Positions 1-56,656 of a DNA stretch of 56,656 nucleotides are shown here, piece by piece (the stretch's first letter is position 1; every line of letters starts with the position of its first letter). The DNA comes from Bacteroidota bacterium (GTDB taxonomy: Bacteria; Bacteroidota; Bacteroidia; Bacteroidales; ML635J-15). Below the pieces are notes generated by a model. That model saw only the letters and a list, made by a program, of their open reading frames with translations, did not search any database and had not been told where the DNA came from. The stretch lies in assembly GCA_051747965.1 (NCBI GenBank), contig JBNJGS010000009.1, forward strand, positions 2,965 through 59,620, given 5' to 3'. The position numbers and the translations under genes were made by a program.

Positions 1-584
1 CCCGACTCACCAAATGTACCTTAAATGAGTGAGGAAGAATAAATTCAGGCATCTTTCTCCACAGGTACGGCCCGGACACAGGTAAAACCGGCATATGCTA
101 AACAGCACTTTCACGCAAGGTTTTGGTTATGCCAGACAAAGCAGGGCATTTGTAGAGGCAGGCTACGGATACTACAAAAAACTTTCGGAGCTTTTTCGAT
201 TCGGTTTTTTGGAGATTCGGGATATGGCATTCTTAACCATTACGCTTTTTACGAATATGAATCCAGCAATTACCGGCAGGAGAAATACAAGATCCGTCAA
301 TTCAGAATATTTGCACAACCGGCCATAGGAACAACATCGACATCCTCGGATTTTTGTAATGCAACAAGAATAGCTGTTCTGGATTTTTATCAGCCTGATG
401 TAAATATTGCCAGTCTGTTTATTACACCGGCCCTGATAAGCCGTTTTGGATACAGATCGCTAAAATTCACCATAGACATGGGGTTTTCCAGGCAATTCGG
501 GCCGATTACGGGCCCCAGAAGAATATATCCCCGTTTATGTTTATCAGTTTCGGAATCTGCCTGAATCTCAATCGTATTTTTTGA
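1..584 (+). pseudogene. Decayed gene for a Bacteroidota outer-membrane beta-barrel-like hypothetical protein (5' part lies outside the window)
   Basis: Protein-like text is spread over several frames. Frame 1 reads PNVP*MSEEE*IQASFSTGT..AYA with in-frame stops; the 95-frame reads FVEAGYGYYKKL..FRF. After a shift near 205-210 it reads GYG..FRIFAQPAIG..LFITPALISRFGYRSLKFTIDMGFS, and after a shift near 500 it reads SPFMFISFGICLNLNRIF* (stop 582-584). Alternating beta-strand pattern and terminal Phe. Confidence 0.65.
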
Positions 585-713
585 TTGACAGAATGCTCAA
601 TGATATTACTATCTGATGTGCCGAAAACAGGATTCAATCATTTGCTTTTACAATAAACAGGCAACTATTTGATAAATTTAACGTATCTTGGGATAAAATA
701 AAAATCTGTTTCA

Positions 714-2444
714 ATGGCACCTTCCTACAATAATCACAAAAGCGAAGAACACAAAAGCCATGCAGCTTCTGATAATTCTGCCATTCTCTACAACAGTATT
801 CGTGATGCTGTCCTTATTGTTGACAAAAACCGCAGAATCACTGATTGCAATCCTGCTTTCACTCAATTGTTCGGATATTCTCTGGATGAAATTCACGGCA
901 AGACCACTGAATTCATATACAGAGACAAATCAACATATGAGAAAATGGGTAAAAAAATCAAAGAAATACCTGATCCTGATTTCATTTTCACCATTTCATA
1001 CAAGAAAAAAAACGGAAACATCTTTCCCGGAGAAACGAGTGTTTTCCCATTGAAAAACAGTGATGGAAAACAATTGGGAATAGTAGGTATGATCAGGGAT
1101 ATCTCAAAGCAGCTGGAAGCTGAAGAGCTTGTTAAAAATGAGGAAAAAAAATACAGAACCATTTTCCATGAGTCACCCATCGGGATTCTACATTATGACA
1201 TAGATGGCGAAATCATAGATTGCAATAAGAAATTAACTGAGATATTAGGTACGGATAAGAATAAAGTAATCGGGATGCGGATGTTTGAAGTTCTTAAAGA
1301 TAAGGCATTTTTGTCGGCAATTCGTAACTCCCTCACAAACGGATCAGGATATTATGAAGATATTTATGAGGCGGTAACATCAGGAAAGAAAAATCCTGTC
1401 CGGGCCAGGCTCAAGGGAATAAAAGACGATACCGGCAAAATCACTTCAGGCATGGGCCTGGTTGAGGATACCACAGAAACAGAACAACGAGCCAGGGAAT
1501 TACGGAAAAGTGAAGAAAAGTACAGGCTCATCGTTGAGAATCAAACCGACATGCTTGTTAAAACAGACCTTGAGGGCAGGTTTTTATTTGTCAGTCCTTC
1601 CTATTGCGCTGCCTTTGGCAAATCAGAAGACGAGTTGCTTGGGAAAAAATTTATGCCGCTGGTACATGAAGATGACAGAGAATACACTGAAAAAGCAATG
1701 CAGGACCTCCATGCTCCACCGCATACTGCCTACCTGGAACAGCGTGCCTTCACAAAAGACGGATGGCGCTGGCTGGCGTGGGTTGATACGGGAATTACCA
1801 ACAATGAGGGCAGGCTCATTGAGATCATGGGTGTGGGCAGGGATATTACAGCACAAAAAGAAGCAGAACACAAACTAGCAGACCAACAGAGACAGTTGTC
1901 ATCCCTCATCAGCAGTCTGCCGGGTTTTGTCTACCGGTGTAAAAACGATGAATTCTGGACAATGCTATACATCAGCAAAGGTTGCAAAACCATAACAGGA
2001 TACGGTCCGGAAGCACTGACCAACAATGAAACACTCGCATACAATGACCTGATAGAACCGGAATACCGTGAAGCTATTTATAAAAACTGGCAAAAAGCCA
2101 TTCAAAACAAAACACAGTATGAAGGAGAATACCAATTGAGAACAGCAGACAATGAATTGCGGTGGATTTGGGAGCGTGGCAGAGGAGTATATGATGAAAA
2201 TAACAACCTGCTTTTTCTTGAAGGATATATTGAAGACATCACCAAACGAAAACAAGCGCAGAGTGAACTGCAAAAACTGAGGGATGATCTGAAAAGACAG
2301 GTCAGCGAAAAAACAGGAGAGTTGCAGGAGAGAATTGCCGAGCTGGAACGCTTTCACAGAGCAACCATAGAAAGGGAATTCAGAATAAAGGAGCTCACTG
2401 ATGAAATTGAAAGGCTAAAAGAGGAAAACAACAGAAACATATGA
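714..2444 (+). CDS. Multi-PAS (about 4 PAS/PAC) sensor protein with C-terminal coiled coil and no output domain
   Basis: Repeated PAS signatures (NPAFTQLFGY, SPIGILHYD, FVSPSYCAAFG, LPGFVYRCKND..YISKGC) and PAC ends (RDIS, EDTT, RDIT, EDIT). Ends ELERFHRATIEREFRIKEL; no H-box or G-boxes. Confidence 0.85.
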   Translation: MAPSYNNHKSEEHKSHAASDNSAILYNSIRDAVLIVDKNRRITDCNPAFTQLFGYSLDEIHGKTTEFIYRDKSTYEKMGKKIKEIPDPDFIFTISYKKKNGNIFPGETSVFPLKNSDGKQLGIVGMIRDISKQLEAEELVKNEEKKYRTIFHESPIGILHYDIDGEIIDCNKKLTEILGTDKNKVIGMRMFEVLKDKAFLSAIRNSLTNGSGYYEDIYEAVTSGKKNPVRARLKGIKDDTGKITSGMGLVEDTTETEQRARELRKSEEKYRLIVENQTDMLVKTDLEGRFLFVSPSYCAAFGKSEDELLGKKFMPLVHEDDREYTEKAMQDLHAPPHTAYLEQRAFTKDGWRWLAWVDTGITNNEGRLIEIMGVGRDITAQKEAEHKLADQQRQLSSLISSLPGFVYRCKNDEFWTMLYISKGCKTITGYGPEALTNNETLAYNDLIEPEYREAIYKNWQKAIQNKTQYEGEYQLRTADNELRWIWERGRGVYDENNNLLFLEGYIEDITKRKQAQSELQKLRDDLKRQVSEKTGELQERIAELERFHRATIEREFRIKELTDEIERLKEENNRNI

Positions 2445-2513
2445 TGAATATCCAATCAGGAAAACAAAATGACAAAAATACCGGGACGTCAAACCTGTGA
2501 AAAACAATCTCTT

Positions 2514-4682
2514 ATGAGAAAAAAGCTCATTATAATCACCATTCTGACAGCAATTTTCGTGTTGCCTGGTATAATGCAGGCACAGGTACAGTTTACTGCA
2601 ATTGGTTTTTCCGAAGACACCATTCTCATTGGTTGCGAGCCTGACTATCCCCCCTATTGCATGGTTGATGAAAACGGGAACCCGTCAGGATTTTCAATTG
2701 ACCTTTTTCAGGCCACTGCGGATGCAACGGGCTTAAATCTGAACATAAAAATCGGTATCTGGGAAAAAATCAAACGTGAGCTGGCCAATGGAGAACTGGA
2801 TGCTCTGCCTCTTGTTGGCCGTACTCCTGAACGGGAAGAAATATTTGATTTCACCATGCCTTACCTGTCGCTGCATGGTGCTGTCTTTGTAAGAAACGGC
2901 ACAAAAGGCATTGATAATCTCAGCGATCTGAAAGGCAAGGAAATTGTGGTAATGAGGGGAGACAATGCCGAGGAATTTGTCAGACGGGACAGCATTTCTG
3001 AAAAAATATTCACAACCCAAACCTATGAACAGGCGTTTAAAGAACTGGCACAGGGAAAATACGACGCACTCATCACACAAAGAATTACCGGCATCACACT
3101 ACTGGAAGAGTTGGACATAAAATCCGTAGCACCACTGGATTTTCACATCCCGGAATTCAGACAGGACTTTTGTTTTGCTGTTCAGGAAGGAGATTCAGCC
3201 ACACTGGCCAGGCTCAATGAAGGATTGTCAATCATCATAGCCAACAACACGTATGACAATTTAAAGGAAAAATGGTTCGGAGTGGATAATGACAGCAGTT
3301 TTGACAGGGAAGCCTTTGTCAATCTTTTACTGTATATTCTTATTCCTTTATCCATACTGCTCATTGGTCTTTGGATTTTCACCCTCCGTAAAGAGGTTAA
3401 GAGAAGAACCAGGAGCCTGCATTCCGAGATTATTAAACATAAAGCAACCCTGGAGAATCTGAACAGGCAGAATATTTTTCTGAATGAACTGGAAAAGACA
3501 TCAAAAACCGGTGGCTGGGAATTCGACAAGAATACACAGACCCTTTTCTGGACATCAGGCACCTATGCCATATTTGGTGTAAGTGAAAACGATTTTAAGC
3601 CGAGCCCGGATAATGCCCTGTCATTTTATCGTCCCAAAGACCGGCAAATCCTCACTGAAGCATTTCTGAAACTCATGGAGAGCGGCCAAAGCTACAGCCT
3701 TACTTTACAGATCAAGACCGATACAGGAGAACAAAAATGGATTAAAACCATGGGCAAAGCAGAATACCGACATGGAGAAATCAGCAAAATATACGGCAAT
3801 ATAGCAGATATCACAGAAGTAAAATCCAAAGAAATTGCTCTTACAAAATTAACCAATGAGCTGGAACTGAAGGTAGAGGAAAGAACCAGGGAACTAAACG
3901 AAAAAGTAGCATATCTTGACAAAAGTCAAACAGCCATGTTATATATGGTAGAGGACCTCAACAAACGAACAGAAGAGTTAAAGGAGGAACGCCGGAAGCT
4001 GAAGCACTCCAATCAGGAACTGGAAGCATTTACTTATTCTGTATCACATGACCTGAGGGCTCCCCTGCGGGCCATCAATGGCTTTGCAAAGTTTTTACTT
4101 GAAGATTTTGCCGACAAGATTGATGACGAAGGCAAACGCTATATTCACACCATCCGGAACAATGCGGCAAAGATGGATCAGTTAATCTCAGATTTGCTTA
4201 ACCTCTCACGCGTATCCCGTTCCAGAATTGAGCTTACTGAAACTGACATGACTGCTGTTGCAAAAGCCATGTACCATGAAATCGCCTCCGAAAAAGAAAA
4301 GAAATCATTTGATATTACCGTAGCAGACATGCCCGAAGCAAAAACCGATATCAACCTGATAAAACAGGTATGGCAAAACCTGATCAGCAATGCACTAAAA
4401 TACAGCTCAAAATCAAACACAAAAATCATTGAGATATATGCAGAAAAAACAAAAGACAAGATAACATATACTATTAAAGACCATGGTGCCGGGTTCGATC
4501 CCAAATACAAACATAAACTGTTTGGCGTTTTTCAACGACTACACAGCGAAAAGGAATTTGAAGGAACCGGTGTCGGACTTGCTATCGTCAAAAGAATTAT
4601 CAACAGACACGGAGGTGAAGTCAATGTGGAAAGTGAAATTAACAAAGGAACTGTCGTTTCTTTTACGATCCCGGAATCTTAA
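2514..4682 (+). CDS. Sensor histidine kinase: periplasmic family-3 solute-binding domain, TM, PAS, HisKA, HATPase
   Basis: Signal peptide MRKKLIIITILT..AQ; SBP motif DYPPY..GFSIDL; TM helix LLYILIPLSILLIGLWIF; H-box FTYSVSHDLRAPLR; N-box NLISNALKY; DHGAGF; GTGVGL. The ORF track starts at 2469, but 2514 fits the signal peptide. Confidence 0.9.
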   Translation: MRKKLIIITILTAIFVLPGIMQAQVQFTAIGFSEDTILIGCEPDYPPYCMVDENGNPSGFSIDLFQATADATGLNLNIKIGIWEKIKRELANGELDALPLVGRTPEREEIFDFTMPYLSLHGAVFVRNGTKGIDNLSDLKGKEIVVMRGDNAEEFVRRDSISEKIFTTQTYEQAFKELAQGKYDALITQRITGITLLEELDIKSVAPLDFHIPEFRQDFCFAVQEGDSATLARLNEGLSIIIANNTYDNLKEKWFGVDNDSSFDREAFVNLLLYILIPLSILLIGLWIFTLRKEVKRRTRSLHSEIIKHKATLENLNRQNIFLNELEKTSKTGGWEFDKNTQTLFWTSGTYAIFGVSENDFKPSPDNALSFYRPKDRQILTEAFLKLMESGQSYSLTLQIKTDTGEQKWIKTMGKAEYRHGEISKIYGNIADITEVKSKEIALTKLTNELELKVEERTRELNEKVAYLDKSQTAMLYMVEDLNKRTEELKEERRKLKHSNQELEAFTYSVSHDLRAPLRAINGFAKFLLEDFADKIDDEGKRYIHTIRNNAAKMDQLISDLLNLSRVSRSRIELTETDMTAVAKAMYHEIASEKEKKSFDITVADMPEAKTDINLIKQVWQNLISNALKYSSKSNTKIIEIYAEKTKDKITYTIKDHGAGFDPKYKHKLFGVFQRLHSEKEFEGTGVGLAIVKRIINRHGGEVNVESEINKGTVVSFTIPES

Positions 4683-4740
4683 ATCAAGACAAAACAGAAT
4701 AATTTATTTACTGGACTGAGTATTTACAAACAAAACTGAC

Positions 4741-5184
4741 ATGGATAATCTAAACAACACAGAAATACTGATCGTAGAAGACAACCCCAATGATGCTGAA
4801 ATGACGGTTCGTGCTTTCAAACAAAACAATTTAACCAACAATATCACATTGGTTGATGACGGGGACAAAGCACTTGACTTTATTTTTGCCAGGGGCAAAT
4901 ATGCAAAACGAAACATCCGCAACAGGCCCAAAGTTATTTTACTGGACCTGAAATTGCCCCGGGTTGACGGGCTTGAGGTATTAAGACAAATCAAAAGCAA
5001 TCAGGAAACCAAATATATTCCGGTCATTGTTCTGACATCCTCCTCTGAGGAGTCAGATATGATACAAAGTTACGATCTGGGAGTCAACAGTTATATCATT
5101 AAACCGGTAGATTTTGATAAATTTGTTGCAGCAGTACAAAACCTTGGATTATATTGGTTGTTACTCAATGCACTACCGGAATAA
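4741..5184 (+). CDS. Stand-alone response regulator receiver (Rcp1-like)
   Basis: [45 protein letters not shown] tail typical of Rcp1-type receivers. Confidence 0.9.
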
Positions 5185-5250
5185 TCCGTGCATAAAACGC
5201 TTTGGCGGGAACATTTATCAGATATCATTTAAGTATCAAAAAAAGCAAAC

Positions 5251-7563
5251 ATGACAGCATCAAAAGAAAAAATCAGAATTTTGTTTGTGGAGGATATCCC
5301 AACAGATTTTGAGCTGGCACAAAGAGCAATCAGGAAAGAAAAGATTGACTTCGAATACAGGCTGGTTGAAACAGAGGAAGATTTTATCAGAGACCTGAAA
5401 AACTTCAAGCCCGACATTGTGGTGTCAGACTATTCCATGCCGGTTTTTGACGGGATGCGTGCTTTGAAAATCAATCTGGCACAAAATCGCCGGGTGCCTT
5501 TCATCATTCTTACAGGATCAATGAATGAAGAAACTGCTGTAAAGTGTATGAAAGCAGGTGCCGATGATTATGTACTCAAAGAAAAAATCACACGTCTGCC
5601 ATTTGCCATAACTGAAGCCATTGAAAAACAGACAGCCATTGCAGAAAAACAAAAGGTTGAACAACAGTTAATCAACAGTCTGCATGAATATAAGGATTTG
5701 ATCAACGGAATGAATGAAACCGTTTGGATCATTTCTACTGACGGCATATTGCTGGATGTCAATCAAAGAGCAGAAATCACACTGGGTTTTACCCGTGAAG
5801 AACTGCGCAAAAATGGTCTTACAAACATTGATGCTTTACACGATCAAGACTGGATTGACAATATGATCAGGAATTTAAAAGAGGGCAGAATTCAGGTTTT
5901 TGAAACAATACACATAACCAAAAATGGCAAACATATTCCGGTTGAAATCAGCTCCAGTCTGATTAAATACCAGGGGCAAACAGCTGTATTAAGTGTTGCC
6001 CGGGACATTACCGAAAGGAAAAAAGCCAAAGAACAGATAAAACTTCTGAGCAGGGCTGTGGAGCAAAACCCGATTGCCATTGAAATAACAGATAAAGACG
6101 GAAACATTGAATACGTTAACCCGGTTTTCACGGAAATCACCGGATTTCGGGCTGATGAAGTCATAGGCAAAACACCACGGATTTTCAATTCAGGCTACCA
6201 TTCTTCCAGCTTTTACAAGGAGCTGTGGGATACAATCACAGCAGGCAGGACATGGCACGGAGAACTCAGAAATAAAACAAAAAGCGGAAGAACATACTGG
6301 GAACAGGCTACAATATCGCCCATATTTAATGAAAAAGAAGAAATCATTCACTTTCTGGCCATCAAAGAGGACATTACAAAAAAGAAAAAAATGCTGGAAG
6401 ACCTGGTTGCCGCCAAAGAAAAAGCTGAGGAAAGCGACCATCTCAAATCAGCCTTTCTTGCCAACATGAGCCATGAAATACGCACACCCATGAATGGTAT
6501 TCTGGGCTTTACCGATTTGTTGTCGGAACCCAGGCTCACCGAAGAAGAAAAAACCATGTACATAGACATCATCCAGAGAAGTGGCCAACGCATGCTGGAA
6601 ACACTGAATGATATTATTGAGGTTTCAAAAATCGATACCGGACAAGTTCAGCTTCAGGAAAAGAAAACAGATCCCTGGAAAATCATTCTGGAGCTATATA
6701 ATTTCTTCCTGCCCGAAGCTGAGAAAAAGGGTCTGAAACTAGAGCTCAGCAATACAGAACCGGCGGAACGGCTAATATTTCTCAGTGATGAAAACAAGAT
6801 CAGCTCAATTCTGACCAATTTGATTAAGAATGCCTTGAAATTCACCTCCAAAGGAGAAATCAGAATGGGCTATAATATCCGAAACGAAACACTGGATTTC
6901 TTTGTAGAGGACACCGGGATTGGGATTCCAGACAACAGGCAGAAGGCCATATTTGAACGCTTCATTAAATCAGACCTGCAAGATAAAAAAGCATTTCAGG
7001 GTTCAGGCCTGGGACTGGCCATAAGCAAATCATACGCGGAAATGCTGGGCGGTACTATTCAGCTCACATCAGAACCAGGTTACGGAACAAAATTTATCGT
7101 AAGCCTGCCAGCCCGGTTCACCGCCAATGAGACAGACGGTGGGCAGGAAAACTCTGACAATACCCATTCCACATTGCCTGAGGCAAGCAGCAGAAAAATC
7201 AATATACTGATCGCAGATGATGACCCTGCCGCCAGAAAATTGCTTTCCCTGATAGTTAAAAAGTACGCAAGTGAAATTTCCTATGCGACAACAGGCACAG
7301 AGGCTGTAGAACTATGCAAAAACAAACCCGCAACCGATGTGGTTCTGATGGACATCAAAATGCCCGGAATGGACGGGCTGGAAGCGACACGCCAAATCAG
7401 AAAATTCAATCCGGACATTCTTCTGATCGCCCAAACAGCTTTTGCAGGAAAAGATGATAAGGAAAAGGCACTGGCTGCAGGTTGCAATCACTATATCTCA
7501 AAACCAATTAAGAATACAGAACTCATCAAACTGATCAATCAACATTTCGACATCAGCAAATAA
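5251..7563 (+). CDS. Hybrid kinase REC-PAS-PAS-HisKA-HATPase-REC
   Basis: N-terminal REC (VSDYSMP); two PAS; FLANMSHEIRTPMNGI; NLIKNALKFT; DTGIGI; GSGLGL; C-terminal REC (LMDIKMPGMDG, YISKP). Confidence 0.92.
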   Translation: MTASKEKIRILFVEDIPTDFELAQRAIRKEKIDFEYRLVETEEDFIRDLKNFKPDIVVSDYSMPVFDGMRALKINLAQNRRVPFIILTGSMNEETAVKCMKAGADDYVLKEKITRLPFAITEAIEKQTAIAEKQKVEQQLINSLHEYKDLINGMNETVWIISTDGILLDVNQRAEITLGFTREELRKNGLTNIDALHDQDWIDNMIRNLKEGRIQVFETIHITKNGKHIPVEISSSLIKYQGQTAVLSVARDITERKKAKEQIKLLSRAVEQNPIAIEITDKDGNIEYVNPVFTEITGFRADEVIGKTPRIFNSGYHSSSFYKELWDTITAGRTWHGELRNKTKSGRTYWEQATISPIFNEKEEIIHFLAIKEDITKKKKMLEDLVAAKEKAEESDHLKSAFLANMSHEIRTPMNGILGFTDLLSEPRLTEEEKTMYIDIIQRSGQRMLETLNDIIEVSKIDTGQVQLQEKKTDPWKIILELYNFFLPEAEKKGLKLELSNTEPAERLIFLSDENKISSILTNLIKNALKFTSKGEIRMGYNIRNETLDFFVEDTGIGIPDNRQKAIFERFIKSDLQDKKAFQGSGLGLAISKSYAEMLGGTIQLTSEPGYGTKFIVSLPARFTANETDGGQENSDNTHSTLPEASSRKINILIADDDPAARKLLSLIVKKYASEISYATTGTEAVELCKNKPATDVVLMDIKMPGMDGLEATRQIRKFNPDILLIAQTAFAGKDDKEKALAAGCNHYISKPIKNTELIKLINQHFDISK

Positions 7564-7574
7564 CTATCCCCGTC

Positions 7575-8249
7575 ATGGAAATCATACATCAGGAAGAAAC
7601 CTTTGCCATCGTCAATAAACCAGCAGGCCTGGCAGTCACAAAAAACAGTTACATGCAGCTTGATGCTGATTACCTCAACAAGCAGGCGGCTGAAGTCTTC
7701 AAAGAAAATATTTACAATCCACACAGACTGGATGCAAAAACATCCGGACTGATTATTCTCTGCTTTGACAAAGAGACAACAGAGTTATTTAATGCCATGT
7801 TCAGGCAGAAAAATATCAAAAAAACATATACGGCCATCACGAAAGGTTCGGTGCCGGAAGAGGGGCAAGCTGACAAGCCGGTTTTTGACCGGAAAAAAGG
7901 CAAAAAACTGCCTGCAGTGACATCTTACAAACGGCTGGAGCAGGTTGATACAGGTGAAAAAGACAAAAACGGAGATGATCTGTACCTGAATCTTCTGGAA
8001 ATTGAAATTGAGACCGGCAGATGGCACCAAATCAGGCAGCATTTATCCGGATTCCGTTATGATATCATTGGTGACACGCAACACGGCGACTGGGACCTCA
8101 ACAAACATATCAGAGAAAAAACGGGGCTCAACCGACTGTTCCTGCATGCATCAGGACTCACTTTTGCCCATCCCCGTGATAAAAATGTTGTATCATTGAC
8201 CGCTCCAAAACCTATCTGCTTTAATGAATTACTACAGTACTATAAATAG
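7575..8249 (+). CDS. RluA/TruC-family RNA pseudouridine synthase
   Basis: VNKPAGL; catalytic HRLDAKTSG; TGRWHQIRQH; IIGD; LFLHA. Confidence 0.9.
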   Translation: MEIIHQEETFAIVNKPAGLAVTKNSYMQLDADYLNKQAAEVFKENIYNPHRLDAKTSGLIILCFDKETTELFNAMFRQKNIKKTYTAITKGSVPEEGQADKPVFDRKKGKKLPAVTSYKRLEQVDTGEKDKNGDDLYLNLLEIEIETGRWHQIRQHLSGFRYDIIGDTQHGDWDLNKHIREKTGLNRLFLHASGLTFAHPRDKNVVSLTAPKPICFNELLQYYK

Positions 8250-8319
8250 TTAAGATCACACAAAAATCTGATATATTTTTCTTACATTGCCAGGCATACA
8301 AACCAAAACAAATTACATT

Positions 8320-8664
8320 ATGAGAAATTTATTGACAGCTTTTATTGCCGTAGTATTTGCGCTGGGTTTTACCGCCTGCGGAGGTGGAAATGATGTAGAA
8401 GTATCTGAAGAAATGCAGGGATTCATGACAAAAATTGAAAACACCAATTCAATCATGGATGCAGCAGAAGCTTATGATTATGAAGCAGATGAAATGCCAC
8501 TTGACCTCTACACACTTGAAGAGCCCACGGTGAAATCCGTCAAAGAAGAAGATGGCAAAACCATTTACACCATGAATGTAAAACATGGCATGATAGACAG
8601 TGATGTCATGATTTGCTGGAAAGATGAAAAAGTCGTCAACATCAAAGAAACACCGGCTGAGTAA
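8320..8664 (+). CDS. Small acidic lipoprotein, hypothetical
   Basis: Lipoprotein signal MRNLLTAFIAVVFALGFTA-C; ATG at 8320 preceded by an A-rich tract; followed by a terminator. Confidence 0.75.
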   Translation: MRNLLTAFIAVVFALGFTACGGGNDVEVSEEMQGFMTKIENTNSIMDAAEAYDYEADEMPLDLYTLEEPTVKSVKEEDGKTIYTMNVKHGMIDSDVMICWKDEKVVNIKETPAE

Positions 8665-8683
8665 GAAACAGTCAAAAAACATT

Positions 8684-8716
8684 AAAGCCGGTTCCTGAAG
8701 GGATCGGTTTTTTTTT
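8684..8716 (+). terminator. Intrinsic terminator
   Basis: GCCGGTTCC-TGAA-GGGATCGGT hairpin (with G-U pairs) followed by a T-run. Confidence 0.75.
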
Positions 8717-8826
8717 GTCCGTTATGTCAATGAAACCGAACAAGGGAAATGGAGAAAGGGAAAAGTAGGGAAACATTTGATGTTTTCTTTAAAAATCAAC
8801 ACAGGTAAAACATTCTTTGTCAGGCA

Positions 8827-9657
8827 TCAAAGCAATCTGATGCCACCTGCTTCCATGACAATTCTCCTGTCTCTGAGCAATTTACCGACAGCTTTTTTAA
8901 ATGCCTTTTTGCTCATGCCAAGCCTTTGGTTGATTTCAGCCGGGGAAGATTTGTCATTGAGCGGAAGATATCCCTGTCCTGCTTCAAGTGCTTCCAGCAG
9001 GTTTTGCAAATGCGTTTCCACACTGCTCTCATAACCCAGAGGTTCCAGGCTGAGATCAATTTTTCCGTCAGGCCGGACTTGCTTTACCCAGGCCTGTAGT
9101 TTATCTCCGGGATGCACATTTCTATGGATATCGGAATGAAACACAAGACCACTGTATTTGCCGTTAACTACTGCACTGATGCCTTTATCACCGGCTTTGT
9201 GCAGCAATATCTGAACTTCCTCTCCGGCCTTGAGATCAACATCCTCAAACTGCAGGTAGCGGTTTATTTTGGCTGAGCCGATCATGCGATTGGTTTTTTC
9301 ATCCCGCAATACGTAAATCAGACAATCTCTGCCTTCAGACAACTTCTCATTTTGTTCGGCAAAAGGCACCAGCAACTCTTTAGGCAAACCCCAGTCAACA
9401 AATGCACCGAAGCGGTTGACATCTGTTACCTTCATCCAGGCAAACTCCCCGGCCTCGGCCAGTGGCTTGCCGGTAACTGCAACCGGTCGGTCAGAGGAAT
9501 CCTTATATACAAACACCTCAATCTGATCTCCCGGCTTCAGGGAATCCGGACAATAAGCGGTGGGCAGTAAGACTTCTTCCCCACTTTCATCTGTAAGATA
9601 AAAGCCGTGTTCTGATTTTTCTTTCGCTTCCAGGTAATTTGTTTTGCCGATTTCCAT
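8827..9657 (-). CDS. cvfB: CvfB-family S1 RNA-binding protein
   Basis: MEIGKTNYL, VFVYKDSSDR, GAFVDWGLPKELLVP, DGKIDLSL, C-terminal winged helix MSKKAFKKAVG; start moved to Met19 of the listed ORF. Confidence 0.85.
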   Translation of the reverse strand: MEIGKTNYLEAKEKSEHGFYLTDESGEEVLLPTAYCPDSLKPGDQIEVFVYKDSSDRPVAVTGKPLAEAGEFAWMKVTDVNRFGAFVDWGLPKELLVPFAEQNEKLSEGRDCLIYVLRDEKTNRMIGSAKINRYLQFEDVDLKAGEEVQILLHKAGDKGISAVVNGKYSGLVFHSDIHRNVHPGDKLQAWVKQVRPDGKIDLSLEPLGYESSVETHLQNLLEALEAGQGYLPLNDKSSPAEINQRLGMSKKAFKKAVGKLLRDRRIVMEAGGIRLL

Positions 9658-9661
9658 GCAA

Positions 9662-9669
9662 CAAAGATA
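9662..9669 (-). promoter_or_regulatory. Bacteroidota primary-sigma -7 element (TATCTTTG) for cvfB
   Basis: Reverse complement of CAAAGATA matches TAnnTTTG; 4 nt separate it from the ATG at 9657. Confidence 0.6.
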
Positions 9670-9746
9670 AGAAAGAAAAAAGGATTGCCTGACATGATGG
9701 AATTTAAGCAAGAAGATGAACTACCTGCTGGTATGAGGATTTCTGC

Positions 9747-10325
9747 TTAGTTCAACTCCGGATCTTCGGGAAAATTGCGCCATATCTGATAGCGTTCATT
9801 TACAAAGCCAAGTGACCGGCTCCATTTTGAATGGCTGTCAGAAAACACAAAATCTTCAGGTATGTCTTTGGCTACAAGCCAGGCCCCTTCATCAAGCTCG
9901 TCACTTAACTGTCCTTCGGTCCAGCCTGAGTAACCCAGGAAAAACACAATTTTATCGGAAGAAATCACCCCGGCGTGCAACATTTCCTTAATGGAGGAAA
10001 AGTCACCACCCCACCATAGCTTATCAGTAACCTGCACAGCATCCTTAATCAGGTCACCATAGGTATGCAGATAATAAAGCTTGTCTGTATCAACAGGTCC
10101 GCCAAGGAAAATATCAAAATCAAGCTGGTCAAACTCAGACAATACCTGCCCGATTTTGATTCCTGCAGGTTTATTGAGTATCAGACCGGCATGCTTATTT
10201 TTGGCATCATCAACAAGCAAAATAACTGAGCGACTGAAAATCAGATCAGGCAGAATAGGTTCGGCAATGAGCATTCTTCCTTTTTCCGGCTTCAATTGTG
10301 TTCCGGTAATTTGAAATATATCCAT
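9747..10325 (-). CDS. YqgE/AlgH family protein
   Basis: LIAEP, FSRSVILL, GLILNKP, FLGGPV, FFLGYSGWTEGQL..EL..GAW, PELN end; exact start uncertain (10325-10355). Confidence 0.9.
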   Translation of the reverse strand: MDIFQITGTQLKPEKGRMLIAEPILPDLIFSRSVILLVDDAKNKHAGLILNKPAGIKIGQVLSEFDQLDFDIFLGGPVDTDKLYYLHTYGDLIKDAVQVTDKLWWGGDFSSIKEMLHAGVISSDKIVFFLGYSGWTEGQLSDELDEGAWLVAKDIPEDFVFSDSHSKWSRSLGFVNERYQIWRNFPEDPELN

Positions 10326-10499
10326 GTCCAGTTTCATCTTTTGCAAGATAAGCATTTCCTAAAGCATTGATGCAGGTATATTTACTGATTTTTTCAAATC
10401 TTATACTTTTACTATTTTTATCGATAAAAGCTTCCTTATTTTCAAATACTATGGCAACATTCCTTACTATTTACAGATTTTTCACTTTATCTCCGGCAA

Positions 10500-11225
10500 C
10501 TACTTTAGCATGTTCCGTAGTCTTGTTGCACCACTCTTACTGGTATGCAGGCACTTTCCATTACTCATTTTCACACTGAGTACATCTTTTTTGTAGGGTT
10601 CAATTGTCTCAATTGCATGCAAATTAATAATGTAGCTCCTGTGAATCCGGATAAAATGCGGAGGAAGATGTTGCTCAAAATACTTCATGGTCTTTGATTT
10701 CAGATATCTGTCTTTTTCGGTGTGAATCATCACATAATCATCTTCGGCAGTCAGAAAAATGACCTCACTGACCTGCAAAATACGCACTGCCCTGCCCTTT
10801 TTTACAACAAGCCTGTCGAGTTGGTCCTTTTGATCATCGTGATAACTTTTCAGACGGTTCAGGGCGTCAGAAGTCATTTTGCGCTCTCTGAATTTTTCTA
10901 CGGCTTCCTCCAGGCGCTCCTTGTCAAAAGGCTTCATCAGATAGTCTACAGCATTGATTTCGAAAGCTTTCAATGCATACTCGTCATATGCTGTGGTAAA
11001 AATCACGGCAGGTGGATTATCCAAAAGCTCCAGCATTTCAAAACCGGTGAGTTTCGGCATTTGTATATCCAGGAAAACAAGATCCGGCTGAATATCTGCA
11101 ATGGCTTTCATGGCTTCAAATCCGTTGGCTGCCTCTCCGGCAATTTCAACATCCTTCATTGCAGACAAATATACGTTCAGCAAATCACGGGCCGGTTTTT
11201 CATCATCAACAATCAATACTTTCAT
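10500..11225 (-). CDS. LytTR-family response regulator
   Basis: REC (IVDDEKPAR, FLDIQMP, IFTTAYDEYA, DYLMKP) plus LytTR motif FIRIHRSYIIN. Confidence 0.95.
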   Translation of the reverse strand: MKVLIVDDEKPARDLLNVYLSAMKDVEIAGEAANGFEAMKAIADIQPDLVFLDIQMPKLTGFEMLELLDNPPAVIFTTAYDEYALKAFEINAVDYLMKPFDKERLEEAVEKFRERKMTSDALNRLKSYHDDQKDQLDRLVVKKGRAVRILQVSEVIFLTAEDDYVMIHTEKDRYLKSKTMKYFEQHLPPHFIRIHRSYIINLHAIETIEPYKKDVLSVKMSNGKCLHTSKSGATRLRNMLK

Positions 11226-11228
11226 GTC

Positions 11229-12272
11229 TTAGGATTTTGGAATGTACAAATCAACAATAAATACACCATCAGCTTTGTTTATTTTAAGTAATCCGCCGGT
11301 ATCATACAACAAATGCAGTCTCTTACGAACACTGCTGATGCCGATGCCCTCTCCTTTTCTAACCGGAGCTTCCGGGTCATAATCATTTGTAATCCTGATA
11401 TGCAGAAATCGCTCGCTGCATTCAATGGATGTCTCTATCTCAACAAGATCATCGCTTTCGTACACACCGTGCTTAACTGCATTTTCATACAAAGGCTGCA
11501 GGCAGAGTACGGGAATTTTTATGCTTTTGCACTCCGGGGGAACATCAAAATCGAAGCGAAGTTTTTCTCCAAATCTGGCCTGTTCAATTTCCAGATAACG
11601 CCGGCAGTTTTTTATTTCATTTTCCAACTCTGTCATATCATCCGGACTTGTTTTCAGGGAATAGCGCATATAATCAGACAAGCGTACAATCATGCTTCTG
11701 GCACGCTCCGGTGCTGTCACGCTAAGGGATGCCACTGAATTCAGACTATTGAATAAAAAATGCGGATTGATCTGACTTTTCAGAACTTTCAGTTCAGCTT
11801 CACGCAGATTTCGGGCCAGTTTCACCTGGTTGATCTCCCGCTCCTTCATATCCTGATGATAGCTCATCACATAATACATGGTAATCAGAATAAAATAAAA
11901 CAAGCTGCCTTCCAGAACCTTGTACAGCCGGACACCTTCAGCCATTTCCTGTATCCTGCTGCCGGTAAACAGGTAAAAAATCATCTCGCCAAGCATCAGC
12001 CATATAAAAATAAACACAAGCATACCCAAAAAATGTTTTCCCAGAAAACTCACAAAGTGTTGCTTTCCGGGAACAATGCCGTAGGTAAGATACCACAGAC
12101 TCAAGCCCATTACGGCATATAAAACAATGCTGATCCCTGTATCCAGCATGGCATTTCCTGCCGACACATGCAATAATTTGTGCATCGACAGGAAATGTAT
12201 GGCCGCCGGTATTATCCAGGTAGCAAAATAATAAAAGACATGCTTTGATCGCTGAAACAGAGGATGCAGCAT
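11229..12272 (-). CDS. LytS-type sensor histidine kinase
   Basis: Four N-terminal TM helices; LKSQINPHFLFNSLN; LQPLYENAVKHG; GEGIG. Confidence 0.95.
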   Translation of the reverse strand: MLHPLFQRSKHVFYYFATWIIPAAIHFLSMHKLLHVSAGNAMLDTGISIVLYAVMGLSLWYLTYGIVPGKQHFVSFLGKHFLGMLVFIFIWLMLGEMIFYLFTGSRIQEMAEGVRLYKVLEGSLFYFILITMYYVMSYHQDMKEREINQVKLARNLREAELKVLKSQINPHFLFNSLNSVASLSVTAPERARSMIVRLSDYMRYSLKTSPDDMTELENEIKNCRRYLEIEQARFGEKLRFDFDVPPECKSIKIPVLCLQPLYENAVKHGVYESDDLVEIETSIECSERFLHIRITNDYDPEAPVRKGEGIGISSVRKRLHLLYDTGGLLKINKADGVFIVDLYIPKS

Positions 12273-12281
12273 AATTTATTC

Positions 12282-13070
12282 TTATTTTCTGACTACAGAA
12301 CTGATTTCACCTCCCCCGAACACACATGCACCGGTAAGATGCAGGCGGCGGGAATAATCCACATGCCTGTCCGTCACAATATGCCGGCGGTCTGTCACGC
12401 CACCAAGAATGCCGGTAACATCAACAACCACATCCCAGTCGGCAGGTACAATGAGCTTGGTGCCACCAAAAATACAGCTTATTTCAAGCTTCTGGTCTCC
12501 TTCTGCCAGCTCTGCATTGGTCAGGTCGATTTCCGATCCGCCAAACACACAGGTAATTTGTCCGCCGCGAAAATTCTGACTGGTTACATTGAATTTATTG
12601 CCACCGAAAATATTGGTATCATCCAGCACATCACCATCTACGGCATTCCTGATCATTTCCTTACGCAACTTCTGGATATTCCCGATTTTGGTAAGAAATG
12701 CCAGGCCGACAAGAATTAGTATGATCGGCCAGAACACGAGATTTGCATCCACAGGCAACTCATTGTATTTGGCAAAAAGAAACAGGCCACCGGTAAATAT
12801 CAAGGCCACACTAAACCACAAATTGCTTTTTCGCCCCAGCAAACCCATGATTCCAATGGCAATCAACAATGATTGCCAGGAAATTACGTATTCCCTGATT
12901 GTCGAATCAATATAGTTCAGGTTGGCCCCAAGCCAAACCAGGCCTGCACCGACAAGTACAAGGCCGATAAACACACGTTTGGCAATATTCATCTCACCTT
13001 TATGATGCTCATGTTTTCTGCCACCGTGTCCGGATTTTTGTTCTTCCATCTTGTTTTCTGTTTTCATCAT
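12282..13070 (-). CDS. LiaF-like membrane protein (TM region plus C-terminal DUF2154-like beta domain)
   Basis: Four TMs (ISWQSLLIAIG, FWPIILILVG) followed by repeated IFGG/VFGG motifs. The promoter at 13109-13116 excludes the listed 13139 start, leaving 13070 or 13049. Confidence 0.85.
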   Translation of the reverse strand: MMKTENKMEEQKSGHGGRKHEHHKGEMNIAKRVFIGLVLVGAGLVWLGANLNYIDSTIREYVISWQSLLIAIGIMGLLGRKSNLWFSVALIFTGGLFLFAKYNELPVDANLVFWPIILILVGLAFLTKIGNIQKLRKEMIRNAVDGDVLDDTNIFGGNKFNVTSQNFRGGQITCVFGGSEIDLTNAELAEGDQKLEISCIFGGTKLIVPADWDVVVDVTGILGGVTDRRHIVTDRHVDYSRRLHLTGACVFGGGEISSVVRK

Positions 13071-13108
13071 TGCAAAATTTAAAATTAAACAAATTATTGA
13101 ATCTGATA

Positions 13109-13178
13109 CAAACATACGCTCCTGCATCAGGCTTTTCAATGATGAATCGGTGAACGGGAGAATATTTCCGGTAAATGG
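13109..13178 (-). promoter_or_regulatory. Promoter (-7 TATGTTTG) with two upstream LytTR-type direct repeats
   Basis: Minus strand reads CCATTTACCG-N11-CCGTTCACCG (13178-13169 and 13157-13148, 21-bp period), upstream of TATGTTTG at 13116-13109. Confidence 0.65.
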
Positions 13179-13516
13179 CAGAAGAAAACAGGTTTTACCA
13201 ATATCGCTGATACCTGCTTGCGGGGCATGTCATCGGCTACTGTCTCTGCCTGCAAGCTACCGAATACCGGCATGTTACGCTACATCCGATAAGCTACAGC
13301 AATAAACACATCTTTCATTTAATCCGCAGTTTGCCGGAAATATTTTTCGAAAAAATCAATGCAATACAGAACAGAAAAGCTTATTTCATTGTTAAATTTA
13401 TGGCATTGCAAGTTAGCGTTATGTTAAACATCTTGCTTATCTGAATAAAATCTACTACTTTCATAGACAGAAAGAAAAGAATGAAACAATTAAACAAAAT
13501 TTTAAAATTTCTTAGC

Positions 13517-16500
13517 ATGAAAAAAACTATACTTATTTTACTGGCAGCATTGCTGTTCACACCGCTATTCAGTCAAAACACAAAACTGTTGCGATTCCCT
13601 GACATACATCAGGACAAGATTGTTTTCGCCTATGGTGGAAATCTTTATACCACAAGCGTTGATGGCGGCATAGCACGCCGTCTTACCAGCGACGAAGGGT
13701 ATGAAATGTTTCCGCACTACTCACCCGACGGGTCACAAATTGCCTTTACTGCGCAGTATGACGGCAATACAGAGGTTTACATCATGCCTGCAGAAGGTGG
13801 CACACCCAAACGTATCACCTACACAGCTACCCTTGACCGCGATGACATTGCCGACCGCATGGGACCCAACAACATTGTCATGGGATGGACACCCGATGGC
13901 AAACATGTGGTGTTCCGCTCACGCATGAAATCTTTCAACTCCTTTGTAGGGCAGCTTTTCAAAGCTCCTGTTGACGGCAGCATGCATGAGCAGATACCAT
14001 TACCACGGGGATCATGGAATTCCTTCAGCAAAGACGGCAGTAAAATGGTATACAACCGGGTGTTCCGTGAATTCAGAACATGGAAGTATTACCGGGGAGG
14101 AATGGCTGATGACATCTGGCTTCATGATTTTGAAGACCACAGCACCAAACGCCTTTTCGAAAATGATGCGCAGGATATCATTCCCATGTGGATAGGAAAT
14201 AAAGTATATTTCATTTCAGATCGCGACCGCACGATGAATCTCTTTGCCTACGACTTTGAAAGTGAAAACACCGAGAAACTCACAGATTTCACAAACTACG
14301 ACATCAAATATCCCGGCTTCGATGACAATGCCATTGTATTTGAAAAAGGTGGTGAAATTCATCGTTACGATATTGCCTCCGCAGAAGTAAGTAAAATCAA
14401 CATACGCATTGCCGAAGACTTTGAGAACAGTCGCATGGCATATAAAGACGCCGGCGATAATGTGCGCGGTGTTACCCTTTCACCGGATGGAAAACGCGTT
14501 GTGCTCAGCGGGCGCGGGGAAATATTCACATTGCCTGCAGAACAGGGTCTCACCACCCGTATGACTGAATCCAACGATGCACATGACAGGTCTCCTGTAT
14601 GGAGCCCGGATGGCAAATACATTGCCTATTGGTCAGACAAAAGTGGTGAATACCAGCTTTATCTCCAGGACAAAGACGGCAAAAAAGCACCAAAGCAACT
14701 GACTGAAAATCAAGACACCTATCCATACAGCCTCATCTGGTCACCGGACAGCAAAAAACTTATGTGGGGTGACAAAAAACTCCGCCTGCGCTACATCGAT
14801 GTGGAAGCCGGAGAAATCACTGAAGTGGCAAATTCAGGGTATAACGAAATTCGTGATTATACATGGTCACCGGACAGCAAGTGGATTGCATACGCTGACG
14901 CTGATGATAACCGCATGAGCCGGATTTATCTCTACAGTCTGAAAGAAAAATCCCAAATTCCTGTCACCAGTGAATGGTACGATTCATCCAACCCTACATT
15001 TTCAGATTGCGGAAAACTACTGTTTTTTACATCCAATCGTGATTTCAACCCCATATACAGCCAGACAGAATGGAACCATGCTTACCGCGATATGTCAAGA
15101 ATATACTATCTCACGCTGGCAGCAGAAACACCTGATCCTCTGGCACCGGAGAATGATGAGGTAGAAATTAAAGACACTGACGACAGCGAAGAAGAAAAGG
15201 ATGAGGACAAAACCATCAATGTAGATAAAGATGGCATTCAGGATCGTCTGGGCGTACTTCCGGTGAAACCCGCATCTTACTGGAACCTGAGTTTTGCAGA
15301 TAATAAATTGTATTTCAACCAGTATCGCTTAAAGCACAATTCTGAGCTCAAACTATTTGATTTTAAGAAAGAAGAAGTCAAAGAGCTTGGCTCAGGCATG
15401 GGCTATGAAATATCAGATGACAACAAAAAGATGCTGATTTCCAAATCCGGCAAATATTATGTTGTAGACCTGCCCTCATCTGAACCCAAACTTGATCAGG
15501 AAATTGACATGTCGAATATGAAAATCTGGGTAGACCTGCACAAAGAATGGGAGCAGATATACAATGAAGCCTGGCGTCAGATGCGTGATTTCTTTTACGA
15601 TCCCGGAATGCATGGTGTGGACTGGAAAGACATGCACGACAAGTATGCTGTATTCTTGCCCTATGTCAATCACAGGAATGACCTCACCTACCTGATTGGT
15701 GAATTGATTGGTGAACTCAACGTTGGGCATGCCTATGCAGGTGGCGGTGACCGGGAAACTCCGGACAAAATATACACCGGTCTGCTTGGCGCCGAATTTG
15801 AAAAAGACAAATCCGGTTATTTCAGAATCACCAACCTGCTGAAAGGCAAAAACTGGCATGACGAATACACAGCTCCCCTTACAGGTATCGGGAAGAATGT
15901 CAGTCAGGGAGATTATATCATCTCCATCAACGGTAAATCCACCAAAGAAACAGACAATATTTACAGTTTAATGCTGGGTGATGGTGGCGAAAAGCTTTTT
16001 ATTGAAGTCAATGACAAAGCCAAAGCCGACGGCTCACGCGAAATGATTATCGAAACAAGCAAAGACGAGGCAAAGCTGTACTATTACGAGTGGGTACAGG
16101 AAAACATCCGTACGGTAAACGAGGCCACTGACGGGCGTGTAGGTTACATTCACGTTCCAAACATGGTCACCGAAGGACTGAATGAGTTTGTCAAACACTT
16201 TTATCCACAGCTCACCAAAGAGGGTCTGATCATTGATGACAGAGGCAACGGAGGCGGCAATGTATCACCCATGATCATTGAGCGACTGCGCAGGGAGCTG
16301 GCCATGATGGGCATGGGCAGAAATGTTCCCAACCCGGGTACACGCCCCCGCGGCATGCATGTCGGACCAAAAGTACTGCTGGTGAACCAGTATTCTGCCT
16401 CGGACGGAGACCTTTTCCCCTACCAGTTCCGCAAACATGAACTTGGCACCATCATAGGTGTACGAACCTGGGGCGGAGTTGTGGGCATCCGCGGATCTCT

Positions 16501-16756
16501 GCCTTTCATTGACGGAGGTACCATGCGCAAACCCGAGTTCGCTCATTTTGCTGCTGACGGCAGTGACTGGATTATTGAAGGACATGGTGTTGAACCCGAT
16601 ATTGAGGTATGGAATGATCCCTGGAAAGAATTTCAGGGCACCGATCAACAACTCAGGAAAGCCATTGAGGTCATTAAAAAACAACTCGAAGAAAACCCAC
16701 CGCAAATTCCGGATATCCCCGACTTCCCGGACAAAAGCGGAAATGACAAGGAGTAA
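13517..16756 (+). CDS. Tricorn protease homolog (S41 family)
   Basis: Signal peptide; LLRFPDIH; WSPD beta-propeller repeats; AWRQMRDFFYDPGMHGVDW; GELNVGHAY; PDZ region; DDRGNGGG; catalytic SASDGD; RTWGG. Confidence 0.95.
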   Translation: MKKTILILLAALLFTPLFSQNTKLLRFPDIHQDKIVFAYGGNLYTTSVDGGIARRLTSDEGYEMFPHYSPDGSQIAFTAQYDGNTEVYIMPAEGGTPKRITYTATLDRDDIADRMGPNNIVMGWTPDGKHVVFRSRMKSFNSFVGQLFKAPVDGSMHEQIPLPRGSWNSFSKDGSKMVYNRVFREFRTWKYYRGGMADDIWLHDFEDHSTKRLFENDAQDIIPMWIGNKVYFISDRDRTMNLFAYDFESENTEKLTDFTNYDIKYPGFDDNAIVFEKGGEIHRYDIASAEVSKINIRIAEDFENSRMAYKDAGDNVRGVTLSPDGKRVVLSGRGEIFTLPAEQGLTTRMTESNDAHDRSPVWSPDGKYIAYWSDKSGEYQLYLQDKDGKKAPKQLTENQDTYPYSLIWSPDSKKLMWGDKKLRLRYIDVEAGEITEVANSGYNEIRDYTWSPDSKWIAYADADDNRMSRIYLYSLKEKSQIPVTSEWYDSSNPTFSDCGKLLFFTSNRDFNPIYSQTEWNHAYRDMSRIYYLTLAAETPDPLAPENDEVEIKDTDDSEEEKDEDKTINVDKDGIQDRLGVLPVKPASYWNLSFADNKLYFNQYRLKHNSELKLFDFKKEEVKELGSGMGYEISDDNKKMLISKSGKYYVVDLPSSEPKLDQEIDMSNMKIWVDLHKEWEQIYNEAWRQMRDFFYDPGMHGVDWKDMHDKYAVFLPYVNHRNDLTYLIGELIGELNVGHAYAGGGDRETPDKIYTGLLGAEFEKDKSGYFRITNLLKGKNWHDEYTAPLTGIGKNVSQGDYIISINGKSTKETDNIYSLMLGDGGEKLFIEVNDKAKADGSREMIIETSKDEAKLYYYEWVQENIRTVNEATDGRVGYIHVPNMVTEGLNEFVKHFYPQLTKEGLIIDDRGNGGGNVSPMIIERLRRELAMMGMGRNVPNPGTRPRGMHVGPKVLLVNQYSASDGDLFPYQFRKHELGTIIGVRTWGGVVGIRGSLPFIDGGTMRKPEFAHFAADGSDWIIEGHGVEPDIEVWNDPWKEFQGTDQQLRKAIEVIKKQLEENPPQIPDIPDFPDKSGNDKE

Positions 16757-16781
16757 AGTAATCAATGATATTTTCACTCAG

Positions 16782-16820
16782 AATGCAGAGGCTTTTCCGA
16801 AAAGTCTCTGCATTTTTCTT
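16782..16820 (+). terminator. Intrinsic terminator
   Basis: AATGCAGAGGCTTTT..AAAAGTCTCTGCATT hairpin followed by T-rich tail. Confidence 0.8.
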
Positions 16821-16916
16821 ATCCCCCCAGGGATTAACAGAATAATTTTGGTTTTCCGGAATTTTCATGTAATTTTATGCTGTTAACTAATAACTAATAA
16901 AACAAAATTTACCGCT

Positions 16917-17279
16917 ATGAAAAAACTATCAATTTTTATGTTTGCCGCTTTGATCGGTCTGTTTGCAATTTCATGTAACAATAATGAAGAAGCCAAGGAC
17001 GAGGCAAAGGATGAAACCAAAACAGAACAAAAGGACGAAGCCAAGGATGATGCAGCAGAAGATGCTGATGAAGCCAAGAATGATGAAAGTACTGACGAAG
17101 GAGAAACCACTTCGGAAGACACGGAAGATTCCGAAAATGAAAACCAGGTAACCAAAAAAAGCTCCAAAGAGGAGAAATCTTCAGGAACCAGGGTTGAAGT
17201 GCCTGAATTAGAAAAGAAAACAGTTGAAAAGAAAGACCAGGTACAAACTGAAGAAACCGAGAGTGATATTGACATGTAA
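16917..17279 (+). CDS. Acidic low-complexity lipoprotein, hypothetical
   Basis: MKKLSIFMFAALIGLFAIS-C lipobox; D/E/K-rich body; own terminator. Confidence 0.8.
   Translation: MKKLSIFMFAALIGLFAISCNNNEEAKDEAKDETKTEQKDEAKDDAAEDADEAKNDESTDEGETTSEDTEDSENENQVTKKSSKEEKSSGTRVEVPELEKKTVEKKDQVQTEETESDIDM
16989..17048 (+). repeat. Five degenerate 12-nt tandem repeats encoding E-x-K-D/T
   Basis: gaagccaaggac gaggcaaaggat gaaaccaaaaca gaacaaaaggac gaagccaaggat. Confidence 0.6.
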
Positions 17280-17301
17280 ATGACAAATCCTACATATTAA
17301 C

Positions 17302-17327
17302 AGGGGGCTGTTATGCAGCCCCCTTTT
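17302..17327 (+). terminator. Intrinsic terminator directly before the next ATG
   Basis: AGGGGGCTG-TTATG-CAGCCCCCT followed by TTT. Confidence 0.75.
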
Positions 17328-17329
17328 CT

Positions 17330-18244
17330 ATGCTTTCAATCTGTATACCCATATTTAACCATGTTTCAGAAGATCTGATATTTCAGCTTGAGCACCAGGC
17401 TGATAAAATCGATCAGGCTGTAGAAATCATTTTGTTTGATGATCATTCCGAAAAGGATATGCAAGCTGTTTACAAAAAATTTGCAGATCTCAAACACATC
17501 AGAATTCACAAATCCGACAAAAACCTTGGCAGAGCCGGAGTACGTAACCGTTTGGCAGAGCTGTCAAAACACGAATATCTCTTATTCATTGATGCCGATT
17601 CTGAAACCCGGGATGACGGTTTTCTGGACAGATATCTGGATGCTTCAGAAAAAAACACAGTTTGTTGCGGCGGAACCATCTATCAGAAAAAAAAGCCGGA
17701 TTCGGACAAATTGCTAAGATGGAAATACGGACATGCAAGAGAAACTGTCAGTGCAGAAAAACGCAATAAAAATCCCTGGCAGCAATTTACCACCCACCAT
17801 TTTCTGATTGACAAATCTGTTTTTCAGAAGATTTGCTTTTCCGAAAGCATCCGTGGTTATGGTCATGAAGACAGTTTATTTGGCTATCAGTTGATGAAAC
17901 GGAACATCATAATAAAGCATATTGACAATCCACTGTACCACACAGGGCTTGAATCATCTGATGTGTTCCTTGAAAAAAGTAAAAAAGCCCTTGACAACCT
18001 GATCAAGCTGTATCATGACCCATCACTTGACGAGGATTTCAACCATTACATCAGATTGCTGGATTTTTATGAAAAGCAAAGAAAGGCAGGATTGCTTTGG
18101 CTGTGGAAAGCCGGCTACAGGCTTTTCAGAAATGTCATGAAACCTAATCTCAAAGGCAGTCACCCCAAAATAATCATCTTCGATCTATACAAATTTTCCT
18201 ATTTTGCGTATCATATAGAAAAAGCACAGGACTATGAAAAATAA
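17330..18244 (+). CDS. Glycosyltransferase family 2
   Basis: LSICIPIFN, FDDHS, NLGRAGVRN, FIDAD, YGHED. Confidence 0.9.
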   Translation: MLSICIPIFNHVSEDLIFQLEHQADKIDQAVEIILFDDHSEKDMQAVYKKFADLKHIRIHKSDKNLGRAGVRNRLAELSKHEYLLFIDADSETRDDGFLDRYLDASEKNTVCCGGTIYQKKKPDSDKLLRWKYGHARETVSAEKRNKNPWQQFTTHHFLIDKSVFQKICFSESIRGYGHEDSLFGYQLMKRNIIIKHIDNPLYHTGLESSDVFLEKSKKALDNLIKLYHDPSLDEDFNHYIRLLDFYEKQRKAGLLWLWKAGYRLFRNVMKPNLKGSHPKIIIFDLYKFSYFAYHIEKAQDYEK

Positions 18245-19031
18245 AAAATTATTTGTTTACGCTCTGCTTATCTTATTCCTTGTTGCCTGTTCAACTGTAC
18301 CACTAATCGATCGCAGGCAGGTGCTTCTTGTCCCCCAGGAATCACTATTATCTATGAGTTACAGCAATTATTCAGCTTTTCTGGATACAAATCAGACATC
18401 ATACAATCATCAGAATATAAAGCAGGTAAAAACCGCGGGTAACAAGATTTCTGCCTCAGTGGAGACATTTTTACAGGACAATGGTATGGAGGATCGCATA
18501 TCCCAATTTGACTGGGAGTTTAATCTCATACAAAACGATATAGTCAATGCCTGGTGTATGCCGGGTGGTAAGGTGGTTTTTTACAGTGGTATTTTACCAT
18601 TGTGTGAAAATGAGACAGGCATAGCAGTGGTAATGGGACATGAAATTGCCCATGCCGTAGCACGCCACGGGAACGAACGGATGTCTCAGCAACTGATGAT
18701 ACAGGCCGGAGGCATTGCATTATCAGAGTATATGGAAACAAAACCCGACCAAACCAGGCAAGTTTTTCTGAGTGCCTATGCCATTGGTTCACAAGTAGGT
18801 GTATTGCTCCCTTATTCCCGCAAGCATGAATATGAAGCTGACAAGCTGGGGTTGATATTTATGGCTATGGCTGGATACAATCCACAGGAAGCCGTGAATT
18901 TCTGGGAGCGCATGATGGAAAACAGCGGTGCAAAACCACCGGAATTTTTAAGTACACATCCTGCTGATGACAAACGCATTGCCGAAATGAAGAAAAATAT
19001 GCCCGAGGCAATGAAGTATTATAAGCAATAA
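18234..19031 (+). CDS. M48-family zinc metallopeptidase lipoprotein
   Basis: LVA-C lipobox; NAWCMPGGK; GHEIAH (HExxH); E.EAD; FLSTHP. Confidence 0.93.
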   Translation: MKNKKLFVYALLILFLVACSTVPLIDRRQVLLVPQESLLSMSYSNYSAFLDTNQTSYNHQNIKQVKTAGNKISASVETFLQDNGMEDRISQFDWEFNLIQNDIVNAWCMPGGKVVFYSGILPLCENETGIAVVMGHEIAHAVARHGNERMSQQLMIQAGGIALSEYMETKPDQTRQVFLSAYAIGSQVGVLLPYSRKHEYEADKLGLIFMAMAGYNPQEAVNFWERMMENSGAKPPEFLSTHPADDKRIAEMKKNMPEAMKYYKQ

Positions 19032-19078
19032 GCTACTTTAAGGATATCATTACAAGGCAATTTACCAGGAGAGAAAAG

Positions 19079-20779
19079 TCAATAATAAAATACCGCAGAA
19101 TCTTCACTGATATTGCCTGCAGCATCAGATACCTGAATTTTCCAATTGTGCCAGCGGCCTTTGGTTACATGCCCGTCAAATTTATAAATCAATCTATCTG
19201 ATTTGGCCTTATGTTCCAGCAATACCCACTTACCGTCTATCCAGGCGTTGTATGTATCCAGGCCGGACAATTCCTCTGACACCCTGTACTGTATGCTGGT
19301 ATGTCCCACAAAACTGACACTGTCCCGCATGTGACTTCCAGACAATTTTGGTGGGATAGTATCCACATCTAAAGAAAAGAAACCGGCCTCATCGGTTTTC
19401 ACGGTGTAATAAGGCCCCTGCCAATACCCCAGCAAACAGGATTCATCATCATTGCGCTCTCTTATCAGTACCGTACGATTCCTGTATTCGGAAGGCACTG
19501 CGGAGGCATCGACCGAAAAAGAAAAAGCTTCCATAAATGCATAATAATGATCCCTGAAATCCCATCCTTCAATTTCTCCTGCGGCATTTCTCCTGCAGGA
19601 AACATCCATGTGTGTATCGCGGTAGAGCGCACCAGCAGGCAGGTATACAAATGCACCTTCAAAAGGTAGTGTGGCAGATTTGCCGGTACTCAGCAGTTTG
19701 CCTTCCTGCAAGCCGGATCTGGTATTTTCCACTCCCTGAATATCAAAAGCAAAAGAAGACCAGTTGCCTGCTCCGTCACGTGCAGTGATTTCGATATTTT
19801 TTCTTTCACCGGCTGCCAGTTCTATGATACCGTCATTTCTTAGCTGCTCAAACATCATTGCATGATTGCCCTTTTCCCGAAAGCAGCGCTGCACATGGAT
19901 TTTATCTGTTTCAAGATGGTATGCATCAAACCATGCTTCCGTGTATTTCTGATATTTCCATGGAAATTCATTGATATGGGAATGATAAAGGGTATCACCA
20001 TCCAGCCTCATCACAAGTTCAATGATGCCATACCGGTTGTAGGTACCATTCATTCTGTCCATAATTTCAGTGCCGATTCCCCATTTGCCGGCATCAAGCC
20101 GTATGCTTTGGTTTTGCACTTCAGCGGCCGACCGCAAAAAAGATCTTTCGGCTTCTGTTTTGTGGTCTGCATCCAGATCATAAAACGCGAGTTTGCGAAA
20201 CTCCGGAGGGATGTCATCTTTGAAGTACCAGAATTGTTGCGGGTTGATAACATTTTGATCCGGAGGCATACGTATTTCAAAATGCAGATGCGGTCCTCCG
20301 GATCGACCGGAATTGCCGGCATAACCGATGATTTCACCTTTTTTAAAGGTGTAAACACTTTGTTCAAAAATGGTATCCAGAAACCAGGATTCATTCTGAT
20401 ATTGCAAATGTCTGGCAAATTCCTGTATATCATCCCGGAAACGATGCATATGGCCGTATAAGGTGATGGTAGAATCTGCATTGCGCAGATAGAGGGCATT
20501 TCCGTAGCCTCCGGCACGGATTTTCATCCTGTACAGTCTGGCATCCTCAATAGAATGCAGTGTGTGACCGACGACTCCCTGCGTTTTAATATCAATGCCG
20601 GTGTGAAAATGTTCTGATCGGGATTCACAAAAGCTGCCGGACATGACCATGGGGATATTGAGTGGGGGGGCATAATCAGGTCTGGATTGTGCAATCAGGC
20701 TTTGAACTGTAGCCACCATTACAACAAGCATGGCCATCCCTTTCAACCCTCTCATGTTTACAATTTCTTTCAACATCAT
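19079..20779 (-). CDS. M23-family metallopeptidase
   Basis: HFHTGIDIK (HxxxD); YGHM; GNSGRSGGPHLHFEIR; start uncertain by a few codons. Confidence 0.9.
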   Translation of the reverse strand: MMLKEIVNMRGLKGMAMLVVMVATVQSLIAQSRPDYAPPLNIPMVMSGSFCESRSEHFHTGIDIKTQGVVGHTLHSIEDARLYRMKIRAGGYGNALYLRNADSTITLYGHMHRFRDDIQEFARHLQYQNESWFLDTIFEQSVYTFKKGEIIGYAGNSGRSGGPHLHFEIRMPPDQNVINPQQFWYFKDDIPPEFRKLAFYDLDADHKTEAERSFLRSAAEVQNQSIRLDAGKWGIGTEIMDRMNGTYNRYGIIELVMRLDGDTLYHSHINEFPWKYQKYTEAWFDAYHLETDKIHVQRCFREKGNHAMMFEQLRNDGIIELAAGERKNIEITARDGAGNWSSFAFDIQGVENTRSGLQEGKLLSTGKSATLPFEGAFVYLPAGALYRDTHMDVSCRRNAAGEIEGWDFRDHYYAFMEAFSFSVDASAVPSEYRNRTVLIRERNDDESCLLGYWQGPYYTVKTDEAGFFSLDVDTIPPKLSGSHMRDSVSFVGHTSIQYRVSEELSGLDTYNAWIDGKWVLLEHKAKSDRLIYKFDGHVTKGRWHNWKIQVSDAAGNISEDSAVFYY

Positions 20780-20812
20780 TGCAAATATCTTTTAAATAAC
20801 TGAAATTTCCAC

Positions 20813-20820
20813 TATTTTTG
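20813..20820 (+). promoter_or_regulatory. -7 promoter element TATTTTTG for the zapB-like/zapA unit
   Basis: Matches TAnnTTTG just upstream of the ORF at 20833/20842. Confidence 0.55.
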
Positions 20821-20832
20821 TAAATAAATGAT

Positions 20833-21159
20833 TTGAATACAATGACAGCCAATACCGATAGTGATAAATTAAAAGAAACCAGAGATATCATCTCATCACT
20901 GAGGGATAAGTCGGCCCGGCTGTATGCAGCATATAATGAAGAAAAAAACAAGAACCATGAACTGACGGAAACGATAAACGGCATAAAGCTTGAAAACACA
21001 GAGTTAAGAAAAAGAATCGAAAAATTAATGTATGAGCTGGAAACAAAAAAGCTCACAAGTACGTTAAATAATAGAGAGACGAAAGAAGAATCGAAGGGAC
21101 AGATAAATACATTAATACGGGAAATTGACAACTGTATAGCTCTGATAAATAAGATATAA
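20833..21159 (+). CDS. Coiled-coil protein upstream of zapA (ZapB-like position)
   Basis: All-helical coiled coil ending INTLIREIDNCIALIN, as in the usual Bacteroidota gene before zapA; start TTG 20833 or ATG 20842. Confidence 0.75.
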   Translation: MNTMTANTDSDKLKETRDIISSLRDKSARLYAAYNEEKNKNHELTETINGIKLENTELRKRIEKLMYELETKKLTSTLNNRETKEESKGQINTLIREIDNCIALINKI

Positions 21160-21167
21160 CAACACAA

Positions 21168-21470
21168 ATGGAAGGAGAATTGAGCATAAAGGTAACTATT
21201 TCAAACCGGGATTATAAGATCAAAATCAACCGGGATGACAGCCATTCTGAGCAAACGCTGAGGCAAGCAGCTCAGATGCTGAATGATATTGCCAATCAAT
21301 TCAAGAACCTTGGTTTGAAAAATAAAGATGAGCAGGACTACCTGGCAATGGCCAGTCTGAATGTGGCGGTTCAGGCACTTGACTCGCAGCATCAGAATGA
21401 TCTGACACCGGTGCTGGAGGACCTGCGGGATTTGAATTTCACAATGAGTTCTTATTTATCAGAAGCGTAA
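21168..21470 (+). CDS. zapA: Cell division protein ZapA
   Basis: IKVTISNRDYKIKI..EQTLRQAA..LN..D.LAMASL; located upstream of 6S RNA and rny. Confidence 0.88.
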   Translation: MEGELSIKVTISNRDYKIKINRDDSHSEQTLRQAAQMLNDIANQFKNLGLKNKDEQDYLAMASLNVAVQALDSQHQNDLTPVLEDLRDLNFTMSSYLSEA

Positions 21471-21499
21471 CGTTCTTTAAATAAAATAATTACGTCTTT

Positions 21500-21696
21500 A
21501 GCCCGTATTCGTTCTTTAAAGATTATGTGACTCAACACTATTGTTATTGGAGCCAGGCTCGCATTGCTGATGGCAGGCCTCGCCCACTGACAAGTTCAGT
21601 GGTTCCGCTTCGGCGGACAGTGGACGTCAGATGTAGTGTGGCAGCTCCACCCATGTAGAAACAGGGGTTTCTATAACTTGAAGAACAATACGGGCT
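21500..21696 (+). ncRNA. ssrS: 6S RNA (SsrS)
   Basis: ~197-nt intergenic segment closed by the long-range stem AGCCCGTATT(C)GTTCTT / AAGAACAATACGGGCT, with a GC-rich internal arm and trailing T-run; lies directly after zapA. Confidence 0.75.
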
Positions 21697-21768
21697 TTTT
21701 TTTATTACTATATAAACGAGACAATGATAAATGATAATTAATGTTAACACTTTTAAAATAAATAATTT

Positions 21769-23304
21769 ATGCTACCATTTGTAATAACAGGCGTAGTAGC
21801 CCTGGCTGCAGGAGCAATCCTATCCTACTATTTGTGGGACAGCGTCCTGGCCAAGAAGAAAAACAAGATAATTGAAGAGGCCAAAGGTGAAGGCGATGTA
21901 ATCAAAAAAGATAAGATACTTCAGGCCAAAGAAAAGTTCCTTCAGTTAAAATCGGAACACGAAAAACATATCAATGAGAAAAATGCCAGGATTTCAGCCT
22001 CCGAAAACAGGTTGAATCAGAAGGAACAGAGTTTTTCTCAGAAGATGGAAGACCTCAACCGCAAGCGTAAGGAGAATGAAGCGATCAGGAAGAATCTTGA
22101 CCTGCAGCTTGAGCGTGTGGAAATGCGGAGTCAGGAGCTGGAGAAAATTCACAATGAGCAGGTAAAACAGCTTGAAACTCTCAGCGGGCTGAGTGCCGAT
22201 GAGGCCAAGCAGCAGCTTGTCAGTTCGCTTAAAGATGAAGCCAGAACTGAAGCCATGTCTTACATCAATGAGATCATTGATGAGGCCAAAATGACAGCCA
22301 ACAAAGAGGCCAAGAAGCTTGTACTTGAAACAGTGCAGCGTACTGCCACGGAAACTGCGATAGAAAATGCCGTCTCAGTATTTCACATTGAAAATGATGA
22401 AATCAAAGGGCGCATTATTGGTCGTGAAGGACGTAATATCCGTGCTCTTGAGGCTGCCACAGGTGTTGAAATCATCGTTGATGATACACCGGAGTCCATC
22501 ATTCTTTCAGCTTTTGACCCGATTCGCCGCGAGATTGCGCGTCTTGCCTTGCATCAACTCATCATTGACGGCCGCATACATCCGGCACGGATTGAAGAAG
22601 TTGTGAGCAAAACCAAAAAGCAGCTTGAAGAAGAAATTGTTGAAACGGGCAATCGTACAGCCATTGACCTGGGTGTGCACGGGTTGCATCCGGAGCTTAT
22701 ACGCATGATAGGACGTCTGAAATACCGCTCATCCTATGGACAAAATCTGTTGCAGCATTCCCGGGAAGTAGCCAATTTGTCTGCAATTATGGCATCAGAA
22801 CTGGGGCTTAACCCCAAACATGCCAAGCGCGCCGGTCTCCTGCATGATATCGGCAAGGTGCCCGACGATGAGCCGGAATTGCCACACGCCATTCTGGGCA
22901 TGAAACTGGCAGAGAAGTACAAAGAAAAGCCGGAGATTGTCAATGCCATTGGTGCTCACCATGATGAAGAAGAAATGACAAGCCTTATCGCCCCGGTTAT
23001 CCAGGTATGCGATGCCATCTCAGGTGCCCGTCCGGGTGCCCGTCGTGAAGTGGTTGAGTCATATATCAAACGTCTGAAAGAACTTGAATCGCTTGCTCTC
23101 TCCTACCCGGGTGTCACCAAGACTTACGCCATACAGGCAGGTCGCGAACTCCGTGTTATTGTAGGCAGCGAAAAAGTCACTGACCAGGAGGCCACCAACA
23201 TCAGCAATGAAATTGCTCAGAAAATACAGGATGAAATGACGTATCCCGGGCAGGTAAAAATTACTGTTATCCGGGAAACCAGATCAGTGAATTACGCAAA
23301 ATAA
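21769..23304 (+). CDS. rny: Ribonuclease Y
   Basis: N-terminal TM; coiled coil; KH domain [16 protein letters not shown]; HD domain GLLHDIGK; [14 protein letters not shown]. Confidence 0.97.
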
Positions 23305-23342
23305 AACGACAGGTTTACCTGTTTGATGAAATACTATATGAC

Positions 23343-23378
23343 AAAAGCCGAAGCCACAAAAAGTGGTTTCGGCTTTTT
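23343..23378 (+). terminator. Intrinsic terminator of rny
   Basis: AAAAGCCGAAGCCAC-AAAAA-GTGGTTTCGGCTTTTT. Confidence 0.85.
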
Positions 23379-23463
23379 CTATGCTGCCAGTTTGCAGGTA
23401 AAAACATATGTTGTGATTACCGGCCAGCGGGACAGATCATACCAGCGCCAGGTGGAAGTTGGA

Positions 23464-23645
23464 TATCCTGTTGGGTTGCCGGCTTATTTTTCAGCCGCAA
23501 CAGCATAGCCGCCGGAGAAGGATCCTGCTGTGCGTGCTGAAAAAAGCCAGCAGCACAACAGATAGGAAACGGACACCGCCCCTGCCTGCCGGCTCCTGGC
23601 TACCGTCAGGCAAGTTACCAGCCGTGGCAGGCAGGCAGGAGGGCG
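23464..23645. repeat. Two adjacent long imperfect inverted repeats (GC-rich, REP/MITE-like)
   Basis: ~23464-23505 is an imperfect reverse complement of ~23526-23564; second hairpin CGCCCCTGCCTGCCGGCT...AGCCGTGGCAGGCAGGCAGGAGGGCG at ~23577-23645. Confidence 0.55.
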
Positions 23646-23663
23646 CCATAGCATACAGAAAAA

Positions 23664-24680
23664 CTATTTTTCAACCAACCGGGGAGACAGCACAGACCAT
23701 TTTAGCATACCGGCAAAGTAGCCCAGGCCATAACTCAGGTGAATGCCAAAAAATACAAAAGGCAGAATAAACATTGCCGGGATATCCTTATTTTTCACTG
23801 CCGCTTTAACACTAAAAACCAGGGACAATACAATGTATATCAGGATGGGAAGAGAAAATATCAGTGGATAGAAACCAAGAAGCAGGGCAAGCACAAGTAC
23901 CAGCAGGTAGAGTACAAATGCCGGCGGAGCAAACTGCCTGATGGTGGCGGGATGTTTAAGTTTTTTATTTACCAGTGGTTTATACAGGGCATATTGATAG
24001 AACATTTTCAGGAGTTTTCTGAAGTTTTCCCGCGCTGAATAACGGATTCTGAGGAAAGGCAGCAGGTATATCTTGCCACCGTTTTGAATCAGGCGAGCAT
24101 TGAATTCATCATCCTGATTTCGTTTCAGGTCCCGGTCGAAATCACCGATTTTGTCAAATATTTCCTTTCTATAGCAGCCAAAAGGCACAGTATCCACCTG
24201 CTTAATCTCGCTTGAATTCAGGCGATACATTGCATTTCCCACCCCAAAAGGCGAAGCAGTTGACCAGGCATTGGCCCTGGCAATTAAAGTATTACCTGCC
24301 GGGACGATATCCCAGGCGGCGCCTACATTATCAGCATTGAGCTTTTTGTGGTATGCAATCAAGGTAGAAATATAATCATCAGGATATTCGGAATGAGCAT
24401 CCATACGCACGATATAGCTGCCTTTTGCTTTGGCGATTGCTTTATTCAGAGCATAAGGCACGATACGACGTTCATTTTTGAGCAGATGGATAAAAGGATA
24501 TTTTTTTTCGTATTTTCTGACAATCTCCGGTGTATGATCGCTACTCATTCCATCCACCACAAATATCTCGAGATAATTGTCGGGATAGTCATTTCGGATC
24601 ACAGAATCAAGGCAATTTGCGATAAAGTTTTCCTCATTATAGCAGGGGATGACAACACTTACTAATTCATACTTATTCAT
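23664..24680 (-). CDS. Glycosyltransferase family 2 (ExoA-like, with C-terminal TMs)
   Basis: VSVVIPCYNEE, VVDGMSSD, RMDAHSEY, VDTVPFG, RNQDDEFNARL. Confidence 0.9.
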   Translation of the reverse strand: MNKYELVSVVIPCYNEENFIANCLDSVIRNDYPDNYLEIFVVDGMSSDHTPEIVRKYEKKYPFIHLLKNERRIVPYALNKAIAKAKGSYIVRMDAHSEYPDDYISTLIAYHKKLNADNVGAAWDIVPAGNTLIARANAWSTASPFGVGNAMYRLNSSEIKQVDTVPFGCYRKEIFDKIGDFDRDLKRNQDDEFNARLIQNGGKIYLLPFLRIRYSARENFRKLLKMFYQYALYKPLVNKKLKHPATIRQFAPPAFVLYLLVLVLALLLGFYPLIFSLPILIYIVLSLVFSVKAAVKNKDIPAMFILPFVFFGIHLSYGLGYFAGMLKWSVLSPRLVEK

Positions 24681-25581
24681 ATCCCAGGTAATTTTGCATG
24701 GATGAGATGACAATGCTCAGTTCATTCTTTTCATCAGTTGAGAGGGCAGCAAAAGAATCGACCGGCTTATCATTCATGATATTATGTTTTGGTTTTCCGG
24801 GCAGGTTTTCATTTATTCTGCGGATGATTCTGCCAAGCTCTTCATCCGGGTTTTTCAGTAGTTCTTCATACCGGCACTCAATAAGGGAGTTATCCTTATC
24901 GTGGGTATTGAAATAATTTTTGCCGGCAGACACCAGGGTAAGCCACTGGTCACCAGCAAGCTGTATAGGAGTCAGCATTCTGGATTTGTATTCAAACCCC
25001 GGATATCGCGGCCCCCAGGTTGAGAATTTCAGTATTCCGAGGCTCAGCAATCCGGTTTTCCAGTATCTGCGGAAGCCGGTAACAAACAAAATGGGGTTAA
25101 ATCCTTTTGTCAGTCGCCTGTTGATTTCCACCCACATGTTTTTCAACCTGCCACCCTTTTCATTTTCTCCGGTATCAAACTGTGTGATTTTTTTGATGTT
25201 GCCAAAATACTGTTTACGGATAGAATAGGCAGATGCACGCCCGTCTCTGATGATATGAATGAATATGGCTTCGGGGAAAATCCGGCGCAGGTAGGGCAAT
25301 CGCAAAGCGTTGGATACGGTTTTCTCCAGGTATATTGGTTTATTTCCATTGTCAGCCATCACTCTGGCAATTTGCCTGCGCTTTTTCCTGATTGTCTTAG
25401 CGCCGGCTTTTGACTCCGGGATGATATCTGTTTTCAGGAAGGGATGTGAAGATTTCCAGAATTCATTGATTTCATTGCGGTAAACACAATTTATATTTTC
25501 AAGCAGGCTTGTTGCCAGCAGGTGTGTACCGGAGCGCGGAGCCCCAACTACAAATACGGGTATGAAAGGGATTTTATCCAT
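24673..25581 (-). CDS. PAPS-dependent sulfotransferase
   Basis: 5'-PSB loop VFVVGAPRSGTHLL; LEKT; 3'-PB motif IHIIRDGR..AYS; RYEELLKNP. Confidence 0.88.
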   Translation of the reverse strand: MDKIPFIPVFVVGAPRSGTHLLATSLLENINCVYRNEINEFWKSSHPFLKTDIIPESKAGAKTIRKKRRQIARVMADNGNKPIYLEKTVSNALRLPYLRRIFPEAIFIHIIRDGRASAYSIRKQYFGNIKKITQFDTGENEKGGRLKNMWVEINRRLTKGFNPILFVTGFRRYWKTGLLSLGILKFSTWGPRYPGFEYKSRMLTPIQLAGDQWLTLVSAGKNYFNTHDKDNSLIECRYEELLKNPDEELGRIIRRINENLPGKPKHNIMNDKPVDSFAALSTDEKNELSIVISSMQNYLGYE

Positions 25582-25584
25582 ATT

Positions 25585-26655
25585 TTATTTCATATTTTGC
25601 AGCAGAGCTTCAACAATAATTTCAGCAGCATTTCCTTTTCCATACAATTTTTTGTCAAACAGCGGGGGATTTTTCACAAAGCTGCGATAAGCCGCCTGAA
25701 TATCTTCGGATGAGCTAACGGCCAGCTTGTTATAGCCATGCTCTACCAGTTCTACCCATTCCGTTTCTTCACGCAAAGTAATGCAGGGTTTTTCAAAGAA
25801 AAAAGCTTCTTTCTGCATGCCTCCACTGTCGGTAAAAACACAGTCCGCTGATTTCAGAAGATATATCATTTCAAAATAGCTGACCGGCTCGATGATGGTC
25901 AGGCCTGATAAATTTATCTGTAACTTTTCGGCAATATTTTTTGTTCTGGGATGCAGAGGCAAAACAAGTGGGACTTCCCCAGCAATCTGACGCAGGGCGT
26001 TAAATATCCCTGTAAGCCTTTCCGAATCATCTGTATTTTCAGCTCGATGGACAGTGGCGAGTGCAAATTTTTCAGGCATATCAACATCCGGTTTTTTTGC
26101 AAATTCTGCAAAACAGAGTGCAGCATCATACATCACATCACCGGTAATCAGTATCTTCTTGTCAAACTGATTAAAACCTTCGGCTTTCAGGTTGTCTATT
26201 GCATGCGCGGTAGGGCAAAACAACAAGTCACTCATACGATCTGTCAGAATGCGGTTGATTTCTTCGGGCATTTTATCATTAAAAGATCGCAAACCTGCTT
26301 CTACATGTGCAATTTTTATATGCATTTTTTTTGCTGCCAAAGCAGCAGCCAGGGTGGAGTTTGTATCACCATAGACCAGTACAAGATCAGGTTTTTCTCT
26401 CATCAGGCAGTCTTCGATTTTCTCGAGCATTCTGCCTGTCATTTTTCCATGAGACATTTGATTGATATCGAGATTGTATTCCGGAGCAGGGATTTGCATT
26501 TGTTCAAAAAACACACCGCTCATTTTATGATCGTAATGCTGTCCTGTATGCAAAACCACTTCCCGGATTTCCGGCTGTTTCTGTATTGCTTTGCTGACAA
26601 CAGCAGCTTTAACAAACTGCGGTCTGGCACCAACAACTGTCAAAATTTTCATCAT
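25585..26655 (-). CDS. wecB: UDP-N-acetylglucosamine 2-epimerase (non-hydrolysing, WecB/WbpI-like)
   Basis: VGARPQFVK, HTGQHYD, YGDTNSTLA, HVEAGLRS, MPEEINR, TDSGGMQKEA. Confidence 0.93.
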   Translation of the reverse strand: MMKILTVVGARPQFVKAAVVSKAIQKQPEIREVVLHTGQHYDHKMSGVFFEQMQIPAPEYNLDINQMSHGKMTGRMLEKIEDCLMREKPDLVLVYGDTNSTLAAALAAKKMHIKIAHVEAGLRSFNDKMPEEINRILTDRMSDLLFCPTAHAIDNLKAEGFNQFDKKILITGDVMYDAALCFAEFAKKPDVDMPEKFALATVHRAENTDDSERLTGIFNALRQIAGEVPLVLPLHPRTKNIAEKLQINLSGLTIIEPVSYFEMIYLLKSADCVFTDSGGMQKEAFFFEKPCITLREETEWVELVEHGYNKLAVSSSEDIQAAYRSFVKNPPLFDKKLYGKGNAAEIIVEALLQNMK

Positions 26656-27755
26656 AGTTCTTTATAAATATTATTCAATTTCACTTCTTCGGCTTCCCAA
26701 TTATAGGTAGTTTCAATCAAACGGCGGCCATTTTTGCCATAAAGATTCATTTTTTCTTCCGAATTGACAATTGTATTGATTCCTTTTGCGATTTTTTCAG
26801 GAGAAGCCGGGTTAACACAGACACCACAATTGTTATCGGCGATAATCTGTTTCCACAATTCAAAGTCGGAACCGATGACGGGAAGGCCAGCTGACATATA
26901 TTCAAATATCTTGTTGGGTTGTGCATCAACATGATTGGGATAAGCCAAAAACGTCACCATGCCTGCTTTGGATTCAGACAATATTCCGGCCAGTTTTTTT
27001 CTATCCACCTGACCGATATAATCCACGTTTTTCCATCCCTGCCTGCTTTTAAGTTCTTCTTCAAATGCCTTACTTTCAAATCTTCCGGCAAGCAAAAGTC
27101 TCACATCGCTATATACAAGACTATCGACAAGCTGAAGAAGGCCCCGGATACGGGTAATTACTCCCACATAACAAATCTGATGTTTCTTTGGCAGATTCCC
27201 TGCTGATGAAAACAATTCATTCTTTTTCGGATAATTGTTTATGACAAATGTATCCGGATTGATTTTCAAAAAGCGTTCTGCTATTTTCGGAGTGGCAGCA
27301 ATAAGTGCTGTATATCGTGCAGCATGTTTGTTTTCAAATTTGCGCAGTATGCCGGATATCAGTGGTCTCACCCGCCTGTTAAGATAAGGTTTCCCCATGA
27401 GTTGTTGCGGGACATCCTCGTGAATATCATAAATTACTTTTTTGCCTTTGCGCAAGAGTTTTCTTCCGATGATGATCAATTCGGGATCATGAAAATGGTA
27501 AACATCTGCATCCAGTTCAAGAGCTTTGCGATATATTTTTTGCGGGCTGTGCAAAATACGCTTCATCCGGGATTTTTCTTTACCTACATCAAAAATCGCT
27601 ATATCCTCTTCAGTATGATCATTACCCAGGCCATCAGCGACGACAAAAGCCACTTTGTAGAAATGCTTTTTTAGGCTCAGAATCTCTTTATAATAAACCC
27701 TTGTATCAAGTCGGTTATGAACGCTGGTCAGATGACAAATATACTTACTGTTCAT
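26652..27755 (-). CDS. Glycosyltransferase family 4
   Basis: HLTSVH..DTRV, HFHDPEL, YDIHED, PNKIFEYMSAGLPVI. Confidence 0.9.
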   Translation of the reverse strand: MNSKYICHLTSVHNRLDTRVYYKEILSLKKHFYKVAFVVADGLGNDHTEEDIAIFDVGKEKSRMKRILHSPQKIYRKALELDADVYHFHDPELIIIGRKLLRKGKKVIYDIHEDVPQQLMGKPYLNRRVRPLISGILRKFENKHAARYTALIAATPKIAERFLKINPDTFVINNYPKKNELFSSAGNLPKKHQICYVGVITRIRGLLQLVDSLVYSDVRLLLAGRFESKAFEEELKSRQGWKNVDYIGQVDRKKLAGILSESKAGMVTFLAYPNHVDAQPNKIFEYMSAGLPVIGSDFELWKQIIADNNCGVCVNPASPEKIAKGINTIVNSEEKMNLYGKNGRRLIETTYNWEAEEVKLNNIYKEL

Positions 27756-29001
27756 GGTTATGTTTCTTTACTATTTGTTGGGTATTCACATGTGGATGCA
27801 AAAGTAGTAATGTTACAGGCAATGTCATAACAAACCAGATCAAAGGAAAGCGAATTACTCCTGAGGGGACATTTGTCAGTATCAATAAAAGAAGAATATG
27901 GATGAATGCATACCTGGCGATAACAGAATTGTTGGACAATAAGGCTGCAATAACAAGCATAGAAATAAAGAAGAGGATAATGGGCAATATCCCCAGAATA
28001 CCAACATTGTAAATCATTTCGAGCAAATATGAATGCATGCTGTTCATTTCCACGCCGACCTCCCGATGCAAAAACTGGGTATGATCACCCCAACCATGTC
28101 CTATGATATAATCTCCGGGATTTGACAGTATTTTTTTCCATACCTCCAGTCTTTTATTTGCTGAGGATGCGCTGTGAGCCTGTTCATTAAATTCATGAAC
28201 GCTGACTACACGGGATAAGGAACGCTGAACAACCGGATTCCTGACCTGAATATCTGACACATTATAAATCAAGAGAGTGCTCATAAGCAATACGACGAGC
28301 AGTAGTGATGCGGAGACCAGTAATCTGATGTAATTCAGCTTTACAAACTGATATGATATAATGTAAATCAGAAAAACGAACATGGACAATCTTGACAAGG
28401 TAACAAAAACAATGAAAGCTGTAATGATGAGGCTGACGATCTGTATTGCCCGATCCTTTCTCAATCCTGCCCAGAAAAACACAAAGGCAAAAATCATAAC
28501 AGCTGCCACACTCAGGTCATTGGGATTGGTAAAAAAGGCAGTTGGCACGAATGCAAACTTAAGTTCCTCAGAATGTGCGGGTAAATGCAGCCCTGTAATC
28601 ATTTCAAAAATGACAATCGCGCAGATGAGAATCAAAAAGAAAAATAAAGTTTTATAAATGACATGATACACTTTCAGGCCATGGCTTTTTACCATCCAAT
28701 AGAGCCAAATCAGCAGAACAAGAAAAATCATTGAGTAAAACAGATCCTTGACAGCTTCCAGGCCGTGGGAATTCCCCCAAACAAAGTAAACGACATAAAT
28801 GACTAACTGGATAAACAATAAAAAGTAGAATTTAATGACATTTTCAGAAAATCCTTTTTTTATAGCCATTATGGGTAAGCCGATGATCAGACCTGCAAAA
28901 AACAAATTAAACAGGGTCAGGGATGTATCAAGGAGGTATAAGTTACTTCCGATAAAAAGTGCAAGAATAAATATTCTAATCATCCAGGCCATTTCCAACA
29001 A
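27745..29001 (-). CDS. Wzy polymerase / O-antigen ligase family membrane protein
   Basis: ~11 TM helices; FTNPN; TLSR; periplasmic loop with R..VW, GHG.G and HS..LE....G..G; lies in a glycan locus with wzx. Confidence 0.75.
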   Translation of the reverse strand: MLEMAWMIRIFILALFIGSNLYLLDTSLTLFNLFFAGLIIGLPIMAIKKGFSENVIKFYFLLFIQLVIYVVYFVWGNSHGLEAVKDLFYSMIFLVLLIWLYWMVKSHGLKVYHVIYKTLFFFLILICAIVIFEMITGLHLPAHSEELKFAFVPTAFFTNPNDLSVAAVMIFAFVFFWAGLRKDRAIQIVSLIITAFIVFVTLSRLSMFVFLIYIISYQFVKLNYIRLLVSASLLLVVLLMSTLLIYNVSDIQVRNPVVQRSLSRVVSVHEFNEQAHSASSANKRLEVWKKILSNPGDYIIGHGWGDHTQFLHREVGVEMNSMHSYLLEMIYNVGILGILPIILFFISMLVIAALLSNNSVIARYAFIHILLLLILTNVPSGVIRFPLIWFVMTLPVTLLLLHPHVNTQQIVKKHNHEQ

Positions 29002-30121
29002 TTTTTTTGTATTCCCTTTTCAGCTCGCCGATTACCACCTCAGCTGAAAAGTTTTTCAACACATTTTCCCGGATTTCCCCGGGGTTCCAATGGTTTTGGA
29101 GCATCTTCACCATACCGTCGCAGAGGCTTTTGCTGTCCGGTTCACAAAGGTAAGCATTTTCCCCTTCATGAATCAGATCCATAGCCCCGTTGGTTTTTGT
29201 TGACAATACAGGCAATCCACAGCACATGGCCTCAATCATAACCACACCAAAAGTTTCCTTATGGCTGGACGAAATAAAAAAGTCAGCTTTGTGTAAAGCA
29301 TCACGCACCTGCGCTCTTGAGCCCTGCCCTGCCAAATGTACATGATCATTGATTTTTAAATCGCTGATTAGTTTTTCCAGCGTTTTACGCTCCTCCCCAT
29401 CTCCTATGATTGTATGATACAAATTGTAGCCTTTATCAAGCATCATTTTTACAGCCCGGATGACAGCCCCGTGATTTTTGTTTTTATTCAGGCCTCCTAC
29501 CTGTATGGTGTTGATGGATTTTTCGTCTGTACTTTTTTCTTTCAGTGAAAAGAAATCACAATCCACCATATTGGGGATGACCCTGAAAGGGAGGTTAAAA
29601 TGATTTTCCAGCACCTCAGCGAATCCGCTGCTTACAGCAATGCGGGATTCTGCTTCCTCGTATACAGCCTTAACAACCGATGTATAGTATGCCGGCAGGT
29701 TGGCTTTATACATCCGTGACAGGTGTTCAGTTACCAGATATGGTATTCCATAATTTTTCTTTATCCAAAGAGCAACAGCTCCGGCTTCTGCACAATGCAC
29801 ATGCACCAGATCGGGTCGTCCGCATTTTTTAATATAAACCCTGAATTTTCGTTTCAGAATCACCAACCTCAGCCACATGCTCAGCGCTTTCAAAAAAGGC
29901 ACTGCAACTGAAAAATACAGCATTTTATTCTTGTTCCATGAGGGGCCGGTTTTCCAGAATCTTTTACTAAACCGTTGTTTTAATGACAGATTAAGATATG
30001 CCAGAACCCCTACATAGAATTCCTTTTCCAGCTCAGTGACCTGCTGTTGAAAAAAAATCCCGCTTACAGGATTCAGCTTATTGGGATATGATCTGGGAAC
30101 AATCAGTACATGCATAATCAT
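28976..30121 (-). CDS. Glycosyltransferase family 4
   Basis: SGIFF, PDLVHVH, VTEH, VIPNMVD, ETFGVVMIEAM. Confidence 0.9.
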   Translation of the reverse strand: MIMHVLIVPRSYPNKLNPVSGIFFQQQVTELEKEFYVGVLAYLNLSLKQRFSKRFWKTGPSWNKNKMLYFSVAVPFLKALSMWLRLVILKRKFRVYIKKCGRPDLVHVHCAEAGAVALWIKKNYGIPYLVTEHLSRMYKANLPAYYTSVVKAVYEEAESRIAVSSGFAEVLENHFNLPFRVIPNMVDCDFFSLKEKSTDEKSINTIQVGGLNKNKNHGAVIRAVKMMLDKGYNLYHTIIGDGEERKTLEKLISDLKINDHVHLAGQGSRAQVRDALHKADFFISSSHKETFGVVMIEAMCCGLPVLSTKTNGAMDLIHEGENAYLCEPDSKSLCDGMVKMLQNHWNPGEIRENVLKNFSAEVVIGELKREYKKIVGNGLDD

Positions 30122-31398
30122 TCATTTTTCATATCGTTAAAATAAGCAATTTTCAGCATCCAGCCCAACATAACAAGATACATTACAGACATGAAGACTG
30201 AAACCGAGATTACCACAGCTTCAATGCTACCGGAAATCTTACCCACCAAAAATACAGCCACGACCAGGGCAATGTTTGTGATTACGGTTAGGGATAAAAA
30301 AGTTTTCTGTTTTTCCAGCACCAGGGGAATTGTTGACACAGGACTGACCACAAAAAACAGAAAGAGCATTGGTGATAAAATCTTCACGTAGGTACCTGCA
30401 TCCAGCCATTTTTCAGTAAATATCCATGCAAATACAGGTTCTGCAAAAAGAAACAGTGCAACAAAAAAGGGCAGGGAGACCAGTCCGATTTTAACAACAA
30501 TACTCTTCATTGCAGGAAAAACAGGACGCTCTGATGCTTTTCTTTCAGCAATCCGCTGGTAAAACACCTGTCCTATTGAATATGTAATTAATGAGAGCGG
30601 TGCTTTGGTATAGCGGTTTGCGAATGTGTAAAATCCAACGAGAGCCTCAGTAAAAAACACAGAAATGATCAGGATTAATCCACTTTCCCTTAGCTTATCG
30701 ACAAAGGCTTGTAAAGTATTTAGCAAAGGAAAATCCTTGTATCGTTTCAATACCTTAAACATGCGTTGATGCCGGTACAGCTTCAGATACTTTTTATCTT
30801 TCTGAAAGAATTTTGCAGTCAGGTAGGCAGATCCGAATAAATCACCCATCACAACGCCGCCAATCAGGCCACCTGCTCCCATTCCGGCAAATCCGGCACC
30901 TATGCTGGTACCTGTCTGTGCTGCACTTTTATTGACTTTAAAAATTGACAGAATCTGAAATCTCCGGGTACGGTTAAACCAATAACTGATACTTTTGATA
31001 AGGCCGGTAAAGAAAACGGTAATGGGAATAAGATACAACCATTTTCCGACACTTTCACTATTGAACAGGGCACAGATCTGATCATTGAGCAACCAAACCA
31101 CCAGGAGTGTGATAAGACCAATTATTAGTGAAATGATAACAGAGCCTACCATAATATTAAGGGCATCAGCATTTTTTCGTGGCAGATTGATGGCCATTTC
31201 ATATCTGGCAGTAGCAATTACCTTAACCAAAGCACTGATGCTGACAAAAATACCCAGAACGCCAAAATCGTCAGCATCGAACAGGCGTGCCAGAATGGGT
31301 GAAAAAATAAGCGGAATTAACTGAGCAAAAGCAGAACCTGTAATTAATGTCACAAAATTCTTTACAAAATCTGACTTACGTAACCACTTTTGAAGCAT
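30118..31398 (-). CDS. wzx: Wzx-type oligosaccharide flippase
   Basis: TLITGSAFAQLI..SPILARLF..DFG, RYE.AI, YKDFP; ~12 TM helices. Confidence 0.88.
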   Translation of the reverse strand: MLQKWLRKSDFVKNFVTLITGSAFAQLIPLIFSPILARLFDADDFGVLGIFVSISALVKVIATARYEMAINLPRKNADALNIMVGSVIISLIIGLITLLVVWLLNDQICALFNSESVGKWLYLIPITVFFTGLIKSISYWFNRTRRFQILSIFKVNKSAAQTGTSIGAGFAGMGAGGLIGGVVMGDLFGSAYLTAKFFQKDKKYLKLYRHQRMFKVLKRYKDFPLLNTLQAFVDKLRESGLILIISVFFTEALVGFYTFANRYTKAPLSLITYSIGQVFYQRIAERKASERPVFPAMKSIVVKIGLVSLPFFVALFLFAEPVFAWIFTEKWLDAGTYVKILSPMLFLFFVVSPVSTIPLVLEKQKTFLSLTVITNIALVVAVFLVGKISGSIEAVVISVSVFMSVMYLVMLGWMLKIAYFNDMKNE

Positions 31399-31407
31399 AT
31401 GCAGGTT

Positions 31408-32217
31408 TTATCGGGTATTGCTTTTCAACTGGCTGAGTGCTTGTTTATGTAAATCAACCCAAAACGCGAATATTATCCCTATAATAAGAAACAGGAAGCC
31501 ATAAATGACCAGATATTTCACCAGGGAAATATTTCTTTTGACATAATTACTGCTCCATTCAAGACTAAGCTCCCGGGAGTTGTTCAATAGTTTTTCCAGC
31601 TCCTGCATTTTATCCATCATCATAACAACCTCATCGTAACTCCCTGCTATTGATGCAAGTCCGGAGGGGGTAACAGATTCATCACCTTTTTGTTGCATGA
31701 CTTCCTTCTGGAATTCGTTGATCTCTTTGAGCTCTTGCTTAAGCAGATTATGATAAGATCTGGCCTGTGCCTGTTGGTCCTCGATCATCCGGTTGATTTT
31801 TTCATTACGGTCATAATAATCGTTCATAATATTCTTCAAAACCCGGACCTGACTTGTATCAGCCAAAACAAATTCCAGTGTAACTGCATTGGGAAAGCTT
31901 ACAGTGTCAACATAAATACTTTTTGTGAATTCTATTTCGGATTGATTAATGCTGAAATACTCCTTAAATGCGGCTTCTTTAATTGTATTGCTTTCATTCA
32001 GCATTGGGAATAACGGCTGATAAAGTACACTTTGATTAACGAAATCGGAATTAATCAGAAGCTTATATTTATAGCCGGGCTTCAACAAGCTATAATGTAC
32101 CGTACCAAGAATCAGCCCGAGAACAACCACAACAGCAATTATCAGTACTCTTCTTTTCAAAAAGAGGTAAAGCCTGCCATACAATTCAACTATACTTATT
32201 TCATTTTCCTTATTCAT
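31408..32217 (-). CDS. Wzz-like polysaccharide co-polymerase / chain-length regulator
   Basis: EISIVEL start; N- and C-terminal TM helices flanking a periplasmic coiled coil; lies before wzx. Confidence 0.6.
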   Translation of the reverse strand: MNKENEISIVELYGRLYLFLKRRVLIIAVVVVLGLILGTVHYSLLKPGYKYKLLINSDFVNQSVLYQPLFPMLNESNTIKEAAFKEYFSINQSEIEFTKSIYVDTVSFPNAVTLEFVLADTSQVRVLKNIMNDYYDRNEKINRMIEDQQAQARSYHNLLKQELKEINEFQKEVMQQKGDESVTPSGLASIAGSYDEVVMMMDKMQELEKLLNNSRELSLEWSSNYVKRNISLVKYLVIYGFLFLIIGIIFAFWVDLHKQALSQLKSNTR

Positions 32218-32219
32218 AG

Positions 32220-33176
32220 TCAATCCAGTATTTCATCAATCTGATAATAATTTCTATCATGGCTGCTGCGTGAAATCAGCTCTGCCAAAAAGCCTGCAAG
32301 AAACAAAAGAACCCCTATGACCATGCAGGTAAGTGCGATATAAAAAAATGCATTTTCGGTAACTCTCTCGAGAATCACCCCCTGGCTTACAGCCACAATT
32401 TTTCGTATTCCCAGGTAAAGTGCAGATGCAAATCCAAGGATAAAGACAAGTGTACCCCAGACACCAAACAGGTGCATTGGACGTTTTCCAAATCTGGTGA
32501 TAAACAAAATGGTCATTAGGTCCAGGAAGCCATTGATGAAGCGTTCCAGTCCGAATTTGGTTTTTCCATACTGTCTTTTACGATGTTGTACTACTTTTTC
32601 ACCGATTTTCATAAAACCGGCCTGTCTGGCAAGCACAGGGATATAACGATGCATCTCACCATAGACTTCAATGCTTTTCACCAGTTTGTTTCTATAAGCT
32701 TTCAGGCCGCAGTTAAAATCGTGCAGCCTTATTCCTGTGGCTTTTCTGGCCACCCAGTTATAGAATTTGCTGGGTATGGTTTTGCTAACCGGGTCGAAGC
32801 GTTTTTTCTTCCATCCGGACACCATATCAAAGCCTTCATTTGCGACCAGGTGATATAGGTCCGGTATTTCATCGGGAGAATCCTGCATATCAGCATCCAT
32901 GGTAATGACAACTTTTCCTTTGGCATTTTGGAAGCCGGTATGCAAAGCTGCTGATTTTCCGTAGTTCCTTCTGAATCGAAAACCCCGCAGAGCCTTTCCG
33001 TACTGGCTTTTCAGGCCCTGGATGACATTCCAGGAATCATCTCTGCTGCCATCATCCACCATGATAACTTCATATGCATAGCCTTCTTTCTGAACAACAC
33101 GTGCTATCCAGGACATCAGCTCTGGAAGGGATTCTTCCTCATCGTAAAGGGGTATTACAATTGTAAGGTCTATCAT
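32220..33176 (-). CDS. Polyprenol-phosphate glycosyltransferase (GT2, DPM/ArnC-like)
   Basis: VDDGSRD, RNYGKSAAL, MDADMQD, HDFNCGLKAY, GEMHRYIP; two C-terminal TMs. Confidence 0.92.
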   Translation of the reverse strand: MIDLTIVIPLYDEEESLPELMSWIARVVQKEGYAYEVIMVDDGSRDDSWNVIQGLKSQYGKALRGFRFRRNYGKSAALHTGFQNAKGKVVITMDADMQDSPDEIPDLYHLVANEGFDMVSGWKKKRFDPVSKTIPSKFYNWVARKATGIRLHDFNCGLKAYRNKLVKSIEVYGEMHRYIPVLARQAGFMKIGEKVVQHRKRQYGKTKFGLERFINGFLDLMTILFITRFGKRPMHLFGVWGTLVFILGFASALYLGIRKIVAVSQGVILERVTENAFFYIALTCMVIGVLLFLAGFLAELISRSSHDRNYYQIDEILD

Positions 33177-33733
33177 TTTTCTGATTCTGTCAGTTCATCT
33201 TCTGTATCAGTCTGCTGCACTTTTTGGGTTTTACCATTGATAAAAGCGGAGCTCAACAGGCCTGCCGCCAATGTCAGAAAAGCGAGTTGAAGAAAGCTCA
33301 TAACAGCCATAATTGAAGGCTTCATGAATTTTCCCTGCATTTTCAGGGCATTCTCTTTGGCTGCAGCGGGTATATCCTGCTCTACAATAGCTATTTCAGC
33401 CTGTTGCCGGATATACTCAAGCATTTCCGGTGCAATAAAAGTAAAAAAGATAAAATTATAAACGGCCAGCAGAAGTGAAGCCGTAACACCGGTAAGCATA
33501 GCCACTCCCAGAGCTCTTCCATAACTAAAGGATTCACCTTCCAGCTGTTTTTTATACTGAATCTGGGAAACCACGATCAACACGACAATAATAAGAATCT
33601 GCAGCCATTGCAATGTGCGAGACTCTTCCATTCCTGTCATATAAAACACAATGGAAAGAATAATGATGACCAAACCTGTGATTACACCCCAGGTAAGTGA
33701 ATGCTGAAAAATGCTATTTGACTTGTCATTCAT
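33173..33733 (-). CDS. DUF4199 family membrane protein
   Basis: Four TMs, SYGRALG, YNFIFFTFIAPE; typical Bacteroidota partner upstream of this GT2. Confidence 0.8.
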   Translation of the reverse strand: MNDKSNSIFQHSLTWGVITGLVIIILSIVFYMTGMEESRTLQWLQILIIVVLIVVSQIQYKKQLEGESFSYGRALGVAMLTGVTASLLLAVYNFIFFTFIAPEMLEYIRQQAEIAIVEQDIPAAAKENALKMQGKFMKPSIMAVMSFLQLAFLTLAAGLLSSAFINGKTQKVQQTDTEDELTESEK

Positions 33734-33754
33734 GTGATTCAATTTTTGTTAAAA

Positions 33755-33812
33755 CAAAGATAGAATTTTTTGCGAAAGTTTTTAGGAGTTTATCAAATTC
33801 TTATTACTTTTG
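33755..33812. promoter_or_regulatory. Divergent promoters for the DUF4199/glycan operon (-) and SRP RNA (+)
   Basis: TATCTTTG on the minus strand at 33762-33755; TACTTTTG on the plus strand at 33805-33812, ending 4 nt before the SRP RNA. Confidence 0.7.
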
Positions 33813-33816
33813 CAGT

Positions 33817-33917
33817 CCGGGTAAGTCTTGTACGACCAGCTCCCGCTGAACTCCCCCAGGTCCGGAAGGAAGCAAGGGTAAGCGGTTGTAGCGGTGCGAT
33901 GCAAGTAGCTTACCCGG
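33817..33917 (+). ncRNA. ffs: Signal recognition particle 4.5S RNA
   Basis: Conserved helix-8 motif CAGGTCCGGAAGGAAGCA; terminal stem CCGGGTAAG / CTTACCCGG; ~100 nt. Confidence 0.93.
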
Positions 33918-34030
33918 TTTATTTTTGCCCCACCTACACATCATCCTGAAAATAAGGACATAAGCATTTCAGATACCGGTCTGAGGTATGATGAGTGAAT
34001 CAAAAGCGGATAAAGATTAATTATTCAGAA

Positions 34031-35263
34031 TCAGGATTGGTCATACTTGCGATAAGCCTCAAGCAAAGATTCTTCATCCCTGCCTTCGTAGATAATCCCC
34101 AGCTTATCAGCAAGCAAGGCACTTTCTATGGCCACATCATTTTTGGGATACATATGTTCTGACAGATAATTCAGAAAACGAATGACCTTAAAAGTATCGT
34201 AATAACGGTAGAGACGTTTAAGGTATGATTTTTCATCCGTGCTGTTTTTCCGGGCATCCTCTATGGCATCCCACAGATATACCCTGGAAAAATATTCCGT
34301 GACAGTATCATCAAAATCATCCAAGGATTTATCATAGTCATCTTTGGAAATTTCATAGGTTTTATCAACAAATCTGACAACTTTGGCAAGAAGCTCAAAG
34401 CATTTCATACTGTACACATCGTATCGGCCCTCCTCTTTGATTTTTCTCACTTCAGGACCTGTTCCAAAAGGCACCCTGTCAGAAACTCTTCCTGATGGAT
34501 AAACCACCGGTGTGTTGCACTCTCCCAGGTTCCCATTAAGCTCAATTTTATTGAGGAAATAAAAATCTTCACCGGCATTTTTTCTGTTCATTCCGCCCTG
34601 AGCTGCATAAGCATCTGCCCTTACAGCAAAACAAGAACCTATGGAATAAAAGTGATGCGGATATCCTGTCCATTTCAAGGCATGGCGAAAATAACGTAGG
34701 TAAAGTTCATAGAGAACAATGGGATCATCCGCCTCCTGATACGGATGTTCAAAATATATGGTTGCAGCATCCTGATCAGGATTTTTGGAAAAACAGGAAT
34801 AAACCGAAGACAGATAGTTTTTGGAAACCACAGCATCAGCATCCAGTGACAGTATAACGCCATCATTTTTATTGATTTTATTGAACCTGTCAAGGGCGAT
34901 ATCCATGCCAAATTTTCTTGCCGAGCCGGGTCCTGCAACTTTTTTCGGGAACACCTGCCAATATACAGACAAATTGATGAAAGGATGATCAAGTGTCTCT
35001 GCAAATTCGCTGTAGTGTTGAAAATCGGTTAGGTTTCGATTGATAACCTCATCCGGTTTATCGTCCGGGGCATTAAAAACCAGGATTACATCAATGATAC
35101 AGCCGGGCTCATAATTGTGAAGCAGGGAAATAAGTGTATCCTCTACGTCCGGTTCATTATAGGCAGGAATAACAACAGCCAGTCCGAGTTTATCCGGTAC
35201 TGGCTGTGGGTTGGTATCAGGCTCTGCCTGAAATCGTTTAAAATAAGTATCGGCAAATGTCAT
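34031..35263 (-). CDS. GT-A fold (family 2-like) glycosyltransferase
   Basis: VVIPAYNE, ARKFGMD, LDAD, AGEDFYFLNK, SDRVPFGTG. Confidence 0.8.
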   Translation of the reverse strand: MTFADTYFKRFQAEPDTNPQPVPDKLGLAVVIPAYNEPDVEDTLISLLHNYEPGCIIDVILVFNAPDDKPDEVINRNLTDFQHYSEFAETLDHPFINLSVYWQVFPKKVAGPGSARKFGMDIALDRFNKINKNDGVILSLDADAVVSKNYLSSVYSCFSKNPDQDAATIYFEHPYQEADDPIVLYELYLRYFRHALKWTGYPHHFYSIGSCFAVRADAYAAQGGMNRKNAGEDFYFLNKIELNGNLGECNTPVVYPSGRVSDRVPFGTGPEVRKIKEEGRYDVYSMKCFELLAKVVRFVDKTYEISKDDYDKSLDDFDDTVTEYFSRVYLWDAIEDARKNSTDEKSYLKRLYRYYDTFKVIRFLNYLSEHMYPKNDVAIESALLADKLGIIYEGRDEESLLEAYRKYDQS

Positions 35264-35269
35264 AAACGC

Positions 35270-35920
35270 CTACTCTTCATGGTAAATTTCATAACGCTCA
35301 TTGAGATATCCTACTACCTCTTCGGTAATATCCATAGCCTGGTTGGAGTACAGTACGTTTGTACCAACAGCATCTCCGAGGATAAGCACAAAACGTCCGT
35401 CATTGATAACAGGCATATAGTTAAGCACAGTATCATACAGGCTTTGCGTCATACGCTCCTGTTCCTGCGCCAGATCCATACTCAGGTTTTGGTTAAGCTC
35501 CTGCAATTCCTGTTGTTGTTGCATCAGTTGTTGTTGCTGAGCTTCGGCACTTTCCTGGGAAATGAAGGATCCAAGACGGACTTTTTCCTGGAAGCTTTCA
35601 TAATCTTTTTCAAATTTCGTCATTTTTTGCTGCAGATTGGCTTCCGCTTTCTGCTGGCGTTCCATCAGGTTTTCGTTCATCACCTGTGCCAGTTTATATT
35701 CAGTCAGCAACGTATCGAGTTTAACAACAGCAATACGTTCGGAGATAACGCTGTCCTGCAATTCCTGAACTTCCGATTTCTCCCCTTTAAGGGCTGTGGT
35801 TTCACCCCCGGATTCTGGATCTTTATCTGCAAAATACAAAACAAACAATGCAATTACAGCCAATCCTAAAATAATGTTGATTCCCACCAAACTGTTTAAA
35901 AGCTTCTTATTATTTTTCAT
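35270..35920 (-). CDS. OmpH/Skp-family periplasmic chaperone
   Basis: N-terminal TM; IAVVKLDTLL..Y; Gln-rich coiled coil; LY....DIT..V...LN. A TATCTTTG promoter at 35958-35951 supports the start at 35920. Confidence 0.85.
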   Translation of the reverse strand: MKNNKKLLNSLVGINIILGLAVIALFVLYFADKDPESGGETTALKGEKSEVQELQDSVISERIAVVKLDTLLTEYKLAQVMNENLMERQQKAEANLQQKMTKFEKDYESFQEKVRLGSFISQESAEAQQQQLMQQQQELQELNQNLSMDLAQEQERMTQSLYDTVLNYMPVINDGRFVLILGDAVGTNVLYSNQAMDITEEVVGYLNERYEIYHEE

Positions 35921-36080
35921 GGTTTTAAAATTAATTGTCATCTTTACGCACAAAGATAAAGTTTTCGCCGGAACGCAGGCAACAAACACAAATTTTTGTG
36001 TAAAAATATTTGAAGATGTTGGCTTTTTGATTGTTAGACTTGCATATCCGGATATTAGAAAAATAAAAAATAAGAATAAT

Positions 36081-38141
36081 ATGATTAATGAACAATTACT
36101 GAAACCCAAAAGCATTGTAGTCGTTGGGGGCTCGGATGACATCCAGAAGCCAGGCGGTAAAGTATTGAAAAACCTGATAGACGGAGATTTTCAGGGTGAT
36201 TTGTATGTATCCAATCCCAAACTTGATAAGGTACAGGGGGTTAAATCCTATCGCAACATCAAAGATCTTCCCGAGACAGATCTGGCGATACTGGCCATTG
36301 CCTCCAAATTTTGTTATGACACCATAGAGACCCTGGCAGATGAAAAAAACACGAGGGCTTTCATTATTTTGTCAGCGGGCTTTAGTGAAGAAAGCGATGA
36401 AGGTGCAAAAATAGAAGATGCCATTGTGGAGAAAGTAAATTCTGTTGGTGGCGCACTCATCGGACCAAATTGTATCGGTGTTCTTACTCCGGATTATAAT
36501 GGTGTTTTCACCACCCCGATTCCACGGCTTGATCCCAAAGGCGTTGATTTCATTTCGGGCAGCGGAGCCACGGCTGTTTTTATCATGGAAAGCGGAGTAT
36601 CAAAAGGCTTGAGTTTTTCCAGTGTATGGTCAGTAGGAAATTCAGCCCAGATGGGAGTTGAGGAAATACTGAAGCATATGGATGAGACCTATGACCCTGC
36701 GACCTCCTCCCCTGTCAAACTGTTGTATATTGAAAATATAGACAAGCCTTCCATGTTGCTGAAGCATGCATCTTCACTGATTAGGAAGGGCTGCAAAATA
36801 GCCGCTATCAAATCGGGTGGTTCAGAAGCAGGCAGCAGGGCAGCCTCCTCACACACAGGCGCCCTGGCCTCCAGTGATGTAGCAGTGGATGCTCTGTTCA
36901 GGAAAGCCGGAATTGTTCGCTGTAAAGGCCGTGAAGAGCTTACCACAGTTGCCTCGGTCTTCATGCATCCTGAACTCAAAGGAAAAAACATTGCCATCAT
37001 TACACATGCCGGTGGTCCGGCGGTTATGCTTACAGACTCCCTGAGCAATGGCGGACTGGAAGTACCACAACTTGAAGGCCCAAAGGCTGATGCATTACTT
37101 GAAAAGCTTTTTCCCGGCTCTGCTGTAGGCAATCCCATTGATTTTCTTGCCACCGGAACTGCCGGACAACTGGTTGAAATCATTGATGCCTGCGAAAACG
37201 ATTTTGATGAGATTGACGGCATGGCAGTGATTTTTGGCAGTCCGGGACTTTTCCCTGTACATGATGTGTACGAGCTGCTGAATGAGAAGATGAAATCATG
37301 TAAAAAGCCCATCTATCCGATTCTGCCATCAGTAATCAATGTAAAAGAAGAAATTAAGTCCTTCATCAGCAAGGGTAGAATTATCTTCCCTGATGAAGTA
37401 ACTTTTGGAGACGCTTTGTGCAAAATTTACCAAACTGATGCCCCGCAACCTGAAAACACTGATATGCCCGATGTCGACATCAAAACCATCCGGAAAGTCA
37501 TCGATGAGGCTGATAAGGGTTATCTTGACCCGGAATCTGTGGCCAGCTTACTGGATGCAGCCGGCATCACCAGGTCTAACGATAAAGTTGTTGGCTCTGA
37601 AGATGAAGCCGTGGATTTCTGCAAAAAATACGGCTATCCTGTGGTCATGAAAGTAGTTGGACCGGTACACAAATCTGATGTTGGTGGTGTAGTCCTTGAT
37701 GTAAGAGATGAAGCCACAGTCAGGAAGGAATATAAACGACTGATGCAGATTAAAGACACCTATGCTGTACAGATGTTTGAAATGTATTTTGGTGAGGAAA
37801 TTTTCATCGGTGCCAAACGTGATGATAAATTTGGCCACATGGTACTCTGCGGTTTGGGTGGGATATTTATTGAGGTGCTGAAAGATATACAAACCTCCCT
37901 GGCTCCCATCAGCAAGGATGAAGCCCATACTATGATCAGACGCCTGAATTCCTACGGCATCATCCAGGGTGTACGCGGACAAAAAGGTGTCAATGAAGAC
38001 ATTATGGCTACCCATATTGCACGTGTAGCTGCTCTTGTAAGCGCCGCCCCGGAGATATTTGAAATGGATCTCAACCCATTGCTGGGCAACCCGAAAGAGG
38101 TTGTTGCCGTCGATGCCAGAATTCGAATTGAAAAAGATTAA
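36081..38141 (+). CDS. Acetate/acyl-CoA ligase (ADP-forming), fused alpha-beta
   Basis: PKSIVVVGGS, SAGFSE, IGPNCIG, phospho-His motif AASSHTGALA, NPIDF, ATP-grasp HKSDVGGV, EMDLNPL..VDAR; true start MINEQLL at 36081. Confidence 0.92.
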   Translation: MINEQLLKPKSIVVVGGSDDIQKPGGKVLKNLIDGDFQGDLYVSNPKLDKVQGVKSYRNIKDLPETDLAILAIASKFCYDTIETLADEKNTRAFIILSAGFSEESDEGAKIEDAIVEKVNSVGGALIGPNCIGVLTPDYNGVFTTPIPRLDPKGVDFISGSGATAVFIMESGVSKGLSFSSVWSVGNSAQMGVEEILKHMDETYDPATSSPVKLLYIENIDKPSMLLKHASSLIRKGCKIAAIKSGGSEAGSRAASSHTGALASSDVAVDALFRKAGIVRCKGREELTTVASVFMHPELKGKNIAIITHAGGPAVMLTDSLSNGGLEVPQLEGPKADALLEKLFPGSAVGNPIDFLATGTAGQLVEIIDACENDFDEIDGMAVIFGSPGLFPVHDVYELLNEKMKSCKKPIYPILPSVINVKEEIKSFISKGRIIFPDEVTFGDALCKIYQTDAPQPENTDMPDVDIKTIRKVIDEADKGYLDPESVASLLDAAGITRSNDKVVGSEDEAVDFCKKYGYPVVMKVVGPVHKSDVGGVVLDVRDEATVRKEYKRLMQIKDTYAVQMFEMYFGEEIFIGAKRDDKFGHMVLCGLGGIFIEVLKDIQTSLAPISKDEAHTMIRRLNSYGIIQGVRGQKGVNEDIMATHIARVAALVSAAPEIFEMDLNPLLGNPKEVVAVDARIRIEKD

Positions 38142-38154
38142 TTTCTCATCTCCC

Positions 38155-38192
38155 AAAAAAAGGCCGGACAAGTATGTGCGGTCTTTTTTTTT
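38155..38192. terminator. Bidirectional intrinsic terminator
   Basis: A-run, imperfect GGCCG..CGGTC hairpin and T-run between convergent genes. Confidence 0.7.
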
Positions 38193-38239
38193 GTCCGGTT
38201 TTCACCTGCAGTAAATAATTTCAGTCAGTTAATGGAAAA

Positions 38240-38935
38240 TCAATCCGGATTGAGATACAGGTTATCCTTGTGGAGGTCAATAATACCATACTTAATTGCA
38301 TATAATACCAGCCCGGCCAGATTTTTCACACCGGTTTTAAGGAAAATATTATTCCGGTGTCCATCCACGGTACGTTTGGAAACATTCAGTTTCTCTGCAA
38401 TTTCCTGAGCTGTCATCTGTCTGCAGATGAAAAGCAGAATTTCTTTTTCCCTGTCTGACAGTATGTTTCCTTGTCGTTCAAGCTCAGGTTTGGGAATATT
38501 GGCAGCAAACTGTTCCCGCATAACATCCATCTGCTCTGGCAGAAAGTAATACGATTTATTATGCACCTCTCTGATTACACTGACAAGCTTTTCGGGGCTA
38601 AGCCCTTTTGGGAGAAAAGCAGAAACCCCGGATTTCAGCATATATCCCATGAATGATTTTTTGTAATATGATGACACACTGATGACTTTGACATCAGGCC
38701 ATTGCTCCTTTAGTCTGATGGTTGTTTCTACACCGTCCAGACCTTTCATTCTCAAATCCATCAGAACGATATCCGGGACCTGTTCGGTTTTCTTCATAAA
38801 ACCAAGGAATTCAGTACCGGAGGCTGCTGTATGGATGATATGCAAATCATCTTCCCTGTCAAGGAACTCCTTCAGGAGGGAAACAATTAAAGTTTCATCA
38901 TCTACAATAGCCAGTGATATCCGGGAATTATCCAT
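38240..38935 (-). CDS. NarL/LuxR-family response regulator
   Basis: IVDDE, VLMDLRM..DG; HTH LSDREKEIL..TAQEIAEKLNVSKRTVDGHRNNI..KTG. Confidence 0.95.
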   Translation of the reverse strand: MDNSRISLAIVDDETLIVSLLKEFLDREDDLHIIHTAASGTEFLGFMKKTEQVPDIVLMDLRMKGLDGVETTIRLKEQWPDVKVISVSSYYKKSFMGYMLKSGVSAFLPKGLSPEKLVSVIREVHNKSYYFLPEQMDVMREQFAANIPKPELERQGNILSDREKEILLFICRQMTAQEIAEKLNVSKRTVDGHRNNIFLKTGVKNLAGLVLYAIKYGIIDLHKDNLYLNPD

Positions 38936-38951
38936 AAATTATCTGTCTTAA

Positions 38952-39710
38952 TCACACCGAAATATACAAAATAAACCGACTTCCCCCATTAAAATTGTTG
39001 GCAAATTTACAACGACCGTCAATATACTGTGTTCTCAGTTCAATATCCTTCAAACCCAGGCCGCCTGGAGGCTTGTTTTCAGGGAATCCCTGTCCGTTAT
39101 CTCTGATCACAAGGGAGATGGACTCATTGCTTTGGCGGTAAACAAGCTCAACTTTATCTGCAGCGGCATGTTTTAGGATATTGTTAATCACTTCTTTGAT
39201 GATACGAAACAATTGCAATTTCAGGGAAGCATCCGGCTCTTTTTCGTTATGATTGAGAAAATGCAATCTGATATCATGTTTTTCTTTGAGAATAAAACAG
39301 GCTTCCCGGATAAGTTCACGCATATCCGAGTGTTCAATCATTGGCGGCATGAGATCATGTGAAATATCCCGGGTCAGTTCTATGGTTTCACTTAGATGGT
39401 CTTCGGGATTTTTCTCATGGTTCTTTTCGGGCATACTCATCATCAGATGAATTGCTCTGAGCCGTCCTACAAGGTCGTCGTGCAGATCTGCTGCGATTCG
39501 GGCTCTCTCCTTTTCTCTTATATCAACCGATGCTTTGGCAAGTACCTTCTGATGCTCAATTTTCAAGCGGGATTGTTCTTCCTGTTCTCTCACCAATCGC
39601 CGGGTATATAAGCGAAGGATCAGGACAATGAGAATACCCAGTATTGCCACAATCAAAAAAACAAAACCTAAGCTGATTGCGAACGTTTGCGGGTCCTTCC
39701 AAGCTTCCAT
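38952..39710 (-). CDS. HisKA_3 histidine kinase with a single N-terminal TM and no sensor domain
   Basis: One TM helix; ERARIAADLHDDL; E.INNILKHA; DNGQGF; GLGL. Start MEAWKDP at 39710 overlaps the upstream gene. Confidence 0.9.
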   Translation of the reverse strand: MEAWKDPQTFAISLGFVFLIVAILGILIVLILRLYTRRLVREQEEQSRLKIEHQKVLAKASVDIREKERARIAADLHDDLVGRLRAIHLMMSMPEKNHEKNPEDHLSETIELTRDISHDLMPPMIEHSDMRELIREACFILKEKHDIRLHFLNHNEKEPDASLKLQLFRIIKEVINNILKHAAADKVELVYRQSNESISLVIRDNGQGFPENKPPGGLGLKDIELRTQYIDGRCKFANNFNGGSRFILYISV

Positions 39711-40345
39711 ATCATCAACATTAATATAACATTTGTTGTCAAAATAATAATTAACCTTGCAATCCAAAAATACGAAACAATTTCGAGACTTTCATTAATC
39801 ATGAAATTTATTGCAACAGCGAACAGCATACCAAACAAAGCCTGAAGGAAAAAAACTATACTAAGGATCACGTAATTCTTTACTATTTTCACATCAGGGT
39901 ATATGGCAATCTGTAGAAAGTATGTTATCGCAAACACAGCAATGATTAAGCTACAGTAAAATAAACTTATAAAATGCAGGTTTTGAAAATCACCTCCTAA
40001 AGCGTACATCACATCTCTGCTTACCAGAACGACACTCAATGAACTGAGACCAACTAACACGATACGATATTTTCCGGAGTGCAGCACATACTTAAGGTAA
40101 AATAAGCTTAAAATCACCAGTACTGAAAGATTTGACATTGGACTAATAAACAGATTTGTTCCCTCTTCGGAGAAATTCCTAAATATTAACGAAGCTATTT
40201 CAAAAACAGCATCGCCAACAAATAAGAAAGCCAGGATTTTATAAGGCTTTGGCAAGTGTTTGTAAAATATCACACTTATAATGATTGCTGCAACAATGAT
40301 AACATACAAAATACTTACAAACACTCCCCAAAGCTCCATTATCAT
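39668..40345 (-). CDS. Uncharacterised ~7-TM integral membrane protein (putative receptor subunit)
   Basis: About seven hydrophobic helices in 225 aa with short loops; overlaps the kinase start by 43 nt. Confidence 0.8.
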   Translation of the reverse strand: MIMELWGVFVSILYVIIVAAIIISVIFYKHLPKPYKILAFLFVGDAVFEIASLIFRNFSEEGTNLFISPMSNLSVLVILSLFYLKYVLHSGKYRIVLVGLSSLSVVLVSRDVMYALGGDFQNLHFISLFYCSLIIAVFAITYFLQIAIYPDVKIVKNYVILSIVFFLQALFGMLFAVAINFMINESLEIVSYFWIARLIIILTTNVILMLMIWKLGRTRKRSQSA

Positions 40346-40351
40346 AATTCA

Positions 40352-41005
40352 CTACTTTTTACAATTCGGCGGACAAGGCAGGGAGGTGTTTAGTGGCTGT
40401 CCGATGTCATTGTTTTCTTTCATAACAGACCATGCCACCAGATCGGCATAAAAGCCGGACACACTCGCCCCCTCATCATCAGGTGTAAGGCCAAAGCTAA
40501 ACAGCAAATGATCCAGATTATCATTTTGCAGCTTTTCCTTTATGGATGCGTAAGGCATACGGAATTCTGTAAACAGACCTTCCGGATGATCAACTTCAGT
40601 TTCCAAAAAAGAGGAGAGAAACATCCGCCAGCGGTAATGGCGTTTCAATGCTTCTTTCACAGTGATATCGACCCCATCGTCCTGATTATCTATAAAATCA
40701 GGATTACCGATATCATAGGCTGATTTGTACTCCTTAATCTGAATGGCATCCACTTCTTCCTGACTCATATCACCCCATTCTTTCTTTTCTAATTTGTCCG
40801 GCACCAAGATAAAAATTATTTTACCATTTTCAATCCCCATACGCAGGAAAATACGTTCTTCTATAAAAGGACTGAGGATTTGCTCATCGGATTTTGTCAT
40901 TACCAGATGATTTCCTTTTTGGATAAGTTGCTGAAGATCACTTGGTTTTATACGTGTTTGATTCCAGCTTGCAATGGCGTTGTCAATTCTTTCTTGTTTT
41001 GTCAT
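40352..41005 (-). CDS. Hypothetical soluble protein with C-terminal PCPPNC motif
   Basis: 217-aa ORF with no signal peptide, ending NTSLPCPPNCKK (its only two Cys); 6 nt upstream of the 7-TM gene. Confidence 0.8.
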   Translation of the reverse strand: MTKQERIDNAIASWNQTRIKPSDLQQLIQKGNHLVMTKSDEQILSPFIEERIFLRMGIENGKIIFILVPDKLEKKEWGDMSQEEVDAIQIKEYKSAYDIGNPDFIDNQDDGVDITVKEALKRHYRWRMFLSSFLETEVDHPEGLFTEFRMPYASIKEKLQNDNLDHLLFSFGLTPDDEGASVSGFYADLVAWSVMKENNDIGQPLNTSLPCPPNCKK

Positions 41006-41138
41006 AATAACGTTTTGTTTGGTTAAGATATAAAGGTAACAAAAAAAGAATATAATTTTCCTTCATGACCATATTTGCCTGTCTGAATGACTATTGGGCA
41101 TCTATTTATTCCAATTTCAGCTAAAACATTTCTTGAAT

Positions 41139-41169
41139 TTTGAATTTAAAAAACAGGTTATTATTTTTG
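41139..41169 (+). promoter_or_regulatory. Canonical Bacteroidota promoter TTTG-N19-TATTTTTG for bTHX
   Basis: TTTG at 41139-41142; TATTTTTG at 41162-41169. Confidence 0.7.
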
Positions 41170-41195
41170 TTTTGTAACCAAAAACGATGTATACC

Positions 41196-41315
41196 ATGGG
41201 TAAAGGAGACAAAAAAACCCGGAAAGGGAAAATTTTCAGAGGGTCTTATGGTAAACGCCGCCCTCAAGGAAAAGACAAATTTAACAAACCGGCAGACACT
41301 GCCGATAACAAATAA
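41196..41315 (+). CDS. thx: 30S ribosomal protein bTHX (THX), 39 aa
   Basis: Translation MGKGDKKTRKGKIFRGSYGKRRPQGKDKFNKPADTADNK matches the THX signature MGKGD.(K/R)T..GKI..G(S/T)YG..RP; has its own promoter and terminator; absent from the ORF track. Confidence 0.92.
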   Translation: MGKGDKKTRKGKIFRGSYGKRRPQGKDKFNKPADTADNK

Positions 41316-41344
41316 AAGCTCCCGCGGGAGCTTTTATTTGTTAT
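41305..41344. terminator. Perfect 40-bp palindrome, bidirectional terminator
   Basis: ATAACAAATAAAAGCTCCCG|CGGGAGCTTTTATTTGTTAT between convergent thx and A2M genes. Confidence 0.8.
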
Positions 41345-41387
41345 GCGCAATCTACACACTTAAAAAGCAAATCTGCTTCGAGCCACA

Positions 41388-44300
41388 CTATTCAACATGT
41401 ATTCTGTCACCCTGTGAATGGGCATTGTATTCCGGTGCATACATACACTGAATGTTTGTTATACCATTGGAAAACTCCCCTGCATGCGTGACATACATTG
41501 GATACTCAAACACGTATGTGCCTTTTCTCAGTCTGCTGAAGAAGAAATCAACAGATGCATCGCGCACAGATTCATAATATCCCAGACCATCCTGATAGCG
41601 ATAAGCTGAACGTGTAGAGACAGGTTCAAGTGCAGCAGCGCGCATGTCTTTCATATGGACATATTCCATATCCCTGTCGCTGCGCAATATGATTCTGGCC
41701 ACCAGTTTATCCCCTACCCTGAGGGTGGTTTTCTCATCCAGCAATTTCAGTTCTGTGCCATCATCTGTATCGATTTTTTTGAATAGTTTTTTCTCCAGTT
41801 GCAGGGGTGTTTCATGCGATGTGATTTTGTCCATATCTTCAAAATACTGCCAGTGTAAAGCACCCCATGCCATGCCGGCACCCTTTTTGGTCAGTTTCAC
41901 CTCTGCCATTTCAGGATTCACTTCACTACCGGCCCAATCCATTCTGAAATAACCGGTTCCGGCTTCTGTTGTTACATCATCTTCCTCCTCCGGATCAATG
42001 GTTTCACCGCCCATCTCCACGATAACTCCGGCTTCAGTGTCAAGCAGATTCTGTCCTGTCAGAATAAGTGCATACACCGCTTCAGCAGTTGCCTTTGTGG
42101 TTTTCCAGTCCTGTGTACGTTTTTGATTGAGCAACCATTGCTTCATACGCTCCACAGCCTCCCGGTCATCTCCGGCTTCATCAAAAGCCTCTATCAGCAG
42201 TGCCTGGCTTTCCACCGGAGCCTGATACCAGTAATAGCCTCCGGCATTTTTCCAGTACATGCCTAACTCATCATCAACTATGGCATATTCCCGCAGTGAT
42301 GCGAGAATATCATCTGCAACATTCTCATTGCCGGTTCTGTGCATGAGCAGAGCAATCATGGCTTTTGTGTAATTGTTCATTTCCACCCAATATTCCCTGG
42401 CCTGATTATAGTAGTACTTATAAGCTTTGGAAGTTTGAGGTGAAATCTGGATTTCGCCATGATTAAAACTGCGGGTATAAAGATAGTGTACATGAATATT
42501 GGAGATATGCTTATCTTTCATTTCATCCTCATCAAAAGTGGATGTCAGGTAATCATAGTCCTTTTTTATTTGCTTATCAAGATAGTTTAATCCACTTTTT
42601 ATCATGGGATCTACTTCCCGGATTTGCTTGTCATCAAGCACATTGAGTTTCTTCAGGTGATTGAGCCCGGCCACAATATGCTGTGTGATATATCTGCTTT
42701 CGGGCATACCTTCAAACCAGGGCCATCCGCCGCTGCTAACCTGCTTTTGCTGCAGCTTTTTCAGAGCCGAAAACTGTTCTCTTGCCATGCGGTCCATGTC
42801 AAATAGCAAGCCGATTCGCCGTTTTCGTTCGGCTTCATTTTGTGCTTCAAGTACCCAGGGGGTTTGCTCCAGCATATTGGCTTTCAGGTCCTGATTTTTA
42901 TGAAGATTTGAATTCAGGGCATCAGACTCTGGCAGGTTTTTCCAGCTATCAAATATTCTCCGTATCTGAGGATCTGAATTGGCAATATGCTCAGCCAGAC
43001 TGTTGGCATAATACCTGCTAAATACCTGCTCGGAGCATTCATATGGATACTCCATCAGATAGGGCAAAGCCTGTACAGCATACCATGCAGGCCTCGGTGT
43101 TACTTCGAGGCTGAGCTTATGGTGTTTAAGGCTGGCGGAGGCATTACTCTCTTTGAGTTTGTCAAATGTCCACTTTTTTGTTGAGTTCCCATTGACATAC
43201 ATTGGCATGGATTCGGTAACCAGCATGCGGTTGCTGAGAACAGGCACCACTTTTTGCTCGCCGTCTCCATATTTATCAGTACGGGCTATGAGCTTATATT
43301 CAACAGCCTGCACATTATGTGGAATGTTCAGTGTGAATTTCACCGCTGCATTATCACCGGCATCAATTTCAAAACCAGGCTGTTGTTCAGACACAATCAC
43401 TTTGTCCGTGATATCCTCCCCTGAAAGTGCATCAATAAAGCCAAGCTCAACACTTCCATCCAGGGCTTCTTCAGACAGGTTGCTGATTTTCACACTGAGG
43501 GTCATTTCATCGTTTTCACGGAAAAAGCGAGGCATGTTTGGTACAAGCATGAGTTTTTTGCGTGTTACCATTTCTTTTTCTGAAACAAGAGTACTGAGAT
43601 CTTTGGTATGCGCCATGGCCAGAAATTTCCATGCAGTAAGGCTTTCAGGGGAAGTAAAACTAAAGCTGATTTCTCCTTTTTCATTGGTACGCAATTGAGG
43701 AAGAAAAAAGGCAGTTTCATTGAAATTTTTCCTGATTTTCACATCTCCGGTTCCGGCCTTATCCTGTCTCTGCTCTGCAGGCATTTTTTCATTGGAGGCA
43801 CTTCTATCAGTATCTTTAATTTCTTCTTCCGATGTTTGTGTTTTTACCGGCGGGGAATCAGCGGCCATTTCATCTGTCATTTCGGCTTCACCGGATGCAG
43901 CAGACATAAAAACGCCATCACTGCGCGCGCCCCTCAGATTTGTGGTTGCATAGTTGCCGTAATAATTCAAACCAAACATATTCATGACCGGTTCCATGCC
44001 CTCTACCTTAGCATGTTCGGGTTGATATTCATTGATCAAAAAGGATGCATTGCCTGTTTGAAAAGCGGTGGTGGTGTAGTTTGCTTGTTTATACTCGGGG
44101 TGATACAGATTGAAAGCAAAATTGTTTTCATACAATGCGTCAAGGGATGCATCATACATGCTTGCCAGCATTTCAGCAGCGGCTGCGTCTCCTTTCCATC
44201 CTGATATTTTCACGCGTATTTCTTCTGATTCTCCCGGCAGCAATTCGTTTCTGAAATGCAGGTACTCCAGTTTCAGTTTCTTATTATCAAAAGGCACTGT

Positions 44301-47300
44301 CAGTGTTTTTCTTTGCTGATACAGTTCTCCTTCATAAACAAGAATGGCTGAGACAGTAATTCCACCCCTGAGTTCTTCTGTGACCTCATAAGTGAGTCTC
44401 TTTCCGGAATTTCTAAGTCTAAGCCAGTCATCATGCAATGTTTTGTCCTCATGTTCTATATTGACTAAAACCCTGGCATTTTTCAGGGAAGAGGCAATAT
44501 CAACATTAATCACCTCGCCCACAGAATACTGCGATTTTTCAGTATGTACATTCAGTGCCTTACTCACACCCGGTGTGGATTCTGAATTATCGTAAACCCT
44601 GATGTATTGTTTATCGACCACCGGCATACCAAATTCATCAGTTGCACGTAGTTCAATTCTGTATGCACCAGGAGTAATATTTCCTGTAGACGGCAAGGCG
44701 TATGTTTCACTATTTGCAGTATTGAATGGTATGCTGGCCCGCTTTTCTTTTACAGGAAAGTTTTCTATACGGCCTTCATCGCGATATTCGTGATTTGGTA
44801 ATTTATGTTTCCACTCCTGTTGATCAACCATACTAAATTCCGGAACATCCCAGTCTTTTTCAATCAGAACCTTATCTGGCTGTTGCAGCTCATATATCAC
44901 AATTGTTCCTTTGGCCTCAATACTTTGGGAATTCAGGTTTGTTGAAGAGACAGTAAGACTGTCGAGCTGAGACAGATCAACCGATGAAGGCAGGCTGGTG
45001 CTCAGCTTCAGGGTACGATACCCTACAACAAGCGTACGTGTGACAGATTGCGTTTCACCAGTAATATCTGTGACTTCTGCTTCAATGGTAAAACGATAGC
45101 TCACATCCTGGTCAGCAGGATAATCAGGAATTGCCCTGGGCACGAAGCTAAGATCGAAACTACCGCTTTTATCGCAATGCGTTTCGCCGTGGGTCATGAG
45201 TTCCCGCTGCTGTGGCAGATATCCATACCGCCACATTCTGTGAAATACAGGTTCTCTGTATACACGGTACTTAACATCTGCACCGGAGAGTTTTGCTCCT
45301 GTATATGAGGCTGCACTTCCTTTGAGTGTAACGCGCCTGCCAAGCAGATAGTTGCCATCGGGGTCATCCATTTCCACTTCGAAAGCCGGACGCTTATACT
45401 CTTCAAGCTGCACATATTGCGAACCGGATGGTGTTTTTATGGTCAGACGTCCGTTCAACAAACCCTCCGGAATGACAAGCTCAGCTGAAAAGCTACCAAA
45501 CTCATTGGTTTTTACGGTTTTGGTGGTGATGTTCTGATGATTGGGATCCAGAAAAGAAAGCGAGGTAGTATAGTTGTCCAGGATTTCGTGATTTTTTCCC
45601 TTTTGTTGCAGGCATATTCCTTTTACATGTATGGTTTGCCCGGGCCTGTACACAGCTCTGTCAGTAAAAAAACGGGTTGTTTCTCTCCACTTTTCATTTT
45701 GCCCTGAATACATGTAATGGTATTGGGGATCTGTCCGCAATATTTCCTTGCCGTTGTCAATTTCAAAAACCAAAGAATGTGATCTTCCTGCCAGATTAAA
45801 TTCAGCCATTCCCTTTGCTGAGGTTTTGGTTTGGCTTAGCTTTTCGTATTTATAGTCGCCTGCTTTGTAATTGTAGGTACGGAAAGAAGCTTTGACTTTT
45901 GCGCCTTGTGTTGGCATACCTGTTTTACTGTTTGTAACAAAGAGCTGAAGGCTTTCATCTCTGCTTATTTGTCTGGTGTACCATGCTATGTTTGTTACTT
46001 GCAAAGATTTATACACAACAAAATTTTCTTTCTCACTATCCATTTTCTGTGTGGACAGGAACAGGACATAAAATCCCCCGGGCAATCCTTCACTGATAAA
46101 CTCTGTTGTATGTGACACAAAATCAGGCTTACCGGGCAACTCAAGTTCTTTACTGCGGATGATTTCACCATTTTTCAGGAGTTCAGCCCTGCGTTTTTCT
46201 CCATAATGCTTTCTGACAATACTGCTGAATTCATCAGGATCTATTTTCATAATGGTATAATTCATCTTATCCATGTTTTTGTACTCCACAAAAACAGGAA
46301 ATGGCTGATCAGGAATCACATTGTTTTCAGCGGTAAAACTCAGGTGTAAGTTTTTTATTTTGTTTTGAAGTTGAATGGCCTGACTGGCGGCCCTGGTTTC
46401 CGGATGATTGTTTTTAATCTGCCTGCAAATTTCGTTGCATTTCTCATACAATCCTGCTTTTTTGTTTTCTCCGTACACATGTTTGGTTTCCTCCGCCTTA
46501 TTGAAATACCATTTTGCCAGGCATATATCAATCTCACTGATTACCGGTGAATTTTCAAACTGCATGTGCAAACGTGACAGGGCATGAAAATGCTGATCTT
46601 CTGCATCCTTTCCGGAATAAAACTTTGCTGCAATCTCGAGACGTTTCAAGTCGGTGTAAACCCTGGCGTACGCAAGATTTTCATTGACACGGTATCCCAG
46701 CAGATCTTTCAGGACAGCCATGGCTTTCTCAGCGGCATCCGGGCTGTCTAAAGTATAATCGCTTGCAAGGAATAATCGTGCAGGTAAAAAAACATTACTA
46801 TCACTCAATACCGTCATGCCCTGGTTCTGGTTTTCAGCACGGCTCTTGTAATAATCCGCTATTTCGTGGGCGAAAAAATCATACAAGGCTGGCTGTATCT
46901 TTTCACTGTATTCATCTTGTTTAATCAATTCCGGATATTTCGTGATGGAAATTTTTCCAAGCTGCTTTTTGTAGGCCAGGGCAGATTGATGTTCTTCATC
47001 AATAAGCTGGAAGAAGTCCTCTTGTGTCCAGGTTTTGATGTCGTCTTCGCGATGTTCCCCTGTACTGGTTCTTCGAACCACCGACCATCTGTTTACCGTA
47101 TAGTACATTGAATAAAGCCTGGCTGAAAGCAAATGCATAAAAGCCCTGACTTCGGGTTCATACATATCTTTATCAGACTGCAGACTTTCAATGGCCTGAA
47201 TTATCTGATCTTCCTGATAATAATTGCTCAGCTTAATCCGGTAAATCATGGATTTCATGACCTGTTCATTATCCTTATCGGTGACGGCGGCACTGAAAAT

Positions 47301-47456
47301 GCTGTCAGCTACTTTCAGGGCGGATTGAGGCAGCCCTTTTTGCTCATGCTTTTTCAGATTATCCCATGCTTTATCATAATCCATATTTTCCTGGGCTTTA
47401 CCACTGATGAGGAAGCCAAAAGTTAAAAGTCCGATAAAAAGAAGTGTCTTTTTCAT
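41388..47456 (-). CDS. Bacterial alpha-2-macroglobulin family protein
   Basis: Signal peptide MKKTLLF..GKA-Q; FTDRAVYRPGQT; EEYKRP; IRKNFNETAFF; PRFFRE.D; thioester PYECSEQ; GGWPWF; CMYAPE. Confidence 0.93.
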   Translation of the reverse strand: MKKTLLFIGLLTFGFLISGKAQENMDYDKAWDNLKKHEQKGLPQSALKVADSIFSAAVTDKDNEQVMKSMIYRIKLSNYYQEDQIIQAIESLQSDKDMYEPEVRAFMHLLSARLYSMYYTVNRWSVVRRTSTGEHREDDIKTWTQEDFFQLIDEEHQSALAYKKQLGKISITKYPELIKQDEYSEKIQPALYDFFAHEIADYYKSRAENQNQGMTVLSDSNVFLPARLFLASDYTLDSPDAAEKAMAVLKDLLGYRVNENLAYARVYTDLKRLEIAAKFYSGKDAEDQHFHALSRLHMQFENSPVISEIDICLAKWYFNKAEETKHVYGENKKAGLYEKCNEICRQIKNNHPETRAASQAIQLQNKIKNLHLSFTAENNVIPDQPFPVFVEYKNMDKMNYTIMKIDPDEFSSIVRKHYGEKRRAELLKNGEIIRSKELELPGKPDFVSHTTEFISEGLPGGFYVLFLSTQKMDSEKENFVVYKSLQVTNIAWYTRQISRDESLQLFVTNSKTGMPTQGAKVKASFRTYNYKAGDYKYEKLSQTKTSAKGMAEFNLAGRSHSLVFEIDNGKEILRTDPQYHYMYSGQNEKWRETTRFFTDRAVYRPGQTIHVKGICLQQKGKNHEILDNYTTSLSFLDPNHQNITTKTVKTNEFGSFSAELVIPEGLLNGRLTIKTPSGSQYVQLEEYKRPAFEVEMDDPDGNYLLGRRVTLKGSAASYTGAKLSGADVKYRVYREPVFHRMWRYGYLPQQRELMTHGETHCDKSGSFDLSFVPRAIPDYPADQDVSYRFTIEAEVTDITGETQSVTRTLVVGYRTLKLSTSLPSSVDLSQLDSLTVSSTNLNSQSIEAKGTIVIYELQQPDKVLIEKDWDVPEFSMVDQQEWKHKLPNHEYRDEGRIENFPVKEKRASIPFNTANSETYALPSTGNITPGAYRIELRATDEFGMPVVDKQYIRVYDNSESTPGVSKALNVHTEKSQYSVGEVINVDIASSLKNARVLVNIEHEDKTLHDDWLRLRNSGKRLTYEVTEELRGGITVSAILVYEGELYQQRKTLTVPFDNKKLKLEYLHFRNELLPGESEEIRVKISGWKGDAAAAEMLASMYDASLDALYENNFAFNLYHPEYKQANYTTTAFQTGNASFLINEYQPEHAKVEGMEPVMNMFGLNYYGNYATTNLRGARSDGVFMSAASGEAEMTDEMAADSPPVKTQTSEEEIKDTDRSASNEKMPAEQRQDKAGTGDVKIRKNFNETAFFLPQLRTNEKGEISFSFTSPESLTAWKFLAMAHTKDLSTLVSEKEMVTRKKLMLVPNMPRFFRENDEMTLSVKISNLSEEALDGSVELGFIDALSGEDITDKVIVSEQQPGFEIDAGDNAAVKFTLNIPHNVQAVEYKLIARTDKYGDGEQKVVPVLSNRMLVTESMPMYVNGNSTKKWTFDKLKESNASASLKHHKLSLEVTPRPAWYAVQALPYLMEYPYECSEQVFSRYYANSLAEHIANSDPQIRRIFDSWKNLPESDALNSNLHKNQDLKANMLEQTPWVLEAQNEAERKRRIGLLFDMDRMAREQFSALKKLQQKQVSSGGWPWFEGMPESRYITQHIVAGLNHLKKLNVLDDKQIREVDPMIKSGLNYLDKQIKKDYDYLTSTFDEDEMKDKHISNIHVHYLYTRSFNHGEIQISPQTSKAYKYYYNQAREYWVEMNNYTKAMIALLMHRTGNENVADDILASLREYAIVDDELGMYWKNAGGYYWYQAPVESQALLIEAFDEAGDDREAVERMKQWLLNQKRTQDWKTTKATAEAVYALILTGQNLLDTEAGVIVEMGGETIDPEEEDDVTTEAGTGYFRMDWAGSEVNPEMAEVKLTKKGAGMAWGALHWQYFEDMDKITSHETPLQLEKKLFKKIDTDDGTELKLLDEKTTLRVGDKLVARIILRSDRDMEYVHMKDMRAAALEPVSTRSAYRYQDGLGYYESVRDASVDFFFSRLRKGTYVFEYPMYVTHAGEFSNGITNIQCMYAPEYNAHSQGDRIHVE

Positions 47457-47750
47457 TTGATTTGTTTTTTTGTTTGGATTTTGATGCATGGATACATCAA
47501 AATCCATAATTACTTTATATTTCCTGAAGATAATAAAAAATCAACGAAATTTCCGGAAAGCGTCCGCAGAATCTGTCAATACAAAGAATCAAAAAAAAAG
47601 AAGCCGACTGATCTGATTCTCAAAATGCATGCATAAGATTAGAGTGGACAGGCCTTTTGGCGAAGAAGATATTTTGCAATAATATTTCATGTTTTTAACA
47701 AAAAATCTTACATTTATCGTTTAATAATTCTTCAAAAACATCAATTTATT

Positions 47751-48131
47751 ATGGAAATCACAGGGAAGATATTGCAAATCAACGAACCAATCACCGGAGA
47801 ATCTGCCCGCGGGCAATGGAAAAAACAGGAAGTTATCATCGAAACAGAAGATCAGTTTCCCAAATCAGTTTGCCTGCTTAACTGGAATGACAAGGCAGAT
47901 ATTTCAAATCTAAAGCCAGGGGAAAAAGTAACGGCATTCATCAATATCGAGAGCAGGGAATTTAAAGGACGTTGGTTTACCGATGTTAAAATGTGGAAAA
48001 TAAACAAACAAGAAGATGGTCAGCAGGCTGCTCCACCTGTAGACAATGCACCTCTGCCTGGCAAGGATGATATTCCTGAAGACATTTTTTCAGATGACAA
48101 ATCCGGAGAAGAAGATGATTTGCCATTTTAA
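47751..48131 (+). CDS. DUF3127 family protein (OB-fold, SSB-like acidic tail)
   Basis: MEITGKI, W.KQE..IET..QFPK, ESREFKGRWFTDV..W, C-terminal EDDLPF. Confidence 0.85.
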   Translation: MEITGKILQINEPITGESARGQWKKQEVIIETEDQFPKSVCLLNWNDKADISNLKPGEKVTAFINIESREFKGRWFTDVKMWKINKQEDGQQAAPPVDNAPLPGKDDIPEDIFSDDKSGEEDDLPF

Positions 48132-48164
48132 ACGGGGATAAAACAGAAAAATAACAATCCGCCT

Positions 48165-49928
48165 ATGCGCCATGCCATTCCTTATCTGGGAGAAAACGGT
48201 GAAATCAGTTTAAAAGCACTGAGGGTTGGCTTATTGGCGGGAATCATCATATACAGTTTATTCGGTATTCTTGATCCGTTTATGGCGCCTGATCATTACC
48301 GTCAACTCTGGTTTATCAGATTTGTTCTGGTGGCACCGGGGATTTTTCTGTCCCTATTACTGACCTACCAAAAGCATTTTCATCTGTATGCCAGGCCATT
48401 GATGATTGTTTTGCTGTTTTTGGCCGAACTGGGAATACTGGGAATGATATATATTGTGGAGCTGAATGAGCCTGCCTATTTAGGGTATTATGCCGGATTG
48501 TTGCTCATCATCCTGTGGGCCGGTTTTATTTTTAGATTTGGGATGTTATCCAGTACCTTTTTTTTTCTGTCCTCTATCATACTGTACAACGCGATTGCCA
48601 TTTTTGCCCATGAATTAAATCTCAGCAATACCGATAGCGATGAGTTTGCCTTTTGGCTGGGGAATAATTTTTTTCTGGGCGCTACAGGCATTCTGGCATT
48701 GGTGGGCATCAACAGTCAACGACAGAATACTGCCTTAATCAGAGCCAAAAACAAAAAACTTCGACAGGAACAGGAGGAACTGACAAAATCAAAAATCAAG
48801 GCAGAGGAAGGCGATATGCTCAAAACTGCCTTTTTATCCAACCTGAGTCATGAGATCAGGACCCCGATGAATGGTATCATCGGATTTACAGAAATGATGC
48901 TGCGGGAAAAAACCAGTAAGCAGGAAAAAGCTGAATATGCAGATATTGTGGTACAGAGTACGCGTCAGTTACTCACCATTATCAATAACGTTCTGGATGT
49001 ATCAAAAATCCAGACAGGCCAGATAGAACTGGCCCCGGTGACAACAGGCGTAAATGACAGTCTGCGTAATGTTGAAGCTCGCTTCAGGCCAAGGGCTGAA
49101 GCCAACAAGCTTGATCTAAGGCTACATGTAGCAACTGATAATGATCCTGTAATCAAAACGGATCACTTCCGTATGCGGCAGATTCTTGCATTATTGCTGG
49201 ATAATGCCATTAAATACACCAGAGAGGGTAAGATTGATTTTGGCTATGAGATTTGTGATGACCAACTGGTCTTTTTTGTTAAAGATACAGGCATCGGCAT
49301 TGAAGACAAGTATCATAATCTTGTTTTCGATGCCTTCAGACAACTGGAGCATACACATACCCGATCATTCGGAGGTGCCGGCATAGGTTTGTCCATTGCT
49401 AAGAATCTGGTGGGCCTGTTGGGTGGTAGATTATGGATAGAAAACAACTCCCCAAAAGGCAGTATCTTTAAGTTCAGTCTTCCACGCAAACAAGACGAAC
49501 AGCAAAACAATCACAAGCATACAGAAAAAGGCAAACCATTGTTCAAAGAGCCAGCCTGTATCCTTCTGGCAGAAGCTGATGCGAATAATCTGGCCTATTT
49601 CACAGCCATGTTAGAAACAGAAAACCTGAAAATTCTGATTGCCGGAAATGAGAATGAATTAAAAGACAAATTACACTTACATGCCAAAAACACTGACCTG
49701 ATTTTTCTGAGCATATCAGACGAAAATAATGGCAATGCTTCAGCTTTACAAGCAATCAGAGGAATGGATCAACAATTTGTTGTTATTGCTCATGCTGCCT
49801 TTAATACAGCAGAGGACAAAATCAGCCTTCTTGAAAAAGGCTTTGATGATTTCCTGGCAAAACCCCTAAATTCCAAAGAACTGTACAGTATAATCAGGAA
49901 GCATTTATCGCACAAAATCAAAGGTTGA
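48165..49928 (+). CDS. Membrane hybrid histidine kinase with degenerate C-terminal receiver
   Basis: ~6 TMs; FLSNLSHEIRTPMNGI; DTGIGI; GAGIGL; REC-like tail lacking the phospho-Asp (DLIFLSIS). Confidence 0.88.
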   Translation: MRHAIPYLGENGEISLKALRVGLLAGIIIYSLFGILDPFMAPDHYRQLWFIRFVLVAPGIFLSLLLTYQKHFHLYARPLMIVLLFLAELGILGMIYIVELNEPAYLGYYAGLLLIILWAGFIFRFGMLSSTFFFLSSIILYNAIAIFAHELNLSNTDSDEFAFWLGNNFFLGATGILALVGINSQRQNTALIRAKNKKLRQEQEELTKSKIKAEEGDMLKTAFLSNLSHEIRTPMNGIIGFTEMMLREKTSKQEKAEYADIVVQSTRQLLTIINNVLDVSKIQTGQIELAPVTTGVNDSLRNVEARFRPRAEANKLDLRLHVATDNDPVIKTDHFRMRQILALLLDNAIKYTREGKIDFGYEICDDQLVFFVKDTGIGIEDKYHNLVFDAFRQLEHTHTRSFGGAGIGLSIAKNLVGLLGGRLWIENNSPKGSIFKFSLPRKQDEQQNNHKHTEKGKPLFKEPACILLAEADANNLAYFTAMLETENLKILIAGNENELKDKLHLHAKNTDLIFLSISDENNGNASALQAIRGMDQQFVVIAHAAFNTAEDKISLLEKGFDDFLAKPLNSKELYSIIRKHLSHKIKG

Positions 49929-49970
49929 AATCTGAAAGCCATTAAAAGGGATACCTGTTTCCCAGGGAAT

Positions 49971-50747
49971 TTATAGCAATCTGAACTTATCCATATCATT
50001 AAGTACAGGGAATTTTTCTCTGAAGTCCATCAGCGGCTGTTTAGCAATGGTAAATATTTCTGCTTTTTCCTCATCTTTCATATCAAGCAGGAGCCTGCCT
50101 TTTGCATCCAGAACCCGGGAGTCTCCGGTATAATGAAGATTGCGTCCATCCACACCAATGCGGTTTACACCGGCCACCCATGCCTGATTTTCGATGGCCC
50201 TTGCTTTCAGGAGTGTTTTCCACACATCCGCCCTTACTCCAGGCCAGTTTGCATTATAGAGCAATAAGTCATAATTACTGGCATTTCTACTCCATACAGG
50301 AAATCTCAGATCGTAGCATACCAAAGGCATGATTCTCCAGCCCCTGTAATCAACATACAGACGTTTATTGCCTGCCGAATAATGCAGATGTTCCTCCCCC
50401 ATGGTAAACAAATGCTTTTTGTCGTACATTGCAGAGGAACCATCGGGAAAGACAAAATACAAACGGTTAAAATATTTTCCTGATTCTTTCACCATCATTG
50501 AAAATACGATGGCAGCATCTACTTTGGATGCCATATCTGCTATCTGTTTGTAACTATCTCCCTGATGTGTTTCTGCATGCTTTTCCGGCTGCATGCTGAA
50601 ACCTGTTGTAAACATTTCCGGACAAATGATGAGATCAGCACCGGAGAGGGTATCCATTGAGTCAGCAAGTTTTTCAATATTGGCTTGCGGGTTTTCCCAG
50701 GCCAGGTCCGTTTGTAAAAGGCCAAGTTTTAAATCATTGTTTGGCAT
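49971..50747 (-). CDS. Nitrilase-family amidohydrolase (YafV/omega-amidase-like)
   Basis: Catalytic triad motifs PEMFTTGF, YDKKHLF and VCYDLRFP; ARAIENQ. Confidence 0.9.
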   Translation of the reverse strand: MPNNDLKLGLLQTDLAWENPQANIEKLADSMDTLSGADLIICPEMFTTGFSMQPEKHAETHQGDSYKQIADMASKVDAAIVFSMMVKESGKYFNRLYFVFPDGSSAMYDKKHLFTMGEEHLHYSAGNKRLYVDYRGWRIMPLVCYDLRFPVWSRNASNYDLLLYNANWPGVRADVWKTLLKARAIENQAWVAGVNRIGVDGRNLHYTGDSRVLDAKGRLLLDMKDEEKAEIFTIAKQPLMDFREKFPVLNDMDKFRLL

Positions 50748-51288
50748 AAGGGTTAAATTTTTCAGGATGTTTACCTTTAATTTGAGCAAAATCTAGTTTC
50801 AACCTGTTGATAAATCCGGGATCATCAGGCACCTGCCAATAAACGGCAGCCAGGCCCAGTTCTTTTTTCTCATAATCCATTCGACCGGCAATCAGGGGTA
50901 TTTGTGCTGCCCTTGCAATTCTGATGGCTCCGGTTTTCCAGACATCAACTTTTTTCCGTGTTCCTTCGGGTGTAATCACCAATATAAATTCATCCTGCTT
51001 TTTCAACCGGTCCAGAATATCCGGCACCAGGCCTGCGGGATTTTTCCTTTCGACCGGGATTCCACCCATTGCCTTCAGAAAGTATCCGCCTATACCTTTA
51101 AATGCTTCGGCTTTAATCAGGAATTTTGGTTTTATCCCGATACTCATGAAAAACAATTTACCCCAAACAAAATCCCACATACTGGTATGCGGGGCCATAA
51201 CACAAACAGATTTCTGCACATCGGGGAAACTGTCTGCTATTTTCCACCCTGCGACTTTCAGTATGAATCTGGCCAAATATTTTTTCAT
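50734..51288 (-). CDS. 1-acyl-sn-glycerol-3-phosphate acyltransferase family
   Basis: PHTSMWD (HxxxxD), GGIPVER, TPEGTRK. Confidence 0.88.
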   Translation of the reverse strand: MKKYLARFILKVAGWKIADSFPDVQKSVCVMAPHTSMWDFVWGKLFFMSIGIKPKFLIKAEAFKGIGGYFLKAMGGIPVERKNPAGLVPDILDRLKKQDEFILVITPEGTRKKVDVWKTGAIRIARAAQIPLIAGRMDYEKKELGLAAVYWQVPDDPGFINRLKLDFAQIKGKHPEKFNPYAKQ

Positions 51289-51896
51289 GAGATTTTGAGT
51301 ATTTTAACTTCAGGAGCTTGTTTCAGTCTTTGGGAGATTCTGTCCACATCTCTCAGCCTCACTCCCAGTTCCATTTCACAATCCATTTCAAATATGCGGT
51401 CGCTGACTTTCAGATTTTCTTCCCTGATAAGCCGGTTTATCTGGTCCATTAGTGGGTAATCAAATTTTATGCGGAAATATTTTCTTCTCACATGCTCCAC
51501 AATTGCAGCATTTTCCAGAGCCATTGCTGCAGCAGTTTTGTATGCATTGATAAGTCCGGGAATGCCAAGTTTTGTCCCCCCAAAATACCTAACCACCACA
51601 ATCAGAACATTGGTAAGGCCGTAGGATCTGATTTGCCCGAGCACAGGGTCACCGGAAGAATGAGCGGGTTCACCGTCGTCGCCGGCGCGAAAAACAGACT
51701 CATCAGCACCCAGAATAAAGGCATATACATGGTGGCGGGCATCATGATGAGATTTGCGCAAACTGTCCTGATGCTCTTTCACTTGATCTTCTGAGCTCAC
51801 CGGAAAAGCAAAGGCATAAAACTTGCTGCCTCTGTCTTTGAAGAACCCTTCAGAAGGAGCCTTGATACTTTTGTATGTATCTGACAATTCTGTCAT
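51285..51896 (-). CDS. yigZ: YigZ/IMPACT family protein
   Basis: KDRGSKF, ARHHVYA, DDGEP..SSG.P, VVRYFGGTKLG..GLI.AY. Confidence 0.92.
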   Translation of the reverse strand: MTELSDTYKSIKAPSEGFFKDRGSKFYAFAFPVSSEDQVKEHQDSLRKSHHDARHHVYAFILGADESVFRAGDDGEPAHSSGDPVLGQIRSYGLTNVLIVVVRYFGGTKLGIPGLINAYKTAAAMALENAAIVEHVRRKYFRIKFDYPLMDQINRLIREENLKVSDRIFEMDCEMELGVRLRDVDRISQRLKQAPEVKILKIS

Positions 51897-51900
51897 ATGG

Positions 51901-52767
51901 TTATTTTGTAATGTACAATATGGCAATGGCTATCAGGCAGGTCACCAGGCCTGTCCAGTTGAGCTTACTCAGACGCTCGCGGAAAAACACATATCCGATA
52001 AATGCTGACAAACTTACAATGCCGATATTGTTGATTCCAAAAATCACGGAACTATCAAAAACATCTGAATTCAGAGCGCGGATGAGAAAATAGATTGATC
52101 CGTAATTCACAGCCCCAAGTCCTGTCCCGAGTAACAGCAGGCGGCCACTTTTAAAATATACAAAATATTCCCGGCGGAACAACATGATTACCATACCAGC
52201 AATAAAAGAAATGCTAAAAAGCAGGGCAGTGAACATGGAGGATATTTCATCATTCACATGAGCAGCCTGGGCGTATTTCACCAGTGAATCGACAATGCCC
52301 ATACCTGCAAAGAGCACCAGTGGTATCCAGAATTGTTTGCTCAGTCTGCCGTCCTTCCTTTTTTTGTACACTGCCATCACCAGGCCAATGAGTGCCAGAA
52401 TCATACCGACAACTTTTATGGTGGATAAGTCCTCATTATAATATATGATGGAAAAAAGGATGGGAATAACTACGGACATTTTGCTTGCCAGTGTAGTGAT
52501 AGACATACCACTGTGAATGGAGGAATATCCTATCACAAAAAACATGAGGATAAACAATACACCAATCAGGATGGCCAGGAATGCCCAGTCTTCTTTGAAC
52601 ACATTGAGCATTATCTCTCTGTTGGGGCTTATTGCAATACCAATAAGTCCTGCAACAAAGTAATTGATAACAATGGCATTCAGGTTGGGGAGTTTATATT
52701 TGTCCAGCAACTTAAAGAAAACAAAGATCCCTGTTGCAGAAAGTATTGTCAGTAATACCCAGATCAT
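51901..52767 (-). CDS. EamA/DMT-family membrane transporter
   Basis: Ten TMs in two repeats; KMSVVIP; FFRERLSKLNW.G. Confidence 0.8.
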   Translation of the reverse strand: MIWVLLTILSATGIFVFFKLLDKYKLPNLNAIVINYFVAGLIGIAISPNREIMLNVFKEDWAFLAILIGVLFILMFFVIGYSSIHSGMSITTLASKMSVVIPILFSIIYYNEDLSTIKVVGMILALIGLVMAVYKKRKDGRLSKQFWIPLVLFAGMGIVDSLVKYAQAAHVNDEISSMFTALLFSISFIAGMVIMLFRREYFVYFKSGRLLLLGTGLGAVNYGSIYFLIRALNSDVFDSSVIFGINNIGIVSLSAFIGYVFFRERLSKLNWTGLVTCLIAIAILYITK

Positions 52768-52877
52768 AGTTCAGAAATTTTACGGCGCTAAGATATAAAA
52801 AATGTGTTGGCACTGCGGCATTCAACAGCTTGTTTTTCACATATTCAGGTCAAAGAGTAAAGTGTAGTTTTGCCAGG

Positions 52878-52913
52878 AAAGAAAAAAGCTGCAATCAATG
52901 ACTGCAGCTTTTT
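52878..52913 (-). terminator. Intrinsic terminator of dnaA
   Basis: AAAAAGCTGCA..TGCAGCTTTTT hairpin just past the dnaA stop, with a U-tract on the minus strand. Confidence 0.8.
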
Positions 52914-52926
52914 CCGATGGTGAGAT

Positions 52927-54354
52927 TCACATTTTCAGTTTTTTATCAATATCATCGATATAAACTTTGAATCGTTTATCGGTATCAATCAGATTATTGA
53001 CGGTTTTACATGCATGCAGGACTGTTGCATGGTCTTTTCCTCCAATGCTGGAGCCGATAGATGCCAGGGATGATTTTGTCATATTCTTGGCAAAGTACAT
53101 AGCGATTTGCCTGGCCTGCACAACTTCCCGTTTTCGGGTTTTTGAGTTGAGTTTATCTACGGACATGCCAAAATAATTGCATACTATTTTCTGGATATAA
53201 TCAATGGAAACTTCCCTTCTGGAATTTTTCACCAGTTTGTCAATCATGGTTTTGGCCAGGTCCAGGGTAATTTCCTTTCTATTCAGGGTTGATTGGGCAA
53301 GCAGTGAAATCAGTGCGCCTTCCAGTTCTCTGATGCTTTCAGAAATATGGGAAGCAATGTATTCGAGCACTTCATCTGAGATGCTAATACCGTCCTGATA
53401 GGATTTGTTTTTGAGGATTGAAATCCGGGTTTTAAAATCCGGTTCCTGCAGGTCGGCAGAGAGTCCCCATTTAAAACGACTCAGGAGTCTTTCATCGAGT
53501 CCGCTAAGTTCCACGGGCGGTTTGTCGGATGTAAGCACGAGTTGTTTGCCCAGCTGATGCAAGTGATTGAAGATGTGGAAAAACACATCCTGTGTTCCTT
53601 CTTTTTTCGCAAAATAGTGCACATCGTCAACAATGAGCACATCTATCATCTGGTAAAAATGCACGAAATCGTTTCGGTTGTTATTTCGTGATGCCTCTGC
53701 GTACTGGGTCTGGAATTTATTGGCGTCCACATAGAGAACGGTTTTCTCCGGATACCGGTTTTTAACTTCGATTCCGATTGCCTGCGCCAGGTGGGTTTTC
53801 CCAAGCCCCGGGGAACCATATATAAACAGTGGATTAAAAGCTGTTCCTCCCGGTTTCTCGGCCACGGCAAAGCCGGCAGATCGTGCCAGCCGGTTACACT
53901 CACCCTCAATAAAGTTTTCAAATGAGTTTTCAGCATTCAATTGAGGATCGACATGCATTTTTTTCAATCCGGGGATGACAAAGGGATTTTTAATAGAAGC
54001 ACTTTCCTTGTCTATTGGTACCTGTACAGGTCTGTTGTGAAGTTTGGATTTGCTGGTGGTTGGGATTTTCACCGTGTATGGTTGTTTCCCCACACCATTA
54101 TCACCCATAACAACGTGGTATTCCAGCTTTACGCCAGGCCCCACAACTTTTGTCAGACACTTTTTGAGAAGATCAATATATTGTTCTTCCAAGAACTCAT
54201 AAAAGAATGTACTGGGAACCTGAATGGTCAGCACATTGTCTTCCAGTTTTAAAGGTACAATGGGCTCAAACCATGTCCGAAAGCTCACTTTGGGAACATT
54301 ATCGCTGATAATTTTCAGACATTGATTCCAGGCTGTTTCTACATTTTTAACCAT
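52927..54354 (-). CDS. dnaA: Chromosomal replication initiator DnaA
   Basis: SFRTWF; FNPLFIYGSPGLGKTHL (Walker A); LIVDDVH; RLLSRFKWGL; IRELEGAL; domain IV RQIAMY..GGKDHATVLHA. Confidence 0.98.
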   Translation of the reverse strand: MVKNVETAWNQCLKIISDNVPKVSFRTWFEPIVPLKLEDNVLTIQVPSTFFYEFLEEQYIDLLKKCLTKVVGPGVKLEYHVVMGDNGVGKQPYTVKIPTTSKSKLHNRPVQVPIDKESASIKNPFVIPGLKKMHVDPQLNAENSFENFIEGECNRLARSAGFAVAEKPGGTAFNPLFIYGSPGLGKTHLAQAIGIEVKNRYPEKTVLYVDANKFQTQYAEASRNNNRNDFVHFYQMIDVLIVDDVHYFAKKEGTQDVFFHIFNHLHQLGKQLVLTSDKPPVELSGLDERLLSRFKWGLSADLQEPDFKTRISILKNKSYQDGISISDEVLEYIASHISESIRELEGALISLLAQSTLNRKEITLDLAKTMIDKLVKNSRREVSIDYIQKIVCNYFGMSVDKLNSKTRKREVVQARQIAMYFAKNMTKSSLASIGSSIGGKDHATVLHACKTVNNLIDTDKRFKVYIDDIDKKLKM

Positions 54355-54389
54355 TTAGCAGATCGATTTTGCTTCTAATATTTGATTTG

Positions 54390-54479
54390 TTTTCAACAGC
54401 AATTTGTGAAAAAAAAACTGCCTGAACAAATCAAATCTCCCTTGTTTATTTCAATTATTTTATATGCTTTTTATCCTCA
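54390..54479. promoter_or_regulatory. Degenerate DnaA boxes upstream of dnaA (possible autoregulation)
   Basis: TTTTCAACA 54390-54398, TGTGAAAAA 54405-54413 and TTATCCTCA 54471-54479, versus consensus TTATCCACA. Confidence 0.35.
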
Positions 54480-54638
54480 ACTTGTTAGAGACCAAAAAAA
54501 AATTTAAATTCATTTACAGACAATTTTGTAATACAATTTGCTTACTATTTGGTTTCCGGCCAAGCCGCTATCCTGATAAAATCAGCTTATAAAAGTATCA
54601 ATATTTTTTTAAGTTAAAAAAGAATAATCAGAATATTT

Positions 54639-55043
54639 TCACTCTTTTTTTTCATCAGAATATTCAACGATCAGTCTGCTTGTTTTTTTGTCAGACTCAA
54701 ATATCCACTTATCACTATATTGTATCAGATTGACTAAACCTTTATCCTGATTACAACAAAGGTTAAATTTATTTAGTTTATTTATAAATTCATTTTTGAT
54801 AGCATTTTCAGTTCTTTTCTTTAGATGCTTATTTTCTGCAATATTTACTTCCTGACCCGGCTGCACCAGATAGACACTGTCTTCGGCATAAGATTTCAGT
54901 TTTACTCTGAGGAGCAATTCGCGTTCTGTATTGTTCCGGAAAACAATCTCTTCCTTTTTTAGCAGCATCCCGGTACCGATAAGAACCAATGAAAAGCTTA
55001 TCAGGAGAAACACAATTATACCGGATATTTTTTTTCGTTTCAT
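54639..55043 (-). CDS. Hypothetical protein with N-terminal membrane anchor
   Basis: 134-aa AT-rich ORF; MKRKK followed by a hydrophobic helix; fills the gap between dnaA and LOG. Confidence 0.6.
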   Translation of the reverse strand: MKRKKISGIIVFLLISFSLVLIGTGMLLKKEEIVFRNNTERELLLRVKLKSYAEDSVYLVQPGQEVNIAENKHLKKRTENAIKNEFINKLNKFNLCCNQDKGLVNLIQYSDKWIFESDKKTSRLIVEYSDEKKE

Positions 55044-55094
55044 TATTTTGCTTATGTTTAATTGAATTTTACAAACCTACAGAAAACGAAAGTA

Positions 55095-55667
55095 ATGAAA
55101 ATATGTGTATTTTGCGGTTCCAGTGTTGATTTAGAGCCCATTTATTATGAGCACGCCCGGGAGATGGGGCATGCCATTGGCAAAAACGGGCATTCAATAA
55201 TATATGGTGCAGGAAAAATCGGCATTATGGGTGCTGTGGCTTCGGCTGTCAGGGAGCAAGGTGGTGAAACAACCGGTGTGATACCTGAGCGTTTAAAGAT
55301 TCGTGGTGTCGTATCTGATGAGGACGACAAGTTAATCATAACCAAAGACATGAAAGACAGGAAAGCACTAATGCGGCAGGAAGCCGATGCTTTTCTGGCA
55401 CTACCAGGCGGATTCGGTACACTGGAGGAGTTGCTTGAGGTAATAACCCTAAAGCAACTACAGTATCACAAATTGCCTGTTGTGATTCTCAATACGGATG
55501 GTTATTATGATGCTTTGCTACAGCTTTTTGAGCAAATGTACACACACAAATTTGCCGTACCGGAGTACAGGTCACTGTATACCATGCACAACAATCCGGC
55601 TGCCGCACTTTCAGCAATAGAGAATTATGCCCATGCGGATGTTTATGACAAATATTTAAAACGCTGA
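55095..55667 (+). CDS. LOG-family nucleotide phosphoribohydrolase (TIGR00730-type)
   Basis: ICVFCGSS, YGAG..G.MG, M..RK..M, PGGFGTLEE, LN..GYYD. Confidence 0.93.
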   Translation: MKICVFCGSSVDLEPIYYEHAREMGHAIGKNGHSIIYGAGKIGIMGAVASAVREQGGETTGVIPERLKIRGVVSDEDDKLIITKDMKDRKALMRQEADAFLALPGGFGTLEELLEVITLKQLQYHKLPVVILNTDGYYDALLQLFEQMYTHKFAVPEYRSLYTMHNNPAAALSAIENYAHADVYDKYLKR

Positions 55668-55668
55668 G

Positions 55669-56181
55669 ATGTCTGTGAATCTGCAAGATATCAGCAGGAT
55701 TTTCCCTGAACTCAAGAACATCAATTTTGATGTTTCGGGGCAGGGTGAATTACACCAACTGCTGAAATTGCTGGAATCCAGACTGCAAAACAGGTATGCA
55801 TGGCTTGATAACAAAACATGGAAACGTGCCCGCTTCCTGTTCACCGAGCTTTACCAGAATGCGACAAAGCATAGCAGTAAAGGCATGGTATGGTGTGGAA
55901 TCAGCTTTTCGGATACCTCCATCAAGCTATACAGCATCAATGACCTCAGCAAAGCTGATAAATCAAAAATTCAGCATATCACTGCCGAACTGAATGGGAT
56001 GCCGGCTTCGGCATTGCGGGAGGAAATCAAACTAAGAAATATGTCAGTCAGCAATGCGGGTACCGGTCTGTACCATATGTATCTGAAATCCTCGAAAAAC
56101 CCGGTATTCAGATTTGCAATGCGGGAAGACGAATTGTATGTTTTATCAAAACTGATTATATATGTCTCAACAAGTTATTAA
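55669..56181 (+). CDS. SiaB-like (DUF6272) GHKL-type protein kinase
   Basis: ELYQNATKHS N-box; helical insert ..ELNGM...LRE; GTGL..M..KS; immediately upstream of a SiaC-like gene. Confidence 0.7.
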   Translation: MSVNLQDISRIFPELKNINFDVSGQGELHQLLKLLESRLQNRYAWLDNKTWKRARFLFTELYQNATKHSSKGMVWCGISFSDTSIKLYSINDLSKADKSKIQHITAELNGMPASALREEIKLRNMSVSNAGTGLYHMYLKSSKNPVFRFAMREDELYVLSKLIIYVSTSY

Positions 56182-56536
56182 AGAAACCCAAAGTACACCG
56201 GGCCTGCTGTATGATAGCAAGCTGCGTCATCTGAAGTTGAGTGGCATATCCATTCCTGAAGATCCCAGGCCCTTCTATGCAGAAGTTCACAGGAGATGTC
56301 AGGAGCTGCAGGCAAATAACGAAGGAGTGGAACTCTTCATTTTCCGTATGGATTATTTCAACACCCTGTCGGCCAAGTATTTGTACAACTTAATGCAGGC
56401 TTTATCAGAAGACATTCCCGCAATACGGTTTGTCTGGGAATACGAGGTTGATGATGAAGATTTACTTGAAGCTGGTGAAGATTTTGCTGATATGCTGGGC
56501 CCTGACTCTTTTGAATTCAAGCCGGTAAAGCCCTGA
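56162..56536 (+). CDS. SiaC-like (DUF1987) phospho-switch protein
   Basis: IKETQSTP, L.G.SIPED...FY, YFNT.S.K, W.Y..DDED..EAGEDF. Confidence 0.88.
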   Translation: MSQQVIKETQSTPGLLYDSKLRHLKLSGISIPEDPRPFYAEVHRRCQELQANNEGVELFIFRMDYFNTLSAKYLYNLMQALSEDIPAIRFVWEYEVDDEDLLEAGEDFADMLGPDSFEFKPVKP

Positions 56537-56656
56537 TGGAGGATAACTTAATCAATCCCCCTGTTTTGTGCACCACCTATACACACCAAAAAACACCTTT
56601 TGATAATCAATGATTTATGCTTTAAAAACTTGGGATTTGGGTGACCCGTCTTTTAA

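Follow-up and report, generated by a model that had tools for sequence, protein, structure and literature searches.

The window (the whole 56,656-nt stretch of Bacteroidota DNA analysed here) contains, as identified by ORF calling, four minus-strand genes in the order gene 1 to gene 4. Gene 1 (40352..41005, 217 aa) encodes a soluble protein ending in LPCPPNCKK, which we call the tail protein. It is followed after a gap of 6 nt by gene 2 (39668..40345, 225 aa), encoding a stand-alone 7-TM protein, the end of which overlaps the start of gene 3 by 43 nt (39668..39710, minus strand). Gene 3 (38952..39710, 252 aa from its ATG) codes for a HisKA_3 histidine kinase and is separated by 16 nt from gene 4 (38240..38935, 231 aa), which codes for a NarL/LuxR-type response regulator with a REC domain and a GerE HTH domain. 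The space separating gene 4 from a convergent CoA-ligase-like gene contains an A-tract/GC hairpin/T-tract (approximately 38155..38190; MFE -22.2 kcal/mol, z = -2.55) that is likely to act as a bidirectional intrinsic terminator; the hairpin is absent from the list of a simple terminator scan. At the other end, a divergent intergenic region (41006..41186) lies between gene 1 and the plus-strand gene of the 30S ribosomal protein Thx (41187..41315; Pfam Thx, E 2e-9). We presume that this region holds the operon promoter; consensus-like promoter matches occur in it at background frequency only, and in comparison to the closest relative it is hypervariable, as is gene 1. Contigs from metatranscriptome libraries, with an identity of at least 99%, cover portions of each of the four genes and span the gene 1/gene 2 and kinase/regulator junctions; these contigs may include DNA, and a single transcript is not proven by them. 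A preliminary description of this locus had its anatomy right throughout, from the gene order, spacings, terminator and divergent region to the seven TM segments, the one-TM HisKA_3 kinase and the NarL/LuxR regulator.

Gene 1 has no hydrophobic segment and no signal peptide, and its sole cysteines are C211 and C215. Both are found together with the P-x-P-P motif in the tail codons S208 to K217 (SLPCPPNCKK; 40355..40384, minus strand), C211-x3-C215 and P212-P213 (PP, not PPP) being located 4 codons before the stop. Neither a Pfam nor an NCBIfam model matched gene 1, and Pfam, including DUF2946, matched none of 87 members of its family and none of 10 diverse tail proteins. A profile search with gene 1 yielded 349 cluster representatives; the bodies of the family are globular and comprise 110-250 aa. 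The hallmark of the tail is D-x-x-x-P-[C/V]-P-P-[F/Y/x]-[C/G], seen either as CPPxC or, where the cysteines are missing, as PxPPF. The invariant part in the gene-1 subfamily is P-x-P-P-[F/Y], and the most invariant feature of the family is PP, with 144 of the 148 full-length members retaining it. Most members have lost the Cys pair: PCPPxC is present in just 10 of the 148, and the subgroup closest to the window does not retain the second Cys (tails PTPPFEK, PSPPYGK and PCPPYYK). A second motif, [F/Y]xLL, ends 107/148 family members 6-12 residues past PP; window gene 1 lacks this end, which places it in an atypical clade. Like window gene 1, most Bacteroidia homologues are devoid of a signal peptide, and a crude heuristic detected signal or lipoprotein peptides in 25 of 78 motif-bearing homologues. 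The Cys pair may hint at thiol/redox or soft-metal chemistry.

For gene 2, seven hydrophobic segments joined by loops of at most 14 aa are predicted, with an N-out/C-in orientation according to the positive-inside rule, and the same topology was obtained for 78 of 78 homologues. An alignment of gene 2 and its homologues (23 sequences) contained no invariant residue. With no invariant polar residue as a catalytic candidate and no match to a peptidase or transporter family, the protein looks non-enzymatic. Pfam searches with the 23 sequences at E ≤ 0.1 returned nothing beyond single stray matches, and gene 2 had no NCBIfam match. One of the stray matches was to 7TMR-DISM_7TM (PF07695; E 0.074, in 1 of the 23 members only); when the gene-2 family alignment was compared by hhalign with 16 aligned, bona fide PF07695 regions, the probability was 5% over 13 columns, and we rejected this assignment. 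Judged by sequence, gene 2 is a member of a new 7-TM family without a Pfam or NCBIfam model in the samples tested. The locus had been put forward as a candidate undescribed system in the preliminary description, in agreement with the failure of Pfam and NCBIfam models to match either the gene-1 or the gene-2 family. A Glu or Gln in TM3 is found in 87 of about 110 gene-2 homologues and is absent from window gene 2, a further atypical trait of the window's clade. No fusion of the 7-TM protein to a kinase was seen, all matches of the phylum-wide search lying in open frames of 204-290 aa.

The kinase encoded by gene 3 matches the Pfam models HisKA_3 (28.1 bits, cut-off 24) and HATPase_c (35.5 bits, cut-off 26.4). 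Its N-terminus consists of a stub of 13 aa and a single TM helix (residues 14-32), without any sensor domain. In an alignment of 20 homologues the catalytic residues H77, N177, D204xG206 and G217xG219 were invariant. A TTG at 39767 would provide an alternative start, resulting in a 271-aa protein; we favour the ATG since the beginning M-x-E/A-W-x-D-P is conserved in relatives. Within the overlap of genes 2 and 3 both reading frames are conserved (I-W-K-x-G in gene 2, M-x-E/A-W-x-D-P in gene 3), and the overlap amounts to 37-49 nt with an identical frame offset in the window and in loci L004-L008. The nearest NCBIfam models to gene 3 are MctS, UhpB and LiaS, all far under their cut-offs. Gene 4 matches Response_reg (E 1e-21) and GerE (E 5e-14) of Pfam. 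Genes 3 and 4 thus make up a two-component system of the NarL/LuxR class, as defined by a HisKA_3 kinase and a REC-GerE regulator. A search with PADLOC for anti-phage defence systems gave no match for gene 1, gene 2 or the kinase, and weak HTH-level matches only for the regulator.

The four genes are one real operon of a signalling module that is widespread in the Bacteroidota, and their conservation in other genomes goes far beyond chance. In 21 of 22 gene-1 loci (the window and 21 from other genomes), gene 1, a multi-TM gene, a kinase gene and a regulator gene follow each other on one strand; for loci recovered by the gene-1 profile alone this was the case in 14 of 15. None of the flanking genes is conserved across genera, and the unit is therefore self-contained. 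With a gene-2 profile we obtained matches in 65 of 401 sampled Bacteroidota genomes, i.e. about one in six, with 112 homologues in 103 loci. Among the 99 upstream neighbours that are not gene-2 homologues themselves, 78 bear a tail motif (CP..C in 53, P.PP in 23, CPP in 2), whereas CP..C, scored within the last 32 residues, and P.PP were seen in merely 2 and 5 of 656 other ORFs of the same loci. These locus counts overstate the number of independent events, as related genomes are not independent. According to custom HMMs, the genes after 66 of the 112 gene-2 homologues encode a HisKA_3 kinase and a regulator. Ten downstream proteins missed by these HMMs were tested, and all ten turned out to be kinases from different classes (PAS+HisKA, hybrid, HisKA_2, HisKA and His_kinase PF06580); in those re-inspected, the N-terminus again comprises a short stub and a single TM helix. 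The gene pair hence accompanies at least four kinase classes, positioned directly upstream, and the tight coupling or overlap of the 7-TM gene with the kinase gene is conserved. The 73 homologous kinases encoded right after gene-2 homologues have a median length of 267 aa, with one hydrophobic segment in 60. The preliminary description had linked gene 1 to 7-TM, kinase and regulator genes and mentioned PCPPxC-ending genes beside membrane-protein/kinase pairs in other Bacteroidota. Both expectations are borne out, the former by the gene-1 loci, the latter by the excess of CP..C tails over controls; the conditions for refutation named in that description thus give a mixed picture, as linkage holds while the exact PCPPxC motif is only partly conserved. 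Likewise, the idea of a sensor-less kinase with a 7-TM partner agrees with the 7-TM gene being always the immediate, often overlapping upstream neighbour.

The genes of the unit differ strongly in their rates of change. Between the window and its closest relative (locus L047), identity amounts to 97% in the flanks, 93.5% for the regulator, 88% for gene 2, 83% for the kinase and 50.2% for gene 1 over its whole length, with all 10 residues of the gene-1 tail being identical. For gene 1 we calculated a dS of 1.43 in this comparison, versus values of 0.15-0.57. Usually, the regulator is more conserved than the kinase, and the kinase more than genes 1 and 2, so that the putative input genes are the ones evolving fastest. 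Gene-1 distances follow those of gene 2 more closely than those of the kinase or the regulator (gene 1-gene 2 partial correlation given the regulator, r = 0.44, equalled in none of 2000 permutations), and gene-2 distances correlate with those of the kinase at r = 0.82. The hypervariable body of the tail protein suggests a specificity determinant under unusual selection.

Sensor-less histidine kinases are common, and the source of their signal is mostly obscure. We propose, with about even confidence, that the 7-TM protein is an input subunit acting in trans which, together with the tail protein as co-sensor, drives the sensor-less kinase. According to this proposal, gene 2 would provide the membrane-embedded input to the kinase, putatively coupled to it via helix-helix and stub contacts. 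The tail protein would modulate the 7-TM/kinase complex through its conserved C-terminal motif, with the fast-evolving body supplying specificity. The kinase would autophosphorylate at H77 and control the gene-4 regulator, whose targets would be genes elsewhere in the genome and perhaps the operon itself. Our data show the anatomy, the conserved gene order, the motif, the topology, the intact catalytic residues and the portability of the pair between kinase classes, whereas the contacts in the complex, the direction of signalling and the type of signal are inferred. One difficulty concerns localisation, because homologues with and without export peptides share the constant 7-TM topology, and it is hard to see how a single docking site could accommodate partners from either side of it. 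Further points against the proposal are the atypical features of the window's clade and a genome in which three tandem gene-1 copies occur with neither a 7-TM nor a kinase gene close by.

Several known systems resemble this arrangement in part. In LiaFSR/VraTSR and UhpABC, a HisKA_3 kinase and a NarL-type regulator need a separate membrane protein encoded in the same operon, which is the likeness to the operon described here. In contrast to the latter, they have no protein with a Cys/Pro-rich C-terminal tail. UhpC is a 12-TM MFS protein, LiaS has two TM helices and UhpB multiple ones; gene 2 has no Pfam or NCBIfam match as a LiaF-family or UhpC-type protein. In SaePQRS, GraXSR-VraFG, MgrB-PhoQ and CpxP-CpxA, a kinase that has hardly any sensor domain, or none, is under the influence of a small modulator protein. 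These modulators are soluble proteins, lipoproteins or membrane proteins, sometimes accompanied by a polytopic membrane protein, and the periplasmic cysteines of MgrB couple PhoQ to the redox state. They differ from the present unit in the families of their proteins, in kinase class and in their hosts, which are mostly Gram-positive, and have neither a CPPxC/PxPPF tail nor a 7-TM protein of the gene-2 type. In RocA-CsrS (CovS) of group A and Abx1-CovS of group B Streptococcus, too, a polytopic membrane protein is involved, which binds the histidine kinase within the membrane and thereby adjusts the kinase/phosphatase balance. RocA does so via its 7-TM N-terminal region, which suffices to bind and modulate CsrS (PMC6635533). 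We count this precedent as support for the 7-TM protein acting on the kinase. Unlike gene 2, RocA contains a cytoplasmic pseudokinase domain, is encoded by an orphan gene and lacks a tail-protein partner; no sequence relationship between gene 2, which has no Pfam match, and RocA was found.

If the pair is an input device, it would represent a new receptor family in bacterial signal transduction and account for many operons annotated as hypothetical protein, membrane protein, kinase and regulator, in a phylum important to gut, soil and aquatic ecology. As a recognisable gene pair it marks sensor-less kinases of at least four classes in roughly one sixth of the sampled Bacteroidota genomes, and the conserved CPPxC/PxPPF tail offers a direct experimental handle by way of point mutants. 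A broader version of this proposal, which we put forward only tentatively, sees the pair as a new, general receptor class, in which the CPPxC tail acts as a plug on a diversifying bait protein and gates a 7-TM transducer that may be wired, through one TM helix, to a kinase of any class. The 50% divergence of gene 1 in a locus otherwise 93-99% identical would then reflect balancing or diversifying selection, and the recognised cue might be, for example, self/non-self, phage or thiol-reactive.

Gene 1 could instead be a cis-acting sensor leader whose C-terminal Pro-Pro serves as a ribosome-arrest peptide in the manner of the DUF2946 proteins CutF and CruR, with a ligand of the Cys pair, or folding or export of the nascent chain, modulating stalling and thereby setting translation or transcription of genes 2-4. 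We consider this unlikely, though it has several points to its credit. PP is the feature kept most strictly, and in 78 loci its median distance is 10 residues to the stop codon and 44 nt to the start of gene 2, with genes 1 and 2 separated by a median of 9 nt. Arrest would account for the fixed tail alongside a diverging body, and also for one motif being common to exported and non-exported homologues, because arrest occurs on the ribosome. DUF2946 regulators, according to the CutF preprint, are likewise small ORFs directly upstream of the regulated genes and are characterised by CxxxC together with a proline motif at the C-terminus; one member requires its signal peptide, and the other can do without it (bioRxiv 10.1101/2025.02.05.636593). 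The CxxxC of CutF, however, is distant from its PPP, whereas the Cys pair of gene 1 brackets PP, and a metal enzyme or transporter is encoded downstream instead of a signalling cassette. The Pfam searches described above argue against membership of gene 1 in DUF2946. A stable fold shielding the gene-2 start, such as a stem-loop, is not predicted either: in the window sequence, to which this calculation applies, the junction (40290-40400, minus strand) has an MFE of -17.3 kcal/mol versus a shuffle mean of -20.7 (z = +1.08). Furthermore, the motif is PP[F/Y] rather than PPP, and PPF and PPY are probably weak EF-P-dependent stallers. The [F/Y]xLL end would still be untranslated at the time of arrest, so that its conservation downstream of PP points to a role at the protein level. 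Finally, globular bodies of the observed size, conserved across the 349 representatives, and orphan tandem copies such as the three gene-1 copies in locus L028, a single genome in which no 7-TM or kinase gene lies nearby, exceed what a leader peptide needs.

Less probable still is that genes 1 and 2 are co-transcribed outputs or effectors, for instance an envelope-stress membrane protein and its partner, and that the kinase helix senses the membrane directly. The arrangement of the genes says nothing about which way information flows and, taken alone, leaves inputs indistinguishable from co-regulated outputs; liaIH accompanies liaFSR as an output of that system. Single-TM intramembrane-sensing kinases can answer to the membrane state on their own, and with no conserved target genes nearby, the regulon could consist mainly of the operon itself. 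On the other hand, the pair is associated with at least four unrelated kinase classes and in every case lies directly upstream, which is typical of an input module and not of a regulon member, and the conserved overlap with the kinase gene and the correlated gene 2-kinase distances argue in the same direction.

The preliminary description had favoured gene 1, or a disulfide-looped peptide released from its C-terminus, as an exported signal to a 7-TM/kinase receptor resembling Agr or ComQXPA, for quorum or kin sensing. This now appears very improbable and finds no support in our analysis, the Cys pair being mostly lost, no matched family suggesting a processing or export function and the tail being identical in the closest relative. 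Agr (AgrBDCA) and ComQXPA do share with the present unit a four-gene logic in which the input genes evolve fast and the regulator is conserved, and ComP/ComA is likewise a HisKA_3/NarL-type pair. CPxxC tails recur beside the 7-TM family, and in the clearly exported homologues, those with signal or lipoprotein peptides, a disulfide could form. Moreover, three tandem paralogues differ at 6-9 of the 10 positions that separate PP from FYLL, versus 10-17 of 205 elsewhere, reminiscent of a variable core. As to Agr, gene 2 has no AgrB match, the 217-aa gene 1 is no short AgrD-like precursor, the kinase is HisKA_3 with one TM instead of HPK10 with multiple TM helices, and the regulator is GerE-type, not LytTR. 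With ComQXPA, the sole matching feature is the HisKA_3/NarL-type output: no polyprenyl synthase (ComQ) match occurs in the unit, and the kinase, with its one TM, has no multi-TM sensor of its own, the receptor helices being encoded apart from it. The conserved unit includes no transporter, peptidase or modifying enzyme, gene 2 offers no invariant polar residue, and window gene 1 is without a signal peptide; a periplasmic protein or peptide would in addition have to pass the outer membrane to act between cells. Between close relatives, it is the tail that stays constant and the body that varies, the reverse of what a pherotype core would show.

The cassette consists of four minus-strand open reading frames whose spacings (6-nt gap, 43-nt overlap and 16-nt gap) are exactly those given in the preliminary description, and the observation of the cassette as a whole was confirmed. 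Gene 1 (40352-41005, 217 aa) lacks hydrophobic segments, and its only cysteines (C211 and C215) lie within the terminal LPCPPNCKK. Gene 2 (39668-40345, 225 aa) has seven hydrophobic segments with connecting loops of at most 14 residues; the concentration of Lys/Arg in every second loop and at the C-terminal end predicts an N-out/C-in topology. Gene 3 (38952-39710, 252 aa counted from ATG) matches HisKA_3 and HATPase_c and starts with a 13-residue stub and a single TM helix (residues 14-32), with no candidate sensor domain; its H77 and its N, G1 and G2 boxes do not vary among 20 homologues. Gene 4 (38240-38935, 231 aa) encodes a regulator with REC and GerE domains. Between gene 4 and a convergently oriented CoA-ligase-like gene lies an A-tract/hairpin/T-tract (about 38155-38190), and the gene for 30S ribosomal protein Thx (41187-41315, plus strand; Pfam Thx, E 2e-9) is divergent from gene 1. 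Neither gene 1 nor gene 2 has a significant match in Pfam or NCBIfam, the sole NCBIfam row for gene 1 scoring 17 bits where 670 are required, and a PADLOC search of the cassette gave no real match.

Word-based homologue searches returned only the self-match for gene 1 and three relatives for gene 2. A single-protein scan for loci recovered one genome locus, L047, from a Bacteroidales MAG that is the closest relative of the window, and none among metagenome contigs. Among 401 genomes of the order, six distant gene 2 homologues (20-27% identity) were found, each preceded by a gene-1-like ORF and followed by a kinase gene; the regulator followed in the three loci reaching that far, and in all six after wider fetches. 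For linkage we took 12-kb regions around 15 gene 1 places outside the window plus these six loci, scanning them with our own HMMs and inspecting gaps by hand. The order gene 1, multi-TM protein, kinase, regulator on one strand was conserved in 21 of 22 loci, and in 14 of the 15 recovered by gene 1 alone. Across genera the flanks share no gene family, so that the four genes are a self-contained unit. The exception (L028; genome G599, contig 4, 1203-3249) carries three tandem gene 1 paralogues, 88-92% identical, beside unrelated genes: downstream come two double-zinc-ribbon proteins (193 and 1265 aa) and a DUF1266 protein, the vicinity is devoid of 7-TM and kinase genes, and a complete cassette is present elsewhere in the same genome.

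The 7-TM family is the more widespread component. A profile from 23 gene 2 proteins matched 65 of 401 genomes sampled across the phylum and 42 of 180 genera, other classes included, with up to five copies per genome; the gene 1 profile matched 14 of the 401, all of the window's class. The open frames around the gene 2 matches measure 204-290 aa throughout, so that none includes a kinase, and a word-matching search for longer fused 7-TM/kinase proteins, in itself weak evidence, found none either. From 112 homologues in 103 loci we set aside seven with a gene 2 copy upstream and six without an upstream ORF. In the last 32 residues of the remaining 99 upstream neighbours, CP..C was found in 53, P.PP without a Cys pair in 23, CPP in two and PP only in nine, with none of these in 12; among the 656 remaining ORFs of these loci with 100 aa or more, two have CP..C and five P.PP. 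The statement in the preliminary description that PCPPxC-ending genes occur beside membrane-protein/kinase pairs is thus correct. Typical tails of the upstream partners are PCPPFC, PCPPYC, PCPPWC, PCPPLC, PCPSTC and PCPDFC. These partners share an N-terminal helix, (I/V)-s-L-x-x-A-k-x-W, located at the extreme N-terminus in some and directly behind a signal or lipoprotein peptide in others (our signal-peptide calls, ORF starts, taken as the longest ORF, and kinase and regulator HMMs are home-made and crude). Ten diverse partners matched no Pfam or NCBIfam family. In five loci (L090 on contig 7 of G585, L101 in G728, L115, L119 and L140) two or three tandem 7-TM genes stand between one tail-protein gene and one kinase gene. 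In another (L072, 693-2489) one 7-TM gene lies between two tail proteins, with a 116-aa protein lacking a signal peptide upstream and a 249-aa lipoprotein-like protein ending in PCPPLC between the 7-TM gene and the kinase.

The gene 1 family proper was delimited with a profile of seven proteins alignable over their full length. Searched against 1.84 billion representatives, it gave 349 matches at E <= 1e-3, 172 at <= 1e-10 and 23 at <= 1e-30, nearly all of 200-270 aa; the best 150 showed no fusion to other domains. Pro-Pro occurs inside the last 70 residues in 144 of 148 full-length matches, in the context D(117)/N(23)-hydrophobic-T/S/V-x-P(124)-V(46)/C(36)-P-P-F(104)/Y(29), and an aromatic-x-L-hydrophobic motif follows 4-25 residues downstream in 107. 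Because PCPPxC proper is present in only ten of the 148, and tails of the window's nearest subgroup (PTPPFEK, PSPPYGK, PCPPYYK) lack the second cysteine, this residue is not a family feature. Gene 1 of the window, with PCPPNC, has the motif in its widespread form; most of its own subfamily has switched to PVPPF. Pfam gave just stray single matches (E 0.012 or weaker) for 87 family members. Profile searches of PDB sequences returned no real relative for gene 1, the 9k9w row being the sum of three 6-bit repeats, and no real match for gene 2. Database and cluster look-ups gave no name other than 'hypothetical protein'; the sole named cultured carrier is Neptunitalea lumnitzerae, from which one gene 1 homologue (P0047) is recorded.

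By our own HMMs, a HisKA_3 kinase and then a regulator follow 66 of the 112 gene 2 homologues. Ten downstream proteins missed by the HisKA_3 HMM were examined with Pfam, and all ten are histidine kinases of other classes: six PAS+HisKA, one hybrid, one HisKA_2, one HisKA and one His_kinase (PF06580). The 73 HisKA_3 kinases directly after gene 2 homologues have a median length of 267 aa, with exactly one hydrophobic segment in 60; the longer PAS kinases inspected likewise begin with a short N-terminal stub and one TM helix. The pair of tail protein and 7-TM protein is thus a portable unit, which stands before kinases with no extracytoplasmic or multi-TM sensor of their own.

Gene 2 contains no invariant residue among 23 sequences. 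The best-kept positions in the 112-sequence set are N64, where TM3 begins on the periplasmic side (95 of 111), position 75, likewise in TM3 (Glu in 70 and Gln in 17, but Val in the window), and Y83, Y41, W160, G164 and Y168. Such a pattern suits a receptor or transducer rather than an enzyme. Kinship with 7TMR-DISM_7TM was rejected by comparison with that family. The subgroup of the window has NLF..P, INF[L/M]IN and FW at the periplasmic ends of TM3, TM6 and TM7, which co-occur with the kinase periplasmic stub E-x-W-x-D-P and are, like the stub, absent from other subgroups; as one clade-level correlation this is just suggestive. The overlap of gene 2 with the kinase gene (39668-39710 in the window) measures 37-49 nt, keeps a constant frame offset in the window and L004-L008 and has conserved residues in both frames; no slippery heptamer for a programmed -1 frameshift fusing the two, an idea prompted by the constant frame, was seen by eye.

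The best-supported reading, to which we give an even chance of being correct, is that the 7-TM protein would act as the input subunit provided in trans to the sensor-less kinase, that the tail protein would be a co-sensor or modulator working via its conserved C-terminal motif, and that unlinked targets would receive the output via the NarL/LuxR regulator. The anatomy of the cassette and its comparative genomics are established by the data; the contacts, the signalling direction and the cue are inferred. Each element of this reading has a precedent. LiaF, UhpC, SaeP/Q, GraX and MgrB have accessory roles comparable to that proposed for the pair. The 7-TM region of RocA is described as binding and tuning CsrS (PMC6635533).

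The main weakness of the input-module reading is localisation, as tail proteins with and without signal peptides occur beside a 7-TM protein of fixed topology. A flip of the 7-TM topology to follow signal-peptide-bearing partners was ruled out, the orientation being identical in 78 of 78 cases with either kind of partner. This puzzle makes it attractive to regard the C-terminal Pro-Pro motif as a ribosome-arrest element, by analogy to the DUF2946 proteins CutF and CruR, presented as such in a preprint (10.1101/2025.02.05.636593). Cysteines bracket Pro-Pro, and its median distances are 10 codons to the stop and 44 nt to the start of the next gene. However, there is no DUF2946 match, no shielding RNA structure was found in the window, a conserved motif sits past the putative stall site, and tail proteins have large conserved globular bodies, so that we consider an arrest element unlikely. 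Less probable still is that genes 1 and 2 are outputs rather than inputs of the system, which is hard to reconcile with the portability of the pair across kinase classes.

Regulator and kinase are the conserved parts of the cassette and genes 1 and 2 the fast ones; in two syntenic pairs of loci (L033/L034 and L038/L040) genes 1 and 2 are much less conserved than their flanking genes. Window and L047 are 93-99% identical in DNA across the region apart from two stretches: the 5' end of the kinase gene has 70-78%, and gene 1 with its presumed promoter forms an island of 54-68% (compared at 40400-41200 in the window and 3200-3994 in L047). Protein identity and dS are 97.2% and 0.15 for the flank, 93.5% and 0.32 for the regulator, 87.6% and 0.23 for gene 2, 83.3% and 0.57 for the kinase, and 50.2% and 1.43 for gene 1. 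The comparison suggests allelic replacement or long-maintained alleles at gene 1 and its presumed promoter. All ten residues of the tail SLPCPPNCKK are identical, a pattern of variable body and constant tail that rests on this one pair; the L028 paralogues show the opposite, 6-9 of 10 residues differing between PP and FYLL versus 10-17 of 205 elsewhere. The interpretation in the preliminary description stands as regards a split receptor and a recurring motif, whereas its secreted, disulfide-looped peptide pheromone is very improbable, with export and processing functions lacking and the constant and variable parts reversed from expectation in the sole close comparison. Gene 1 distances follow those of gene 2 better than those of kinase or regulator (partial r 0.44, reached in 0 of 2000 permutations); gene 2 and kinase distances correlate at r = 0.82. 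The Thx gene is 97% identical to that of L047 in DNA although it adjoins the hypervariable island. In metatranscriptome libraries of two studies, contigs of >=99% identity partly cover each of the four genes and run across the junctions of gene 1 with gene 2 and of kinase with regulator; DNA carry-over is possible, and stretches without RNA-library cover carry no evidential weight.

Two-component systems dependent on accessory proteins are already known; this module appears to be undescribed, no description having been found in literature full text (a listing in supplementary files is possible). The module combines two families matching no Pfam or NCBIfam model, a tail that is diagnostic for it (CPPxC/PxPPF), a new family of 7-TM proteins and the association with kinases of at least four classes.

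Just upstream of the cassette lies a gene for a 2039-aa bacterial alpha-2-macroglobulin (41388-47507, minus strand) with MG2, A2M, bait region and bMG10. In a distant genome (L076, 1-759), the ORF upstream of the tail-protein gene has an alpha-2-macroglobulin-like C-terminus closely resembling this one, which could be coincidental or point to a functional link. Between its alpha-2-macroglobulin gene and thx, L047 has an extra 739-aa gene (734-2953), absent from the window, with Sortilin-Vps10 repeats and a Por/T9SS C-terminal sorting domain. Elsewhere in the genome of the window, a conventional 7TMR-DISM_7TM protein (contig 10, 46182-46778) is encoded in an open frame of 688 aa, so that the organism possesses 7-TM signalling proteins of the fused as well as the stand-alone kind.
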